Below, in pieces: positions 1 through 64,000 of a DNA stretch of 64,000 nucleotides. Positions within the stretch are counted from its first letter, which is position 1, and each line of letters begins with the position of its first letter. This DNA is from a virus (taxonomy: Duplodnaviria > Caudoviricetes). The notes under the pieces are model-generated. The model did not search any database, had not been told where the DNA came from, and was given only the letters and a program-made list of their open reading frames with translations. The stretch covers positions 25,012 to 89,011 of IMG/VR virus record IMGVR_UViG_3300000942_000002, one strand, 5' to 3'. Position numbers and translations under genes: made by a program.

Positions 1-756
1 GAGGAATCAAGTTGCTATACTGGAGATGAAAATTTTGATTGTGACTCGGATCTTGTGTCTATTTGTGACAGTGACATATCTCAGTATGAGCACATGCCTG
101 ATAATTATACTCTTGCTTTTTTAAACGCAGAAGAAACAAAATATCTTGATTCCCTAGCTCTTAATCAATTAGATTTAGACTGGACTTATACAATTTGGAC
201 TTCCTCGGAATACTACAAAAGAAATTTTACTCCTGTTAGATTAGCTACTGGAACTTTCTTTAATTCTTTAGTTTGTAAAGAAAAAGATAAATCTCTTTAT
301 TTAACGTGTGATTATGAATACACAGTTGTAGGTCAAACAGAAAAAAGGTTAAGATTTAATTTTATAGACGGAGATGTGGCAATTAGCTATTTAAAAAATT
401 CTGTTGATAAAGAAACAGGTTACCCTTTAATTCCAGATAATATCTCTTATATTACAGCTATTGTTTATTTTATTAGATGGAAAATAGCTGAAATGTATGA
501 TTGGGCAGGTAGAGAAGGTTGGGCTGTAAAAGCAGAAAAAGCTGAAGCAAAATGGTTAAAATATTGTCGTCAAGCTAAAAACAATATGAAGATGCCTAAA
601 ACTTTAGATGAGCATCAAAATCTTTTAGAGCAGACTCACTACTTAATTCCAGATCACAATAAATACTATGGTTTCTTTGGTAATCTTGGAAAAAGAAAAC
701 TAAGAAATTTTAATACTCTTGATAGAACCCGAACTAGAACTAGAACATATCGTTAA
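1..756 (+). CDS. Tail tubular/ring protein (crAss-like, P22 gp4-like position), 5'-truncated by the window
   Basis: The frame is open from base 1 (EESSCYTGDENFDCDSDLVSICDS...), so the true start lies upstream. Size and position directly before the large muzzle gene match crAss-like gene order. Assignment rests mostly on synteny. Confidence 0.6.
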   Translation, partial: EESSCYTGDENFDCDSDLVSICDSDISQYEHMPDNYTLAFLNAEETKYLDSLALNQLDLDWTYTIWTSSEYYKRNFTPVRLATGTFFNSLVCKEKDKSLYLTCDYEYTVVGQTEKRLRFNFIDGDVAISYLKNSVDKETGYPLIPDNISYITAIVYFIRWKIAEMYDWAGREGWAVKAEKAEAKWLKYCRQAKNNMKMPKTLDEHQNLLEQTHYLIPDHNKYYGFFGNLGKRKLRNFNTLDRTRTRTRTYR

Positions 757-3700
757 TGAAAAAGAATGTAACTCAAACTAAAAAAGGATTACACACTGAT
801 AATTCTCACATAGATATACCTAAAGGTACTTACCAATATGCCCTTAACGCTGTAAATGAAACAGAGGTAGGGGATTTATTTTTTGTTTCCAATGAAGAAA
901 GTAATGAGCCTTGTGGCCCATTGCCAGATGGTTATGTACCATTAGGAAAAGTGTACATTGGGAATAATCAGACTTTAATATTTTCTGTAAAAGATGATGA
1001 AACTTCTTCAGAAATTGGTATTAGAGATGAAGAATGTAATTATACTACACAAGTTAATGGGGATCTTGGATTTAAACTAAATCATCAGATTAGAGCTACG
1101 TATAGATTAAGAAGAGGTTGTGAAACTACTGTATATTGGGTAGATGGGATAAACAACAAACCTATGTATTATGTTGTTGAGAAACCAGAACAGTTTCAAG
1201 ATGCAGGAGGTAATTGGGACAAAAATAAGTTTGAGTTACAAAGAAGTTACAGTAGAGTACCTATTTTTCAAGATATAGAACTCCAAAATTCAGGTGGTCA
1301 ACTAGAACCTGGATCTTATAACATAGGTATACAATATTTAGATGAAAATTTGAATCCAACAGAATGGATTGTGACATCAGAGATTGTTAATGTATATAAT
1401 GATGATACTTCTGAAGCATTCTTAGACATTCGAGGAAGTATTAATATTGAAACTGGAGCTGATAACGAAGATTACAGAAATTTTTCTACTACAGATAAAT
1501 CTTTGAGAGTAGAGCTTTCTAATTTAGATGAAACTTTTTTATTCTATAGATTAGCTTTTATAGAAGCTACCTCTGGTAATGGTTTAGTTAATAATATTTA
1601 TTATACAGAAAATTTACCTATAGAGAATAATATCTTCATTTATACAGGGGTTAATTTTGCAACAGAAGGTACAGAAGAAGAAATTAAAGCTTTTAACAAT
1701 ATAATAGAGTCAGCCAGTTCTATTGAGCAAGCTGATAATATGCTATTATTAGGAGATGTTCAAGGCAAGCAAATTAATTTTTGTAAACTGCAACAGTATG
1801 CATCTAGGATAAAAGCAGATATGACTACAAGGAAAGTTTTGAATAATCAGCTTATTGATAAAGCAAACACTAAAAGTCCTACAGCTCGCTTTGAAGGAAT
1901 AGGATATATGCCTGGGGAAATCTATTCTTTTGGTATAGTCTATGTGTTTGCAGATGGAACTCAAAGCCCGGTATATCACATTCCAGGTAAAAGTCATAAT
2001 ATAATTGATACTGGAGGTAATGATGTCTCTGAAGACTTTGTTTTCAAACCGGGTACTGGTGGACAAAAAGTTTATCCAATGTCGATTGATAATGAAAGTG
2101 TTAACAGTAGATATAATGATAATAGTACTTGTGAAAATGAAGATTATTGGGGAGTAGATTCTATGGGGGATTCTCTAAGATTTCAAAAAGTTAGACATCA
2201 TAGATTTCCTTTAAGAAGTAAAATAAATCTAGATTTAGTAACTCTTGAAAACACTGTTGGAGGTACAAGTGAGTATTTTCAAATTAGATTAAATATACAA
2301 GGTAATCTACTTACTCCTTGTACACAAGCTGATATAGATGATGGGGACTGTGGGGCTATAGTAGAAACACCTCCATATCAGGTTAGAGTTACTTATGAAG
2401 TTGACGGAGTACAAGATACTATGACTGTTAATGTTAATCCTAGTGATTATGCTAGTGCTCATCCTTCAGTAGCTGTAGATTTTGTAGAACTTTCAAATTT
2501 TATTGTTTCTCCAAATATCACAATTCTTTCTATTGAAGAAGCTCAAAATGATAATTCTATATTTAATGTGGGAGTTGATAGTGGGAATGGGTCTGGCCAG
2601 CATGGTGCATTAACTTATACCGCTACTATTCAACCAGCAGAATTTACTGCTGAAACTAGAATATATTCTTCTGAAATATATGGAATACAGTTTTCTGGAA
2701 TAGAGTTGCCACCTTTAAGTGAAACAGGGGGAGAACAGATAGTTGGTTATTACATAGTAAGAAATGAAAGGACTGAAACAGAAAAAACTATATTAGATAG
2801 TGCTGTATTGGTGCCTTCAGTCACTAATGATAAATATGTATCTCATGGTTTACTATACCCCGAATTTGCTCAAGGGAGGAGAATATCTGATAGAGTTTAT
2901 GGTATGATACATCCTGAGTTCAAGTTTAATAATAAGAAATACCCTGAGTTTACAGAAATGATTCAGGAAGGGCAATTTGACGTTATAGACAGAAAAAAGA
3001 GTAAAAGTAGATATAGAGATGTACAGGATGGTACTAGTTATGATCCTTCAGTACATAAAAGTGGAGGAGGTACTGATAGAGATGGATGGTCTCTTAAAGC
3101 TATCACAAGGGATAATATTACAGAATACTCTAGAGTTACAAATGGTTTTAATTTTATCCAAGATGATATTGAAGATACTTTCTATTTAGATGCATTGCAA
3201 AGTAGAAATGTAGAGGAAGATACATTAACTATATACAATATTGCTGGAGACAACAAAACTGGAATTATACACCTTAAAGAAGATAATGATGTAGCTATAG
3301 ATAACAAGCTGCCTTATGTATACTTAAAAAGACCTATAGCAGATTCTTATTCTACTTTTAGATCTTTGCCTTACTATAAAACTAGTATAAACATGCATAA
3401 CTTCTTTTTGGAGAATGGTAATCCGGACCCAAATAGTGATACTGCTGTTGAATTCAATGGGGATACTTATATAACTCCTATGAGGTACTTAAATACTATG
3501 TGGTGGGACAATAGAATAGCTCAAAGAGCAGGAAGAACATCAGTATGGAACTATATTATTGGAGGTATCTTACTTATTGTAGGAGCTGTGCTTTTAATAT
3601 TTGGAGGATCTGGAGCTTTAGTTATTGGAGCAGGAATTGCCATTATTGGTGGAGGAGCTTTATTTATCTCTTCTGGTGTAAAAAGAGATGCTTTAGTTAG

Positions 3701-6569
3701 AGCTTACTATGATGAATATGACAAAGGACTTAGGGAAACAACTCTGGATTCATGGGTAAGTTATGAATATCAAGGCTTACCCTGTACAGGATATGGTAGG
3801 ACAAATTGTGATACACCTGAAGACGATGAAATAGAATGGATAGCAGATTGTGTTACTGACATGTGGTTTGAGTCTCAAGTTAATATTTCTTTACGTTATG
3901 GAATGACTACAGGAGTTCCTACATTCTTAGATGCTCCAGGCCGAGTAGAGACTGGTAATGATTTTATTGAAGGAGCCTATGAACATTTTGATATTTATAA
4001 ACAACGTGATGTATCTATTTATCCTTTTACAAAATTAGATCGTCATGTAATGGAGAAACTTTTAGCTTTTAACCCAGAAAGAGAAGATAGCCGTGAATAT
4101 ATAGGTCATCCTCTAGGTGAATGGTATGAAGTGAATCCAGATTATAGCAGAATAAATAGTCAAAAAACTTTCTTTCATTTACCTATTGAGTATGATTGCT
4201 GTTCAAATTGTCAAGAAGATTTCCCTCATAGGGTTCATTATTCAGAGCAATCTTTCCAAGAAGAGCTTACAGATAACTTCAGAGTTTTTCTTCCTAACAA
4301 TTACACAGATATTGAAGGAGAAACTGGAAGAATTACAGATATTTTTAGAATAAAAAATAATATCTATATTCACACTGAAGAAGGTCTTTGGCATCAGCCA
4401 CAAAACTACCAAGAAAGGGTAACAGGAGATATTGTTTCTTTTATTGGAACTGGAGGATATTTTACTGTACCTCCAAGAAAAATACTAGATGACAACAAGG
4501 CTTCTGGAGGAACTAAACATAGAGAGGCTACCATAAAAACTAAGCATGGGGTTTTCTATGTATCTGAAAATGAAAATAAAATATATCGTTTTGATGGTAA
4601 TCAATTAGAAGCTATTAGTGATATTGGTATGACTAATTGGTTTAAAGAAAACACTAGATTACAATTGTTAGAAGATTACTATAATGCAAATGGAGGACAT
4701 TACCCTTACGATAATAATCCTTCTAATCCTTATGGAGTTGGATTTATATCTACTTACGATACTAAGAAAGAAAGATTAATATTTACTAAGAAAGATTCCA
4801 TATTAGCAAGTGATATAACAGATAGCAATGATTTTGAAATATGCAGCCAAAATGGCGACCTAATTATTTTTGAAGGTTTTCAACAAACTATCGATACTTA
4901 TGCTGCTAGTGGTTGGAGATATGTGGGAATTGAGGAATGTAGGATGAAGTTTGAAAAAACTGGTTTCAACACAGAAGTCCAGATTGGAGAAGTTACTACA
5001 ACTATTGTGATTCCTCCAGACACTATTGTAATTCCTTTCTTTGATACCACTTCTATGACAGGTAGTACAATTGACAATATTTCTGCGACAATTGACGCTT
5101 GGTTCCCAGGTTTTAAAGCTTCAGTTAATGGTGGAGTAAATAATTTGACTCTTTTAAATCCTGGCACTTGGAATAGATGGGGAACAGAAAACTGGGTGCA
5201 AGATGTCCCTCAGTTAGCTTTAAATGCTGTTGGTCCAGGGAAAGATGTTTTGCTTTTAACTTTTGTGGATGAAGTAAACAATGGTTTTCATGGAGGAAGT
5301 ATCACATCTCCTATGAGTAGCCCTTCTCCAACTTATATGGCAAGTGTAAATAATTTTATTTCAAACATTCATCCTCAGTACGGTAATTTTATTGCAATAA
5401 ATTACCCTATAGTTAGAGTTTCAAATGAATGTAAAGAATATTTACAACATGCCATAGCTGCTATTGAAGGGGAAAACATGACTGTTGCTCAAGTTGATGC
5501 TTTATCTCAAAATGGTAATTTTTCAAATGCGGAGTGGGATATAGTTAAAGCAAACTTACAATCAAATCCTTATTCTGCTTTACCAGCACTTAAAGACTAT
5601 GGTTGGTTATACAAAGAAAATAGAGTGGATGGTGTTGATAATAATGGCACTGTTGAATGCCCTGTAGATGGTGTGTCTGTATTAACTCCCTGCCAATTTA
5701 CAAAAGATATAGAGGAGGTTTTAGTTACTCAAACTACTACAACTGTTACTCCTACTCCTGTAGAAGTTAGAGTACCATATATTCAGAATACCTATGTAGA
5801 TGGGGAAGTAGTAGAGAATTTTGCTGACGGAGATAATTCATGGACAATGAGTTATTCTTTAAAAGCAAAGAGTTGGACTTCATGGCATTCATATTTACCA
5901 AATTTCTTTTACAATATTGCTGAGAAATTCTATTCTTGGGCATTTGGTAAAAAAGATGGTAATACAAATACTTTTTGGAGACATAATAGAAAAGGATATT
6001 ATCAAAATTTCTATGGAGAGAGACATCCTTTTTCTGTGGAATATACAGCGATGTCAGAACCTCTAAAAACAAAAATATGGGATGACATAACCTTACACAC
6101 TGAGGCAAAGAGGTATAATCCAGAAATGAAGCAATACGTTGATGTGAGAGATGTAACTTTTAATAAAGGAATCTTTTATAATACTCGTCAATGTTCTGGT
6201 CTATTAAACTTAAAACCTAAGAATACTGATACACCTGATGAAGACTATATGATGCAACAAATTGTAAATGTAGATCCAGGAACAATTATAATTGATAGAA
6301 ACGAAAGAGATTGGTCTATTAATGATATTAGAGATATAAGAGTTGATTATGATCAACCTATATTTAATGCTGATATTCTTGCAAGACAATCTGAATATTA
6401 TACAGATAAAATCTTAAATGATTCATCTTTAGATGAAAATAAAGACTGGGATCAGTTGGAGAGTTTAAGGGATAAATATTTGGTAGTTAGGTTAATATTT
6501 GATACTTTTGACGATGTTAAGTTGATAATGAACTATTCTATTGAAAATGAAACAGATTCCTTTAGATAA
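756..6569 (+). CDS. Muzzle / tail stabilisation protein (P22 gp10-like, crAss-like) with inserted domains
   Basis: 1937 aa. The N-terminus (KGTYQYALNAVNE...SNEESNEPC) and C-terminus (WTMSYSLKAKSWTSWHSYLP...LRDKYLVVRL) resemble crAss-like stabilisation proteins. It lies between the ring and cargo genes. Confidence 0.75.
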   Translation: MKKNVTQTKKGLHTDNSHIDIPKGTYQYALNAVNETEVGDLFFVSNEESNEPCGPLPDGYVPLGKVYIGNNQTLIFSVKDDETSSEIGIRDEECNYTTQVNGDLGFKLNHQIRATYRLRRGCETTVYWVDGINNKPMYYVVEKPEQFQDAGGNWDKNKFELQRSYSRVPIFQDIELQNSGGQLEPGSYNIGIQYLDENLNPTEWIVTSEIVNVYNDDTSEAFLDIRGSINIETGADNEDYRNFSTTDKSLRVELSNLDETFLFYRLAFIEATSGNGLVNNIYYTENLPIENNIFIYTGVNFATEGTEEEIKAFNNIIESASSIEQADNMLLLGDVQGKQINFCKLQQYASRIKADMTTRKVLNNQLIDKANTKSPTARFEGIGYMPGEIYSFGIVYVFADGTQSPVYHIPGKSHNIIDTGGNDVSEDFVFKPGTGGQKVYPMSIDNESVNSRYNDNSTCENEDYWGVDSMGDSLRFQKVRHHRFPLRSKINLDLVTLENTVGGTSEYFQIRLNIQGNLLTPCTQADIDDGDCGAIVETPPYQVRVTYEVDGVQDTMTVNVNPSDYASAHPSVAVDFVELSNFIVSPNITILSIEEAQNDNSIFNVGVDSGNGSGQHGALTYTATIQPAEFTAETRIYSSEIYGIQFSGIELPPLSETGGEQIVGYYIVRNERTETEKTILDSAVLVPSVTNDKYVSHGLLYPEFAQGRRISDRVYGMIHPEFKFNNKKYPEFTEMIQEGQFDVIDRKKSKSRYRDVQDGTSYDPSVHKSGGGTDRDGWSLKAITRDNITEYSRVTNGFNFIQDDIEDTFYLDALQSRNVEEDTLTIYNIAGDNKTGIIHLKEDNDVAIDNKLPYVYLKRPIADSYSTFRSLPYYKTSINMHNFFLENGNPDPNSDTAVEFNGDTYITPMRYLNTMWWDNRIAQRAGRTSVWNYIIGGILLIVGAVLLIFGGSGALVIGAGIAIIGGGALFISSGVKRDALVRAYYDEYDKGLRETTLDSWVSYEYQGLPCTGYGRTNCDTPEDDEIEWIADCVTDMWFESQVNISLRYGMTTGVPTFLDAPGRVETGNDFIEGAYEHFDIYKQRDVSIYPFTKLDRHVMEKLLAFNPEREDSREYIGHPLGEWYEVNPDYSRINSQKTFFHLPIEYDCCSNCQEDFPHRVHYSEQSFQEELTDNFRVFLPNNYTDIEGETGRITDIFRIKNNIYIHTEEGLWHQPQNYQERVTGDIVSFIGTGGYFTVPPRKILDDNKASGGTKHREATIKTKHGVFYVSENENKIYRFDGNQLEAISDIGMTNWFKENTRLQLLEDYYNANGGHYPYDNNPSNPYGVGFISTYDTKKERLIFTKKDSILASDITDSNDFEICSQNGDLIIFEGFQQTIDTYAASGWRYVGIEECRMKFEKTGFNTEVQIGEVTTTIVIPPDTIVIPFFDTTSMTGSTIDNISATIDAWFPGFKASVNGGVNNLTLLNPGTWNRWGTENWVQDVPQLALNAVGPGKDVLLLTFVDEVNNGFHGGSITSPMSSPSPTYMASVNNFISNIHPQYGNFIAINYPIVRVSNECKEYLQHAIAAIEGENMTVAQVDALSQNGNFSNAEWDIVKANLQSNPYSALPALKDYGWLYKENRVDGVDNNGTVECPVDGVSVLTPCQFTKDIEEVLVTQTTTTVTPTPVEVRVPYIQNTYVDGEVVENFADGDNSWTMSYSLKAKSWTSWHSYLPNFFYNIAEKFYSWAFGKKDGNTNTFWRHNRKGYYQNFYGERHPFSVEYTAMSEPLKTKIWDDITLHTEAKRYNPEMKQYVDVRDVTFNKGIFYNTRQCSGLLNLKPKNTDTPDEDYMMQQIVNVDPGTIIIDRNERDWSINDIRDIRVDYDQPIFNADILARQSEYYTDKILNDSSLDENKDWDQLESLRDKYLVVRLIFDTFDDVKLIMNYSIENETDSFR

Positions 6570-6597
6570 ACATTAAACTTAACTAATTAATAAAATT

Positions 6598-9000
6598 ATG
6601 AAAAGAAAGAAAAAGAAAAAATATTCTTTAGGAACTGGTAAAAATGGTGTTGTAAGACATTATATCGAGTCTCCAAATGAAACCTTAGTAGAGAATGATA
6701 TTGCTATGGCAAGAGCCAGAGAGAAAGCAAACAATAATGCTTGGGGCCAAGGTTTAGATCTTTTCGGTAATATGGCTATGCAGTATGGTCTCAGCATGGC
6801 AGGAGGAAGTGGAGGTGCTGCTAAAGGAATAGGCCAAGGTTTTGGTAATATTTTTGGTGGTGCACAGCAAATGGGTAATGGAGGAAAAGTGAAAAAGAAT
6901 CCTGGGGCAGATAAAAAGTCTATAAAAGTTCTTCAACGTAGGTTAAAAGAAGAAGGTTTATACACAGGCAAAATTGATGGCCTTTTTGGTAAGAATACTC
7001 AAGCAGCCTATGAAGCTTTTGAAGCTAAGGCTGCTGAAGGAGGACAAGAATCTGGATTTATACCTTTAAATATTAAGAGTCTTTTTAATGATGTAGCTGG
7101 CAGTAAAAGTGATATTACTCGTAAATCTTTATCTGAGGATGAATTAGCAGCTCTACAAGATATTGTGAGGACAAATCTTTCTCAAGGTAGAAATACGATT
7201 TCTTATGATGATTTTAAAACAGATGAACTTCCTTCAGCTAAAGGAGAAAAACCTAAAACAGAAGGCAAATTAAGTGTTTACGATAAGTTAACTGATCCTT
7301 ATTACAAATTAAAAACTACTGTAGGTAGAGCAAATATTGTTACTACTCCTACAGACACCTTAGTTATTGATACTTATGATTTCAATGATGCAAAAAAAGA
7401 AAAAGGATCTTTTGATAATTATATAAAAAATTTGAAAGAAAATCCATCTTTATATAATGCAGCCAGAGGTCTTGGGACAAATTTTGGTAGTGCAGATGGA
7501 GAAGGAGCTTCAGTAATCATAAATACAAATGCAAATAAAAAAGCTGTAACAAAACAAGCTTCTTCAGAGGAAGAGGAAGAAGGATTTTTTATGTCCTTGT
7601 TTAACAGTGTATTTGGAGATGAAGAAAAAGCTTATGGAGGAAAAGTACAGGGAGCTAGAGTAGAGGTTGAAGGAGGAGAAGTAGGAGAAGCTCCTAATGG
7701 GCAAATGATTGACTTTAAAGGACCCTCACATGAGAATGGAGGGATAGGAGTTGAATTACCTGAAGGTACAGAAATATTCTCTAAAAGAATTAAAGTTGGA
7801 GGAAAAACTATGGCAGAAAGAAAGAAAGCACGTAGAAAGAAAATAGTCAGTTTAGAAAAACTTTTAGAAAAGAATGGAGATGATATTGTATTAAAAAATA
7901 CAGTTAAAAGAACAAAAAGGTCTAACGAAATAGAGGAACAAAAAGATCAAGAGCTACAAGAAATGGTAGGAGCAATGCAAGAAGTAGCTTCTTTTGCTTA
8001 TGGTACAGGTAAAAATGGAGTGAGAAAAATGGAGTATGCAAATGGTGGTACTATCTTTGGAAATCTTTTTAGTAAAATATTTGGAGGAAAACAGACAGGC
8101 CCAGTTTATAATGAAGATGGTTTCTTGGATCCTTCTAGTGTAAACTTTAAAAGTGACAATGCTAGTAATGATCTAGGTATTTCGGACTCTACTTTAACTC
8201 CAGGGGTAAATGACTTCAGTTATGGAGATGAAACTATATTAGGTGAAAATGTCCTGCCTGGAGAAAAATCTTCTATGAACTTCCCGAATTTCACAGGAGG
8301 AGACTTAGTAGGTATGGCTGGAACTATATATTCTGCTTTTGAGCCTATGAAAAATACTCAAGCAAACAGAGCAGGAGACACTCCTAACATAAATATGTTC
8401 AAGGATTTTGGTAATGATGCTTTAGACAGAATAGAAGAAGCTAAAGGATATGTTGGCCAACAAAGAGACAAAGCTTTAAAGGACTTAGAAACCAGTAGAA
8501 CTAGAACTACAAGAGCTAACAGAAATACTGCTAGAGGGGTGAATACCTTAAGAGCATTAGATCTAGCTACTGATGTAAATGCCAATGAAGCTCAAGCTGA
8601 CATCTATGATAACTTCTCTAAGAACATGATGGATTTATTGTCTAAACAAGCTGGCTTTGAAAACCAACAAGACCAAGCTGTGATGTCTGGAGAGCAAGCT
8701 AGAGATTTAGCTGACAGACAAGACCGTGATAATTATTACACTCAAATAGCTGAAGATATTGCAACTAAAGGCCAAGGTATACAACAAATAGGAAAAATGT
8801 TGAATCAAAATAAATACAACACAGCAGCAGAGCAAGCTGTTAATGATTCTTCAGTAAACTTTCAATATGATAATGGAGTATTAACTGACAAAGCTGGAAA
8901 TCCTGTAATGTCCCAAGTGGAATTAGAGCAAGCAGCTAAGTCAATGGGAATTACTGTTGATCAGTATATTAGTTTATTAAACCAACAAAATAATGGGTAG
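6598..9000 (+). CDS. Virion cargo (ejection) protein 1-like, with an inserted peptidoglycan-binding domain
   Basis: Contains VEVEGGE...GPSHENGG and repeated (Y/F)xxGG motifs typical of crAss-like cargo proteins, plus the PG_binding_1-like segment LQRRLKEEGLYTGKIDGLFGKNT. The C-terminus is helical and Q/N/A-rich. Confidence 0.65.
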   Translation: MKRKKKKKYSLGTGKNGVVRHYIESPNETLVENDIAMARAREKANNNAWGQGLDLFGNMAMQYGLSMAGGSGGAAKGIGQGFGNIFGGAQQMGNGGKVKKNPGADKKSIKVLQRRLKEEGLYTGKIDGLFGKNTQAAYEAFEAKAAEGGQESGFIPLNIKSLFNDVAGSKSDITRKSLSEDELAALQDIVRTNLSQGRNTISYDDFKTDELPSAKGEKPKTEGKLSVYDKLTDPYYKLKTTVGRANIVTTPTDTLVIDTYDFNDAKKEKGSFDNYIKNLKENPSLYNAARGLGTNFGSADGEGASVIINTNANKKAVTKQASSEEEEEGFFMSLFNSVFGDEEKAYGGKVQGARVEVEGGEVGEAPNGQMIDFKGPSHENGGIGVELPEGTEIFSKRIKVGGKTMAERKKARRKKIVSLEKLLEKNGDDIVLKNTVKRTKRSNEIEEQKDQELQEMVGAMQEVASFAYGTGKNGVRKMEYANGGTIFGNLFSKIFGGKQTGPVYNEDGFLDPSSVNFKSDNASNDLGISDSTLTPGVNDFSYGDETILGENVLPGEKSSMNFPNFTGGDLVGMAGTIYSAFEPMKNTQANRAGDTPNINMFKDFGNDALDRIEEAKGYVGQQRDKALKDLETSRTRTTRANRNTARGVNTLRALDLATDVNANEAQADIYDNFSKNMMDLLSKQAGFENQQDQAVMSGEQARDLADRQDRDNYYTQIAEDIATKGQGIQQIGKMLNQNKYNTAAEQAVNDSSVNFQYDNGVLTDKAGNPVMSQVELEQAAKSMGITVDQYISLLNQQNNG

Positions 9001-10855
9001 ATTTTATAAAACAGCTAAACCTACTTTTGTAGATGATATTATATATCAAGCACCTCATGAATTAATGCTTAACGCTTTAAAAACTCAGGATGCAGCTTTT
9101 GATAAACAACAAAAAGAATTAGATGCATTCGATACTATGGGGGATCTTCTAGATTTTGTTGATAAAGACAGAGGAGCCAGAAATGAACGTCTTGATTATC
9201 ACAGAGGAAGAGCCAGTGAAATAGCTGAAAAGATATCTAAAAACCCAGCCCTCTATAAGAATTATTTAGGTGAGATTAATCGAGCTAAAAAAGAGTTTCA
9301 GCAGGATATTAAATCTGGAGATCTTTTTGAAATGGACAGAACTGCAAAAAGAAGAACTAAACTTATTGATCAAATTAATAAAAATAAGAATATTAGTGAA
9401 GAAGCAAGAAATCAAGCTTTACTAACTATTGATAGAAATTATAAAGGGGTTGGCCAAGGAGATTTTGCAGAGAATATCCATATATATGATCAAATAGATG
9501 AAACTCAGTTTCAAAAAGATTTGAAAGCCATTATCAATGTAGATACAGAAGGAACTAGTACAACAGTACCTAAAAGTGGTTATCTGATAACTGATGGAGA
9601 AACAAAGACATATTTAACTGATGAAAGGCTTTCTCAGATTGTTGAGAATGATCCTACTATGGATAAATGGAAAAGAGAACAACTACAAACTCTAACAAGA
9701 AGATTAGAGAATGGGGAGTTTGATTCAGAAGGAGATATGCAAAACGAATACAGAAGAAGGTTAGAAAATTTCAAGCAGAATACTATTGATAAGTTAGGGT
9801 ATAAAAAAGTTAGTAATGTACATGATCTAAAAACAGATAGTGCATACTGGCAGAAGAAAAGACTTGGATTAGACTGGGCTAAATTTAATCATCAGAAACA
9901 AAAAGATGAAGCTGGACTTAATTCTTATCAAGTAGAAATGGCAGGAAACTATGAAAACCTTGATGACAATAAAATCAACCAATTGTATGGTATGGGTGAA
10001 CCTACTAGAGCTGAGGGGCCTGCCAATCCTGCTACAGGACAATTCCCAAGTGTCCCTCTATCTACTGCTGAGAAAAGACAAAGATTAGAGGCTGAAAAGA
10101 AAACACTTAATGATAAACTTACTAAACTAGGGATGACTCCAGAGGATTTCAGAAGTAAGATGATGACTCATGAAGGAAGAATACAATTAGCAGAAACTTT
10201 AGGTATGTCTAAAGAGAAGTTGGCTAGACAAGCCAATTACAATAAGAACTATGCTTTCCATAGTGTTAAGTCTCCTGTAGAAGAAGGACAAAATGTAATT
10301 GAGAATGCTAAATATTTGAAAACTGTTACGAACACTTTTAATAATCTTCCTCCAAATGAAAAAGTTAAAGTAAAAATAATTGACTCAAAAGGTAACGTAG
10401 AAACAGAAAATACCTTATCTTTGGGCGAAGCTTTTGAAAAAGGTTATGTTCAAGGACAAACTTCAGCTCAAAATGAAAGAGATTTAGTTTGGGATGGTAA
10501 CCTTCAAGGATATGCTGCTGGGAATGGTGGAATCGTAATGATGCCTAACCCTAATCATGATCCTGATGATGAAGATTCAGATGAAGAAATTCCAGCTACT
10601 AAAGAATACGCTTTATCTAGTGGAAGAGCAAAATCAAAAATGGTAAAAGTTCAAAAATTCGATGCTACAAAACCGTTACTACATATTCAATCAGATCAAG
10701 TGTCTCAGTCCAAAGAAAGAAATTTTGGAAATGGGAGAACCAAAGCTACAGAAAAAGACATGCACAACATTCACACATCTAAAATAATAGATGGTGAGTT
10801 AAAGACTATCGTAATCAGTAAGGAACTAAAAATAGATCCTTTAAAAACACAATAA
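8993..10855 (+). CDS. Putative virion cargo/ejection protein
   Basis: 620 aa, charged and helical, N-terminus MGRFYKT. It sits between cargo 1 and the vRNAP; the call is from synteny. Confidence 0.5.
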   Translation: MGRFYKTAKPTFVDDIIYQAPHELMLNALKTQDAAFDKQQKELDAFDTMGDLLDFVDKDRGARNERLDYHRGRASEIAEKISKNPALYKNYLGEINRAKKEFQQDIKSGDLFEMDRTAKRRTKLIDQINKNKNISEEARNQALLTIDRNYKGVGQGDFAENIHIYDQIDETQFQKDLKAIINVDTEGTSTTVPKSGYLITDGETKTYLTDERLSQIVENDPTMDKWKREQLQTLTRRLENGEFDSEGDMQNEYRRRLENFKQNTIDKLGYKKVSNVHDLKTDSAYWQKKRLGLDWAKFNHQKQKDEAGLNSYQVEMAGNYENLDDNKINQLYGMGEPTRAEGPANPATGQFPSVPLSTAEKRQRLEAEKKTLNDKLTKLGMTPEDFRSKMMTHEGRIQLAETLGMSKEKLARQANYNKNYAFHSVKSPVEEGQNVIENAKYLKTVTNTFNNLPPNEKVKVKIIDSKGNVETENTLSLGEAFEKGYVQGQTSAQNERDLVWDGNLQGYAAGNGGIVMMPNPNHDPDDEDSDEEIPATKEYALSSGRAKSKMVKVQKFDATKPLLHIQSDQVSQSKERNFGNGRTKATEKDMHNIHTSKIIDGELKTIVISKELKIDPLKTQ

Positions 10856-10860
10856 TAAAT

Positions 10861-13800
10861 ATGGATGAATTTCAAATCAAAGTACTAGAAGCCAACGGAT
10901 ATTCTTATGTTGATGGAGGTATAGTAGATGCAGAGGGAAATTATATTTCCTCTGTTGAGTTAAATGGAGAACTGTATAATTCTGAATCAGATCAGGATTT
11001 ATGGAATAGAGGACAAGCTTTAGAAAGAAAATATTCAGAGCCTGTTGATCCATATAAAAACTTAAAAGAATTTGAAAAAGATCCTCTTAATACTGTATTA
11101 ACAGAAGAGGATAGAAATTTTTACCCATTGTATTCTGAAGAACAAGAAGAGAATGATATTCCTACTTATGATAATGTAGATATTTTTCAGAAGGAAATGG
11201 AAGATAAAGCTATTCAAGAAAGTGATAACACTTATTTTGAGATGCTTAGACAATTTCAAGAAGCAGGACATGATAACATCACAGATGAATTTATAAATGA
11301 GAATAAAAGAAATGAATCTGTAATTAAAAAATATCAAAATTCTGATAAAGATGTGGATACCATTATGCAAGATATTCTTGATGAAGGCCCGGTACCTCAC
11401 ACTCCAGACCCTAATGATAATGCTGTGATAGCTTATCTGAAAGATCCAAATAGAAATGTATTTACTAGGATGGGAGATTGGATGTGGGAAAGAATCTACA
11501 GTGGGATTGCTCATGTTACTCCTACTGGTGTAGGTATGGATGGTACTGAGGAAGAGATTCAAGAATACAAAGATGCTGTCACAAAAAGAAAAGAACTTCA
11601 AACACCTGTTCTAGAGATAGTTGATTCTATGCATGAGCAAAAGCAAAAGGTTTTACAAGATCAGTGGGATAATATGTCTTTTGCTGAAAAGTACAATCCT
11701 TTTGACAGAGAAAATAGACTTGTTGAATATGGTCTAGGAGAAGTTAATGCAGAAAGAGATAGAATAAAAGATTACGTAGAAGGTAGTCATATATACAATC
11801 CTCTAAACAAAGATTTCTTAGGAGATTTTGCTACACTAGGTATAGGAGATGCTTATGATATGTATTTTTACAATTCTTACCTACATGATAAAATAAATAA
11901 AGGGGAGGAGCTAACTGAAAAAGAGCAGTTAGTTGCTGAGACCTTGGCCGGAATACATCAATCTAAAGGTGTAAAAATGGATCAGAAAGGTCTTTATAAC
12001 ATTACTGCTGGGACATTTGAAAGTGCTTCTTTCTTATTAGGAGGGGCACCAGGTAGATTAGCTTTAAGAGGAACAACTAAAGCTATTACTAGAAACGTTG
12101 CAAAATCTTTATCTGGGGCTGGTATGTCTACAGGGACAGCAAATGTTTTTGGAAAGGTTGCTGGAGAAACAGTAAATATGTTTGGTCAAGCAGTTCTTCA
12201 TCCTGATGCTCATGTTAAAGCTCTTAATAAGTACTATGGTGATATACAGTTTGATAAAAACGATAAAGGAGAAATTGAACTAACTACAGACAGAAGGACC
12301 TATAAGACATTAATGGATGAAGTGGAAATCAATCGAAACAGAATTGAAGATGCTTTGGCAAAAGAAACAGACCCAGAGAAAATTGCACAGCTTAAAACTC
12401 AATTAAATAAAATTGAAGATTATAGTGATAGTATCAAAGCTCCTGAAACGGTATTTGATTCTGCTGCTTATGGACTAACAGAAGTCTTAAAAGAAAATGT
12501 AATCGAAAATTATGGAGGGCAATTAGCAAATAAAGTTGTAAACAATAGGTTTACTAAAAAACTAGCTACAAAACCTTGGGCTCAATCTATAGCTAATTCT
12601 GGGGTTGCACAAAATATTAAAAAAGCAAACAATCTTTTTGGTAGTGTAAAAAATAAATTCAATACATTAACAGGCAATAAAGGATCCAAACTTGTAGGAA
12701 ATAATTTGGAAGAGATGGCTGAAGAAGTAATGACTCAGTTAGTACCTGTTTGGGGAGAAACAGAAGAAGAAGCGAAGCAAAGAAAAGGAGAACTTTTAGA
12801 AGGAAGTTTTTATGGACAAGTTGCAGGTCAAACTCTATTGATGGGGGGATTGATGAAGGCTTTATATTCACCTCTTTCTGGTTATCAAGCTTATCAGAAA
12901 TCTAAAAACTTAAGAGATAAAAGAAAAGCTTTTAAGGACATGATCTCTGATTTTAATAAAGAGAATATATCTGATTCTCAAGTCGAAGAATTATTAATGT
13001 CTGCCGGAGAAGGAAATTTCTCTATCCAAGAATTTGATAACAAAATTGCAAAATTAAGAGATAAAGGACAACATGATAAAGCTAATGAATTAGAGAGAAA
13101 TAAAGTATTTAATATTGGGAAATCTTTAGTATCTATTGGTAGAGGAAAAGAGTTCGTAAGAAATATGAATAATGTGATATCTTCTGGGAATGTTACCCCA
13201 GAAAGTATTGCTAGTATTCAAGAGGCAGTACAAGAAGTAAAAGTTCTTGAAGCTGATATGAAGGATCACGGAAATTTAAAAAACAGAGATTATGTTCTAG
13301 AATTAAAATCAAAACTAAGATATAATCAAAAACAAAAAGAAAATCTTGAAAAAAGGAAGTCTGAACTTAATGGCCAAGAGCAATCTCAAGAAAGAGATGC
13401 AGAAGTAGATGCAATTGATTTGGCTCTTAAAGATATAAATAATCATGAAGGTCAGTTAAAGAAAGCTATCAATCATGAGACTTCTTCTAAAATGGTAGAT
13501 AAGCTAAGAAAAGAGGAAGAAGTGACAAACTCTATTATCAAGGAGTATAGAAAACTTGTTAAAGAGAATGATGCTACAGACTCTTCTGCTCTAAGAGATA
13601 AGGCTATTGAAAACACAAAACAAAAGTATGGCAAGACTATCAGTAATGGTACTTATTCAAAATCAATTAAAGATGTAGATAGATACTTACTGAAAGAGAC
13701 TTTAAGAGAGGAAATAGCTTTAGAACAAAAAGAATCTAAAATTGAAGCTCAAATTGAGGAGGTAACTCCGGAAAAAGAAGAGACTCAAAAACATGTTGAG

Positions 13801-16800
13801 GAAATTGGACAAAATGTAGATCAAGTAACTGAGCTTGCAGAGCAACAGGAAATAAGCTTTCAAGCCCCTGATAATAAGAAAGGTGTGGATGATTTAGATT
13901 ATGCTGGTCCAGCTTTTGATCCAGATGTAGAAACAGATTCTTTTGAAGATATAGATGATGCTTTCTTTGATGATATGCCGGTACAGAAAGATGGTTCTTT
14001 TGAAAATCAAGCTTTTAACAATTTAGTAGAGACAGTAAAAAATAGAGTAAATCTAATTGAAAAAAGAGATAAGACTAAGCCCTCTTTCAAAGATTATGTA
14101 GAGGATCTTATTGACAATGGGGATGTTCCTATTGAAAATTTCAGAGGTCATATGAGAGCTTTAGCCTTGGCTTGGAGTGGGGCCAAACTAGGTAAGACTA
14201 ATTGGAGACAATTATATAATGAATTATTTGAAGACACTCAAGCTGTACTTAATAGAAAAGAAAATCAGAATACTTCTGAAGCTATAAAAACTCCTCAAAT
14301 CGAAGAGGTACAAGAAAGAAGTGAAGAACAAGTAACTAATAAGAATAGTTTAAGTGAGCCTATAAAATATGAAGAAACAAGTGGAGCACCAGTTCATGTG
14401 ACTCCAAATTCTAATAAAACTTATGGTACAGAACATAAGCTTAACTTTTCTGCTATAGAATATAATGAAGTAATTGAAAATGTAAATGGAAAGAAAGTTT
14501 TTCGTAAAATAAATAGTCCTATACCTAAACTAAATGAAAATAGTGGTGTATCGTTTAAAGATTTGGTAAATCCAAATAAGAATAATATTGGAGATAAGCT
14601 TTTTCCTGAAGTTTTAGATGGAGAAGATTTAGCTAACACTTCTGTAGCTGTCAGAGATAAATATGGAAGACAAACTGGGACTATTACTTTTGCAGAATGG
14701 GTAGAAGGAGCTAGACCAGAGGGGATGTCTTTTGAAGCTTTTCAACAAACAAGAGAATACAAAGATAAAGTTCCTATGGTCTACAGGGACTCTCAAGGTA
14801 CTGCTGTAGCATATGTACCCGAGGTAGAATGGTTTAGTGTTACTTCTGTAGGTGATAGCACAAAAGATGTGGATGAAGTAGATCTTGATAACCCAAGTGA
14901 AAGTCTTAGAAAAGATATTCAACAGAATAGAGAACAAGCTTCTAACTTGAGAGAGGAAGTTATAAATGGTACTATTGAAGAGGTAGAGATTATTGATAAT
15001 CTTTCTTTTCCTCCTTTACAAAAAATTGCAAAATCTGATGATAACGGAGTTCCTATACCTACAAAATCTTTAAGTGAAGTTGCTCCAGATAGTCAGATAG
15101 TTTGGATGAAAGCTTCTGGTACCATTGTAGATATGAATGGTAGAACTATAGAGATGGAAAATATTTTAAACTTGGGGGATGAATCTGAAGGGTTCTTGAT
15201 GACTAAAGTTATAGAAGAAGATGGCATAAAAAAGAAATTACCTATCAACAGAAACCGTACTCATTATTTAGTTCACACTGCCACTATTTCTGGGGTAAAA
15301 AAATATATAGCTCTTAATGTCCAAAGAAAAAATGAAAATGGATTAGATTCTGCTTATTCAGAAGATATTGAAACAGCTAGGTGGATTGCTGCTATTAACA
15401 ATGTCACCAAATTCCATGATACAAACTCAGGTAGTGAAATACTTACCAATAGTTCTCACCCTCTTCATATGTCTTTAGAACAAGCTGAGGACTTGAGAAG
15501 ACAAATAAAAGAAGTTACAGGGACAGATGTTAAATCTAAATACACTGATCTAATAGAAGCTCTTATAGCTTACCAAACACCAGACAAAGATGGCCAGGTT
15601 GGGCAGAAAATTACTTTTGGTAGTGAACTAAGTAAAATACTAAGAGCTTATAATAAAGATACAGGTAAGTTTAAAAATGCAGATATTAATTTTAGACAAA
15701 ACACTTCTTTAAGAATGTTGAATAAACCTATGATCAAGATAGCAAAAACTGAAAATGGTTTTGTTGTAGAAAAGATTGCAGATTCTTATGATCAACACTT
15801 AAAGAATAGATTGTCTACAAATGTGATGGGGTATAATGTTGGAACAAAAGAAAATCCAGTGTACACTATTGCAGTTCAGCAAAAAGTTAAAATTAGACCT
15901 CTTTCTACTAAAAAAGAAACTTTAGAAGAAAAAGTAGAAGAGAATAAACAGGATACACAAGTTCAAGAAAAAGTTGTTGAAGTAGAAACTATTGAAACTC
16001 CAGGAGAACTAACTGAAGATCAAAAGCAAAAGAGAAAGCAATTAGTTGAAGAAGCTACTGCTTTAGCAAAAGAATTGAATTTAGATATTAGAGGTATCAA
16101 GGAGATAGATGATCTTATTGCCTCAGAATTAACTACTACAGAAAATGTAGACAACTCTATTCTTATTACTGAAGGTCTTACTATTAAACAAGAAGAAGAT
16201 ATAATCAAATGGTTATTTAGTAAACTTGCAAATAAAGAAACTAATTTTCAAGAAGTTAAAGAAGATTTGAATAAAGAATTTTCAAGTAAAGCAGACAAAT
16301 TAGCAACATCTATTTCAAACCTTAATGAATTTAAAGATAATGAGGTTGTGGACAATTTGATTACTACTTTAGAATCTGCATTAAGTCAAATAGAAAATGC
16401 TTTGGAGAATTCTGATAGTCTTCTTGCTGAAGCTTCTATGAGAGCTGTTAATACTTCTTTTATTACTGATGAGTTTGAAGTAGACGAAATAAACGAAAAT
16501 ATAAAAGATTTTAGTAAAGCTAGTAATGAAAACAAACCTATTGATAAAGTAGGTACTGCTTTGAAAAGAATTTTTGCTCAAGTTACTGATGGTAGTACCG
16601 GATTTATGGGGTTAGATACTTATGCTTCTTTTAAACAGATGTATGATACAGTTTCTTTAGCTTTATCTAGTGATTCTAATCTTGAACCAAATTTTAATGA
16701 GATGATAGCTCTCTTAAGAAAAAGAGAAAATTCAACACCTTGGATGAAACCTTTAATTGAAAGATTAGAGCAAGCTGATGACCAAGTAAAAAATCAATTT

Positions 16801-19800
16801 GTATATAATACCTATAAACAAAAAGTTTATGCAAAATTTGCAACACTTACTTTTGATAATGATGGAGGAGTAAACAGTAACATTTATGATAGTAATTCTA
16901 ATGAAGCAAAAAGAGCTGTAGTAGATAGATGGAGAGAAAATTTTAAAAGAGCTCCTATCAATAAAGAAGGAAAAATTGATACAAAAGTTCTTAATAAAGT
17001 TGTTGAAGAATGGAACAGTTGGTTTGATTCTGGGACTTCAAATCAGAGTGATACTACTTATAAAAATTGGTTAAGTAACTTTGGAATAGAATTATCTGAC
17101 TCAACTTTCACAGCATTAAGAAATGGAGAACTTAATATTTCTGAAGGTGGGGGTAAATTGAAAAAAGCTAGATTCAAAGATCTATTTGAAGGATTAACTG
17201 GGAGTAGCTCAAAAAACAGAACAGGTCTACTGTTTACAAACCTTATGAAATATTCTTTGATGAACAAGGATAAACAAGAGGTAGAGTTCTATGACAATAT
17301 AAAAAATCATCCTTTTGAGGATATGAATACTATCTTAAGTCAGTTGGCTGAATTAGAAGTAAAATATAATCCTAGTTATGGTAGTACCTCTAGATATATT
17401 TCTGGAAAAAGTGTAACAGAGATTGAGTCTTTTAATTATTTCTATGAGCAGTTTAAAAAATTAAAAAGTTCCTCTTTAAGTGAGGATAAAGCTTATCTAA
17501 AAGATTTAGAAAACCTAAGTTTTAGCCAAGACTCTTTTCTTTTAAAAATGCTTAAAGAAGATGATGTGTTTGCAAATCAATTTGGGCATGGTCTAGTTGA
17601 TCTAATGTCTTTAAAAGAACTTTATAAAAAGTCTCCAATGTTTGCAGGCATTGATGAATTAAGTTCTATTGATTATATGTTTGCTCAGAGAGCTATGTTC
17701 CAAAATAGGAATCAAGGAGCTGAAAAAGAAGTAATTGGACTTCCTTTTGAAGTTAGAATGGCTCACATGAATACTTTAACTAATTCTGATAAAGGAAGAA
17801 TGATGTTGTTGAAAACTGCTGTATTTGATTTCTATAAACAATCAGAAGCAGCTTTCGAGATTAATGAAGAAGGAGATATAAAATTCAAAGAAGACCTAAA
17901 CAATTTACTTTATGATAATTTAGTGGTACCAGAATTGAGAAGAATGGTCAACTTTATCACAAATGTGAAAAACACAAACATAAAAGGATATGATAAAGGA
18001 GCAGTCCGTTTTAATCTTATCCCTGGTATTAATACTTTAACTGATAAGAAAGGAAGAAGTGTTTCAGAATTAATTTCAGTTATTGAAGGAAAGTCTCAAG
18101 AAGAGATAATGGAAAATGTGAAAGAAATATTTGGTGCAGATATTTCTACTTTTATACAAGATAATGTTATTAAAGAAGCTTTAGATAATGTTAAAGATCT
18201 AAATCAGTTTAATAGTAAAATAGATGGTTTCAATAATGCAGAATATTTAAAGCAAAGAAAAGGTACTGTTGACGAGAACATGAAGATTGCCGAGTTAGAT
18301 TTTATCTTAAATTCTATGTTGACAAATATGAATTACATGCAACTTATGACAGGGGATCCAGCTCTTTATTATAAATCTAAAGGAGATGTGAAATCTAAAG
18401 ACCTTAAAGCTCAAACTAAAATTTCCCAGCAACTAGCTATCAACTTAGGGAAGAGAATGGCTTCTATGATAGCCCCAGGGAGTGTGTTAGCTGATTCAAA
18501 TAATAATTCTTATCTACAAGTATTCCTTGAGGACGTTAATGGAGTAGCTGACAATATTTTAGATATTGTCGAATGGCATTATAGCAAGAAAGAATTAAAT
18601 GAAAAGCATGGTAATGGACTTACGTATAAAGAAATGTTTGAATCTTCTAAAAAAGGTAATAGAGAATTTATTGATTTATTATCTGAAAGATTTGAAAGAG
18701 TTGCGGAGTTTATAGACATTGAGAGCACTGATGCACAAGAGTACACAACTCTTAATGAGCATATATACGTTATGTTGAAACAAGGAAGAATTTCTGAAGA
18801 TAAATATAAAACTATCCAAGATAAAATAAAGAAAGAAGAGGATTTAACAAAAGAGGAGTTAGACTTAGTATTGCAGCCTATTAAACCTGTTTATACCGGA
18901 ACCATTTATGATTCTGAACAAGATGTTAATAGAATGATGTATATCAAGTCTTCTTCTTTCCCTCTTATACCTCAACTAACAAAAGGTAGAAAGTTGGATG
19001 ATCTTAGAAAAAATATGGAAGAAGTTGAAAAAGTATACAGCACCACTGTAAGAGCTTCCTATCAAACAGCAAATAAGGTTGGGGCTTTAACTTCTGAGAA
19101 TACTATAAAAGATTTTTCACAACCTATAGTAGACAATAATATCATAAAATTAGAAAGAGCTCATTTTAAAATACAACAGGATGTTCCTTTTAAATCAAAA
19201 AAGGTTCAAGATGACACTGTCTCTATGGGTACTCAAATATTTAAACTTTTGATGGGAGACGGTATAATGGATATTGATGGATTTGAATTTGAAGGCCAAG
19301 AATATAATGGTAAAGAATTACAAAACAAATTCCACGAAATATTTAAAGATATGGTTTCTCTTAAAAGAGACAAGTTTCTAGATTCTCTAGGGCTTAATGC
19401 TGATATGAGTGCAAAAGACCCAAAAGAAACTATTAAGAAGCTGCAAAAACTTCTTATTAAAGAAGCAAAAAGTAGAGGGTTCTCTAAACAAGATTTAAAA
19501 ATACTTTCTCTGGTAGATAATGGACAAGGAGAAATGACTTTTAAATTACCTCTTTGGTTAACAGGAAATAGTAACAAGTATGAATCTATGTTGAATGCTC
19601 TTATAAATAACAAAATATTTAAGCAGAAGCTGCCGGGGAATAAATTTGTTACAGGATCAGAAGCAGGGTTTGATGTATCAGAAACTACTGAAGGTATTGA
19701 TGAAAGCAGAATAATTCATGTGGGAGATTTTGAAGGGGGTGTACTACAAAGTACTAGAAAGCAGGATAAAAGCATATCAAAAGCTCAAATATTGGTTCCC

Positions 19801-22800
19801 TCTAAATTTAAACTTAACGGAGAACTTATCAATCTTTTTGAAGAATTTAATGGAGAAGAGGGATTATATATTCAAAAGGTAGATGGAATTGTAAGAATAA
19901 AGGAAGACATGTTTGATAAAAACTTGTTGGAGCAATTTGTATTTAGAATACCTACATCTTCTCATGGTCTTGGGTCTTCTGTTGAGGTAGTAGGATTTTT
20001 ACCTCCAGAATCAGGAGACTTGATTATCACCCCTAAAGGGTTTATTGCTCAAATGGGGCAAGATTTTGATATTGATAGTTTAACAGCTTATCAGTATAAT
20101 CATGTAGTTATGCAAGATGGAGCAGTTAAAGAGTTGACTGAAGAAAATAAAGAGGCTTATTTAACAGAAGTTTCAAACAGAATCAATTATTTAGAGCAAT
20201 TAGTTAAAGAAGATAAACTTGATATTTATAATAATCTTCTTTCCTCTATACCTGGATTAAATTTAGAAGATCTAAATAAGGAAGATATACTAGAAGAGTT
20301 GGCTATAGCTAAAAAGAGTATTTCAAAAGAGTTTGATCTTAAGTTATTAGAGAATAAATTTATAAAGGTTCATAACTCAGTATATTCAAATGAGAAAAGC
20401 CAAAAACATATAAATAAGGTTTTATCTATGGTTTTTGCTGAGAAGCAAGCGGATGAGATTGAAAGCCTAACTGAGAATACCTCAAATACTTTTAATATCT
20501 TATCCCCTAAATATCAGATGATAAAAATGAATGCTGGGTCTACAGGGCAAGATGCTATTGGTATCTATGCAAAAGGAGTAACTTTACATAGTTTAGTACA
20601 ACAAGCAAAAAGTTCTGGAACTAAAGTAGGTCTTGGGACAAAAGATCAATCTAAGCAAATACGTATTGGTAATCTAGTTAGTGATGGTAGTCTAGGAAAT
20701 ATGTTGGCTATACCTTCTAAAAATCAGGTATTCAAAGGTTTAACTAGAAGAATATCTACAATCCTAGATGAAAGAACAAATACAGGAACAGATAACGAAA
20801 AAGCTCAGATACTAGGTAGAACTGGATTGAATCATAAAGATGCTATTGCAGTTGACAATCTACTTTCTCTTCTAGGTTTTGATGCAGAGTACACTCAAAT
20901 TACTAAAGAAGATTTTGATAAGGATAAAGCTTTCCACAGATCTACTAATATAGATGGGAAAGAGGTTTATTACACAGAACATTCTGTACCTTATTTATTA
21001 CATTCTCAACCTATAGTAAAAGAGTTCTTTTCAATCATCAATGATAAAGAGTCTATTACAACAGAATTTAGTGCAAGAGCAAAGCAAGAGGCCATCAATG
21101 AATTACTTTCTAAGTATGGTAAAAAAGAACAGGATGTTTATAAAGGAAAATTAGGTATTTGGCAGAGAAAAGGAGATAAAGACATTTTTGTTTCAGAACA
21201 AGATAATACAAAGTTTAATGCTCAAATGCTTCAGAATCAAATTGTTTTAAATTCTCAGGCAGATAAAAATTCTCAACTAGAAATCTTGGCTATTTATCTT
21301 GATCTAATTGATGAAGCCAAAAAAGTTAAAACTATGATGCAACATGTAGATTTAAACAATCTTGGAAAGTCTATGTGGGAGTCTGGCACCAAAGCAAAAG
21401 ATTTCAAAGAATTCTTTACAAACTTAGATAGTGTTGGAATAACAGGAGCTGAGGCTTTAGTAGGAGATATTACAGAAAGAGGGGAAACTCTAGAAGAAGG
21501 CCAAATAGATTTAGGAGATGGTTTAGTTTTAACTCCAACCACTAATCAAGGTGTTATGGTGGGAACTGCTCTATCTTTAAGTGAGTCTTTATTTACTAAC
21601 TTGTTCCCTGCAAAAAATAAATATATAAATTCTATCATTGAGAATATATTCAAAGAGGGGAATTTAAACACTGATAATAGTTTTGCTGTTATCAAAGCAA
21701 AAGAACAAGTTTTCCAAGAGATCAAAAAGTATTTAACTAGTGCAGAAGGTCTAGGAATTTTTAACAAGTCTACAAAAGAAGTAAGAGAAGATCTTTATTT
21801 GGATAGATTTAATGAGAACCACCTATCCTTAAGTTCTTATGTTGGAAACTTATTCAATAGTGAAAGTAATGAATATGCAAATGGGTTAAGAAAAGTTAAA
21901 AACAATTTATTCTTAAACAACTTGAAATACAATGTGGGTGAAAATGGAAAACCATCTTTAATCACTTTTAACAATCAAGAATCTTTTGAAGCAAACCAAG
22001 AAGCTATTTATTCTTCTTTTAAAGAACTAATTTCAGAAGACCTTTCATTACCGAGAAAGAATGGAGAATTCTTTTCTACAAGATTGCTTGCACAAGAGTT
22101 AATAGCTTATTCTTATTCTAGTGGAGGTATAGTCCAAGGGGCTCTAGAATTCCATAAGTTTTTGCCAATTGAGTACTTAGATGATATGACCTACAAAAAT
22201 AAAAAAGGTCAAGATATTCCTATTAGTGCTAGGCTGAGATCTTATAACACTTTTAATAGAGTAGAGGGCAATCAAAACATTCTTGGAAGATTTACCAGGC
22301 AATACTTCCAAAATAACCCTGAGAGTTTAGTTCAGATGGAAATGAAAGAAGTTACACTTGGTAATGAAGTAAAAATTTATACTCCAAAAGAAAATACATC
22401 TTTGGCTTATATTGCCAACAAAGTAAAAACTAAGAGTAAACTTAAACAAGATAGATGGAAAATATTTGAAAAGATAGAAGGAGAAAAATACTACAAAGAG
22501 ATCGATGTTTTAGGTGAAACAGGTATGGCAGAATATGAGTTTGGAGTAGAAGAGCTAACATCTAATTTAGGTAAAGATAAAACTCCTGTAACTAAAATCT
22601 CCTCTCTAGAATTAGATACTATTAATGATGAAAATCTTGGGATTATTCCTAAGAATGGTTCTGAAGTATCTTCTTTTCTAAAAGCTATTGCTACAGGAGA
22701 GTATGGAGACTACTCAAACATAAAAGATATCGCTCAATACCTAGTTAATTTTGTTCCAGAAGGAAAAACTTTTAACTATAAAGAAGGCAATTTCAAAGGA

Positions 22801-23574
22801 AGATTTAGAGAGGGAGAAATTTTCTTAAATTTAGATAGAATAGAAAACAATTCAGATCTTGCAGTAACTTTTATGCATGAAGCAGTACATAGTTTAACCT
22901 CTCCTTATATTAATCAGTATTTAGATGAGTTTGGAGAGTTAACTGGAAACGCTCCTAGTGAATTAATTGGTTTAAATAATGTTCTTAACGAGTACAAAAA
23001 TAAATTAAAAGCTAAAGATGTCGATAAATATGTTAACTTTGCAAATAAGTGGGCCAAGTATAAAAAGGACTTAAGTTCTAATATACCTAGCAACATAGAG
23101 TTTACTCAAGAAGAAATAGGTATTTACTATCCTACAGTAAACTTAAAAGAATTTGTAGCTACTGCTCTAGGAAACAATAAAGAATTTAAAGCTGTAGCTG
23201 GCGACATGCAATATTTAGAAACTAAGGGGTCTATTCTTAGAAAATTTGGACATTTTATCTCTCAATTAATAAAGAGAATAGGAAAAACTGAAGGAATTAA
23301 AGAAGACTCTATAGCTTTACAAGCTATTGCAAGAAGTTTAGATTTAGTGGAAATAGCTTCTAAAACTAAGAAGCAGGAACAGACTCCTGTAGAAGAAGCT
23401 CCTCAAATGTCAAAAGAAGAAGTGGAACAATTGAATAAACAATATCAAAATGAACCAGGACTTTTTGAAGACACTTCTGGAGATAACTTAGACTTAGAAG
23501 GCCCTTATAAAGGTACAGATCCATCAACATCTTTACTACCTTTGATGAAGATAACAAAAAACAAATGTAAATAA
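10861..23574 (+). CDS. Giant virion RNA polymerase (single-chain two-barrel, phi14:2 gp66-like) with a C-terminal zincin domain
   Basis: 4237 aa. The catalytic loop GQDFDID has DFDID at nt 20062-20076 (residue 3068 on) and is preceded by RIPTSSHG. HEAVH lies at nt 22876-22890 with a downstream NLKEF. Confidence 0.9.
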   Translation: MDEFQIKVLEANGYSYVDGGIVDAEGNYISSVELNGELYNSESDQDLWNRGQALERKYSEPVDPYKNLKEFEKDPLNTVLTEEDRNFYPLYSEEQEENDIPTYDNVDIFQKEMEDKAIQESDNTYFEMLRQFQEAGHDNITDEFINENKRNESVIKKYQNSDKDVDTIMQDILDEGPVPHTPDPNDNAVIAYLKDPNRNVFTRMGDWMWERIYSGIAHVTPTGVGMDGTEEEIQEYKDAVTKRKELQTPVLEIVDSMHEQKQKVLQDQWDNMSFAEKYNPFDRENRLVEYGLGEVNAERDRIKDYVEGSHIYNPLNKDFLGDFATLGIGDAYDMYFYNSYLHDKINKGEELTEKEQLVAETLAGIHQSKGVKMDQKGLYNITAGTFESASFLLGGAPGRLALRGTTKAITRNVAKSLSGAGMSTGTANVFGKVAGETVNMFGQAVLHPDAHVKALNKYYGDIQFDKNDKGEIELTTDRRTYKTLMDEVEINRNRIEDALAKETDPEKIAQLKTQLNKIEDYSDSIKAPETVFDSAAYGLTEVLKENVIENYGGQLANKVVNNRFTKKLATKPWAQSIANSGVAQNIKKANNLFGSVKNKFNTLTGNKGSKLVGNNLEEMAEEVMTQLVPVWGETEEEAKQRKGELLEGSFYGQVAGQTLLMGGLMKALYSPLSGYQAYQKSKNLRDKRKAFKDMISDFNKENISDSQVEELLMSAGEGNFSIQEFDNKIAKLRDKGQHDKANELERNKVFNIGKSLVSIGRGKEFVRNMNNVISSGNVTPESIASIQEAVQEVKVLEADMKDHGNLKNRDYVLELKSKLRYNQKQKENLEKRKSELNGQEQSQERDAEVDAIDLALKDINNHEGQLKKAINHETSSKMVDKLRKEEEVTNSIIKEYRKLVKENDATDSSALRDKAIENTKQKYGKTISNGTYSKSIKDVDRYLLKETLREEIALEQKESKIEAQIEEVTPEKEETQKHVEEIGQNVDQVTELAEQQEISFQAPDNKKGVDDLDYAGPAFDPDVETDSFEDIDDAFFDDMPVQKDGSFENQAFNNLVETVKNRVNLIEKRDKTKPSFKDYVEDLIDNGDVPIENFRGHMRALALAWSGAKLGKTNWRQLYNELFEDTQAVLNRKENQNTSEAIKTPQIEEVQERSEEQVTNKNSLSEPIKYEETSGAPVHVTPNSNKTYGTEHKLNFSAIEYNEVIENVNGKKVFRKINSPIPKLNENSGVSFKDLVNPNKNNIGDKLFPEVLDGEDLANTSVAVRDKYGRQTGTITFAEWVEGARPEGMSFEAFQQTREYKDKVPMVYRDSQGTAVAYVPEVEWFSVTSVGDSTKDVDEVDLDNPSESLRKDIQQNREQASNLREEVINGTIEEVEIIDNLSFPPLQKIAKSDDNGVPIPTKSLSEVAPDSQIVWMKASGTIVDMNGRTIEMENILNLGDESEGFLMTKVIEEDGIKKKLPINRNRTHYLVHTATISGVKKYIALNVQRKNENGLDSAYSEDIETARWIAAINNVTKFHDTNSGSEILTNSSHPLHMSLEQAEDLRRQIKEVTGTDVKSKYTDLIEALIAYQTPDKDGQVGQKITFGSELSKILRAYNKDTGKFKNADINFRQNTSLRMLNKPMIKIAKTENGFVVEKIADSYDQHLKNRLSTNVMGYNVGTKENPVYTIAVQQKVKIRPLSTKKETLEEKVEENKQDTQVQEKVVEVETIETPGELTEDQKQKRKQLVEEATALAKELNLDIRGIKEIDDLIASELTTTENVDNSILITEGLTIKQEEDIIKWLFSKLANKETNFQEVKEDLNKEFSSKADKLATSISNLNEFKDNEVVDNLITTLESALSQIENALENSDSLLAEASMRAVNTSFITDEFEVDEINENIKDFSKASNENKPIDKVGTALKRIFAQVTDGSTGFMGLDTYASFKQMYDTVSLALSSDSNLEPNFNEMIALLRKRENSTPWMKPLIERLEQADDQVKNQFVYNTYKQKVYAKFATLTFDNDGGVNSNIYDSNSNEAKRAVVDRWRENFKRAPINKEGKIDTKVLNKVVEEWNSWFDSGTSNQSDTTYKNWLSNFGIELSDSTFTALRNGELNISEGGGKLKKARFKDLFEGLTGSSSKNRTGLLFTNLMKYSLMNKDKQEVEFYDNIKNHPFEDMNTILSQLAELEVKYNPSYGSTSRYISGKSVTEIESFNYFYEQFKKLKSSSLSEDKAYLKDLENLSFSQDSFLLKMLKEDDVFANQFGHGLVDLMSLKELYKKSPMFAGIDELSSIDYMFAQRAMFQNRNQGAEKEVIGLPFEVRMAHMNTLTNSDKGRMMLLKTAVFDFYKQSEAAFEINEEGDIKFKEDLNNLLYDNLVVPELRRMVNFITNVKNTNIKGYDKGAVRFNLIPGINTLTDKKGRSVSELISVIEGKSQEEIMENVKEIFGADISTFIQDNVIKEALDNVKDLNQFNSKIDGFNNAEYLKQRKGTVDENMKIAELDFILNSMLTNMNYMQLMTGDPALYYKSKGDVKSKDLKAQTKISQQLAINLGKRMASMIAPGSVLADSNNNSYLQVFLEDVNGVADNILDIVEWHYSKKELNEKHGNGLTYKEMFESSKKGNREFIDLLSERFERVAEFIDIESTDAQEYTTLNEHIYVMLKQGRISEDKYKTIQDKIKKEEDLTKEELDLVLQPIKPVYTGTIYDSEQDVNRMMYIKSSSFPLIPQLTKGRKLDDLRKNMEEVEKVYSTTVRASYQTANKVGALTSENTIKDFSQPIVDNNIIKLERAHFKIQQDVPFKSKKVQDDTVSMGTQIFKLLMGDGIMDIDGFEFEGQEYNGKELQNKFHEIFKDMVSLKRDKFLDSLGLNADMSAKDPKETIKKLQKLLIKEAKSRGFSKQDLKILSLVDNGQGEMTFKLPLWLTGNSNKYESMLNALINNKIFKQKLPGNKFVTGSEAGFDVSETTEGIDESRIIHVGDFEGGVLQSTRKQDKSISKAQILVPSKFKLNGELINLFEEFNGEEGLYIQKVDGIVRIKEDMFDKNLLEQFVFRIPTSSHGLGSSVEVVGFLPPESGDLIITPKGFIAQMGQDFDIDSLTAYQYNHVVMQDGAVKELTEENKEAYLTEVSNRINYLEQLVKEDKLDIYNNLLSSIPGLNLEDLNKEDILEELAIAKKSISKEFDLKLLENKFIKVHNSVYSNEKSQKHINKVLSMVFAEKQADEIESLTENTSNTFNILSPKYQMIKMNAGSTGQDAIGIYAKGVTLHSLVQQAKSSGTKVGLGTKDQSKQIRIGNLVSDGSLGNMLAIPSKNQVFKGLTRRISTILDERTNTGTDNEKAQILGRTGLNHKDAIAVDNLLSLLGFDAEYTQITKEDFDKDKAFHRSTNIDGKEVYYTEHSVPYLLHSQPIVKEFFSIINDKESITTEFSARAKQEAINELLSKYGKKEQDVYKGKLGIWQRKGDKDIFVSEQDNTKFNAQMLQNQIVLNSQADKNSQLEILAIYLDLIDEAKKVKTMMQHVDLNNLGKSMWESGTKAKDFKEFFTNLDSVGITGAEALVGDITERGETLEEGQIDLGDGLVLTPTTNQGVMVGTALSLSESLFTNLFPAKNKYINSIIENIFKEGNLNTDNSFAVIKAKEQVFQEIKKYLTSAEGLGIFNKSTKEVREDLYLDRFNENHLSLSSYVGNLFNSESNEYANGLRKVKNNLFLNNLKYNVGENGKPSLITFNNQESFEANQEAIYSSFKELISEDLSLPRKNGEFFSTRLLAQELIAYSYSSGGIVQGALEFHKFLPIEYLDDMTYKNKKGQDIPISARLRSYNTFNRVEGNQNILGRFTRQYFQNNPESLVQMEMKEVTLGNEVKIYTPKENTSLAYIANKVKTKSKLKQDRWKIFEKIEGEKYYKEIDVLGETGMAEYEFGVEELTSNLGKDKTPVTKISSLELDTINDENLGIIPKNGSEVSSFLKAIATGEYGDYSNIKDIAQYLVNFVPEGKTFNYKEGNFKGRFREGEIFLNLDRIENNSDLAVTFMHEAVHSLTSPYINQYLDEFGELTGNAPSELIGLNNVLNEYKNKLKAKDVDKYVNFANKWAKYKKDLSSNIPSNIEFTQEEIGIYYPTVNLKEFVATALGNNKEFKAVAGDMQYLETKGSILRKFGHFISQLIKRIGKTEGIKEDSIALQAIARSLDLVEIASKTKKQEQTPVEEAPQMSKEEVEQLNKQYQNEPGLFEDTSGDNLDLEGPYKGTDPSTSLLPLMKITKNKCK

Positions 23575-23575
23575 T

Positions 23576-26500
23576 ATGGCAAGATGTAAAGAGCAAGAAT
23601 TAGAAGTGACTCAACTGGTTGAAGATAAAATTCAAGAAGCAGTTGAGTTTCTTTCTAATAAATCTTTGAAAGAAGCTATAACTTTAGCCCAAAGAATAAA
23701 CAATAATCAATTTTTTGGTAGCCCGGTTATAACAGTTTCTTCAAACACTACAAGTAGAGAAGACGGTATCCCAGAAGTGTCTTTTTCTCAAGAAGCAAAA
23801 TTAGAGGCTATTAATGCAAAAATAGTTAAAGATAATGAATTACAATTAGATGAAAGAGTTCAGGAATTGATTGCAGGTAATAATTATTTCTTTGATGATC
23901 TTCCTGCTCAATCTGAAATCTATGATGAATTTGATTATTCATCTGTGATTAGTAATAAAATGCTTCTGAAGGAAAAGCTTGAAAAGCAAAGAGACCTATT
24001 AAAAAATAAGGGAAAAAGTAAGGAACAGTTAGAACAGATCGAATATCTTAACGAGACTATACGTAAACTGTATATTGATATCACAAAACTTCAAAGAGGA
24101 GAAGAATCTTTAGATCACTACTTAAAAAGTGTAGAAAAAGATATAAATAATGTGGAAGAATTGCTTAAAAACCCCACCCTAGACAATATCCAGGCTATAA
24201 ATAATTATCTTGAGGTACTTTCATTACTTACTGATGAAGGACCAGGAGGCTTTTTAAAAGAGCCTCTTTCAGATATTAAAGATAAAGAAAGTGAAATATG
24301 GCAAAAACTTGCTGATGTTCATTCAAAAATAGGTATTCTTAAATCAGAAACAGATACAAAAATCAAATTGATTATAAAGGATACTATTAAATTTCATTTA
24401 GAACAAAAAGAAGAGAATTCTAACTGGGATCAAGAGCAATTAGAAAATGAAGTGGAAAGACTCTATGAGAACCAGATCACAGAAAGTATAGGAAAAATGA
24501 GTTGGCTTAAATCTCAAGTTACTATGTTAGATGATCAGGAAGAGAGAAATGTATTAGTATCTGTTCTCTATAAAGTGTACACTGATGCTTTGGCCACAAA
24601 TAATAACAAGGAAAAAAGAAAGCAGCTTTCAAATATTAAAGATAAAACCTTAAGAGAATTAAAAAGATTAGGAAAAACAACTGGATCCGGATTTAATAAA
24701 AGGCCAGATCAATCTGTTTTCCTAAGAAAATCAGAAACTTCTCATCAGTTGATTGGTAAATTTTCTGAGAATTGGGTAAACTTTAAAAGAAAAGCTGAAT
24801 CAGATCAGAGTAAAATCTCTAAAATTTTGTATAAAGGGGATAAAAGCCAACAGGAAATAAAAGATATTCAGAAACAATTTGACACTTTGAATGATAATGT
24901 TGATTTCTTAGATGTGACCCGGGTACCAGAAATTATAGAAGATGGGGATTTTAGTCATTACTCTTCTTCTTTTATGTCAAAAGAAGATGCAAATACATAC
25001 CGTAAAGAATTAGTTTCTAAAATTGGAGAAAGAGAATATAATAAACTTGTAGAACAACAGAAGCAAAATATTTATTCTTATCAAATTTTTAAATCAGTGA
25101 GAGAAGCTCGTTTAAGAGATAAGCATGATTTAACTTCAGAGCAAAATATTCAAGATAATATTCCAGAAAAAGAATGGAATTCTCATCTTCATTTTTTATA
25201 TTCAAAATCTCCTTTTATTTTCTCTGAAAATTACAGAAATAAAGGAAATAATACTATTACAAAGCCCTACTATGTTTCAGGTAAAAAATATCTTTCTGAA
25301 AATACTCCTGCTGATTTGGAATTTATATCATATAGTCCAAAGAAACCTGAACATTTTGATTCTAATTTTACCGAAATAGAGAATAATAAAGTTCTTAATG
25401 AGGCTTGGAATTATATGGCAGATCTTGTAGAGTATAACAATAATAATGGTTTTAACCAAAATCCAGATAATCTTACAGAATATAGTCTTGCCAGTCAAGA
25501 AAAAAGAGTAAAATCTTTTCCTTTGAGAATGTTAGGTTTACTCTCTCGAAAAACTTTAGATACTATCCACAATGCTTTAACTGTAGATAGATACAAAAAT
25601 CCAGATAAAGAATACAATGTTGCTGGGCAAATTTCAAATGTCGATCAAGAAATTGAAAGACTCTATAATGCAATGATCAAGAAATATAGAGAACCTTCAA
25701 ATGACACTAAATCAGAAGTACTGGCCCAAGCAAAAAAAGTAGTTATGGCTAGACAAGATACTGATCTTATTGATAACATATTGGCCTCAACTGAAATTAC
25801 TGAGACTTTTAAAGCAAAAAGAGAAATTGAAAATAAAGTTAATTTCATTAGAAAACATATAGAGGAACAAACAGACAGAAAAAGATACAAAGATCTTGTT
25901 AACTTTTTTGCTGATAAAGAATTATATCAAATAAACAACAGAGCTAATTTTAATAGAGTAGGAAAAGGTTTTAATTTTTCAGATTTAAAAGGAGCAGCTT
26001 GGACAAGATTTTATACACAAAAAGAAAGAGAAGTTAGAGATGCTTCAAAAGAATCTCTTAAAGCTTTGAAACAACATTTAAAAGAGGCAACTACTCAAGA
26101 AGAAAAGAATAGTATTAATCGAGAAATAAAGGCTATCGAAGATTTTCTAGATAGTGGAGGTAAAGTTGTTACACCTGGTTCTTTGATAGAAGGGTGGGTT
26201 ATAAAACTTTCCCGAGTAGCTGCATTCTCCTTAAACTTTTCTGCACAGATCACGAATAAGGCTATTGCATCTTTAAATGCTTGGGAAGTAGATGGAAGAT
26301 TAGGTTTCTGGCAACCTGGAGTTTACCATGATGCTATGTCTTTTTCTAGAAAATGGAAAGGAGCTCTAGGTAATAAAGAAACAAAAGAGCAAATTAAAGT
26401 TGGAGAGCTTTTACTTCAGAGACTCCAATTATTTCAGAATAGTTCAAATGAAATATTTAAGTTAGAGAAATCAAGAGCTGCTACTACTTTAGGAGCTATT

Positions 26501-28048
26501 CTTGAAAATCCTATGAACTTTGTTAGTGAGGTAGAGAAAACTATTCAAAGACCACAAATATTTGCTTTAATTTCAGAAATAAAAATGAAAGATAAAGAAA
26601 GTAATGAAGTCCCTATGTTTGACCCAAAAGCTAGATCTTTCCCGGCTTTTAAAACAGTGGATGGAAACCTAGAACTAAGAGAAGAATTTGATACTCCAGA
26701 AAACAGAGAAACTTTCTTAACCAACACTTCTCAAGAGTATGCAAATCTATTTGGAGATGGAGGTAGGATACCAAAAGCAATTGCATATATTAATGGTGAC
26801 TATCGAAATACTAGTACTTATTTGTTTGAGAAAAACACCTTAACAGCAATTATGATGCTCTTTAAAAGATGGTCTGTAATGACAGTAAGTAAAAAATTTG
26901 GTGTTCTCAAAAGATTAGGAGAAAATGAACATTCCGGATTAGGAAATACTGCTTTAGCTTTAAAAGCAGGAGCATATTCTTTTGCAACTGGAGCTTTATT
27001 TGGTCCAGTAGGTATGGCTTCAAGTTTAGCTCTATACACAACTTATCATGGATATAAAAGTGTCAGAAGAGAGATGAAAGATGATGTAGGATTTATTAAA
27101 GCAGCTCAAAGAGCTTTAGTAAATGCTAGAATTGTTCCAACTAGAGCTGGTTTTGAAAGAAATATCAGATTAAGTTTAGCCACTAGTGCACAAGCTTTAT
27201 CTATGGTAATTGACCCTTTAACTAAAAAACAATATATCAATAGTGAGCATATCAAAAGAATTATAAAAGTTAAAGATAAAAAGAAAGATGGAGAAGAATT
27301 TACTCCAGAAGAAATTCGAGAAATCAAAGAAGACATCTACTTCTTAACTACTTCTGTAGCTGCTACTCTTAAATTTTTAGCTCTTAGATATTTAGTAATG
27401 ATGGCTCTTTATCCAGACGGAGAAGAAGAGGAAGAATATAAAGAAAAAGTAAAAGAAGGACAAAAATTCTGGACTAGAGTGGCCTCAGATCCGGATACAG
27501 CAATGTACTATACACTAGAAAATATGTTGTCTGGCTTCATTGATGATAGTAATATGCTAGTTAATCTTGAAGGTCTTCAAAGAATGGGAGACCTTCAAGG
27601 AGATAAGTATGGTACTTATGTTAAGGATATTGAAAAGATGATCAAGGGAGATGGAGATTTAAAGTCTGGTCCTAATCAAGGAGAAAATGCTTTGAAAGTA
27701 CACTTACTTAGATACAACACTCCTTCTGTATTAAAAGATGGTGTATCATTAGGTTTTGGATCCAAATCAAGAAGAGACTTTGACACTCGTAATTTCATTG
27801 ACCAGGTAAAAAGACCTGAAATAGAAAAGATTAATGAGGCTAGAAAAGAAGCTTATAGAGCTGAGAAAAAAGAAATGATGGAAAGTAAAAAACTAGCAAA
27901 AATGCCTAAGAAGGCCAGAAAGAAATACGTAAATTCCTTCTTAGCTAAAAAATACCCTGTGATTAAAGATATTCATATGGATAAAAAAGGTAAAGTAAGA
28001 AAAGTATATAGACCACTATATAAACATTACTGGGATGATTCACGGTAA
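23576..28048 (+). CDS. Large virion cargo/ejection protein
   Basis: 1490 aa, helical, with hydrophobic Gly/Ala segments (ALALKAGAYSFATGALFGPVGMASSLAL). Last gene of the virion block, directly after the vRNAP. Confidence 0.55.
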   Translation: MARCKEQELEVTQLVEDKIQEAVEFLSNKSLKEAITLAQRINNNQFFGSPVITVSSNTTSREDGIPEVSFSQEAKLEAINAKIVKDNELQLDERVQELIAGNNYFFDDLPAQSEIYDEFDYSSVISNKMLLKEKLEKQRDLLKNKGKSKEQLEQIEYLNETIRKLYIDITKLQRGEESLDHYLKSVEKDINNVEELLKNPTLDNIQAINNYLEVLSLLTDEGPGGFLKEPLSDIKDKESEIWQKLADVHSKIGILKSETDTKIKLIIKDTIKFHLEQKEENSNWDQEQLENEVERLYENQITESIGKMSWLKSQVTMLDDQEERNVLVSVLYKVYTDALATNNNKEKRKQLSNIKDKTLRELKRLGKTTGSGFNKRPDQSVFLRKSETSHQLIGKFSENWVNFKRKAESDQSKISKILYKGDKSQQEIKDIQKQFDTLNDNVDFLDVTRVPEIIEDGDFSHYSSSFMSKEDANTYRKELVSKIGEREYNKLVEQQKQNIYSYQIFKSVREARLRDKHDLTSEQNIQDNIPEKEWNSHLHFLYSKSPFIFSENYRNKGNNTITKPYYVSGKKYLSENTPADLEFISYSPKKPEHFDSNFTEIENNKVLNEAWNYMADLVEYNNNNGFNQNPDNLTEYSLASQEKRVKSFPLRMLGLLSRKTLDTIHNALTVDRYKNPDKEYNVAGQISNVDQEIERLYNAMIKKYREPSNDTKSEVLAQAKKVVMARQDTDLIDNILASTEITETFKAKREIENKVNFIRKHIEEQTDRKRYKDLVNFFADKELYQINNRANFNRVGKGFNFSDLKGAAWTRFYTQKEREVRDASKESLKALKQHLKEATTQEEKNSINREIKAIEDFLDSGGKVVTPGSLIEGWVIKLSRVAAFSLNFSAQITNKAIASLNAWEVDGRLGFWQPGVYHDAMSFSRKWKGALGNKETKEQIKVGELLLQRLQLFQNSSNEIFKLEKSRAATTLGAILENPMNFVSEVEKTIQRPQIFALISEIKMKDKESNEVPMFDPKARSFPAFKTVDGNLELREEFDTPENRETFLTNTSQEYANLFGDGGRIPKAIAYINGDYRNTSTYLFEKNTLTAIMMLFKRWSVMTVSKKFGVLKRLGENEHSGLGNTALALKAGAYSFATGALFGPVGMASSLALYTTYHGYKSVRREMKDDVGFIKAAQRALVNARIVPTRAGFERNIRLSLATSAQALSMVIDPLTKKQYINSEHIKRIIKVKDKKKDGEEFTPEEIREIKEDIYFLTTSVAATLKFLALRYLVMMALYPDGEEEEEYKEKVKEGQKFWTRVASDPDTAMYYTLENMLSGFIDDSNMLVNLEGLQRMGDLQGDKYGTYVKDIEKMIKGDGDLKSGPNQGENALKVHLLRYNTPSVLKDGVSLGFGSKSRRDFDTRNFIDQVKRPEIEKINEARKEAYRAEKKEMMESKKLAKMPKKARKKYVNSFLAKKYPVIKDIHMDKKGKVRKVYRPLYKHYWDDSR

Positions 28049-28057
28049 GATAAATAA

Positions 28058-28083
28058 AAAAGGGAGCCTAATTGCTCCCTTTT
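28058..28083. terminator. Bidirectional intrinsic terminator at the convergence of the two gene blocks
   Basis: AAAAGGGAGC-ctaatt-GCTCCCTTTT is a perfect 10-bp inverted repeat with A and T tracts on its ends. It lies between the + strand stop at 28048 and a - strand stop at 28087. Confidence 0.85.
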
Positions 28084-28086
28084 CCT

Positions 28087-28361
28087 TTATAATGTTGTTT
28101 CTGCTTCTCCGTGTTCTCTAATTCTACCTAACTCCATTCCTAGCCACATTCTTGCTTCAGTTAAGTTAGTATAAATATTAGACAAACATAAGTTTGTATG
28201 AACTATTTGTTTTGGCTCTAAGTTATGTTCATTTTCTTGTAATCTTTGGCCATCTGTAATTGTGTACTGGTCTTAGCTAAAGCAGTTTCTCTACTTGATC
28301 TAATTTCATCAAAGGTATTAGCTAAAACTATCATACCTCTTCTTAATTCTTTGAAATTCAT
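28087..28361 (-). pseudogene. Small frameshifted gene, helical hairpin protein reminiscent of Tad1/Acb2-type sponge motifs
   Basis: The ATG at 28361 overlaps the upstream stop (TAATG) and gives 47 aa (...SSRETALAKTSTQLQMAK..., stop 28218). A -1 frame without a start (28272-28087, 61 aa) ends ...YTNLTEARMWLGMELGRIRE. Confidence 0.45.
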
Positions 28362-28858
28362 TATAAATTGTTGATTATTAAATTTTTAATTTTTTTGCAG
28401 TTTGGATGATCATTTGGGTGTTTTTCCCAGGCACATCCTTTTAGCTTTGATAAACCTCGTTTTTTAGCAATAAGAACTCTGTGATATCCATCAACTAAAT
28501 GATTTTCAATCTCCATTTCTGGGCTTTCATGAAAATATCCATCATCAAGAGGAACAGCTCCAATATATTCGTGTTCCATTTTTACAACACTGATTATACC
28601 AAAGTCTTCCAAACCTTCATAGGATTTAAGTTCCTCTTTGCATTTCTTAATTCTGGATTCTGACATCTCTAGACTTTGTACCCAGAATTCTTCCATAGTT
28701 AAATCCCATTCTTCAAGTTTGAAAAGCATTCCAAACCATTCTTGAAAGTTGTCTTCATATTGAAAATTAATAGCTTCCTCACAGTCTGGGAAAATCTCAA
28801 TAAGTAAAGGCTTTATTTGATCCTTTACCTTTATTAAGGTATTTACAATATTTGCCAT
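28361..28858 (-). CDS. ParB/sulfiredoxin-like domain protein
   Basis: HLVDGYHRV is the ParB-N DGxHR motif; no HTH or dimerisation part is evident. Confidence 0.55.
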   Translation of the reverse strand: MANIVNTLIKVKDQIKPLLIEIFPDCEEAINFQYEDNFQEWFGMLFKLEEWDLTMEEFWVQSLEMSESRIKKCKEELKSYEGLEDFGIISVVKMEHEYIGAVPLDDGYFHESPEMEIENHLVDGYHRVLIAKKRGLSKLKGCAWEKHPNDHPNCKKIKNLIINNL

Positions 28859-28859
28859 G

Positions 28860-29600
28860 TTAAAATTCTTTGAGTTTATAAGTTATACCAATTCCTGCTT
28901 GCCATCCCAACTTAACATCAGATCCTATTACAGTTGCTCCATATCCAACATAAGGCCCAACTACAAATCTTTTGTAATCATCTTTTACATTGTATATACG
29001 CATTTCTTTGATATTTGAATTTGGGTTTGCATCCTTGGCCACAGCAAAACTTTTTGGTCTTTTAAATAACCCTTGACTTTCAGATCCCATTACTAAACTC
29101 ATACTATGAAAAGTTTTTAATTGGACTTTTGTTGTGTCAATTGAAGCTATAGTTTTTATATCAAACCATTTACTCTTGATATTGGAACTATAGATAGGGT
29201 TTTTTAAAGAGTCTTTAGCTACTCTGGTAACCCCAGATGTATCAATTGTAGTTTCTGACCGGATTATACCAGCAGCACCTTTATGATCTCTAAAATAGCT
29301 TCTATTTTCTTTTACCAATTGTTGTAATTCTTGGATTGTACTATCTTGACTTTTAAAAGCTAAGAAAGTCTCTTTCTTCTCAGTTTCTAGAACTTGAATT
29401 TTTGCTACATTTTCTCCATCTTTGTTTTTCCAAACTTGAAGTTCACTGTTAGCAGCCTCTATAAGAGTTTCCTGTTCTATACGAGAATCTTTTTCTCCAA
29501 AATACATTCTCAACATTATGAAAAAAGCAATAATTAAAACGGCACTCTTTAATGTACTAAAGAGTGAATAGGATCCAAAATTAATCTGTCTGTCTTTCAT
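28860..29600 (-). CDS. Putative spanin-like membrane protein of Bacteroidota phages
   Basis: N-terminal TM helix (SAVLIIAFFIMLRMYF), coiled coil, and a C-terminal amphipathic beta-hairpin (GPYVGYG...WQAGIGITYKL). Confidence 0.5.
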   Translation of the reverse strand: MKDRQINFGSYSLFSTLKSAVLIIAFFIMLRMYFGEKDSRIEQETLIEAANSELQVWKNKDGENVAKIQVLETEKKETFLAFKSQDSTIQELQQLVKENRSYFRDHKGAAGIIRSETTIDTSGVTRVAKDSLKNPIYSSNIKSKWFDIKTIASIDTTKVQLKTFHSMSLVMGSESQGLFKRPKSFAVAKDANPNSNIKEMRIYNVKDDYKRFVVGPYVGYGATVIGSDVKLGWQAGIGITYKLKEF

Positions 29601-29616
29601 AATGTTGAATTTTTGT

Positions 29617-29853
29617 TTAGTTGTCTAAAAATTTAATAATTTGATTATCAGTAAAACTACTAGAAAAATCAATTGTATTACCTTTAGCATCTATCAAAGA
29701 TACCAAATTGCTTTTTGTGTCAATTTTTACTTGCTTTCCACTATAAGGTTCTGTGAAATAATTCAAATTTGTTTCTCCTATGTCATGAAAAGTTAGGCCT
29801 GCACCTAATAAATAGTCTTTTAATTCTTGATTTGCTCTATAAAATTTTCCCAT
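29617..29853 (-). CDS. Hypothetical protein
   Basis: 78-aa ORF tightly packed in the minus-strand operon. Confidence 0.6.
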   Translation of the reverse strand: MGKFYRANQELKDYLLGAGLTFHDIGETNLNYFTEPYSGKQVKIDTKSNLVSLIDAKGNTIDFSSSFTDNQIIKFLDN

Positions 29854-29854
29854 T

Positions 29855-30355
29855 TTATAATAATAGTAATAAATTTTTGTTTAAAAACTCTTTATCATTT
29901 TGAAATAACCATGAAGGCAGATTTTCCAATTGCCCAGATATTGTGTTTTTTCCTGAAATAATAGGCTCATACTTTATAGGATAAGGTTTTACTCTTATTG
30001 TTTCATATTCTTCTTTTCCTTCAAGTATTTTGGCTCTTAATTTATTATGCCTTGGTCCTAAATAGTCTACTTTTATATAAACACCTTGATCTTCATACTC
30101 TCTACAAATCTGTGCTATATAACGACTAATAGTGTATTTAGCTTTATCATGATTGTATGAATCTACATGATGATCATGAAGTTCAATTACCTTGCCTGAC
30201 TCTATTGCAGTCTCTAATAAAATCTTTGAAAGAATAAAAGTTCTTCCAGTTCTCCTATACCCTATGTTATTTCCTTTTCTCTCTCCTTCGTCAAAAGAAT
30301 AGAAAGCTTTTAATTTTTTACAGAATTCTGCATCGAAAATATTCTCTCTTTTCAT
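29855..30355 (-). CDS. Hypothetical protein ending in NKNLLLLL
   Basis: 166-aa ORF in the operon, with a degenerate P-loop-like RRTGRT. Confidence 0.6.
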   Translation of the reverse strand: MKRENIFDAEFCKKLKAFYSFDEGERKGNNIGYRRTGRTFILSKILLETAIESGKVIELHDHHVDSYNHDKAKYTISRYIAQICREYEDQGVYIKVDYLGPRHNKLRAKILEGKEEYETIRVKPYPIKYEPIISGKNTISGQLENLPSWLFQNDKEFLNKNLLLLL

Positions 30356-30360
30356 GTTTT

Positions 30361-30876
30361 TTAATTTTGACCAGTGCTCCCAAACCCAGCAGAACCTCGT
30401 CCTTCTCCTTCTTCGTAAGCATCTAACCCTACTTCGTAGATAGCTGGTCTTGCCACTTCAGCAGCAACTAATTGTGCAATCCTTTCTCCCTTGTCTACTC
30501 GATTTAGAAAAGGTGTAGAGTTATACAAGATAACTCCTATTTCTCCAGTATAATCTGCATCTACAGTTCCTGGAGAATTTAATACAGAAAGGCCTCTTTT
30601 AAGACTAATTCCACTCCTTGATCTAACCTGTAGTTCTAAATTATCTGGTATATCAGCTTTTAATCCAGTCCCAAAAAGAATTCTTTCAAGAGATCTTAAT
30701 TTAATGTAACCTCTTTTTTCAAATCCTTCTTGTACTTTTTTAAGATTTTCAGGCTCGATTTCTCTATCTCCTCTAAAAACCTTCAAAATCTTAAATGCTG
30801 TGACATCCATTCCTGAAGCTAATTCAGACCCATATTTAGGCAGGGATGCTCCTTTTTCTACTAAAAATTTTACCAT
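30361..30876 (-). CDS. dut: Trimeric dUTPase
   Basis: Motifs ASGMDV, RSRSGISLK, GTVDADYTGEI and RGSAGFGSTG. Confidence 0.95.
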   Translation of the reverse strand: MVKFLVEKGASLPKYGSELASGMDVTAFKILKVFRGDREIEPENLKKVQEGFEKRGYIKLRSLERILFGTGLKADIPDNLELQVRSRSGISLKRGLSVLNSPGTVDADYTGEIGVILYNSTPFLNRVDKGERIAQLVAAEVARPAIYEVGLDAYEEGEGRGSAGFGSTGQN

Positions 30877-30901
30877 TTTACTTTTTTAATTTTTCTTGTA
30901 T

Positions 30902-30932
30902 ATAAAGGGTGTAGATCCAATCGTCCACACCC
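30902..30932 (-). terminator. Probable intrinsic terminator
   Basis: On the - strand, GGGTGTGGA-cgattgga-TCTACACCC forms a 9-bp stem (one G.U) followed by TTTATA, in the gap between the 77-aa ORF and dut. Confidence 0.6.
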
Positions 30933-30947
30933 ATATAGCTAAAAACT

Positions 30948-31181
30948 TTATTCTCCACCATATTGAATCTCATCTTTATGAGCTATGGTGTATACCCCGT
31001 CACTAGTTATAAACTGGTGCCCTTTTACTGCAAAAATTTCAAATCCCATATCTTCAATTTCTTTACGGAATTTTTCAACTTGAGCTTCGTGTTTATCACT
31101 TTGAGGCAAATCATCAGTTTCAAAACACTTTTGTGTCAAGTCTAAACCTTTGATCTTTTTTATTATACTCCACTCTTGCAT
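30948..31181 (-). CDS. Hypothetical protein
   Basis: 77-aa ORF following nrdJ. Confidence 0.6.
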   Translation of the reverse strand: MQEWSIIKKIKGLDLTQKCFETDDLPQSDKHEAQVEKFRKEIEDMGFEIFAVKGHQFITSDGVYTIAHKDEIQYGGE

Positions 31182-31190
31182 TTTCTTTGT

Positions 31191-33080
31191 TTATAAGATT
31201 TCACAGCTACCACCACTACAAGCAAGGTTCTCTTTCTGTGAAGTGTTATCCTTTTTTTCAACTATTAAAGTTAAATCAATAGGATTGGTTTCTATGTATT
31301 TTAATTTTCTGTTAAAAACTTCTTCTGGCACTTCTTCAAAAGGTGCATTTTTATATGTTCCCCCATCAAAAGGAAGAACAGATAACCCATTATAATTGTG
31401 ACGATTTTTCCACATCCATTCACCAACTTCTTTCCACTCCTTTTCTTTTACAGAAACTGTTGCAGAAACATTATTAGTGTTTGGGCCTCTCCTATGCCCT
31501 ACATGTACCCACTCTAAATTCAATCGTTTTACTCTTTCAAGAAAATCAATAGCAGTTTCATTCTGTCTTAAAATTGCTTCTTGAGGAGCTTTTTGTGGGA
31601 TACCAATCACTGCACTCATCGGATCATATTCCATGATATCTATAAGCTCTGGGTGATAAGTGTTGAAGAAATTGTATAAATCATCTCCAACTCTACATTG
31701 CATATTTCTAATATATTGAGGGCCATGCCAAGCATGTGCTCCTGAAGCAGTCCCCACTACACAAGAAGTTGTTCCTGCTGGTTTAATAGTAGTGTTTCTT
31801 GCTGCCGGATTTATTCCAATTATTTTTGCTACTCTTTTGTTTTCCTCCATTCCCACAATTGCAGAATGAGTCCAATCTAAAGATTCAATTTTACCATCTC
31901 CTACACCTGTAATTCCAATACCTATCAAAGCATCTTTCTCTGTGTTTACTCTCCAAATATTTCTTAAGTAATGGAAATCTGTAAACCCAGCCTGCAAAGT
32001 ACCAAAGAATCCAGCTACTTTTGCTCTTTTATCTAAATTTTCTTGACTTTCTATAGTTCCTGCATTGATTTCAGTGAGATTACAAAAAGTAAAAGGTCTT
32101 AGTGAAATTTCACAACAAGGATTGGTACCGTATTCTGGGTCATTTGTAAAATATATTCCAGGTTCCCCAGAATTTGAATCTACAACCATTTTCCAAAGAG
32201 TATCAAATTCTCCTTTTTTTACTCGATTTCTTAAGATAGTGGCAGAATTATTTGCTCTTCCTAACTCTGGATATTTTTCCCACCAGTTTCCATGTTTACA
32301 GGTGGCCATTATTCTGTCATCCATAGAGAACAAAGAAATTAACGCTGCCCTTCTTATTCCTCCAGCTAAAACTGCATCAGCAATAAGACAACAAATTCTA
32401 TGCACTTCAAAAGGAGTAAGTTTATCTCCATTTTCTTTCTGGCTTAACATTGACTCTATCTTAGTCAAACAAATTCTTAATGGCTCTGGCCCGGGAGCTT
32501 TTCCTCCTGCTGTAACTAACATAGCCCCTTTTTCTCTAATATCTGAATAGTCAAATCTAGGTTTAACTTTTGTTATACCATAATAAGATTTCATCAATTG
32601 CTTAACAGCATCAGACCACCCTTCAATAGAGTCGCCTATTAGATACTTAGCTTGTTTTGTAGGTTTTTGTATTTCCGGTAATTCTTCTACATGATGATAT
32701 TGTACAGAATACCCTGCACCAGTTCCACCAAGTAATAAGAACATCAATTCACTAAAAGCTCTATAATCATTCATTGGCATATAACTACAGTTATAACCTC
32801 TTGCTTCATTCTTTTCAATAGCTGGTCCAGCAAACTGGAGAGCTCTCATAGAAGGAAGAACTTTTTTAGTATACAGATATTGAGCATTTTTTAAAATCTC
32901 TTTTTGTAAATCAACACGAATAACATTGCCTTTATCATCTAGGCAATACCTTTTTATCATCATGTCAATATATCTGTCTACAATTTCTGACCAGGTTTCT
33001 CTTCTTTGCAAATCTGGACGATATTTTGCATACTTATTGTATACAACAATGTTACTTAGTAACTCTTGCGTTTGATTCAT
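31191..33080 (-). CDS. nrdJ: Class II (B12-dependent) monomeric ribonucleotide reductase
   Basis: Motifs GTNPCCEI and TTIKPAGTTS, with the C-terminal redox pair CSGGSCEI. The likely start is MNQTQELL at 33080 rather than 33137. Confidence 0.93.
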   Translation of the reverse strand: MNQTQELLSNIVVYNKYAKYRPDLQRRETWSEIVDRYIDMMIKRYCLDDKGNVIRVDLQKEILKNAQYLYTKKVLPSMRALQFAGPAIEKNEARGYNCSYMPMNDYRAFSELMFLLLGGTGAGYSVQYHHVEELPEIQKPTKQAKYLIGDSIEGWSDAVKQLMKSYYGITKVKPRFDYSDIREKGAMLVTAGGKAPGPEPLRICLTKIESMLSQKENGDKLTPFEVHRICCLIADAVLAGGIRRAALISLFSMDDRIMATCKHGNWWEKYPELGRANNSATILRNRVKKGEFDTLWKMVVDSNSGEPGIYFTNDPEYGTNPCCEISLRPFTFCNLTEINAGTIESQENLDKRAKVAGFFGTLQAGFTDFHYLRNIWRVNTEKDALIGIGITGVGDGKIESLDWTHSAIVGMEENKRVAKIIGINPAARNTTIKPAGTTSCVVGTASGAHAWHGPQYIRNMQCRVGDDLYNFFNTYHPELIDIMEYDPMSAVIGIPQKAPQEAILRQNETAIDFLERVKRLNLEWVHVGHRRGPNTNNVSATVSVKEKEWKEVGEWMWKNRHNYNGLSVLPFDGGTYKNAPFEEVPEEVFNRKLKYIETNPIDLTLIVEKKDNTSQKENLACSGGSCEIL

Positions 33081-33169
33081 ATATTTTTTAAGGGTTAAAG
33101 ATAAATTTGTGGTTTCTAAAAAATATAGAAACCACAAATTTACTTAAAATTTATTGTAGTTTATAAAAC

Positions 33170-34237
33170 TTAACTCTTTCTTTTGATAAATTTTACATCC
33201 ACTCTTCTTGCAAAAGCGTGATTAATTTCTTCAACCTGAGTTCTATCAATACCTTGAGGAGATTCTATAATTCTACTTGCTTCAACACCTTTTGATATTA
33301 ATAAAGCTTTCATTATTGCAGTTCTCTTTTTTGGTAATTCTACTCTATTGTAATAGGACTCACTAGATAGGCATGACCAACCTTCCAAAACAATGTCATA
33401 CTGAGGATTTTGCTTTGCAAACAAAGTGACCTTCTCAGAAGCATTTCTAGACCTTGGTTTAATTTCATTACTATCGAAATCAAAGAAAATATGTTCTGCT
33501 ACGGGAACAGGCACTATTTCTTTAATAGAGTATGTTGTTGAGGTTATGTTAACATTTTGTTGGCAACAGTCCTCTTTTTTTGTTGTTTCTTTTTCAAGAC
33601 TTTTCACACTAACCGGAACTTCTCCCCAATCTACATGAGGTTTTCTTCTACCATTATCCAAGTATATTCCAACCCTTAAAACAAAATCTTGTTTAAAGGC
33701 TTGAATAGGGTTTCCTGTAGCATCAAAATTACTATTAAGAGTTTTTTCTTGAGTTGTGTTTGCTGTTCCTCTAAATTCCAGACCAACAAATCCCCAAGGA
33801 TTTTTCTTCTGTCCTAAAGAATACAGGACATTTCCTGCTGCTGTATAATTAAACACTCTTTCTTTTAGATTATCTCTTAACCAATAATAAGTTCCTCCAA
33901 ATCCAGCAGTTCCGTTAATAGAGAATCTACCTATTCTTGCTATATTTCTGAACATTTCTATTCGGAAACCTTGGGAATAAGCTCTATATTCACATTCTGG
34001 GTGACCAGGATGGTCTTTTGATCTCAAGACATCAAATTGCCAGTTACCCTGTAAACCAAATTTAGGTGTAAACATATATCTATACCCAGCATTAACTAGA
34101 ATCGAGGATCTAGAAGTTCCAAGACCATCATGATACAAGTTTTGCCCTACTCCCATTTCAAGACTCTGCCTTGCAAAATCTTGTGCATTAATGTTAATAA
34201 ATATCAACATTGGTAATAAAAATATCAACTTTTTCAT
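33170..34237 (-). CDS. OmpA-family outer-membrane protein (signal peptide, beta-barrel, OmpA-like periplasmic domain)
   Basis: Signal MKKLIFLLPMLIFININA-Q, alternating beta strands (GYRYMFTPKFGLQ), and C-terminal IFFDFDSNEIK...RTAIMKALLISKGVEASRI...ARRVDVKF. Confidence 0.85.
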   Translation of the reverse strand: MKKLIFLLPMLIFININAQDFARQSLEMGVGQNLYHDGLGTSRSSILVNAGYRYMFTPKFGLQGNWQFDVLRSKDHPGHPECEYRAYSQGFRIEMFRNIARIGRFSINGTAGFGGTYYWLRDNLKERVFNYTAAGNVLYSLGQKKNPWGFVGLEFRGTANTTQEKTLNSNFDATGNPIQAFKQDFVLRVGIYLDNGRRKPHVDWGEVPVSVKSLEKETTKKEDCCQQNVNITSTTYSIKEIVPVPVAEHIFFDFDSNEIKPRSRNASEKVTLFAKQNPQYDIVLEGWSCLSSESYYNRVELPKKRTAIMKALLISKGVEASRIIESPQGIDRTQVEEINHAFARRVDVKFIKRKS

Positions 34238-34239
34238 AA

Positions 34240-35184
34240 TTAAATTCTTTGTGGTATTAATATACTTTTATTTGCTGAAGACCTACAGATATTAAAATTG
34301 AAATCCCCTAAGCATTGTCCATGACCTCCTGTGATAAACCATCCAGAGGCACTCAAAACATTTTCACTAGATGTGACATTTGCTCCAATACCCACTTGAA
34401 AAGGTTCAGCTCCAGGTCTGATAGATATAGTATAAATAGGTGATCCATCAACATCTTTCATAGTTCCTGTTATTGTAGAATATTGTCTCCAGTCAGAATT
34501 GTCCACTGTAAGACATTGGTGGTCTTTAACAGTTGAAGAAACTAAATCACTGAAAGTTACATCTAACAAATAAGTTTTATTTGAATTATGCTTAGTAACC
34601 TTTCCGTATAATCTAGCAGTCCCATCTTCAAATTCTCTGAAGGTTAGATCTTCATTATAATAATAAATATTATCAATCCACATAACATATACAGCATCAT
34701 TGGAACAATGATTTGTATCATAAACATCAATACATTCATGATCACATTTATCTAAACACCATTTAACACGATTTGTTATTTCATTGTCTTCTAGAGTATT
34801 GTTTCTATTTCTGTCCAAACCTATTAACAACCATTTTCCACCGTGTTCACAATCTGCTCCTGGTTCAATAGTTTCAATTCTAATTAAAGAATTATACCCA
34901 TTTTCACCATTATTACCTTGTGTTGAACAAATCTCTGGAGAATTTCCTACTTCTCTTTCTTCATATTCTTGGTATCCCCATTCTTCTCCATCTTCATGAT
35001 ACTGAAATAAAACATAACAGTCTTCTGAAGTGTATGTGTACCAAAGAGATAATCCATTTTCACCTGGAATTCCTACTCCTGGAGGTCCTTGTGGACCTGG
35101 AGTTTCTGGTACTTCTTCTTTAATTTCACTGATGCTGCAACTTATCAGCAACAATGATAAAAATAAATATAATCCTTTTTTCAT
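34240..35184 (-). CDS. Lipoprotein with a short collagen-like repeat and a secreted-protein-type beta domain
   Basis: Lipobox LLISC, collagen triplets GPQGPPGVGIPGENG, and segment EPGADCEHGG...IGLDRNRNNTLEDNEI as found in collagen-like surface proteins. Confidence 0.7.
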   Translation of the reverse strand: MKKGLYLFLSLLLISCSISEIKEEVPETPGPQGPPGVGIPGENGLSLWYTYTSEDCYVLFQYHEDGEEWGYQEYEEREVGNSPEICSTQGNNGENGYNSLIRIETIEPGADCEHGGKWLLIGLDRNRNNTLEDNEITNRVKWCLDKCDHECIDVYDTNHCSNDAVYVMWIDNIYYYNEDLTFREFEDGTARLYGKVTKHNSNKTYLLDVTFSDLVSSTVKDHQCLTVDNSDWRQYSTITGTMKDVDGSPIYTISIRPGAEPFQVGIGANVTSSENVLSASGWFITGGHGQCLGDFNFNICRSSANKSILIPQRI

Positions 35185-35206
35185 TTTTTCCTAATTTTTG
35201 TAATTT

Positions 35207-35881
35207 TTACATAAACATGCCTTCTCTCCAATCAATTGTTCCAAAAACTTTTGGCATCTCTTCTTCAAGAGTTTCCCCAATAATTCTGGCAATTAATCTA
35301 GCTTCCTTTTGAGTGTGCTCATCTAATCTTACATTAAGAAAAGCAAGCCAACTCCTTAAAGAACCATTCATAGTAAGGGTTGTTGTAGTACATCCCGGGA
35401 GTATTTCTCTAGCACATTCTTTAGCCACACCTTTTTCTAATAAAGAAAAATAAAGTTGTTGAACTTGTTCTAGATGATCAAATATTGCTCGATCTGCTAA
35501 CATGTGGCTATATTCTCCAGCATTATTTCCCAACATAGGATTAAAAACCTCAGTACTAGACTGTCTATTTGTAGAATGCTCCATTCTTAACTCAATTGTC
35601 TCAAAAGAAACTTTATTTGAATACCTTTGAGAATGTTCTTGAGGTTTTATGCTCCAGTGTCTAAGAAGTTGTCTTCCTATACTACGAGAAGTCTCAATTT
35701 CAAAATTAAAGTTAATCATATCTAAAGGGCTCCAATGTTTGTTGTCCATAAGATGTTTAACTAATTTACCATTATCTTCTTTGATTGTTCCATGCCTGGC
35801 AATTGCAGCCAAGATTTCCTCAGAGGTAAGCTTTTCATATTTGCCTACCCCTGTGGTTTTTGTTACTAGAGTTACTTTCAT
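35207..35881 (-). CDS. thyX: Flavin-dependent thymidylate synthase
   Basis: ThyX motif RQLLRHWS...EHSQRY and KECAREILP. Confidence 0.92.
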   Translation of the reverse strand: MKVTLVTKTTGVGKYEKLTSEEILAAIARHGTIKEDNGKLVKHLMDNKHWSPLDMINFNFEIETSRSIGRQLLRHWSIKPQEHSQRYSNKVSFETIELRMEHSTNRQSSTEVFNPMLGNNAGEYSHMLADRAIFDHLEQVQQLYFSLLEKGVAKECAREILPGCTTTTLTMNGSLRSWLAFLNVRLDEHTQKEARLIARIIGETLEEEMPKVFGTIDWREGMFM

Positions 35882-36105
35882 TACTCAGTTTCTTCAGTTT
35901 TTGGTTGTGGAAACCTAGAAATTCTTCTTTCTAAAGCTTGAGAATAAATGTTCATTGCTGATAATTGAGTCTTTAAATCTGCTTTTTCAGCAGGAATTAA
36001 ATTCTTATAGTGAGCAGCATCCTCAACTATAAACTTTTCTAAAGCTTCAATTTTTACGTCTAGTTCTTCTTTTTCTGCTAGAGCTCTTTCTTGAAATTTT
36101 TCCAT
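35881..36105 (-). CDS. crAss001_48-like small helical protein
   Basis: Pattern FQER..AEKEEL..KI..L..FI...QL.AM..Y...L..RI. Confidence 0.65.
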   Translation of the reverse strand: MEKFQERALAEKEELDVKIEALEKFIVEDAAHYKNLIPAEKADLKTQLSAMNIYSQALERRISRFPQPKTEETE

Positions 36106-36108
36106 TTT

Positions 36109-37722
36109 TTATGTAAATTTAGTTGTTGTTGTGTCATCTTTATTGATGACTGCATAATTACTCGTTAGCAATGTACCTACTATAGATACAGCACTTTCTA
36201 ACCCAATTCTTACTACTTTAAAAGGATCAATAATATTACCTTCAAACATGTTTTCAACATATTCTCCTTTTTTAACATCATATCCTCTTTGTTCTTCAAA
36301 TCGAGCTAATTCATTTTCTATAACATCTGGGCTTTCTCCAGCATTTAAAAGAATTTGTCTGAAAGGAGCTTTTACAGACTCTAGTAAACTTTTGTATCCG
36401 GCTTGAACACTTTCCGTTACTACAGGTTTGAAAGCTTTTCTCTCTAAATGTTTACTTGCATAATAAAGAGCCATACCTCCTCCTTCAATCACTCCTTCTG
36501 CCAAAGCAGATCTTACTGCACATTTACAATCTTCTACTCTATCTAGTAATTCTTTACCTTCTTCTCTGGAAAGAGCACCCACTTTGATCATAGCAACACC
36601 ACTAGATAATTTACCAAGTCTCTCTTCTAAGATATCTACTTCGTATTTATTCCCTTTGTAATGTTCTAATTGAGATTGAATAAATCTCATTCTCTCATTG
36701 ATTATCTCCTGATCTCCAGCTCCTCCAATAAAAGCAGTATCTAAATTGGTAATTTCTGCTCTTTGAGCTTCTCCAAGATCATCAGGGTTGAATTGTTCTG
36801 GATCAGAATTTTCATCAAATACTTCTCCTCCAAACAATGCTGCCATATCTTTCAATCTAGCAGACCTTTTCTTACCATACCCCGGAGACTGCACAATAGC
36901 AGATCTTACATTACCTTGGGCATGATTTATAACAAGCCCTCTAAGAGCACTTTCTTGAACATTTTCTGCGACAACTATTAATGGCCTTCCTTTTTGTCCT
37001 GCATATTCTACAGCTTGGAATATTTGTTTGAACTCAGAGATCTTACCATCATAAAGAAAAATGAAAGGATTCTCAAGATCTGCTTTCATTTTTATTTTAT
37101 CTGTCACACAGTAAGGAGAAATGTATCCTCTGTCAAACTGCATACCTTTTACCATATTTACTGTGGTTTCCATGCTATCTCCCTGTACTACAGAGATTAC
37201 AGCATTTATACCAAGCTCTTTGTAAATATTGGTTACAGTTTCAGCAATTTCTTCATCTCCATTTGAAGACACTAAAGCAACTGCTTTCAATTCTGGACTA
37301 TCTGGGCTAACATCACGTTTCTTACCTTCAAGATATTTAAGAATATCAATGCTGGCGATCTTAACTCCTTTTTTGAATTCTAAAGCTTTTCTTCCTAGAT
37401 CTAGGTGTTTGATCCCATCATTATAGATGGCTTGAGATAGTACAGTAGCAGTGGTGGTTCCATCTCCAGCTAAATTGTTAGCCCTCATAGATATGTTTTT
37501 GACCAGCTCTGCACCTAAATATTCAATTGAGTTTGAATCAAAATGAATGTCTTCGGCTACACTAACACCATCTTTAGTGATATTGATTTCTCCAAAAGGG
37601 TTTTTAATAACAACTGTATTACCCATTGGCCCCAAAGTGTCCTTTACAGCATCAGCTAACTCGTTAATTCCTCTTTGAATTCCATCTCTGAATTCTCTTC
37701 CTTTTACTAATTTTTCAGTCAT
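36109..37722 (-). CDS. groEL: Group I chaperonin GroEL
   Basis: Motifs TLGPMG, ITKDGVSVA, AGDGTTTAT, GMQFDRGYISPY and RVED. No GGM tail. Confidence 0.97.
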   Translation of the reverse strand: MTEKLVKGREFRDGIQRGINELADAVKDTLGPMGNTVVIKNPFGEINITKDGVSVAEDIHFDSNSIEYLGAELVKNISMRANNLAGDGTTTATVLSQAIYNDGIKHLDLGRKALEFKKGVKIASIDILKYLEGKKRDVSPDSPELKAVALVSSNGDEEIAETVTNIYKELGINAVISVVQGDSMETTVNMVKGMQFDRGYISPYCVTDKIKMKADLENPFIFLYDGKISEFKQIFQAVEYAGQKGRPLIVVAENVQESALRGLVINHAQGNVRSAIVQSPGYGKKRSARLKDMAALFGGEVFDENSDPEQFNPDDLGEAQRAEITNLDTAFIGGAGDQEIINERMRFIQSQLEHYKGNKYEVDILEERLGKLSSGVAMIKVGALSREEGKELLDRVEDCKCAVRSALAEGVIEGGGMALYYASKHLERKAFKPVVTESVQAGYKSLLESVKAPFRQILLNAGESPDVIENELARFEEQRGYDVKKGEYVENMFEGNIIDPFKVVRIGLESAVSIVGTLLTSNYAVINKDDTTTTKFT

Positions 37723-37989
37723 TTACAATATAATTAATATGTCCTGGTAACTCATCACTATATAGTTTTTTCCTTCTATAGTAATTTCTGCACCGTCATA
37801 ATACTCTTTGTATTCTACTGTAGGTTTAGAATTCAATTTATTCTTTACCTCAGCAGGAACAGCTTCCCCATATCTAACTACAACTCCTTTTCTTTCTGGA
37901 ACTATATCAGACTCAGGTAATAAAACTCCTCCTTTTTCTTTTGCAATCTCTGGTATTTCTACCAAAACATTTTCATGTATTACATTCAT
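37723..37989 (-). CDS. groES: Co-chaperonin GroES
   Basis: 88 aa, mobile loop GGVLLP, G-VV--G strand and C-terminal DIL; immediately upstream of groEL. Confidence 0.9.
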   Translation of the reverse strand: MNVIHENVLVEIPEIAKEKGGVLLPESDIVPERKGVVVRYGEAVPAEVKNKLNSKPTVEYKEYYDGAEITIEGKNYIVMSYQDILIIL

Positions 37990-38351
37990 AGTTCTAATTT
38001 TACTTCTGTGATATCTTTTTGTTCAACTTTAATAAAATATACAGGTTTTCCTGTATTTTTTGCATACTTGATTTCTGCCATTACTCCTACAGATTCTTTT
38101 ATCTTTTCTTCACCTTCTTTAGGTATAAGAACCCAAACTTCATTTGAAAAATCTATAAATTGATAATCAACTTTTTCCCAAAAATTCCAAGTTCCAGGAA
38201 GCTTATGTTCTTTTGCAATAGTATGACAATGGCTAATAGGACTAAACACATTTATATTCTTATTAAGAATAATAGCAGCAGCTTCGTTTGCCTGTTCAAA
38301 ACTGCTTTCTTCTATACCTGTATAAGGTATTGCGAGATAAACTTTTTTCAT
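37986..38351 (-). CDS. DUF1937 / nucleoside 2'-deoxyribosyltransferase-like protein
   Basis: VYLAIPY...VFSPISH...W...D...S.GV..EI..A..GKPV pattern. Confidence 0.7.
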   Translation of the reverse strand: MKKVYLAIPYTGIEESSFEQANEAAAIILNKNINVFSPISHCHTIAKEHKLPGTWNFWEKVDYQFIDFSNEVWVLIPKEGEEKIKESVGVMAEIKYAKNTGKPVYFIKVEQKDITEVKLEL

Positions 38352-38521
38352 AACTTTGGGATTTCTTCTTTAACAACTCGACATTTTGGGTAAGCTAGTT
38401 GTAACCCTTTAACCAAACCATCTACATAATCTTCTGATCTGTCAATAGTTCTTTCAGATAAAACAGGCTCATGTCCAAAAATATTTTCATATTGTTCTAC
38501 TCTTACGATATAGTCTTTCAT
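38348..38521 (-). CDS. Hypothetical protein, 57 aa, not in the ORF track
   Basis: MKDYIVRVEQYENIFGHEP...EEIPKL*. Its stop overlaps the next start (ATGA) and it fills the gap. Confidence 0.6.
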   Translation of the reverse strand: MKDYIVRVEQYENIFGHEPVLSERTIDRSEDYVDGLVKGLQLAYPKCRVVKEEIPKL

Positions 38522-38547
38522 GGTTTTCTATTTAATTTTTTTAATAC

Positions 38548-40017
38548 TTATAGATTTAGATAATACAATTCTTTTTTAGCTCTACTTCTTGCAACGTATT
38601 TAAGATTCTTCTCTTGTTTTAGTTGCTCTGGAGAAGTGGCAAATTTTGAAGGAATCAAGTTCTCATTTAAAATATAAACTATATCTGCCTCTAAACCTTT
38701 AGCTTTATGAATAGTGCACAGCATTGTAGCTTTTGATTTAACTTTGAAAAGATTTTTAATTTTCTCTAGTAAAACCTTGATCACTTCATAGTCAGTGCTC
38801 ATATTTGACACCAAAGCTTTAAAATTGGCATAATTCTCTTTAAACATGTATAACTTCATTCGTCCTTTATCAGTTTTATCTGCTTGAAGGTCTTCCAATT
38901 TATAGAGAAGTTCTGATTTAGTCCCGGCCACAGTATAATTCATATAAGGTTTAAGAAACCTAGTTATGGAAGATAAAATATCATCCCCTTTAATATAGAC
39001 TGGCATTCCGGATCCTAGAAGACTAAAATATAATTTAATAATAGGGCTTGTGTTTCTACAAATTATCATAGATTCTCCTTTTATCTCATTTACATCTTGT
39101 ACTATACCAACTACTCCTTCATCTTCTTTACCATATTCCATTACATCGTAAACTTCATTAGTTTCATCGATGATTTTTGTTGCACATCTATAGCAAATAT
39201 CTAATGGCAGCTCTTCTACTTCTCCCATCCCTAAAAATTTATCAAAAGAAGAAGAATAGGCACCACTAAATCCATAAATAGATTGATTCCTATCTCCAAC
39301 TGCTATCCATTTTATAACAGTTCCCTGTGCAATTAAATTTTCGATAAGTCTGTGTTGAGCTAAATTTAAGTCTTGTGCTTCATCTACCATTAAATAGTAA
39401 GGATCAATGGGTATATGTAACTTCTCTCTTGCAGCTAAATAAATCATATCATTAAAGTCAATAGTTATTGTATTAGTACTATAACTAGCTTCTCTAAAAC
39501 TTATAAAGCTGGCCCACAAAGATACAATATCTTTATGATTTACAAAGTTTTTATCCATACTTTGTAAATGTTTTTTGATTTCACCAATGTCATCTGTTAA
39601 AAATAACCTGGATATATCATTCATGTCCATGAGTGTATAGCTTAATTTAAGCTTATCTTCCCACTTCATGTATTTGAATATACTTTTATGCTTATTTTGA
39701 AGCAATTTTAGTAATTCAAAGTTCTTCCCATTTTTGATAATCACTTTCTTATAGTGCTTTCTAATAGCAGATAAACCTAAAGAATGCATTGTAAGAGCTT
39801 TACCTTGACCTAGTTTTTTTTCATCAATTTTTGCCTGAATTTCTTCTTGCACTGACTTATTAAAAGCTAAGAACAAGGTTCTGTACTTACAAAAACGTAG
39901 AAGCTCAAGTAAGGTTGTTGTCTTACCTGAGCCTGCTACTGCATTAATTAAAATGTTTTTATCTGTATTATTCCAAGTATCAAAAATTTTCTGCTGTTTG
40001 CTACTAGGTTTAAACAT
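38548..40017 (-). CDS. UvrD/Rep-like SF1A helicase
   Basis: Motifs AVAGSGKTT, VDEAQD, VGDRNQSIYGF, TIHKAKGLE and YVARSRA. Confidence 0.9.
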   Translation of the reverse strand: MFKPSSKQQKIFDTWNNTDKNILINAVAGSGKTTTLLELLRFCKYRTLFLAFNKSVQEEIQAKIDEKKLGQGKALTMHSLGLSAIRKHYKKVIIKNGKNFELLKLLQNKHKSIFKYMKWEDKLKLSYTLMDMNDISRLFLTDDIGEIKKHLQSMDKNFVNHKDIVSLWASFISFREASYSTNTITIDFNDMIYLAAREKLHIPIDPYYLMVDEAQDLNLAQHRLIENLIAQGTVIKWIAVGDRNQSIYGFSGAYSSSFDKFLGMGEVEELPLDICYRCATKIIDETNEVYDVMEYGKEDEGVVGIVQDVNEIKGESMIICRNTSPIIKLYFSLLGSGMPVYIKGDDILSSITRFLKPYMNYTVAGTKSELLYKLEDLQADKTDKGRMKLYMFKENYANFKALVSNMSTDYEVIKVLLEKIKNLFKVKSKATMLCTIHKAKGLEADIVYILNENLIPSKFATSPEQLKQEKNLKYVARSRAKKELYYLNL

Positions 40018-40020
40018 AAT

Positions 40021-40368
40021 TTACTCTTTATCTGTTGGTAATACACTTTTTGGATCAAATCTATCATCCAAGTCTGGTCTGTTTTCCATCATCCAAGATA
40101 AAAATAAAGCGTTACATTGGATGTGACCTATATGAGATAGACCGGATTCTGGGTCATTATCTTGTTTTTCCATAAAAGCATCAAGATGCCTTTTCATACT
40201 TTCACAAATTTCAACTATAGATAAACCTTTCATCCAATTATGAGCTGCGTACTTTTGAGCTCCAAATTCTAAAACTTCCACCATTGGTAATAAAGCTGAT
40301 TGAGGGACTAACCCCCATTTAGCTTTCCCTTGATTATGTCTAGTTCCTTTTTCTTCTACCTCTGTCAT
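40021..40368 (-). CDS. dATP/dGTP diphosphohydrolase domain protein (DUF5664-like)
   Basis: GK..W.L.P......V..FGA.KY..HNW.KG...RH......D.ESG..H..H..CN..FL pattern. Confidence 0.8.
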   Translation of the reverse strand: MTEVEEKGTRHNQGKAKWGLVPQSALLPMVEVLEFGAQKYAAHNWMKGLSIVEICESMKRHLDAFMEKQDNDPESGLSHIGHIQCNALFLSWMMENRPDLDDRFDPKSVLPTDKE

Positions 40369-41498
40369 ATGATACCTTTTATATAATCTATTTTAATGAT
40401 TTCAGGGTTTTCCTGAATTACAATATCTTCAGAGAATTCTATCTCTGCATAGTGACAGTAATCATCTAAAAGTTGTTCATATCCTTTTACTTCGCTATAG
40501 AACAAAACTCTCTTCTCTTTAACACTTCCATTACTATCAGCAGTAAAACTTCCTTCTGAAGATCCCCACTGGCCATGTAAAAGAGTTTGTCTTGAAATTT
40601 CATACACAAGAGGTGTTCCTATACTTGTAGTAGACTCTACAACAAATTTAAAAGGAGCTATAAGATCTACACTAACTTTAAAGTGTTCCTGTAAGCCTCT
40701 CACGTACCAAGCAGCTTGAATATCATACCTATGTTGCTTTATTTTTCCGTGAAATTGTAAAGTATTCCCGGACATAGTTTTTAAATCAACAGGCTCTATC
40801 TTTATGATATTTCCTTCGTCATCTTTATGGACTACCACTAGATCCATCAAAGCCTTACAATCTATTCCTTTGTAAGAAAAATAAATAGGAAGTTGGTAAT
40901 AAAAATCCATATTTGTAAAACCAGCTTGTTCTACTCTATCAAAGTACTTTTTAGTTCTAGGATTTGTAGTCAAAGACATTACTATAGAATCAATCTTATT
41001 TTTCAATTCTACAGTTAATATTTTCTTACCTAAAGAATTCTTTAAATCTTCAAAGTAAGGAATTCCTCTTTCAATAAGCCCTTGAGTTCTTTTCTCTCCA
41101 GGTTTACCTTTATACCAATCTTGATCAACAATAGCAATAGACAACATTTCCAGGTACCCAGAAAGGGGTAAATCTATTTCTACTTCATTTCCCACTAGTT
41201 CATCAAACACTTGCTTGATTATTAATATTTCAGCATCTGAAGGTTTTTTCTCTAATGTAGAAACATAGTATTGTTTCTCGAATTCTCCTTCTACTCCTGT
41301 TAAGATAGTATCCACAGCTCCTCCAATTAAAAAATAATCTGGGTCGGGTTTACCTTCCTCTTTATCTTTTCTTTTTTTTGCAAGAGCAGCTAGATAGTTA
41401 TCTAAACCTCCCATTAAATTTTTTAGAGATGATTGATTTACATCTTCTGAAGCAAAATAATCATCAATTTGTTCTTGGGTTGCAATAATTACTCCCAT
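40365..41498 (-). CDS. PD-(D/E)xK exonuclease (RecE/exonuclease VIII-like)
   Basis: CKALMD...VDLKT...YDIQAAWY. Confidence 0.8.
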   Translation of the reverse strand: MGVIIATQEQIDDYFASEDVNQSSLKNLMGGLDNYLAALAKKRKDKEEGKPDPDYFLIGGAVDTILTGVEGEFEKQYYVSTLEKKPSDAEILIIKQVFDELVGNEVEIDLPLSGYLEMLSIAIVDQDWYKGKPGEKRTQGLIERGIPYFEDLKNSLGKKILTVELKNKIDSIVMSLTTNPRTKKYFDRVEQAGFTNMDFYYQLPIYFSYKGIDCKALMDLVVVHKDDEGNIIKIEPVDLKTMSGNTLQFHGKIKQHRYDIQAAWYVRGLQEHFKVSVDLIAPFKFVVESTTSIGTPLVYEISRQTLLHGQWGSSEGSFTADSNGSVKEKRVLFYSEVKGYEQLLDDYCHYAEIEFSEDIVIQENPEIIKIDYIKGII

Positions 41499-42058
41499 TC
41501 TCTGTTTTTTATTAATTGTTTAAATTTTTCAAAACTCATTACAACTAATTTTTCTTTTTCTTCTTTATCGTTAATAAAGAGCATAATACCATCAGGACTA
41601 GAGTTTATCACTTCTTCAAAAGTCCAACCTCTTTTTTGCCCTTTTTTAACAGGCATATCTATTATGTTAATAACCTCACTTGCAAACAGTCTTCTGAAAC
41701 TTTTGTCCCAGAAAAATACAAGTTCATCAGTCTCTTTTTTCTTTTTTCCTCTTCCTGTATCTTTTTTATGAATAAGTACATCTTCTTGTTTGTGTACAGC
41801 ATCATAAGGAGGAAACAGTTCCGGAAGTCTTTCTCTAATAACTTTTAATGTTTTAAACTCATTGAGTCCTTTGGCATATCCAGCTTTAATTTGGACATTA
41901 AAAGGGAGAAAGTTTAGATCTATTCCAGCATCATCTAACATTCTGTTAGACTGTCTTGAGGTCTTACAGAAAGAGAAGCCAAGATCTTCTCTGAAAATCT
42001 TAGCATAGTATCTTTCTGCATTACTACCTTTTCTTTTGTTAGTAGATCCTTTACCCAT
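41489..42058 (-). CDS. Putative Holliday junction resolvase (PD-(D/E)xK)
   Basis: N-terminal KRKGSNAER...D.GIDL...VQIK. Confidence 0.7.
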   Translation of the reverse strand: MGKGSTNKRKGSNAERYYAKIFREDLGFSFCKTSRQSNRMLDDAGIDLNFLPFNVQIKAGYAKGLNEFKTLKVIRERLPELFPPYDAVHKQEDVLIHKKDTGRGKKKKETDELVFFWDKSFRRLFASEVINIIDMPVKKGQKRGWTFEEVINSSPDGIMLFINDKEEKEKLVVMSFEKFKQLIKNREWE

Positions 42059-42064
42059 GAAAGG

Positions 42065-43231
42065 TTACATTTGCTTAATTCTTAAGCTTTCTTTTATGTC
42101 CTCTAATCTTGCTACAATATTGTTTCTATTGATTTCCGGGATTACAGGTATATTTAGACTATAATCAGATAAATCTTCAGTATTCATCTCTCCTACATAG
42201 GAAATCATGTCCATAAAATTATCTTCAAATCCATCTTCAATATCTTCATCCAAAATGTTACCATTTTCATCAAAAGCTACAACTGCCACAGGGTAATAAG
42301 CACAAGTTCTCATTTTACCATAACTATCTTGAGGTGGTACTGCCACCACATCAGCAGGATTAACAAGAACTCTCAAACCAGTGTCTCCAAAATAGTTGCT
42401 TTGTAACCAAGATTTCCCGGCAACATGTAATCCTCTACTACAAGTGTTTTCTTGTTTAGAATCACATTTACTTCTATCCATAGTAACTGGCTCTCCAATA
42501 CGAATAGTAAATTTTCTTGTGTAATCATCAGTATAAACTGGAGCCACATCTTCGTCAGAAAGCTTATCATATAATTCAGCTAGATTACCTTTTACTTTCA
42601 ATAGTTTATTCTGGGAAGTGGTATAAATTCTTTCCCCATCTTTATCTTTACCAATAAAATACTTTTTTGGAGATTTTTTCTGTTTGAATTTAATTTTTGT
42701 AAAAGAGTCTGTAATAAATTTTGCCCATTTAGAACTAATCTCAGATCCTTGTTTTTTAAGAACTACATTTCTATAAGCAACGAATAACCCAGATTTAGAA
42801 ATAGTCATTCCATACCTATTTAAGAACCAAAATAAATTAGTTCTAGCTCTACTATCTGGATTTAGAGAAGCTAAAGTCCAAAAATTTAGGTAAGTAGACA
42901 ATAGTTCAATATTATCAGTTTTTTCTGCATTCCATATAGCTACAGCTAAATCTTCTGGTAGACTTAATTCTGAAATAGACCTGATAAACACACTAGTCCC
43001 AGATACAGTTAAGTATTCTGACTGGCTGAAATTCTCAAGAAGATCTAATTTATTTTCAATTTCTTCTTTAGTTTCTGTATACTTTGGCATAAGTATTTCT
43101 CTAACTAAATGTGGATTGTCTTGATTACTTAAGACATCTTCATACATTTCTTCAGTACAAGAGCTATTTGTTAGCATAGTACCGTCATTTAAAATAACAC
43201 TGATGTTATTCTTAATTCTCATTATTTTCAT
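42065..43231 (-). CDS. rIIB: rIIB-like protein
   Basis: NP....R..LF.FL, LFVAYRNV, TCSRGLHV and VNPADVVAVP..GKMRTCAY; follows rIIA. Confidence 0.85.
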   Translation of the reverse strand: MKIMRIKNNISVILNDGTMLTNSSCTEEMYEDVLSNQDNPHLVREILMPKYTETKEEIENKLDLLENFSQSEYLTVSGTSVFIRSISELSLPEDLAVAIWNAEKTDNIELLSTYLNFWTLASLNPDSRARTNLFWFLNRYGMTISKSGLFVAYRNVVLKKQGSEISSKWAKFITDSFTKIKFKQKKSPKKYFIGKDKDGERIYTTSQNKLLKVKGNLAELYDKLSDEDVAPVYTDDYTRKFTIRIGEPVTMDRSKCDSKQENTCSRGLHVAGKSWLQSNYFGDTGLRVLVNPADVVAVPPQDSYGKMRTCAYYPVAVVAFDENGNILDEDIEDGFEDNFMDMISYVGEMNTEDLSDYSLNIPVIPEINRNNIVARLEDIKESLRIKQM

Positions 43232-45569
43232 CTTCTTCAGACTTTAAGTTAAATATTGTTTCTTTCTTTAATTTTAAAACTGCTTTTACATTTGGTCTTA
43301 TCAATTTTCTAGCCAGTAGATAATCAACTATTAAATTTACCCTATTCTCCGGAATATGTAAAGTAGAAGAGAATCTACTTTCAGTCTGTGTAAAATCAAT
43401 AAGTACTTGAGCATTTAATAACTCTTTCTTATGCTTATTAAAAGTTGCTCTAATAGATTCGTTAAAATAATCTTTTTCTTCACAGATCTCGTATATCTCT
43501 TTTACTAACTTTTCTTCTTCATCGGATAGACGAGAAGAGTTTGCTCCATAAGTATAGACAAATTCTGCCAATTCTTTCACAGCATTTTCTAATTTTTCAG
43601 ATATTTTACCTAAATTTTTGATCTTTGAAAGGTCTTTTAAAATAGGTAATTCTCTGTTGAGGTACTCTACTGTAGCTATATTTCTTAGTAAAGTGAATTT
43701 AGTGTCCATAAAATCTTCAATTTTAACAAAATTTTCAACATCTTTTAGTAATTTTAGTTTAGTGGGGGCTAATTCTACCATTGAAGGTCTAGCTCCGGGT
43801 TTAAGGTATCCAAAAAGAGTTCTTAATTTTTCACAATTCTTTTCTCCGTAAATAGTAAGAGAACTGAATTGTTTTTTAAGATCTTTCATTACATGAGGAG
43901 TTGAGTCAGTCATAACTCCACCTCCATAATCCTTAAATCTCAACTCATGTAGATTGATATTCTGTTTCCAATCGAAACCCACTCTTTTTGTCGTAGCTCT
44001 TTTTGCTTTATCAGCAGCTTTTGTGTCATCAATCCATTTCTGAGGTACTTTTGAATCATTAAAAGTTTGTAGTTTTCCAATATTTCCTAAAACATAGTTT
44101 ACTATAACTTTAAATATCCTGTTATCATAAAAAATCTTTGTTCTATTAAAACCTTGAGAGATTCTCCTATCATTTTCTTTAACAACATCTTTAAGCCTTT
44201 CCATATACTTTTTAACATAGTATTTTATAGGCCTATCGTTTTTGATAAAGTAAGATGGATCTTCAAAAGTTTCTCGAATATATCTCTTAGTAATATTCTT
44301 AACTTCTCCTAGATCAGCTAAATGAGTAGAAGAAAATTTAGATTTTATGTTTTCCAAAGACCTTGTTTCTGAAACATATTTTATCTGACCATTTCTAAAC
44401 ACATACTGAGCTGTAATTCCATGATAACTCATGAAAACATCATATAGTTGCTTAAAAGATCTGGCATCATAAGATTCTCCATTAAGAGTTAGATTTCTTT
44501 TTGAATCTGAGAGTTTGAGAGCAACTCTAACGTCATCTTTCTCCAAAAGAATAAGATACTGCTTATCTTCAATTGCTTGAAGGTAGTCTTGTATCTTTGT
44601 AAAATCTTTTGTTTTTTCCCTCATTATAAGCTTCTCAATTTCTTCAAGAGCTAAATCTAATTTATCCTCTATCGTCTGCTTATTTTTTGGAGAATATAAT
44701 ATCTCCTCTCTATTTGGAGTTACTTCAAGATCCCCAATATCAAATTTTAGAGATATAGGATAATCAGATATTTTTGCAGCATACTGTTTATCCAAATTTT
44801 CTATCCTTACAGGGTATCTTACTTTTCCGAGAACTAGATTAATTTTTTTGGTCCCATCTAAAGTGTTGACCCAAAAATTATCATACTTCTTTATCGAAAA
44901 AGTGTTATACTGTTCCTGAATATTTGTTCTATTTGTAATAACTCCATCTTCTCTTGTTGAATCTATGATATATAGATTCTCGAAGTATACTAATTGAGAT
45001 TTAATTGCATTTGCAAAATTTTGAAAATCTCCTTGCTTTATCTCTACTTTTACTTCGAGCCCATTTCTTTCTTCTGTCTCTTGACTGTGTAAAAGATCAA
45101 TAGAAATACTATTCCCATCTTTATACATCATATAAAGATACTTCATACCTTCATAGTTAGAGGTAATATGCACTACATCTGAGTAAGCTAAAGCTGAAAA
45201 TCTTCCTATACCAAATCCTCCAATTTGATTATTATTTGTTCTTTTTGTAGAACTTCCAATATTTTTATAAATCTGATCAAACCTTTCTGGACTCAATCCA
45301 ACCCCAAAATCTTGTACTCTACAAAATTCTCTCCCTTCAGTGTCTTTTAACAATTCTAAGATAACAGGTTCATCTACCCCGGCCTCAGTGTGAGAATCCC
45401 AGGCATTACTTACTGTTTCTCTAATAAAAGATTCTATAGGTTTTGAGTATAAATTTGTTGATAATATGGTAACAATGAAATCGATATTATTTGTATCAAT
45501 TGATACATTGTTATTTTTAATATCACCTACTGCTACTGCTTCTTTTTCTTGTTCTGTATTAAAAATCAT
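43212..45569 (-). CDS. rIIA: rIIA-like protein with an HSP90/GHKL ATPase N-terminus
   Basis: LYSKPIESFIRETVSNAWDSH, QDFGVGLS and GGFGIG. Confidence 0.85.
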   Translation of the reverse strand: MIFNTEQEKEAVAVGDIKNNNVSIDTNNIDFIVTILSTNLYSKPIESFIRETVSNAWDSHTEAGVDEPVILELLKDTEGREFCRVQDFGVGLSPERFDQIYKNIGSSTKRTNNNQIGGFGIGRFSALAYSDVVHITSNYEGMKYLYMMYKDGNSISIDLLHSQETEERNGLEVKVEIKQGDFQNFANAIKSQLVYFENLYIIDSTREDGVITNRTNIQEQYNTFSIKKYDNFWVNTLDGTKKINLVLGKVRYPVRIENLDKQYAAKISDYPISLKFDIGDLEVTPNREEILYSPKNKQTIEDKLDLALEEIEKLIMREKTKDFTKIQDYLQAIEDKQYLILLEKDDVRVALKLSDSKRNLTLNGESYDARSFKQLYDVFMSYHGITAQYVFRNGQIKYVSETRSLENIKSKFSSTHLADLGEVKNITKRYIRETFEDPSYFIKNDRPIKYYVKKYMERLKDVVKENDRRISQGFNRTKIFYDNRIFKVIVNYVLGNIGKLQTFNDSKVPQKWIDDTKAADKAKRATTKRVGFDWKQNINLHELRFKDYGGGVMTDSTPHVMKDLKKQFSSLTIYGEKNCEKLRTLFGYLKPGARPSMVELAPTKLKLLKDVENFVKIEDFMDTKFTLLRNIATVEYLNRELPILKDLSKIKNLGKISEKLENAVKELAEFVYTYGANSSRLSDEEEKLVKEIYEICEEKDYFNESIRATFNKHKKELLNAQVLIDFTQTESRFSSTLHIPENRVNLIVDYLLARKLIRPNVKAVLKLKKETIFNLKSEEDENNEN

Positions 45570-46289
45570 TTACCAAGTAATTTTCTTTAAACTTCTTTTT
45601 TCTAAAACTTTGTTTGTATAGTAAAAGCAATTACTACCAAAAAATCCAGCTTTTCCTCCTGCATAAGCTTCAGCAGCAGGATGAGGTGCAGATATGGTAT
45701 AATTAAACAAAGGATCCACAGGGATCTCTTCAATAGTTGTCCTACTATAACCTTTTACTTCAAAAGGATTTTTTATGTTGGAAATATGACCTTGAGCTTT
45801 CTTCCCCCAAAGTAACCAAGTACAGGGATTTTCCTCACTAATGTAGGAAACTACCATTTTGGTGAAATCTGTCCAATATTTTAGGTGACTCCCAGCATTA
45901 CCAGTTTCTACTGTCAAAGCTGTATTAAGTAAAAATACTCCTTGGTCTACCCAATTTATTAAGTTTATATCTCCTTCATTGTTAATATTGAAAGGATCTG
46001 TTGCTTCTATTTCTTTTACGATATTTCTCAAAGAAACAGGAAGTTTTCTCCCCTCATTAATTGCAAAAGCATAACCTATAGCATCCCCTGGTCTCGGGTA
46101 TGGGTCTTGTCCTAGAATGACCACTTTAATATCTTTTACAGGCATTTCAAAAACTCTGAAAATTTTCTCATACTCTGGTTGATAAGACATTGTACTAAGA
46201 CTGCTTAAAAAGCTTACCAAAGGCTCCTTGTAAGCCAAGCTATGTAATAATGGAATCCAAGATTCATGAACATTTTTGAATAAATTCAT
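45570..46289 (-). CDS. ung: Family 1 uracil-DNA glycosylase
   Basis: VVILGQDPY, GVFLLNTALTV and HP. Confidence 0.93.
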   Translation of the reverse strand: MNLFKNVHESWIPLLHSLAYKEPLVSFLSSLSTMSYQPEYEKIFRVFEMPVKDIKVVILGQDPYPRPGDAIGYAFAINEGRKLPVSLRNIVKEIEATDPFNINNEGDINLINWVDQGVFLLNTALTVETGNAGSHLKYWTDFTKMVVSYISEENPCTWLLWGKKAQGHISNIKNPFEVKGYSRTTIEEIPVDPLFNYTISAPHPAAEAYAGGKAGFFGSNCFYYTNKVLEKRSLKKITW

Positions 46290-47359
46290 AATAAAATTCT
46301 TTTACTTTTTAAAAAATTAACTAGTTCTTGTTTGCTTTTTCTGTACACAAGATCTGAAGGATCAGATATCTTTTGTTCTAATAATTCTACAGGCAGGGGT
46401 ACACTGCTTGCTTTTTTTATCCCCAGATTATTAATTACTTCTACTAAACTTTTTGAAGCTTTAATCCCGGCCTCATCATTATCAAAGAATACAACGATTT
46501 TATCAAAATTTCTAATAAGGTCCCAAAATTTGTTTTCTCTTTTTGGAAACATACCTTCATTTTGTAACCATCTTACATTAAGTCCTAAATTCCTAAGAAC
46601 TCTGTAGTCTTTGTATGATTTACTTATGATTAGAAGTCTTCCAGATTGGACATTAGTGTTCATCCCTCCAACATCGTTTGCATCACAATTTGTTATAAAT
46701 CTTTTACTGCCTTTCTGTTTAGGCCTGTAAATTTTTTTATTGCCACTTTCAAATTCAGTATAAGCATAGGCAATATCATTTACTCTAAACATATGGTCTC
46801 CAGTTTTTGTATTAAAAAGTTTAAATTTCTTAACAGGAAAAACTTTATCTTCTATAAGATTTTCTTTAGTTATACCATATTTTGTGTACCAGAAGTTTCT
46901 ATCTTGAAGATAGAAATCTCTTGTATTCATTAATATTTTAACTCTTTTCTTGACTTTTTTAGGAGCTTTTTTGTAAACTTTGTGTACTATATCATGTTTG
47001 ATATCTCTGTCATCAATTAATTTTGCTTTTATAAACTCTAAAGTTTTATAAAAGTTAGGCAACCCATAATACACCATAACAGAATCAAAACAATCTATAT
47101 TCGACATCTTAACTCCATTTATAACTCTTGTATCTGCAAAATCTGTAAATCTTAATTTATTTGTATTAAGATCAACTTCAAACCAACACCCAGGATTTTC
47201 ATCTTCTCTAAAAGGAGAAGTAATATACTCAAATTCCACAGGTTTAAAACCAAAGACAAGTTGGAATATGTCCTCTTGTGTGACATATTCCAATATCTTA
47301 TCCTTGCTAATAAAACCACTTTCTACTATTTTGTCAGTAGTTCTATTAAATTTTGCCAT
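46286..47359 (-). CDS. dnaG: DNA primase (Toprim)
   Basis: N-terminal SPFRED and Toprim FDNDEAG; crAss-like primase position. Confidence 0.8.
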   Translation of the reverse strand: MAKFNRTTDKIVESGFISKDKILEYVTQEDIFQLVFGFKPVEFEYITSPFREDENPGCWFEVDLNTNKLRFTDFADTRVINGVKMSNIDCFDSVMVYYGLPNFYKTLEFIKAKLIDDRDIKHDIVHKVYKKAPKKVKKRVKILMNTRDFYLQDRNFWYTKYGITKENLIEDKVFPVKKFKLFNTKTGDHMFRVNDIAYAYTEFESGNKKIYRPKQKGSKRFITNCDANDVGGMNTNVQSGRLLIISKSYKDYRVLRNLGLNVRWLQNEGMFPKRENKFWDLIRNFDKIVVFFDNDEAGIKASKSLVEVINNLGIKKASSVPLPVELLEQKISDPSDLVYRKSKQELVNFLKSKRILL

Positions 47360-47370
47360 TACTTAGTATT

Positions 47371-48126
47371 TTACCACTTAGATTTTGTTGCAGTAGTTCC
47401 TGCCATAGGAGCTCCAGGTGCAGCAGCAGAAGTCTCTTCTTCTCCTTCAATTTGCTGTTTAGCTTTGTTGCTTTCCATGTAGTTTGAGCTACGGCTAAAT
47501 GGGTGCTCATTTTGAGCTGAATCTACATAACGTAGCCCATCAGCATCAATAACCTCTTCCCATTTTCCAGTTGGAGCAACATGAGGAGCCAAGAATCGGC
47601 CACCCTTCATATTCTTTGGTAATTGAAGGTAGGTACGATCATTATCATCCCCTATACTCCATTGCCATTCTAAGAACACATCTACAGGCTTAGAAGCAAA
47701 ATCTGCTCCTTTAAGTCCACACATTGCAATAGCCCAAGATTTGAAGTCTACCACATTTCCTGCTTGTAATCCTGCACGAATTTGGTCTTCAGTAACACCA
47801 AAAGCTTTAACAGTATGAATAATTACTGCTTCTTTTTGAGCTTTCTCTGCATTGTAAAGTTCATTATAACCAGGCTCATCAGGACCAATCTTGTTATCTC
47901 CTTTGAAAAGTTCTCCGGTAATATCGTAAATTCGAGTTCTGAATTCTTTATCACCTACAGAAACAGTAATATCAATAGCATCTGCTGGAGATTCATCTTT
48001 ACCTGCATTTGGATTATATTCAAATTTTGTAATAAATGCGTTGTTTAATCCAAATTTTCCACCTTGTTTACTTTTTAAGCTTTCGTCATTATCGTTTTGA
48101 AAGCCCCATGCTGTTTTTTCACTCAT
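47371..48126 (-). CDS. Putative ssDNA-binding protein
   Basis: Lies between the primase and the AAA ATPase, with a flexible acidic tail ending in W. The function is inferred only. Confidence 0.4.
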   Translation of the reverse strand: MSEKTAWGFQNDNDESLKSKQGGKFGLNNAFITKFEYNPNAGKDESPADAIDITVSVGDKEFRTRIYDITGELFKGDNKIGPDEPGYNELYNAEKAQKEAVIIHTVKAFGVTEDQIRAGLQAGNVVDFKSWAIAMCGLKGADFASKPVDVFLEWQWSIGDDNDRTYLQLPKNMKGGRFLAPHVAPTGKWEEVIDADGLRYVDSAQNEHPFSRSSNYMESNKAKQQIEGEEETSAAAPGAPMAGTTATKSKW

Positions 48127-48175
48127 ATTATTAATCTTTATTATTTTTAAATTGTTGTTAAAACTCTTTTAAAAT

Positions 48176-48598
48176 TTAATCCCAAGTTGCTTTTGGAGCA
48201 TTTGTAGAGATAGGATCTACTTCCTCAGCTTTTTCTTCAGTTTCCTCCTCTTTTTTAGCTGGTTTTAGAAATTTCTCTCCAAACCCTTTCTTCTGTGGTT
48301 CTGGTTGATCTTGTTGTTGATCTTCAGAGGTCTCCTCTTGCACTTCTTCTTTTTCTTCTGTCTCTTCTTCAGATGCAACTTCTTCCACTTCCTTTACAGG
48401 AATTTCATATGTCTCATCCTCAACTAAAATAAAAGAAGGTTTTTTAATGGTTTTCTTCCCTTTTAATCTCTCATCTTTAAATAAGATTTTACACTCTGAC
48501 ATTGTAATTCCATAATGTTGTGCAATGTCTTCTCTAGTCATACCATCTTTAAGATGCTGTAGGACTTGAGCTACTCCAATAACTTTCTTGTCACTCAT
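48176..48598 (-). CDS. HTH-like protein with a long acidic tail
   Basis: LKDGMTREDIAQHYGIT is HTH-like; the C-terminal half is E-rich and low-complexity. Confidence 0.5.
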   Translation of the reverse strand: MSDKKVIGVAQVLQHLKDGMTREDIAQHYGITMSECKILFKDERLKGKKTIKKPSFILVEDETYEIPVKEVEEVASEEETEEKEEVQEETSEDQQQDQPEPQKKGFGEKFLKPAKKEEETEEKAEEVDPISTNAPKATWD

Positions 48599-48622
48599 TT
48601 TTTAAATATTCTTAATAAAATT

Positions 48623-49333
48623 TTAACCGTAATACTCATCTGCTTTTTTCAACACTAATCCTAAATCATTAGGTATAAGTGCTTCTTCAAACATTCCAGG
48701 GGGAGATTTAGCAGGAATCTCATTTCCTAGAGCATCATTCATTTTCCTAGTTAGAAAATTAAATGTTGTCGTTTTTTCTTTTGGGTCATGCTCAGTATAA
48801 GTGTATAGAGCTATAGGAAATAATCCATCTATAGTTACACTATTATCTAACATTTTTCCAATTGTCTTAATTTTATAAGTACCCTTCTTTTCATCCAATT
48901 CAGAATGGGTTAATACGATCAAGTTTAAATCTCTTCTTAAACTTTTACCTATAGTTGCTACATCATAAGCATGTTTAGCAATCTCAGTAAATTTATCATA
49001 CCCCTTCTTCTTCATTTTAGCGAAAAGTTCATCTGCCATTGTATATTGCCAATCATCGATTACAACATTTTTAATGTCAGGTCTATTTGCACTGATATGA
49101 TTAAGGATTTCTACTATAACAGTTCCATCTGTAGTACAGGCATAATTACCTCCTTCAGATATCATCTTTCCATAACTTCCACGACTCCCTCTAAAAGGTA
49201 AGTCTTTGTCCATCACATTTATAATAGCAGTTTCTGCTGGATTTAAACCTATAAGGCCAAATTCTTCAGCTTTACCAATTGAAGTGGATTTTCCTGAGCC
49301 ACTTTCTCCCACAATTGCAAAAGTTCTTGCCAT
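48623..49333 (-). CDS. AAA_24 / Sak4-like ATPase
   Basis: Walker A GESGSGKS and Walker B VVIDD. Confidence 0.75.
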   Translation of the reverse strand: MARTFAIVGESGSGKSTSIGKAEEFGLIGLNPAETAIINVMDKDLPFRGSRGSYGKMISEGGNYACTTDGTVIVEILNHISANRPDIKNVVIDDWQYTMADELFAKMKKKGYDKFTEIAKHAYDVATIGKSLRRDLNLIVLTHSELDEKKGTYKIKTIGKMLDNSVTIDGLFPIALYTYTEHDPKEKTTTFNFLTRKMNDALGNEIPAKSPPGMFEEALIPNDLGLVLKKADEYYG

Positions 49334-49339
49334 AATTGT

Positions 49340-50458
49340 TTATTTTAATAATTCAAAGTTTTTGATTCCACCAAACATATTTGTTCTAAAATGTTGAGGG
49401 AATTCACAATGTCTACTTTCTACTAAATGAAGAGTTCTTAAATTTGGGAAGATAGGGTTATCTTTACTATCACGTATTATAGTTCCAAAATGTTTCTTAA
49501 GGTTATACCTTTGGTCATTTGGGTTAAATATAGTAAATACAAAGTCCGCATCTTCTGCTAAATTCCCAGTATCTTTGATATCATCACTACCCGGGAACAA
49601 CATATCGCCAAACTCTTTCATTCTGCCTACTTCAGTCATACCTCTATTAAGATGAATAATATGAGCAAAAGTGTAATTACACCAGTTTCTTAATTCTACA
49701 CTGTATTCAATGTATTTATCCACTGTTTGTTTCATTTGAAAACCTCTCTCTGGGATTAGTTTTCTTAAATGATCTGTAATTATGATGGTATACTTATCTG
49801 GATTATTTGGTTGATACCCAGTAATCCTAGTAGTCTTACCATACTTTGTTGTCATAAATTTTCCATCCTTTTCAGCATGTCTTTTAAGGTATTTATAGAT
49901 TCCTGTTGGATTATCTTTTTCTTCTATGAAAGTTATATATCCTTTTTTTAATTGTCTTCCGTCTGAAGCATATTCCCCAAATAAGGGTATGATCCTTTTT
50001 TCATAGATAGTTTTTAGATGTTCCTTTATTTCTTCACTAACTTTAATAGTTTTTTCATTGTCATCTTGCATTCTCCCTCTTAAATAATCTGGGGAAAGAT
50101 CTATTGTTTTCTGACCTTTTTTGGTAATACCTTCAGGTAAATTAATAGTCAGTATCCCAAAATCATGAAAGAGGAAGTAGGCTGCGAAGTCAAATTCTTT
50201 AGAAACTCTGTCTAACTCAAAAGAGAAGTAAATCCATTCAATAGGGACATTGTTTGCAATTGCATAAAGAAAAGGTTGTATAACAAAAGCATAATCTGTA
50301 AATGTACTTTTTCCTGCCTTTGGTGCTGCTGCGATTCCATAAATTCTTCCTCTTTGCAACCCATTTATAGCTTTAGATACATTCATCAGGCCATCTCCCA
50401 TAGGTAAACCTTTATTACCTCCTTTTTGTCCTTTCTTAAACTCCTCTATAAAGTTCAT
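49340..50458 (-). CDS. dnaB: DnaB-like (SF4) replicative helicase
   Basis: GL..GRIYGIAAAPKAGKST, IITDHL and DIKDTGNLAEDAD. Confidence 0.8.
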   Translation of the reverse strand: MNFIEEFKKGQKGGNKGLPMGDGLMNVSKAINGLQRGRIYGIAAAPKAGKSTFTDYAFVIQPFLYAIANNVPIEWIYFSFELDRVSKEFDFAAYFLFHDFGILTINLPEGITKKGQKTIDLSPDYLRGRMQDDNEKTIKVSEEIKEHLKTIYEKRIIPLFGEYASDGRQLKKGYITFIEEKDNPTGIYKYLKRHAEKDGKFMTTKYGKTTRITGYQPNNPDKYTIIITDHLRKLIPERGFQMKQTVDKYIEYSVELRNWCNYTFAHIIHLNRGMTEVGRMKEFGDMLFPGSDDIKDTGNLAEDADFVFTIFNPNDQRYNLKKHFGTIIRDSKDNPIFPNLRTLHLVESRHCEFPQHFRTNMFGGIKNFELLK

Positions 50459-50992
50459 TTACTTTTCTTCAGTTTTTGTTTGTACAGGTTTCACATAATT
50501 TACAACCACTACATTAAAAGAAGCTAACTCTCTTTTAACTACTGGTTCTACATCTTCCCATTTTGCTCCTCCAATACTACACCCAATTTTTGGTAGGTAA
50601 AGAGTCATCTCTGCTCTTTTTTGAGTAGGTATACTAAGAACAAATGATCTCAACCCATTTGTGAACGCTGTAAGATTAAAGTCTGGTCCTGGAGAAAATT
50701 GGCTGTAAATATTTACACCTACTTTAATTTTCTCATCTTTTGCTCCTAAGACAACAGCAGAATAACTACCATATCTTTGGCTTGGAGATCTTGGATCATA
50801 TTGATCTAAATAAAACAAAGGAGAAACTTTATTCCTAATTTGATCAGCAACACCAGCTCCCATTACTTTTTGACAATTTGCCCCATGCAGTAAAGCTGCA
50901 TCTCCTTCACTGTTAAAGAACAGCTCTAAAACATCACCACCAACTACTTTGTAAGTAGTAGCTTTTTGTTTTGTTTCACTTTTTTTACTCAT
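50459..50992 (-). CDS. Macro domain protein (ADP-ribose processing)
   Basis: HGANCQKVMGAGVA and PKIGCSIGG.KW. Confidence 0.85.
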   Translation of the reverse strand: MSKKSETKQKATTYKVVGGDVLELFFNSEGDAALLHGANCQKVMGAGVADQIRNKVSPLFYLDQYDPRSPSQRYGSYSAVVLGAKDEKIKVGVNIYSQFSPGPDFNLTAFTNGLRSFVLSIPTQKRAEMTLYLPKIGCSIGGAKWEDVEPVVKRELASFNVVVVNYVKPVQTKTEEK

Positions 50993-51008
50993 TTTTTAAT
51001 TTTAAGTA

Positions 51009-52076
51009 TTATTTATCTAATCTAAAACCCACACAAACAGGAAAACGAGGTACTCCAGCATCTGTAAATTCAAAAAATCTTACTTCTGCTGTTTTACCAA
51101 TATATTTCCCCTTGTTTACTAAAATTTCTTCTCTCTCAGCATGAGAAAATTTCATTCCACACCCAAATGTTTCTGTAATACCTTGCTCTGTTGTTATTTC
51201 ACAAACTACAACTCCCTGTTCCGGATTTTTATCACTTGGTTCTACATCAACAACTTTATAAGACCCGTCAATAAAATCTTTATACTTTAGAAGATTACTA
51301 CTTCTCCCATTGATTTTATATCCTTCATTACCCCATCTTACCATAGTACCTTCATAACCTTTTTGCAAGAATTCCTTATGGAAGTTTTGTACATCTTTTA
51401 GATTTCTCACTTTATAGGTTGGAACTAACTCAAGATGGTCTGACATAGGAACAATAGAAAGCAATATATCATGTCGATCTTTAAAAGGCAGATCAGAAAC
51501 AATATCATAAACATGAAATTTAACATTTTTACTTTCTGGCCTCAACTTTTTGATTAACTTCATATTCTCTTGGAAACTTAATCCGTGAGCATAGAGTTCT
51601 CCGTCTACTACCACTTCTCTTCCTGAAGGTCTTCTTACTACTATATGATCCATAGTATCAATAGGAGTGTTTTTTCTAGAAATCTTTTTTCCTAGATTAT
51701 CTAAACATCTCATACCATCTAACTTTGGTTGTATATAAGCATTCTCCCAGTCAATCTTTTTAGCCTCTTTATCAAAGACTTTTGCCAACATAGGCATGAT
51801 AACTTCTTCGTTTTGAGCTTCTTCAATAGTACCAAAGTACCCTTCTTTTAGCTTCTTGGTAATTTTAGCTTGAGCCTCAATAACTGCTTGTTTTTCAGCA
51901 GTAGTAGAATTTGTTTTTCCAACATTTTTTGGTTTAGCTTCACTACTATGAGTGGTCATTGCTCCCCCAACTATTCCGGATCTTTGTTCTACTACACCAT
52001 CATAAGCAGAGATAGTTGTCTCTCTAATCTTACCTTTTGAGTCTTTTTTATAGACTGTTTCTTTAAATTCATTCAT
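51009..52076 (-). CDS. ATP-dependent DNA ligase
   Basis: Motif I QPKLDGMR, DGELY, EGTMVR, LLKYK and PRFP. Confidence 0.92.
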   Translation of the reverse strand: MNEFKETVYKKDSKGKIRETTISAYDGVVEQRSGIVGGAMTTHSSEAKPKNVGKTNSTTAEKQAVIEAQAKITKKLKEGYFGTIEEAQNEEVIMPMLAKVFDKEAKKIDWENAYIQPKLDGMRCLDNLGKKISRKNTPIDTMDHIVVRRPSGREVVVDGELYAHGLSFQENMKLIKKLRPESKNVKFHVYDIVSDLPFKDRHDILLSIVPMSDHLELVPTYKVRNLKDVQNFHKEFLQKGYEGTMVRWGNEGYKINGRSSNLLKYKDFIDGSYKVVDVEPSDKNPEQGVVVCEITTEQGITETFGCGMKFSHAEREEILVNKGKYIGKTAEVRFFEFTDAGVPRFPVCVGFRLDK

Positions 52077-52531
52077 TATTGAATAGTATTAATTACACTA
52101 TTTCTCCCTTCTCCAGCTTGCTTAGTTTCCATATATTTGTCATACCAATCAGCAAATTCATATATAGCATCAGCTCCTTGACCTTTCTTAAGAAAATAAT
52201 GAGGAAATCTTATAAATCTAGAGTCAGTTTGAGATAAATAAAGTTTTGTTGTAGCAATAACATCTTCTTTACGAATTTCTGGCATTGCAGCAAACATCTT
52301 TTTCATCCTACTGATAGATTCTTTAATTTTTCCTCCTTTCTTTGGGTTCTTTTGCTTGAAAAGAGCACAATACTCTGTTTTGACCCAGATCCAGGGGCCT
52401 AGTTTCTTATCTTCATTTGTCCCTTCCAAATTATCAAAGATCTCATGGACAAAATTTACAGCTAATTCTTTATCTGAAATAGTATCAAATTTCAACTCTT
52501 CAAATCTTTTTAATGCTTGATTTCTGTTCAT
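52076..52531 (-). CDS. Hypothetical replication-module protein
   Basis: 151-aa ORF coupled to the SF2 helicase and ligase genes. Confidence 0.6.
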   Translation of the reverse strand: MNRNQALKRFEELKFDTISDKELAVNFVHEIFDNLEGTNEDKKLGPWIWVKTEYCALFKQKNPKKGGKIKESISRMKKMFAAMPEIRKEDVIATTKLYLSQTDSRFIRFPHYFLKKGQGADAIYEFADWYDKYMETKQAGEGRNSVINTIQ

Positions 52532-53643
52532 ATCTCTAAATCTTTAAAGTTAATGTAGGTGACTTTCTTCTTGTCAAAATTTTCTAAAGTAGAATTTAAC
52601 CACACTAAATCCTGAGTTTCTTCTAGGCAAAGAATCCATATCACAGCTTTGTAAGTCCCTTGCTTTAAGAGAGTTCTTGCAATTTTCTGAGAAGTTAATC
52701 CATTGTTATCAGAGTCTACTTGAATCATGATGAGGTTGTCTATAGCAGAGTAAGTATATCCGGTACCTCCTTTATTTACCATAGCAATTTTTGTTATGTC
52801 GCCACTAATAAATTTTTTGAGGTCTTCATCATTACTGTTACCATGATATACATGATCACAAAGATCTTCAGCTTGATTTCTGTCAACTGCAAAAATCAGT
52901 CTCCTACCTTCAAGAGAATTGATAATATACTTGGCTGCTCCCACTTTAGATTGCGAGTTTCCAATTATCCTCATTCTTTGTAGCAAACCAAACTTAGTTT
53001 TATTCTTTTCCAACCTTCTGGTCAAATATTCATACTGCTTTTCTTCAGATGTCACAAAAGATTTCTCTTTTTTTGTTACTTTATCCTTGTACTTTACTTC
53101 TATATTTTTGTTTCTATCCATTTGTACCATAACTACTTTTATTTCATAGTTTGATAGCAATCCAATATCAACAGCTTGATTTATAGAAATTTTGTAAAGA
53201 ACATCTAATCCTAGTTTTTTATAAAGCTCTCTTTTTGTTTTGGTCTTACTCTCAGTCCCTGTCATAGAAATGATAGTTTTACCAGTAAGAGTACCATTTA
53301 ACAAAGGTGCAGCATTATTTTCTGTCATGAATTGCTCCTCATCTAAGACAATAATACCATAATCTCCAGAACAATTAATAAGACCTTTCCAAGTTGTAGT
53401 TTCAAGCTGTTTAAGATATCTCTTTGCTTTCCACTTTTCAAACTCTTTTGGTATATCTTCATTAGCTAATTTAGAAGTAGGTGTAACCCATAAAATCTTA
53501 TCTTTTATTTTATCTCTTTTAATAAGATCAATAATAATTTTACTTTTACCTATTCTTGGAGCTAACAAGAGTCTACCAGATTCTCCAGGTTTAATAGAAT
53601 TAACGACTTCCTTCTGTAATTCACTTTTTTCTTTGTTTGTCAT
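52528..53643 (-). CDS. SF2 helicase-like protein (compact, atypical motifs)
   Basis: APRIGKS, VLDEEQ, MTGT, GGTGY and QKIART. Confidence 0.75.
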   Translation of the reverse strand: MTNKEKSELQKEVVNSIKPGESGRLLLAPRIGKSKIIIDLIKRDKIKDKILWVTPTSKLANEDIPKEFEKWKAKRYLKQLETTTWKGLINCSGDYGIIVLDEEQFMTENNAAPLLNGTLTGKTIISMTGTESKTKTKRELYKKLGLDVLYKISINQAVDIGLLSNYEIKVVMVQMDRNKNIEVKYKDKVTKKEKSFVTSEEKQYEYLTRRLEKNKTKFGLLQRMRIIGNSQSKVGAAKYIINSLEGRRLIFAVDRNQAEDLCDHVYHGNSNDEDLKKFISGDITKIAMVNKGGTGYTYSAIDNLIMIQVDSDNNGLTSQKIARTLLKQGTYKAVIWILCLEETQDLVWLNSTLENFDKKKVTYINFKDLEI

Positions 53644-53962
53644 CTTCTTCTTTTAATAATTCTTTGGCTTTTCTTAAGCCAATATCATTCCTTTCCATTT
53701 CATCTCGAATACAAACATTTCTATATGTTTTTCTTCTTATAAAATGTCTTAAAGCACTCCTTTCATCAGTGTGTGCATATCTGTTTCTACCAGCTTTACT
53801 AACCCATTTCTTTTTACCATAAGGCATTTCAAACCAATATCCATCTCTAGTTTCTTTAATTACAGGAAACTTTTCAGTGTATATTGTAGTTTGATTAAAA
53901 TTATGTGTTAATTCAACTCTGTATAAAAATTCAGGTATCATAATACTCTTTTTTAGTGACAT
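53621..53962 (-). CDS. Hypothetical protein
   Basis: 113-aa ORF overlapping both neighbours. Confidence 0.6.
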   Translation of the reverse strand: MSLKKSIMIPEFLYRVELTHNFNQTTIYTEKFPVIKETRDGYWFEMPYGKKKWVSKAGRNRYAHTDERSALRHFIRRKTYRNVCIRDEMERNDIGLRKAKELLKEEDDKQRKK

Positions 53963-55908
53963 TCAGCATAATTTGTTCCCCAATCAACACTGTTTCCTAT
54001 ACTAACATTAAGTCCCATTTCATTATTTAATTCATTCATGGAATCTTTTAGTATTTTTTCTACAGTTTCTTTGTGGACTTTATTACAAACCAATAGTAAC
54101 TCATCATGGTATTGCATACAAACTCTTATACCAAGAGGTTTCAATTTATCTCTAACTTTTCTCAACCAGGAGTCAAAAACATAGACACCTGTTGATTGAT
54201 TTAATGTACTAAATCTATCTTTTTCTGCCTTGAGAAACATCCATAAACCAGAAACAGGATTATAAAGCCATTTCTGGCCTCTTACAGTCTTCACTTTACA
54301 AGCTTTTGCTGTCTTTTTCACTGCTGCATTCCGGTCCCAATAAGTCTTATGTAACTTTGTTGCTTCAGCTAAAGAACACTTTAATGTTGAAGCTATCTTT
54401 GGTGGTCCAGCTCCATAGGTTGCTGAGAAATTGATTACTTTGGCCTCACCTCTCGATTTCTTTATTCTCTTATAGGTCTGAAGGTCTTCTTCAGTGTCGA
54501 AAACAAAGTTATCCCCTTGTTCATCCTTTAGCTTTTCAATTCTTTTGAAGAATGCTTCATCTTCTTTTGAAACAAGTCCAGCCAACACAGCTATATCTAT
54601 ATGAGGATCAAATCCAGGGACTCTCATCTCTGTCACATAATCCGGATCATAAAAATAAATATAGTGCTGTTTTGTGTTGTCTTCTAGACCACTGATGTCA
54701 CTCCCACACATAATGTAAGACTCATCTGGGACCGTTAAACAACCTCTGACTTGTTCTCCATAGTATTTTCCCACTCCGGGTAAATTAGCTACAGGTTTAG
54801 CATGTTGCATTCTCAAAGTATTCGTGAAACCTTGAGCTCTTGAGTATATAAAGTCATTCTCATCTTTATTTTCTAAGAAAGACTTAAAAAGGCCGAATCT
54901 ATGTCTGTCTCTATATAGTCCTCCTAGTTCCTCTAAGAATTCATATTTTTCAAACATTTCAATTACACTAGGACATAAACCCCCTCCAAAAGGTAGAGAC
55001 ACTTGTGGTATCTTTTCCTCTTTCGCGTTGATTTTAAATGTTTTAGGCTGCCACCCAAGTTGAAATAACCAATCTTTTAGTTGCTTTGGTGATGTTGGAC
55101 TACCTGGCTTAGTGATCTGTGTTGCATCTTCAGGCAAACCTTTCAGTGCAAGTAACTCTTTCCACTTTTTACCGTGAGCTGATAGATTTCCATCTTTCTT
55201 ATACATTACTTTTGGTTGCTCTTTTTCAAGAATCCTTGGCATATGTTTAGAAAGACTAGTAATCTTTTCATCTATTATAAACTCTAAGTCTATTTTAGAT
55301 TTTTCAGCTAACCTTACATCTAGCTTGATTTTCTCAGCTTCTTGATCTTTAAGACAATCTAATTTGTAACCAAGGTATCCAAAAGCTCTCATCACTTGAT
55401 CAAATTCTCCATAAATATCCATGCTGTAATCCATTTGGAAGTGAAATAGTCGAGTGTTTATCTCAACATCCCCTTCACATCTATTACACATTTTTTTATA
55501 GAAAGCTTCCAAAGTTTCTCCTTCTTTTGGTCCTTTCCACTCATCCTCACCTATAACAGGTTTTCCAAACCCAAGTCTTTCTCCCCAAGCTTCTAAGCCG
55601 TGCACAAATCCTTTAACTGGATAGTGATAAAAAGAAATTCCTAATGTATCGATAAGTTTAGCTGTCACTTTAATACCAAGAACTTTTTCTAGAGCAGGAA
55701 TATCATACTCTATAATTTTGTGCCCTACAAGTACTTCTTGTTGTAAGATGAATTTCTTCATTTGTTCTGGATCCGTAATAGAACCAGAAGCAATTAAATC
55801 TTTACCTTCAAAAATACCAAATGATAGGCACCACAATTGAGTGATAGTATCTAAGAGCCCATTGCCCTCAATATCAAATATTGTGTATCTAAATTTTTCA
55901 TTTGCCAT
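53953..55908 (-). CDS. polA: Family A DNA polymerase with 3'-5' exonuclease (T7-like)
   Basis: Exo I FDIEGNG, motif A GSDISGLE, motif B AKVINFSATYG and motif C QYHDE. Confidence 0.95.
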   Translation of the reverse strand: MANEKFRYTIFDIEGNGLLDTITQLWCLSFGIFEGKDLIASGSITDPEQMKKFILQQEVLVGHKIIEYDIPALEKVLGIKVTAKLIDTLGISFYHYPVKGFVHGLEAWGERLGFGKPVIGEDEWKGPKEGETLEAFYKKMCNRCEGDVEINTRLFHFQMDYSMDIYGEFDQVMRAFGYLGYKLDCLKDQEAEKIKLDVRLAEKSKIDLEFIIDEKITSLSKHMPRILEKEQPKVMYKKDGNLSAHGKKWKELLALKGLPEDATQITKPGSPTSPKQLKDWLFQLGWQPKTFKINAKEEKIPQVSLPFGGGLCPSVIEMFEKYEFLEELGGLYRDRHRFGLFKSFLENKDENDFIYSRAQGFTNTLRMQHAKPVANLPGVGKYYGEQVRGCLTVPDESYIMCGSDISGLEDNTKQHYIYFYDPDYVTEMRVPGFDPHIDIAVLAGLVSKEDEAFFKRIEKLKDEQGDNFVFDTEEDLQTYKRIKKSRGEAKVINFSATYGAGPPKIASTLKCSLAEATKLHKTYWDRNAAVKKTAKACKVKTVRGQKWLYNPVSGLWMFLKAEKDRFSTLNQSTGVYVFDSWLRKVRDKLKPLGIRVCMQYHDELLLVCNKVHKETVEKILKDSMNELNNEMGLNVSIGNSVDWGTNYAECH

Positions 55909-56083
55909 TATTTTTAAGTTTTCTTAATCTGTTTTGTAGATAGAAACATTTAAAGTAGAAATATAACGTTACCAGAGGTTGTATGATAACAAATATGATA
56001 ATGTTAATTTCTTTGTATGTCCATCCTGTTTGTGCACTAAGATACTTCATAATCTCTACACAAATGTCAAATAACTCTTCCAT
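55898..56083 (-). CDS. Small membrane protein
   Basis: TGWTYKEINIIIFVIIQP followed by a TM helix. Confidence 0.6.
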   Translation of the reverse strand: MEELFDICVEIMKYLSAQTGWTYKEINIIIFVIIQPLVTLYFYFKCFYLQNRLRKLKNNGK

Positions 56084-56102
56084 AATACTCGTTTTTAGGA
56101 GT

Positions 56103-56399
56103 TTATATACTCTTTATAGAATATATGTAAATGTTGTTGTATCTTTTTCCATTCTTCTCAGAACCTTGAAAAAGATATTGAATTTCTACTGTTGATCCTT
56201 GGGTGATTCCTTCAGTCTCCAGCATTTTTAACTTACCATTTCTTAATTCTGGGAACAAAATTTGTCCATCTGGAGTCTCTACTGTAAGTACTTTCTTATA
56301 AAGATCTGGAATACCATCTCTTTTAATGTGTACTAATTCTCCAACTAAGTGGACTGTCCCTTTTAAGCTGAAATAGCTTTTTTCTAAATGATTGTTCAT
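56103..56399 (-). CDS. DUF3127-like OB-fold protein (SSB-like)
   Basis: G.V..F.F.GSE.NG.RYN.I pattern of the Bacteroidota DUF3127 family. Confidence 0.6.
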   Translation of the reverse strand: MNNHLEKSYFSLKGTVHLVGELVHIKRDGIPDLYKKVLTVETPDGQILFPELRNGKLKMLETEGITQGSTVEIQYLFQGSEKNGKRYNNIYIYSIKSI

Positions 56400-56411
56400 A
56401 TTAAATATTTG

Positions 56412-56669
56412 TTATTGAATTACAATTTTTTCTCCTTTTTCTAGTTTCCTTACAAGACAAACACTGTCTTCCCAAGTACTACAATTTGTCCAGGATTCTC
56501 CTGATATTCCTCCTACTACAATAAGACCTTCTCCTCTTCTTTGCACTATTTGATTAAGTTTATTAGGATAATGTTCAAACATTTTTATTATAGCTAAATC
56601 TCCATCTTTTAATCTTCTTGGAGGGATATAAGTCTCCTGTTCCTGTGTTTCTAATTTTAATTCTGTCAT
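56412..56669 (-). CDS. Hypothetical protein
   Basis: 85-aa ORF in the operon. Confidence 0.55.
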   Translation of the reverse strand: MTELKLETQEQETYIPPRRLKDGDLAIIKMFEHYPNKLNQIVQRRGEGLIVVGGISGESWTNCSTWEDSVCLVRKLEKGEKIVIQ

Positions 56670-57970
56670 ACCTTGTATAAAATTAATAGTTTACTTGCTC
56701 TAGTCACTGCTGTATACAGTAATCTTTCTCTTTCTGTTTTGTTTTTGTTTAAGCCTAGATTCTTAATATTAACAATTGCTTGTCTATAAGTGGATCCCTG
56801 GCTTTTGTGTACGGTTATTGCATGATTATATTTCATATCTGCAAATCCTTCCTTGAATTTATAATAATCAACCCAGTCAATTACTTTGGCCCCACACATA
56901 CTTCTTAAATTCTTTAGAAGTTTATTATAGTCTGCCTCTGAATCTTCATGTATTATTATTATATTTTCAGTTTTCTCTCCATTTTCTAAAGAAACCTTAC
57001 TATTTACAGAGTAATATTTCAATTTAATTGGATTAAAAGTAGTATGCTTTTCAAACACACCTTTTGTTTTACCTGCTGGATAATTGAAATCTCTCTCTTT
57101 TACTTCAACAGATTCAACTTTAATTTCCTGATTAGTATAGTATTCCTCATTATAAGGTTCATTGAATACCAGAGTTTCCTCCAATTCAACTTTATTTGGA
57201 GAGGTTCCATATATTCTTTTTCTAACGAGGCTATTAATATTGTCTACCTCTTTATTAGTCCAAGCTAAATACTTAAGATCATCTGTACCATTCACAGCAG
57301 CTAAAGTTTCTACAACTTGTGCAAGATTGTTACTATAAATGTAACCTTGGCTCTCAATTCTGTTGTCTTTTCTTTCTGCTATAACATTTAGATTTCTACT
57401 TAAATCTATGATGGGATTACCTTCTCCTTGTCTGATAATTTCAGTAAGTTCTACTTCAGGGTATTCTGCTGCAAAAACTGGAGAAACATCTTCCCCCACT
57501 GGGTTAAGTTGTTTTTTGTCCCCAAGAAATATTACAATTGCATTATTCTTTTTTGCATGTATTTCTACATATTCTAGTAATTCTGTATTAAGCATAGAAG
57601 CTTCATCAATAATAAATAACCCTACTCCTTTAAGAGGAGGATATCTTTCACTAAAATATGGCTTAAAAGATATGGCACCAGTTTTATAGTCTACCTGTCT
57701 TTTAATTTTTAGAGCTGAATGGACAGTAGTAAACTCTAGATTAGGTCTATCATCAACCTTTTGTTTTACTACAGCTACAGCTTTATTAGTGGGAGCAGAA
57801 CAGTATATCTTTTTGCTTGAAGGTATTCTCATTCTAAGTTTACCTATCAACTCATTTACAAGATAAGTCTTCCCTACACCTGCACTACCAGATACTAAAA
57901 GTCTTTTATTTTCTTTCAGTATTTCAAGGCTCTTTTCCAGTTTTTCACTCTGGTGTGTTGTTAAACTCAT
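56666..57970 (-). CDS. dda: Dda/RecD-like SF1B helicase
   Basis: GSAGVGKT, APTNKA, IDEASM, GD.KQL.PV, AITVHKSQGST and YTAVTRA. Confidence 0.88.
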   Translation of the reverse strand: MSLTTHQSEKLEKSLEILKENKRLLVSGSAGVGKTYLVNELIGKLRMRIPSSKKIYCSAPTNKAVAVVKQKVDDRPNLEFTTVHSALKIKRQVDYKTGAISFKPYFSERYPPLKGVGLFIIDEASMLNTELLEYVEIHAKKNNAIVIFLGDKKQLNPVGEDVSPVFAAEYPEVELTEIIRQGEGNPIIDLSRNLNVIAERKDNRIESQGYIYSNNLAQVVETLAAVNGTDDLKYLAWTNKEVDNINSLVRKRIYGTSPNKVELEETLVFNEPYNEEYYTNQEIKVESVEVKERDFNYPAGKTKGVFEKHTTFNPIKLKYYSVNSKVSLENGEKTENIIIIHEDSEADYNKLLKNLRSMCGAKVIDWVDYYKFKEGFADMKYNHAITVHKSQGSTYRQAIVNIKNLGLNKNKTERERLLYTAVTRASKLLILYKV

Positions 57971-58025
57971 GCTTTTTCTTCATTTATTTCATTTGCTGTT
58001 TGATTAAAAAACTCTGTAAGAGAAG

Positions 58026-58067
58026 AAAAATATAAAGAAGGCTCGGAAATAAATCCAAACCTTCTTT
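58026..58067 (-). terminator. Intrinsic terminator
   Basis: On the - strand, AAAGAAGGTTTGGA-tttatt-TCCGAGCCTTCTTT forms 14 bp (two G.U) followed by ATATTTTT, just after the stop at 58074. Confidence 0.7.
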
Positions 58068-58073
58068 TAAATT

Positions 58074-58265
58074 TTATCTGTTAGCTAATGCATCTAGTTG
58101 CTCAGGCCTGTAACCAGGACCTTGGGAAAGATCTCTGCCGGTACTGGTAGATAAAATGAAGTTCCCTGCTGCGGTTCTTCTGAAAAAATCCATTCTTTTA
58201 AATGACTCATTCCAAACCATTCTTAGTTTTCCTCTTTTTATTTTTCTTCTCGCTGATTGTGCCAT
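58074..58265 (-). CDS. Small basic hypothetical protein
   Basis: 63-aa ORF followed by a terminator. Confidence 0.6.
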   Translation of the reverse strand: MAQSARRKIKRGKLRMVWNESFKRMDFFRRTAAGNFILSTSTGRDLSQGPGYRPEQLDALANR

Positions 58266-58267
58266 AA

Positions 58268-58819
58268 TTAATTTAGTAATAAAAGATTAATATTAAACCT
58301 AAAACTTTCATCATAAGTTCTAGGGAATTCTTTATGGAGATTCCTATGTCTAATTGAATGTGAAGTCTCCATGTACCCGGTTATGAAATCATAAAGAGGT
58401 ACTGGTTTGTTCCCAAATACATATGACTGGATTGTTCCATAAGCCAATTTCCAATCATTCGAGTTGTTAATTGCATGACAATCATAATCTTCTTCACATT
58501 TTGTCATCATGACCTCATCATTTTCATGGCCCATATATACAAAACAAGGTTGATTATCATAACATGCCCCTCTGACTTCTTCAAATTGACCTTTTCCAAC
58601 ATTAGTCCACCATTTTCTAGGACTAGACTCTAATGTGGGTAAATACGGTACAACTACAGTGAAATCAGCACTTTTTCTAAGTTCAGGACTATAACTCCCT
58701 CCAGTGTATTCTTGAATTTTAAATCCACAGGAAATCAACTGATCTCTGACTTCCTGTAGGACTTTTTCTTCAACTTTTAAAGATTTACTCAAATAGACAA
58801 CTAATGGTCTACTTTTCAT
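58268..58819 (-). CDS. Hypothetical protein ending in NINLLLLN
   Basis: 183-aa ORF in the operon. Confidence 0.6.
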   Translation of the reverse strand: MKSRPLVVYLSKSLKVEEKVLQEVRDQLISCGFKIQEYTGGSYSPELRKSADFTVVVPYLPTLESSPRKWWTNVGKGQFEEVRGACYDNQPCFVYMGHENDEVMMTKCEEDYDCHAINNSNDWKLAYGTIQSYVFGNKPVPLYDFITGYMETSHSIRHRNLHKEFPRTYDESFRFNINLLLLN

Positions 58820-59102
58820 CTGAATAAAGTTCTTTCATTACTTCTTGAGCAATTTCAATTTCTTTAGCTACAAGAACTAATTCAAGTTTTGCTTTATGGT
58901 AAGTTTCATTAAAAGTATCAGTGTTAATATTACTGATTTTACCTTCAACTAACTTGTCAATAGTTTCTTGAGCTTTATCAGCTCTAGCTTCAAGTTTGTC
59001 TAAAAGAGCTTCTTGGCCTCTCTTTAAAGCTTTTGCAGTTCTTTCTGCTTGTTTCTTTTCTCTTTCTTCTTTTGTTGCTGAGAATAATGATAAAATTTTC
59101 AT
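58809..59102 (-). CDS. Coiled-coil hypothetical protein
   Basis: 97 aa, K/E/A-rich heptads. Confidence 0.6.
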   Translation of the reverse strand: MKILSLFSATKEEREKKQAERTAKALKRGQEALLDKLEARADKAQETIDKLVEGKISNINTDTFNETYHKAKLELVLVAKEIEIAQEVMKELYSDEK

Positions 59103-59124
59103 TTGTTTTCTGTTTAAATAGTTA

Positions 59125-59328
59125 TTAATTTTTTATTGCTTTAAAATCTAAAAATATATCTAGATTATTTTCTTCTTTCACAGTTCTAGGTAACATACAT
59201 GTTTTATAATCTCCTAAAGGAATCTCTAAACAGGGATTACCTTTAAACTCATCTTTAAGATACTTATCTATAATTTTTAGTTGGTGATCATTTAGATTAA
59301 TTTTTCCTCCAGGGGTGTACATAGCCAT
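59125..59328 (-). CDS. Hypothetical protein
   Basis: 67-aa ORF downstream of the tmRNA. Confidence 0.5.
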   Translation of the reverse strand: MAMYTPGGKINLNDHQLKIIDKYLKDEFKGNPCLEIPLGDYKTCMLPRTVKEENNLDIFLDFKAIKN

Positions 59329-59378
59329 ATATGCCTTTCTTTTTTGTTCTTGCGATTCCTACATATTTTTTAAGTTTG

Positions 59379-59754
59379 TGGAGCTGCTGGGAGTCGAACC
59401 CAGGTGCCTCCTATTGCAGATACAATGTTTTATACAGTTTAATGTGTAGTTTGAATTCCTCACAAGGAATAGGGCCAACTTGTTAAGTTGACATTCCACC
59501 ATCTAGTTAGTTATGGTCTAGCAACCGGGTTTACCTAAAATTTTATAGCTTAGGCAGCTACAGCCAATTCCATCTTAGGAGCTACTAAATCTTCACTCCC
59601 TCCATTTAGAATATTGTGAACAACATTCATATTAGCTTTAATCTGTGTATTATCTTTATTGTTTCCAATTATTGATATCACCTAAGTTTTTAGCACTTAT
59701 CTCTGTGCACTGAACATTATAAAATTCATACAAGGTCAAAGCCAGAACAGCCCC
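59379..59754 (-). ncRNA. ssrA: tmRNA (one-piece), 376 nt
   Basis: 5' GGGGCTG pairs with 3' CAGCTCC-A, giving the G3.U70 alanine identity. D-loop analogue GGCTTTGAC, T-arm CTGGG-TTCGACT-CCCAG, and a tag frame 59666-59550 ending ...LAVAA*. CCA is not encoded (ACAA). Confidence 0.93.
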
Positions 59755-59759
59755 ATAAA

Positions 59760-59859
59760 ATAAGAGCACAGTTTTTAAAGTCAATATCATTCTCATCTCA
59801 TAAGATTGATTACTAAATTCCTTATAATCCAGTAGTTATCATTGACACTGCACTCTTAT
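59760..59859 (-). ncRNA. Candidate structured RNA immediately upstream of tmRNA
   Basis: A 13-bp closing stem with two G.U pairs that form only on the - strand, an inner GTCAAT/ATTGAC stem, and two internal hairpins. Confidence 0.4.
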
Positions 59860-59923
59860 AATATCCACCCTACTTTACATCTAAGTGGCTAAACACATTC
59901 TCCAATGTATTTCAGGTGGTGCA

Positions 59924-59956
59924 CAAACATACTAGTTTTCATTGTTCCCAATCCAA
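59924..59956 (-). promoter_or_regulatory. Bacteroidota housekeeping-sigma promoter candidate
   Basis: TATGTTTG (TAnnTTTG -7 element) at 59931-59924, with TTG 17 and 22 nt upstream, in the intergenic gap before the ncRNA/tmRNA. Confidence 0.5.
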
Positions 59957-59958
59957 CT

Positions 59959-60312
59959 CTATTGTATGTTGCACAAATGTCCTCCAGTTTCTATATCTGT
60001 TAACCAATAACCTGTTAAAAGTGGTTTGTTCCATTTCATAACTCGTACTACACTTTCCTTCCTTCCTCTTTCTATACTTTTTTTTGTATATCTCCAAGGT
60101 TTCTTTAATGATCTTAATGCTGATCTAACTCTTCTAAAAGAAAGTTCATCACTCATACTATCTCTTTCCCTATCTTTAATAGATCTCTTCTTCTTCTGTA
60201 CTAAGCTTTCTTTTAGTTGTTTTAGTGCATCTTTCTCATCTTTAGCTTGAGGGACAAAAAATCCGTTAACATAAGGACCATCAAAATGTATCATTATATA
60301 ATATGAATTCAT
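59959..60312 (-). CDS. Basic hypothetical protein
   Basis: 117-aa ORF. Confidence 0.55.
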   Translation of the reverse strand: MNSYYIMIHFDGPYVNGFFVPQAKDEKDALKQLKESLVQKKKRSIKDRERDSMSDELSFRRVRSALRSLKKPWRYTKKSIERGRKESVVRVMKWNKPLLTGYWLTDIETGGHLCNIQ

Positions 60313-60431
60313 AACTCCATCTTTTTTAGATATCTTTTACCAAAATATCTGGTCACTAAATATAAAACTGTTGTACCAATAAGGATAATTCCGGGATGCA
60401 GCTCATCTAAGTAATTAAATAGTTCTTTCAT
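60309..60431 (-). CDS. Small membrane protein, 40 aa, not in the ORF track
   Basis: MKELFNYLDELHPGIILIGTTVLYLVTRYFGKRYLKKMEL*, ATGA-coupled to the next ORF. Confidence 0.55.
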   Translation of the reverse strand: MKELFNYLDELHPGIILIGTTVLYLVTRYFGKRYLKKMEL

Positions 60432-60496
60432 TGTTTTATTTTTATGAAGGTAGTTAAGCCTTCTGATTAATTATTCCAGAAGGCTTTCCCTTCTCA

Positions 60497-60967
60497 TTAC
60501 CCAACAATCTCATACTTGATTCTCATCAATCCTTTTTTAAGATCTCCAATAGTATCAAATGATTTCTTAGAAAGATCTAAAATTCTTTTTGGATGAGGTA
60601 TCAATGGTTTCAAAGCTTTACCTTGTTTATCCATTTTATAAGGCCCTCTATCATTAACTCTGATAATAATAAACTTATCGTTATCTAAGTTAGTAACTTT
60701 AAGAATCGTGTTAAAAGGTAGTGTAGGACTGGCACAAGTTAAAAGATTACAGTCATATATTTCCATATTAGCCGTAGTTCTTCCATTCCAACGCTCTCCA
60801 TAGTAGGAAGCTATGCCATACCTAACCCCTTTCTCAGAAGGAGTCTCAAGTATTTCTTCTTCACATGTTATTTTTGGTATTTGTGTCACAGCTTCAGGTA
60901 CTTTTGTCATACCTAAATTATGATTAATACATACTACCAACACAAATAAAACAATCAAGTTTTTCAT
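60497..60967 (-). CDS. rlpA: RlpA-like lytic transglycosylase (DPBB)
   Basis: GIASYYG...TANMEIYD...LPFNT.LKVTN...RVNDRGPY...ILDLS, with an N-terminal signal or anchor. Confidence 0.88.
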   Translation of the reverse strand: MKNLIVLFVLVVCINHNLGMTKVPEAVTQIPKITCEEEILETPSEKGVRYGIASYYGERWNGRTTANMEIYDCNLLTCASPTLPFNTILKVTNLDNDKFIIIRVNDRGPYKMDKQGKALKPLIPHPKRILDLSKKSFDTIGDLKKGLMRIKYEIVG

Positions 60968-61251
60968 AACTCTTCAATTTTGTATTTATCTAGCCTGCTT
61001 TCAAGATCTTTTAGATTAAATAGAAAATCATTGATTTTAACAGACTTCTCTATCATATCAACAATATTATTATTTATTGTTGTATGACTAAATGGGTTAT
61101 CTATAAAAGTTTTAATTTCATCTAAAGACAAGACGATTTCTTTACCATCTTCTTCGTAAACAAAATATAATTTAAGATTCCCTCCTTTATGGACAGCAAT
61201 TTGTTTTCCTTTGTATTCAAATTGATCAACTATCTCTGTTGCTATCTCCAT
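60964..61251 (-). CDS. Hypothetical protein
   Basis: 95-aa ORF. Confidence 0.55.
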   Translation of the reverse strand: MEIATEIVDQFEYKGKQIAVHKGGNLKLYFVYEEDGKEIVLSLDEIKTFIDNPFSHTTINNNIVDMIEKSVKINDFLFNLKDLESRLDKYKIEEL

Positions 61252-61281
61252 ATTTATGCTTTTATATGTTACTACTGATTT

Positions 61282-61743
61282 TTAGTTACTTTTGAATCTA
61301 CTTAGTACTCCTCTAAGCAATTCTTGAGCTTCTACAGTTAATGTTTGCTCTTGAAATAGATCTTCTTGAGTTTCTATCTCAATTTCCTGGTTATTTTGTT
61401 CAGGTCTTGGAAGTTTTTCCGGAAGATATATTACTTCTGGTGCTTCTTCTTCACAAACAGTTTGTTTTCCACATTTACATGTAACTTGAGCTGTCTGTTC
61501 TATATTTTGTAGAATATCCATAGCATAAGTAACAGAATGAGCCCCAATGGTTGCTCCTATATAAAGAATTACTTCTTCTATATTTTCTGTCTCCTCAATA
61601 GTAATATAAGCTTCTGATACTCCTCCTTGATTATTCTCTAAGCCAGTAATCAGTTTAACAAAAGGATTATCACATAACTCTTGAGTCATCTGTAATAAAT
61701 AGTCTTTTGTTGCAAAGGGTAATACCCATTTAATTGTTCTCAT
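61282..61743 (-). CDS. Hypothetical protein
   Basis: 153-aa ORF with an acidic C-terminal half. Confidence 0.55.
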   Translation of the reverse strand: MRTIKWVLPFATKDYLLQMTQELCDNPFVKLITGLENNQGGVSEAYITIEETENIEEVILYIGATIGAHSVTYAMDILQNIEQTAQVTCKCGKQTVCEEEAPEVIYLPEKLPRPEQNNQEIEIETQEDLFQEQTLTVEAQELLRGVLSRFKSN

Positions 61744-61764
61744 ATTGTATAATATTAATTGTTC

Positions 61765-62139
61765 CTAAAACTCGTAAATATAATTATAGTTTTCTCCTGA
61801 TATTGTTCTTTGATCTACAATATCTCCACTACTATTATACAGTACAATAGTTACCTCTGATCCACCTTGAGCATAAAGATTTGAATCAATCTTTACAGGC
61901 CCATTTTTAGTTTCTACTACAACAGTATTAGCTTCTTCATTATAATCTGAATTAATAAATTCAAAAGAATCTGAATAAGTGACAGTGGTTCCAGCATAAA
62001 CTCTAAATCCCTCTGGCAAATGTTTTGTTGTGTAAACTAGTGTGTATGAATCAGTTGTAACGTAATCTTTAAAATTCTCTTCCTTTGAACATGAAATTAT
62101 CAGGATTGTCATGATCAATAATAAAACTCTTTTCATCAC
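61765..62139 (-). CDS. Lipoprotein, probably surface-exported
   Basis: Lipobox IISC followed by SKEE, matching the Bacteroidota lipoprotein export signal K-(D/E)2. Confidence 0.7.
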   Translation of the reverse strand: MMKRVLLLIMTILIISCSKEENFKDYVTTDSYTLVYTTKHLPEGFRVYAGTTVTYSDSFEFINSDYNEEANTVVVETKNGPVKIDSNLYAQGGSEVTIVLYNSSGDIVDQRTISGENYNYIYEF

Positions 62140-62163
62140 AGTTTAATTTTTAAATTAATTGTT

Positions 62164-62352
62164 TCACTTTTTTCTTAAAGGATTAAAATCCCTCCATAAT
62201 TGTATTGCTACAATAGTATTATAAACCGGAGTAAATATCTGGGTGTTATCCACCCAAGACATTACTTCAGTTTCACTAACTATTTTGTCCCAAATAGCAA
62301 CAGCTATCGCAGACATAACATATACAAATACTAATATTCCAATTGTTATCAT
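62164..62352 (-). CDS. Small membrane protein
   Basis: N-terminal TM helix. Confidence 0.55.
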   Translation of the reverse strand: MITIGILVFVYVMSAIAVAIWDKIVSETEVMSWVDNTQIFTPVYNTIVAIQLWRDFNPLRKK

Positions 62353-62774
62353 TTTCTGAATCTTTTTAAGTAGTTGTAAGCTTTATTATACTTCTTAATT
62401 CTTTCAAAGTCTTTTTCTCTTACATCTTTAAGTCGAGTGATTTTAGAATTATGTTCTAAATCTCTAAGTTTAACTTGAGTGGCATACTCATTTGTAGCTA
62501 TTAATTCAATGTTTCCTTCATAAGATCCAGCTCTCATATCAAGAAGAGTTAAAGCTAAAAGAATATTCTCATGAAATCCTTCTTCTCTTAATTTCTCAAT
62601 TGTCCAGTCAGTATCTTCTACTAAATCATGAAGAACTCCAACAATCATATACTCTTCTCCAAGATGTCTAACTTTATTCATAACCCAAAGAGGGTGTAAA
62701 ATATAAGGTTTCCCTTGCTTATCTGTTTGATTTACATGGGCCTCACTTGCTATTTGTATTGCTCTTGCTAACAT
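62349..62774 (-). CDS. Stand-alone HD-domain hydrolase of RelA/SpoT type (small alarmone hydrolase/Mesh1-like)
   Basis: AH..Q.DK.GKPYI.HP..V, LHDLVEDT (HDxxED) and VKL.D..HN. Confidence 0.85.
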   Translation of the reverse strand: MLARAIQIASEAHVNQTDKQGKPYILHPLWVMNKVRHLGEEYMIVGVLHDLVEDTDWTIEKLREEGFHENILLALTLLDMRAGSYEGNIELIATNEYATQVKLRDLEHNSKITRLKDVREKDFERIKKYNKAYNYLKRFRK

Positions 62775-62908
62775 TATTTTATATTAAATAGGTTATACAT
62801 AAAAGATTTGAATCTTGCAAATCTTGATTTGTTTTGTTCTTTTTCTTTATTAGCCCACCATTCCTGGTCTTCCAATTTTTCGTAGTATTTACTTACTGTA
62901 TCACTCAT
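62774..62908 (-). CDS. Hypothetical protein, 44 aa, not in the ORF track
   Basis: MSDTVSKYYEKLEDQEWWANKE...FNIK*, TAATG-coupled to the HD gene. Confidence 0.55.
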   Translation of the reverse strand: MSDTVSKYYEKLEDQEWWANKEKEQNKSRFARFKSFMYNLFNIK

Positions 62909-63042
62909 AGTTGTTTTTTACTTTAAGTAAATAGAGATATATCTATCAAAGAGTGTCCTACCCCACTATTCTATGTAGTGGGCACTCATCCTTGCCGTAT
63001 AGGAATAGACTGACCATCTTTGGCCACGATAATCTCCATTTG

Positions 63043-63105
63043 TACCACATAGCAGAATCGAACTACTTCTCCTATTATTTCAGAGACCCAAACCTGGAAT
63101 GTGAT
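63043..63105 (-). ncRNA. tRNA-like element (63 nt; canonical T-arm and acceptor stem, reduced D and anticodon arms)
   Basis: Acceptor ATCACAT/ATGTGGT-A, T-arm AGTAG-TTCGATT-CTGCT, 3' end ACAA as in the tmRNA. Confidence 0.5.
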
Positions 63106-63121
63106 ATGTAAGGATTTCTCC

Positions 63122-63467
63122 TTACTGATTAAATGGTATTTGTAAAGCTCCAAAAGGAACTTCACTGTATATAAATTGATCCTTATGTTCAGCTTTTATA
63201 TCATAAAAACATAGATGATATTTATGCTCTGAAGTTGGAAAGTAATTTATAACATTTATAAATTTAAAAGGAAGTTTAGGAACACTGAAACCATTTTTAA
63301 ATTTTAGGTAAGATTGATTTACCCACCATTGAATATAATATTCTTGCCCTTCTACTTCAAATTCTATTATTCTATTAAGATTTCCTTCAATTTTACTATA
63401 ATTAACAGTTATATCAAAAGACTCTAAATACTTTATAATTTCTTCAATGCCATTTTTTAGCTTCCAT
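63122..63467 (-). pseudogene. Hypothetical gene (about 114 aa) interrupted by a frameshift in an A6 run
   Basis: ATG GAA GCT AAAAAA TGG CAT TGA. Removing one A (63453-63458) joins the ATG to a 330-nt open frame (NGIEEIIKYLESF...QIPFNQ*) that has no start codon of its own. Confidence 0.5.
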
Positions 63468-63472
63468 AGTAT

Positions 63473-63646
63473 TTATATTGCTAGAGGTATTCTTTTAAAG
63501 TTTAATAGAGAAACAAAATTGTTATCTCTCATCATAGCTCTGGCAAATTTTCTTGCCGCTCTAAGATTATTAAAAACTTCAAACTTTTTACCTTCTTCGT
63601 TAGCTTTTTTGGTATTAACGGTATACCTTTTTGTTGTTCTTTTCAT
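63473..63646 (-). CDS. Basic hypothetical protein, 57 aa, not in the ORF track
   Basis: MKRTTKRYTVNTKKANEEGKKFEVFNNLRAARKFARA...*, co-oriented with its neighbours. Confidence 0.55.
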   Translation of the reverse strand: MKRTTKRYTVNTKKANEEGKKFEVFNNLRAARKFARAMMRDNNFVSLLNFKRIPLAI

Positions 63647-63734
63647 AGTGAAATGATTAAAAATCTGGCCCTTATATAAAATTTAATTTATAGAACACAA
63701 AGCCCAAAATGTGTGAATAGGGCCAGCTTAATGA

Positions 63735-64000
63735 TTATATTATTTTCTCTTCTGGCAGATATTTACAATAAGGATTACCTCCATTTTTACTGATTAAAAA
63801 GACAAAGTATTTACCACTTTTACTTTTTCTGACAGCTTTACCTTCGTAACCTTCTGCTTTCTTATCTGTTTCTTTACCAATCCAAACTGGATATTTATTA
63901 CCACTTTTAGGAGACTCACACACTATAAATGGTGATCCTTTTGAAGTTTCTAGTACAGGGTAGTCCTGACCTTCAATAGTAATAATTATATCCGTCTTAG
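63735..64000 (-). CDS. Hypothetical protein with internal repeats, 5'-truncated by the window
   Basis: The frame is open to the window end; repeated S-K-S/x-G-x-x-(F/Y) units. Confidence 0.55.
   Translation of the reverse strand, partial: KTDIIITIEGQDYPVLETSKGSPFIVCESPKSGNKYPVWIGKETDKKAEGYEGKAVRKSKSGKYFVFLISKNGGNPYCKYLPEEKII

Follow-up and report, generated by a model that had tools for sequence, protein, structure and literature searches.

A phage tmRNA gene with a phage-specific, conserved and extra-long tag in the genome of a crAss-like virus

Described tags and the locus in its phage

The ssrA tag of Escherichia coli is a two-part signal, consisting of an N-terminal part that is bound by SspB and an LAA end that is bound by ClpX. 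Tag lengths from 8 to 35 residues were given in a 2014 review (PMC3968760), which also describes the G3:U70 pair as the alanine identity rule, and places the setting of the reading frame in the five nucleotides upstream of the resume codon. In Mycoplasma, the tmRNA encodes a 27-residue tag that was tied to the Lon protease by in vitro work (Gur & Sauer 2008; Ge & Karzai 2009), as relayed in PMC8403727. In phages, ssrA was reported by Hudson, Lau and Williams (2014; PMC4131195) only for mycobacteriophages (Bxz1, Cali, Catera and others) and Bacillus phage G, and a tmRNA of the Cellulophaga phage Calle has been mentioned in passing (PMC8776804). Later papers have counted phage tmRNAs by ARAGORN without looking at the tags.

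The gene described here is located in the IMG/VR virus record IMGVR_UViG_3300000942_000002, which is 89,011 bp long and is estimated to be about 92% complete. The window, i.e., the whole stretch of DNA that was analysed, consists of 64,000 nucleotides and corresponds to bases 25012-89011 of that record. Like the catalogued phage tmRNA genes, this one is found in a lytic phage without smpB; unlike the published reports, which are gene lists, the present analysis describes a phage-specific conserved tag. With 38 residues in the window and 41-44 in relatives, such tags exceed the reviewed range of 8-35 (PMC3968760). Searches of full texts for long tags in phages, or for peptide strings from the core and tag of the family described below, returned no match, many subscription journals being outside their coverage. 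Overall, the tmRNA itself belongs to a known class, and what is new here is a phage tmRNA with a phage-specific, conserved and extra-long tag.

The genes of the window are densely packed and use the standard code; they include those for a DNA polymerase of the PolA type, helicases (Dda-like and others), a ligase, homologues of rIIA and rIIB, and GroEL. A previous, sequence-only reading of the same DNA had called it a phage, which agrees with its origin in an IMG/VR virus record and with the presence of phage replication genes, rIIA/B and a giant, virion-RNAP-like open reading frame (ORF) of 4237 residues. Part of this ORF had its top similarity in phages of Flavobacterium psychrophilum (38.6%, with 98% of the query covered), and the same part also resembled Bacteroides crAss-like phages; the window was therefore assigned to a crAss-like phage. 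The DNA polymerase was uninformative for taxonomy, the PolA type being common to many unrelated phages, and the virion-RNAP-like region was informative instead. Judging from these relatives, the host of the phage is probably a member of Flavobacteriia, likely of the family Flavobacteriaceae.

Several other genes of this crAss-like phage were recorded in passing. The rIIA-like (785 aa) and rIIB-like (388 aa) genes adjoin each other at window positions 42065-45569 on the minus strand. A full-length GroEL-type chaperonin is encoded at 36109-37722, also on the minus strand (PHROG 5725, E 2e-137), and is relevant background for a phage that may also tamper with protein quality control. About 2.6 kb from the tmRNA gene, at 62349-62774 (minus strand), lies the gene of a small HD-domain protein, the Pfam HD_4 score of which (28.2 bits) was barely above the cut-off.

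Anatomy of the tmRNA gene and its reading frame

The sequence-only reading had proposed a tmRNA at this locus, and both tools applied to it agree: the Rfam model RF00023 matched at 59376-59754 and ARAGORN placed the gene at 59378-59754, in both cases on the minus strand. The Rfam match scored 66.3 bits, against a cut-off of 47, with an E-value of 1.2e-23, and it covered the full model (model positions 1-374). It was the one gene that ARAGORN found in the window, and it is the sole tRNA-type gene of the whole 89-kb record. The features of the gene are listed in Table 1.

Table 1. Features of the tmRNA gene in the window (window coordinates)
Feature	Position	Strand	Basis
tmRNA (ssrA) gene, 379 nt	59376..59754	-	Rfam RF00023 and ARAGORN
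Acceptor stem, 5' strand GGGGCUG, including G3 of the alanine identity pair G3:U70	59748..59754	-	Sequence reading
Pseudoknot 1-equivalent region, located between helix 2 and resume codon	59678..59715	-	Rfam alignment and alignment A2
Frame-setting context UAAUU, five nt (U at -5, A at -4)	59667..59671	-	Alignment A2
Putative resume codon GGA (Gly)	59664..59666	-	Rfam alignment and alignment to host GGC
Probable tag reading frame, 38 codons (39 residues including the tmRNA-borne Ala)	59553..59666	-	Open frame and homologous frames
Conserved tag core, residues 8-21, predicted amphipathic helix	59604..59645	-	Protein alignment A1, codon-position differences, AlphaFold2
Variable linker, residues 22-33	59568..59603	-	Length and sequence differ among relatives
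C-terminal ssrA-like end LAVAA	59553..59567	-	Family comparison
Tag stop codon TAA	59550..59552	-	Sequence
T-arm CUGGG-UUCGACU-CCCAG	59387..59403	-	Sequence and Rfam alignment, maximum posterior probability
Acceptor stem, 3' strand CAGCUCC, discriminator A, then CAA	59376..59386	-	Sequence

The acceptor stem in the tRNA-like part of the window tmRNA is of the alanine type, having the G3:U70 pair and A as the discriminator. It is formed by GGGGCUG at 59748-59754 and CAGCUCC at 59380-59386; its positions 4-7 show co-variation among the relatives, and the G3:U70 pair is kept in 8 of 8 phage relatives and in the four hosts compared (4/4). There is also a tRNA-like T-arm, in the stem of which compensatory changes were seen across relatives. 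CCA is encoded neither in the phage tmRNA gene nor in the genes of the host family, and is presumably added post-transcriptionally. In its G3:U70 pair, its T-arm, its 5' UUUGAC motif and the lack of an encoded CCA, the gene is like the chromosomal tmRNA genes of Flavobacteriaceae.

The region equivalent to pseudoknot 1 aligns with that of the relatives, with some compensatory changes seen by eye, and the domain downstream of the tag aligns poorly to the Rfam model. The window tmRNA has 174 nt after the stop codon versus approximately 273 in the hosts, i.e., it is about 100 nt shorter in this part, and its downstream pseudoknot domain is therefore reduced. Its Rfam score of 66 bits, within the 35-72 bits of the phage tmRNAs, likewise differs from the 111-170 bits of the host tmRNAs. 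A minimum-free-energy fold of the single sequence missed even the T-arm and was not used for the anatomy.

A score so low relative to the hosts could point to a decaying, functionless fragment of a host tmRNA that was acquired by the phage. However, several observations argue against decay: compensatory changes are seen in both the acceptor stem and the T stem, the tag is constrained, as described below, this gene is the only one of tRNA type retained in the genome, and it persists across distant lineages, namely Crassvirales phage phi14:2, Fipvunavirus and many uncultured contigs. We consider decay to be extremely unlikely; as far as its sequence tells, the gene is a structurally intact, one-piece tmRNA gene.

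Between the stop of the upstream ORF and the 5' end of the tmRNA, there is a non-coding leader of 204 nt (59755-59958, minus strand). It holds a Bacteroidota-type -7 motif, TATGTTTG, at 59931-59924; the tmRNA would therefore be cut from a longer precursor.

The internal frame of the tmRNA opens at a Gly codon after a conserved context and ends in LAVAA and TAA. On the minus strand, AATAATT is followed by GGA at 59666-59664, then by 37 more sense codons, and then by TAA at 59552-59550. Translation of 59553-59666 is identical to the 38-residue peptide of the sequence-only reading, and the C-terminal AA that had been pointed out there is kept, as part of LAVAA before the TAA. The other two frames of this stretch have 5 and 6 stops. 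From composition alone, the probability of a 38-codon open frame arising here by chance is about 0.03-0.06, and therefore the single sequence is only suggestive and the comparative evidence decides.

Two alignments bear on where this frame starts. The consensus resume position of the Rfam model falls on the GGA at 59666 with maximal posterior probability. In alignment A2, which consists of the 5' parts of 9 phage and 4 host tmRNAs, the phage GGA shares a column with the host resume codon GGC, such that the GGA proposed in the sequence-only reading is homologous to the codon used by the hosts; the T at -5 (column T84) and the A at -4 (column A85) are invariant. The resume codon is at gene position 89 in the window tmRNA versus 94-99 in the hosts. 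The description of AATAATT as a Bacteroidota-type context stood only in part: one host (L132) indeed has UAAUU, but most hosts examined have UAAAC or UACAC before GGC.

ARAGORN assigned a different tag to the window tmRNA, namely its last 10 residues only, starting from an internal GCU at gene position 173. Taken at face value, translation would resume downstream at this GCU, the real tag would be about 10 residues long, and the 84 nt upstream would be an untranslated spacer. The local context, UAGUA/GCU, does resemble the resume context UAGUC/GCA of E. coli. Against this, the starts called by ARAGORN in the relatives are at non-homologous sites, being located within the core, before the core, or 7 residues from the end. 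The start was wrong in most long-tag phage tmRNAs (the window, L005, L198, L202 and L206), and also in two ordinary host tmRNAs (L152 and L154), in which direct reading shows normal tags. In addition, the region upstream of the GCU has third-position-biased substitution and only in-frame indels, and the GGA, besides being homologous to the host resume codon, is at the canonical distance from the 5' end. Resumption at the internal GCU is thus very improbable, and the 10-residue tag of ARAGORN is a miscall, an artefact of its heuristic; in view of these errors in tag start, phage tags copied from ARAGORN or Pharokka output are unreliable. From homology and the substitution patterns, we infer that GGA is the resume codon, and the 38-residue frame is quite probably the real tag.

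The tag family in phages and the tags of the host family

The relatives of the tag were collected with a pattern that demanded GGAAAC followed, after 9-39 nt, by codons for Q-x-[KE]-A-N-M. An earlier and stricter viral pattern search had matched Cellulophaga phage phi14:2 only, and a helicase-based search for the locus gave four loci only. The tmRNA of phi14:2, a member of Crassvirales, was found by DNA search, and GenBank annotates small hypothetical ORFs over this copy; that of Flavobacterium phage FpV4 was found by genome scan, in an unannotated gap. IMG/VR contigs, 64-102 kb in size, contained further members, as did marine and other metagenomes, the metagenome members being on unclassified contigs. 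The matches of the metagenome scan were mostly to an unrelated protein family that shares the string LEANMT, and these were excluded; metagenome matches were kept only if they had a tag-like end or a tmRNA 5' end upstream.

The resulting family consists of 17 distinct tag sequences (the window and 16 others), each of 34-44 codons and all open frames, from phi14:2, the Flavobacterium Fpv phages, IMG/VR contigs and metagenome contigs. The family tag has a Gly-Asn start resembling that of the hosts, about 14 residues of conserved core, and a variable linker with an ssrA-like end. Across the family, conservation of the core is strong, though it stops short of strict invariance. The core of the window tag, at residues 8-21, fits the family motif Q-x-[KE]-A-N-M-x-[VIM]-V-[HRFN]-N-I-L-N, and in protein alignment A1 the window tag is 43-68% identical to 9 other members. 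All 17 tags end in a hydrophobic residue followed by Ala or Val and a final Ala, with TAA as the stop codon in 13 and TAG in 4. It is to be noted that the invariance of G1, N2, Q, A, N and M is in part a consequence of the search pattern, which demanded these residues.

The coding signature was read in the seven codons past the pattern-fixed part, which are unconstrained by the pattern and encode VVHNILN in 9 of the 14 non-Fpv sequences. Over all 17 sequences, the differences at codon positions 1, 2 and 3 numbered 92, 48 and 302, respectively (33, 14 and 101 in the first ten sequences alone). There were synonymous switches of Leu (CTA/CTT/TTA), His (CAC/CAT) and Val (GTT/GTA), and pN/pS was 0.40. 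The spacer between GGAAAC and the Q codon has six different lengths (9, 12, 15, 24, 27 and 36 nt), all of which are multiples of three and free of stops, while the alternative frames contain 2-9 stops in every member. Judged by these substitutions, the tag core evolves as protein-coding sequence and is under purifying selection. The third-position bias and the in-frame spacers in 17 homologous tags also lend comparative weight to the 38-residue tag that had been read from the window by itself.

Conservation of the core could also have another cause, such as a small protein started at an internal AUG (residue 13), or RNA structure in the mRNA-like domain. All members have this AUG, although the search pattern demanded it, and Shine-Dalgarno sites are not needed in Bacteroidota. 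A downstream start, however, needs neither the open frame that extends from the resume codon to the AUG nor the six in-frame spacer lengths. The third-position variation (92/48/302) speaks against conservation at the RNA level, and the frame ends in a canonical ssrA-type C-terminus. Both are very improbable in our estimate.

In another alternative, the RNA would act mainly as a decoy that titrates host SmpB or EF-Tu and thereby dampens host trans-translation, the tag being irrelevant. For mycobacteriophage DS6A, a proposal of such a role for its TLD-only RNA is described by Hudson et al. (2014; PMC4131195), and the 3' domain of the phage tmRNA is reduced, as described above. Nonetheless, a decoy would not keep a frame of 34-44 codons under purifying selection with a conserved degron-like end, and there is little chance that the RNA acts in this way.

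In one relative, L200 (IMGVR_UViG_3300020045_007777, 4494-5655), some 727 nt of inserted sequence split the long-tag tmRNA gene in the T-loop. At the start of this insert is a group I intron (Rfam RF00028, 94.2 bits), and an ORF of 139 codons is located within it on the opposite strand; the remainder of the T-loop and the acceptor strand make up the 3' exon, at about 5636-5655. Should this copy be functional, splicing of its RNA would be required. For tmRNA, a T-loop with a group I intron has a precedent in Clostridium botulinum.

For comparison with probable hosts, genomes of Flavobacteriaceae were reached via a match to the 16S probe CF319a, and the family was then sampled. The first five genomes all had tmRNAs (5/5), which scored 132-155 bits, and the length of the host tmRNA was 392-414 nt in 145 of 151 sampled genomes. 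All of the 35 Flavobacteriaceae tmRNAs read encode 9-residue tags of the GENNYALAA type, ending in ALAA. The sequence-only reading had named a host clade with the same long tag as the result that would speak against it, and the 9 residues found in 35 of 35 hosts show the opposite. The core motif was found in the tmRNA of none of 401 Flavobacteriaceae genomes (0/401). The sole match of the motif in these genomes was out of frame, falling within an ORF of 362 residues that has no tmRNA in its vicinity. The long-tag family is carried by phages and is absent from the tmRNAs of the 401 host-family genomes; so far, judging by the sequences collected, it has been seen only in phage and metagenome DNA.

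The phage and Flavobacteriaceae tmRNAs are alike in having a Gly resume codon in the same column, U at -5 and A at -4, and a tag that starts with Gly followed by Asn or Glu and ends in Ala-Ala. They are unlike in tag length (38 versus 9 residues), in the predicted helical core, which is not in the host-family genomes searched, in the shortened part past the stop with its lower Rfam score, and in the lack of smpB in the phage.

Long tags are not confined to this family. A tag-blind viral search constrained only the 5' tRNA-like part and AATTGG, and its matches were verified by Rfam or ARAGORN. When the frames were read from the homologous Gly, the verified viral tmRNAs had tags of 9, 10, 14, 17, 26, 32, 33, 34, 35 and 36 residues. 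The tags of two helicase-linked relatives of the window have 33 residues, and six IMG/VR contigs (L178, L183, L193, L181, L194 and L008) encode tags of 32-36 residues without the ANM core, in some of which a pattern of loose similarity, A-[DE]-x-[VL]-x-A-x-V, is present. Such tags may represent either additional long-tag families or relatives that have diverged strongly. Several long tags lack the ANM core, and it seems that either the tag was extended repeatedly or the core has diverged beyond recognition. Neither Rfam nor ARAGORN confirmed an 8-residue candidate (L188), which was excluded. A related 94-kb contig, L010 (IMGVR_UViG_3300040801_001133), has ten tRNAs beside a tmRNA with a 33-residue tag, and it also has group I introns at 16007-16244 (113 bits) and 18110-18342 (71 bits), downstream of the helicase region.

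The predicted helix and a possible role of the long tag

The structure of the tag was modelled by AlphaFold2 from a 10-row family alignment, which gave a helix at residues 4-22 with pLDDT of 67-77; the mean pLDDT was 61, i.e., of low confidence. No secondary structure was modelled past residue 22, the block-mean pLDDT being 53 for residues 21-30 and 45 for residues 31-38, with values below 50 only from residue 28. In the core sequence, Ile, Met, Val and Leu are placed at i, i+4, i+7 and i+11, and its hydrophobic moment is 0.4-0.5 (0.47). The amphipathic-looking stretch that had been noticed in the inserted part of the tag thus corresponds to a moderately amphipathic predicted helix, by both AlphaFold2 and hydrophobic moment. 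On this model, the tag begins in a host-like manner, continues with the conserved amphipathic helix and a linker that is variable and flexible, and finishes in an ssrA-like end.

This layout can be likened to the two-part tag of E. coli, in which an upstream adaptor element, a spacer and a C-terminal degron follow one another, although the likeness serves as a working analogy only. The upstream element of E. coli is a short extended peptide, whereas that of the phage is a predicted helix of about 14-19 residues, and SspB was found neither in the phage record nor in a Bacteroides control genome. By analogy, the workings of a long tag have their best precedent in that of Mycoplasma, which is also unusually long and in which the extra length carries recognition for a protease other than ClpXP (PMC8403727). 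The two also differ. The Mycoplasma tmRNA is cellular and belongs to a lineage without ClpXP, whereas the likely hosts here have ClpX, detected in 5 of 5 host-family genomes, as well as a short tag of their own; the phage-borne tags have no sequence similarity to the 27-residue tag and are longer (34-44 residues).

Besides SspB, neither SmpB nor ClpP was found in the phage record, and host factors must therefore serve the phage tmRNA. In the mechanism that we propose, the phage tmRNA would be charged by the host AlaRS and delivered to stalled ribosomes by host SmpB and EF-Tu. Translation of the tag would add Ala and 38 residues to the nascent chain, and by its C-terminal end the tagged chain would still be recognised by ClpXP-type proteases of the host. 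By analogy with the tags above, the conserved helix may act as a second recognition element, at which an adaptor, Lon or FtsH, or a phage factor could dock. The phage would in this way add rescue capacity during infection and control the fate of the rescued products. Such extra capacity might be wanted when host or defence nucleases make non-stop messages, although this is speculation. From sequence comparison, the locus quite probably encodes a working, one-piece phage tmRNA with a 38-codon tag that is run with host factors.

A partner of the helix was sought among the neighbouring genes. All-against-all BLAST of the flanking ORFs of 14 loci revealed no conserved partner gene next to the tmRNA; only replication genes were common, and these in subsets of the loci. 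The role of the helix is therefore speculative, and its partner, if any, would be elsewhere in the phage or encoded by the host. We tentatively suggest that the helix may be a phage-specified address label, by which the phage, through its own tmRNA, would rewrite what host trans-translation yields, sending all chains that are rescued in infected cells to a fate unlike that of host-tagged chains. If so, the chains could be passed to another protease or to a binding partner from the phage or the host, or they could be sequestered or protected.

These results touch on the question of why some phages carry tmRNA genes. A group of Flavobacteriia phages keeps a tmRNA with a tag about four times as long as that of the host, the core of which is under purifying selection; this argues that the peptide itself, and not only the release of the ribosome, matters to the phage. 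Two members of the family are in cultured phages with tractable hosts, namely phi14:2 (Cellulophaga baltica) and FpV4 (Flavobacterium psychrophilum). The phages of the family probably alter the fate of proteins from rescued ribosomes. The address-label role, if true, would be a new layer of the phage takeover of host protein quality control, one that would recur in several phage lineages with unrelated long tags.
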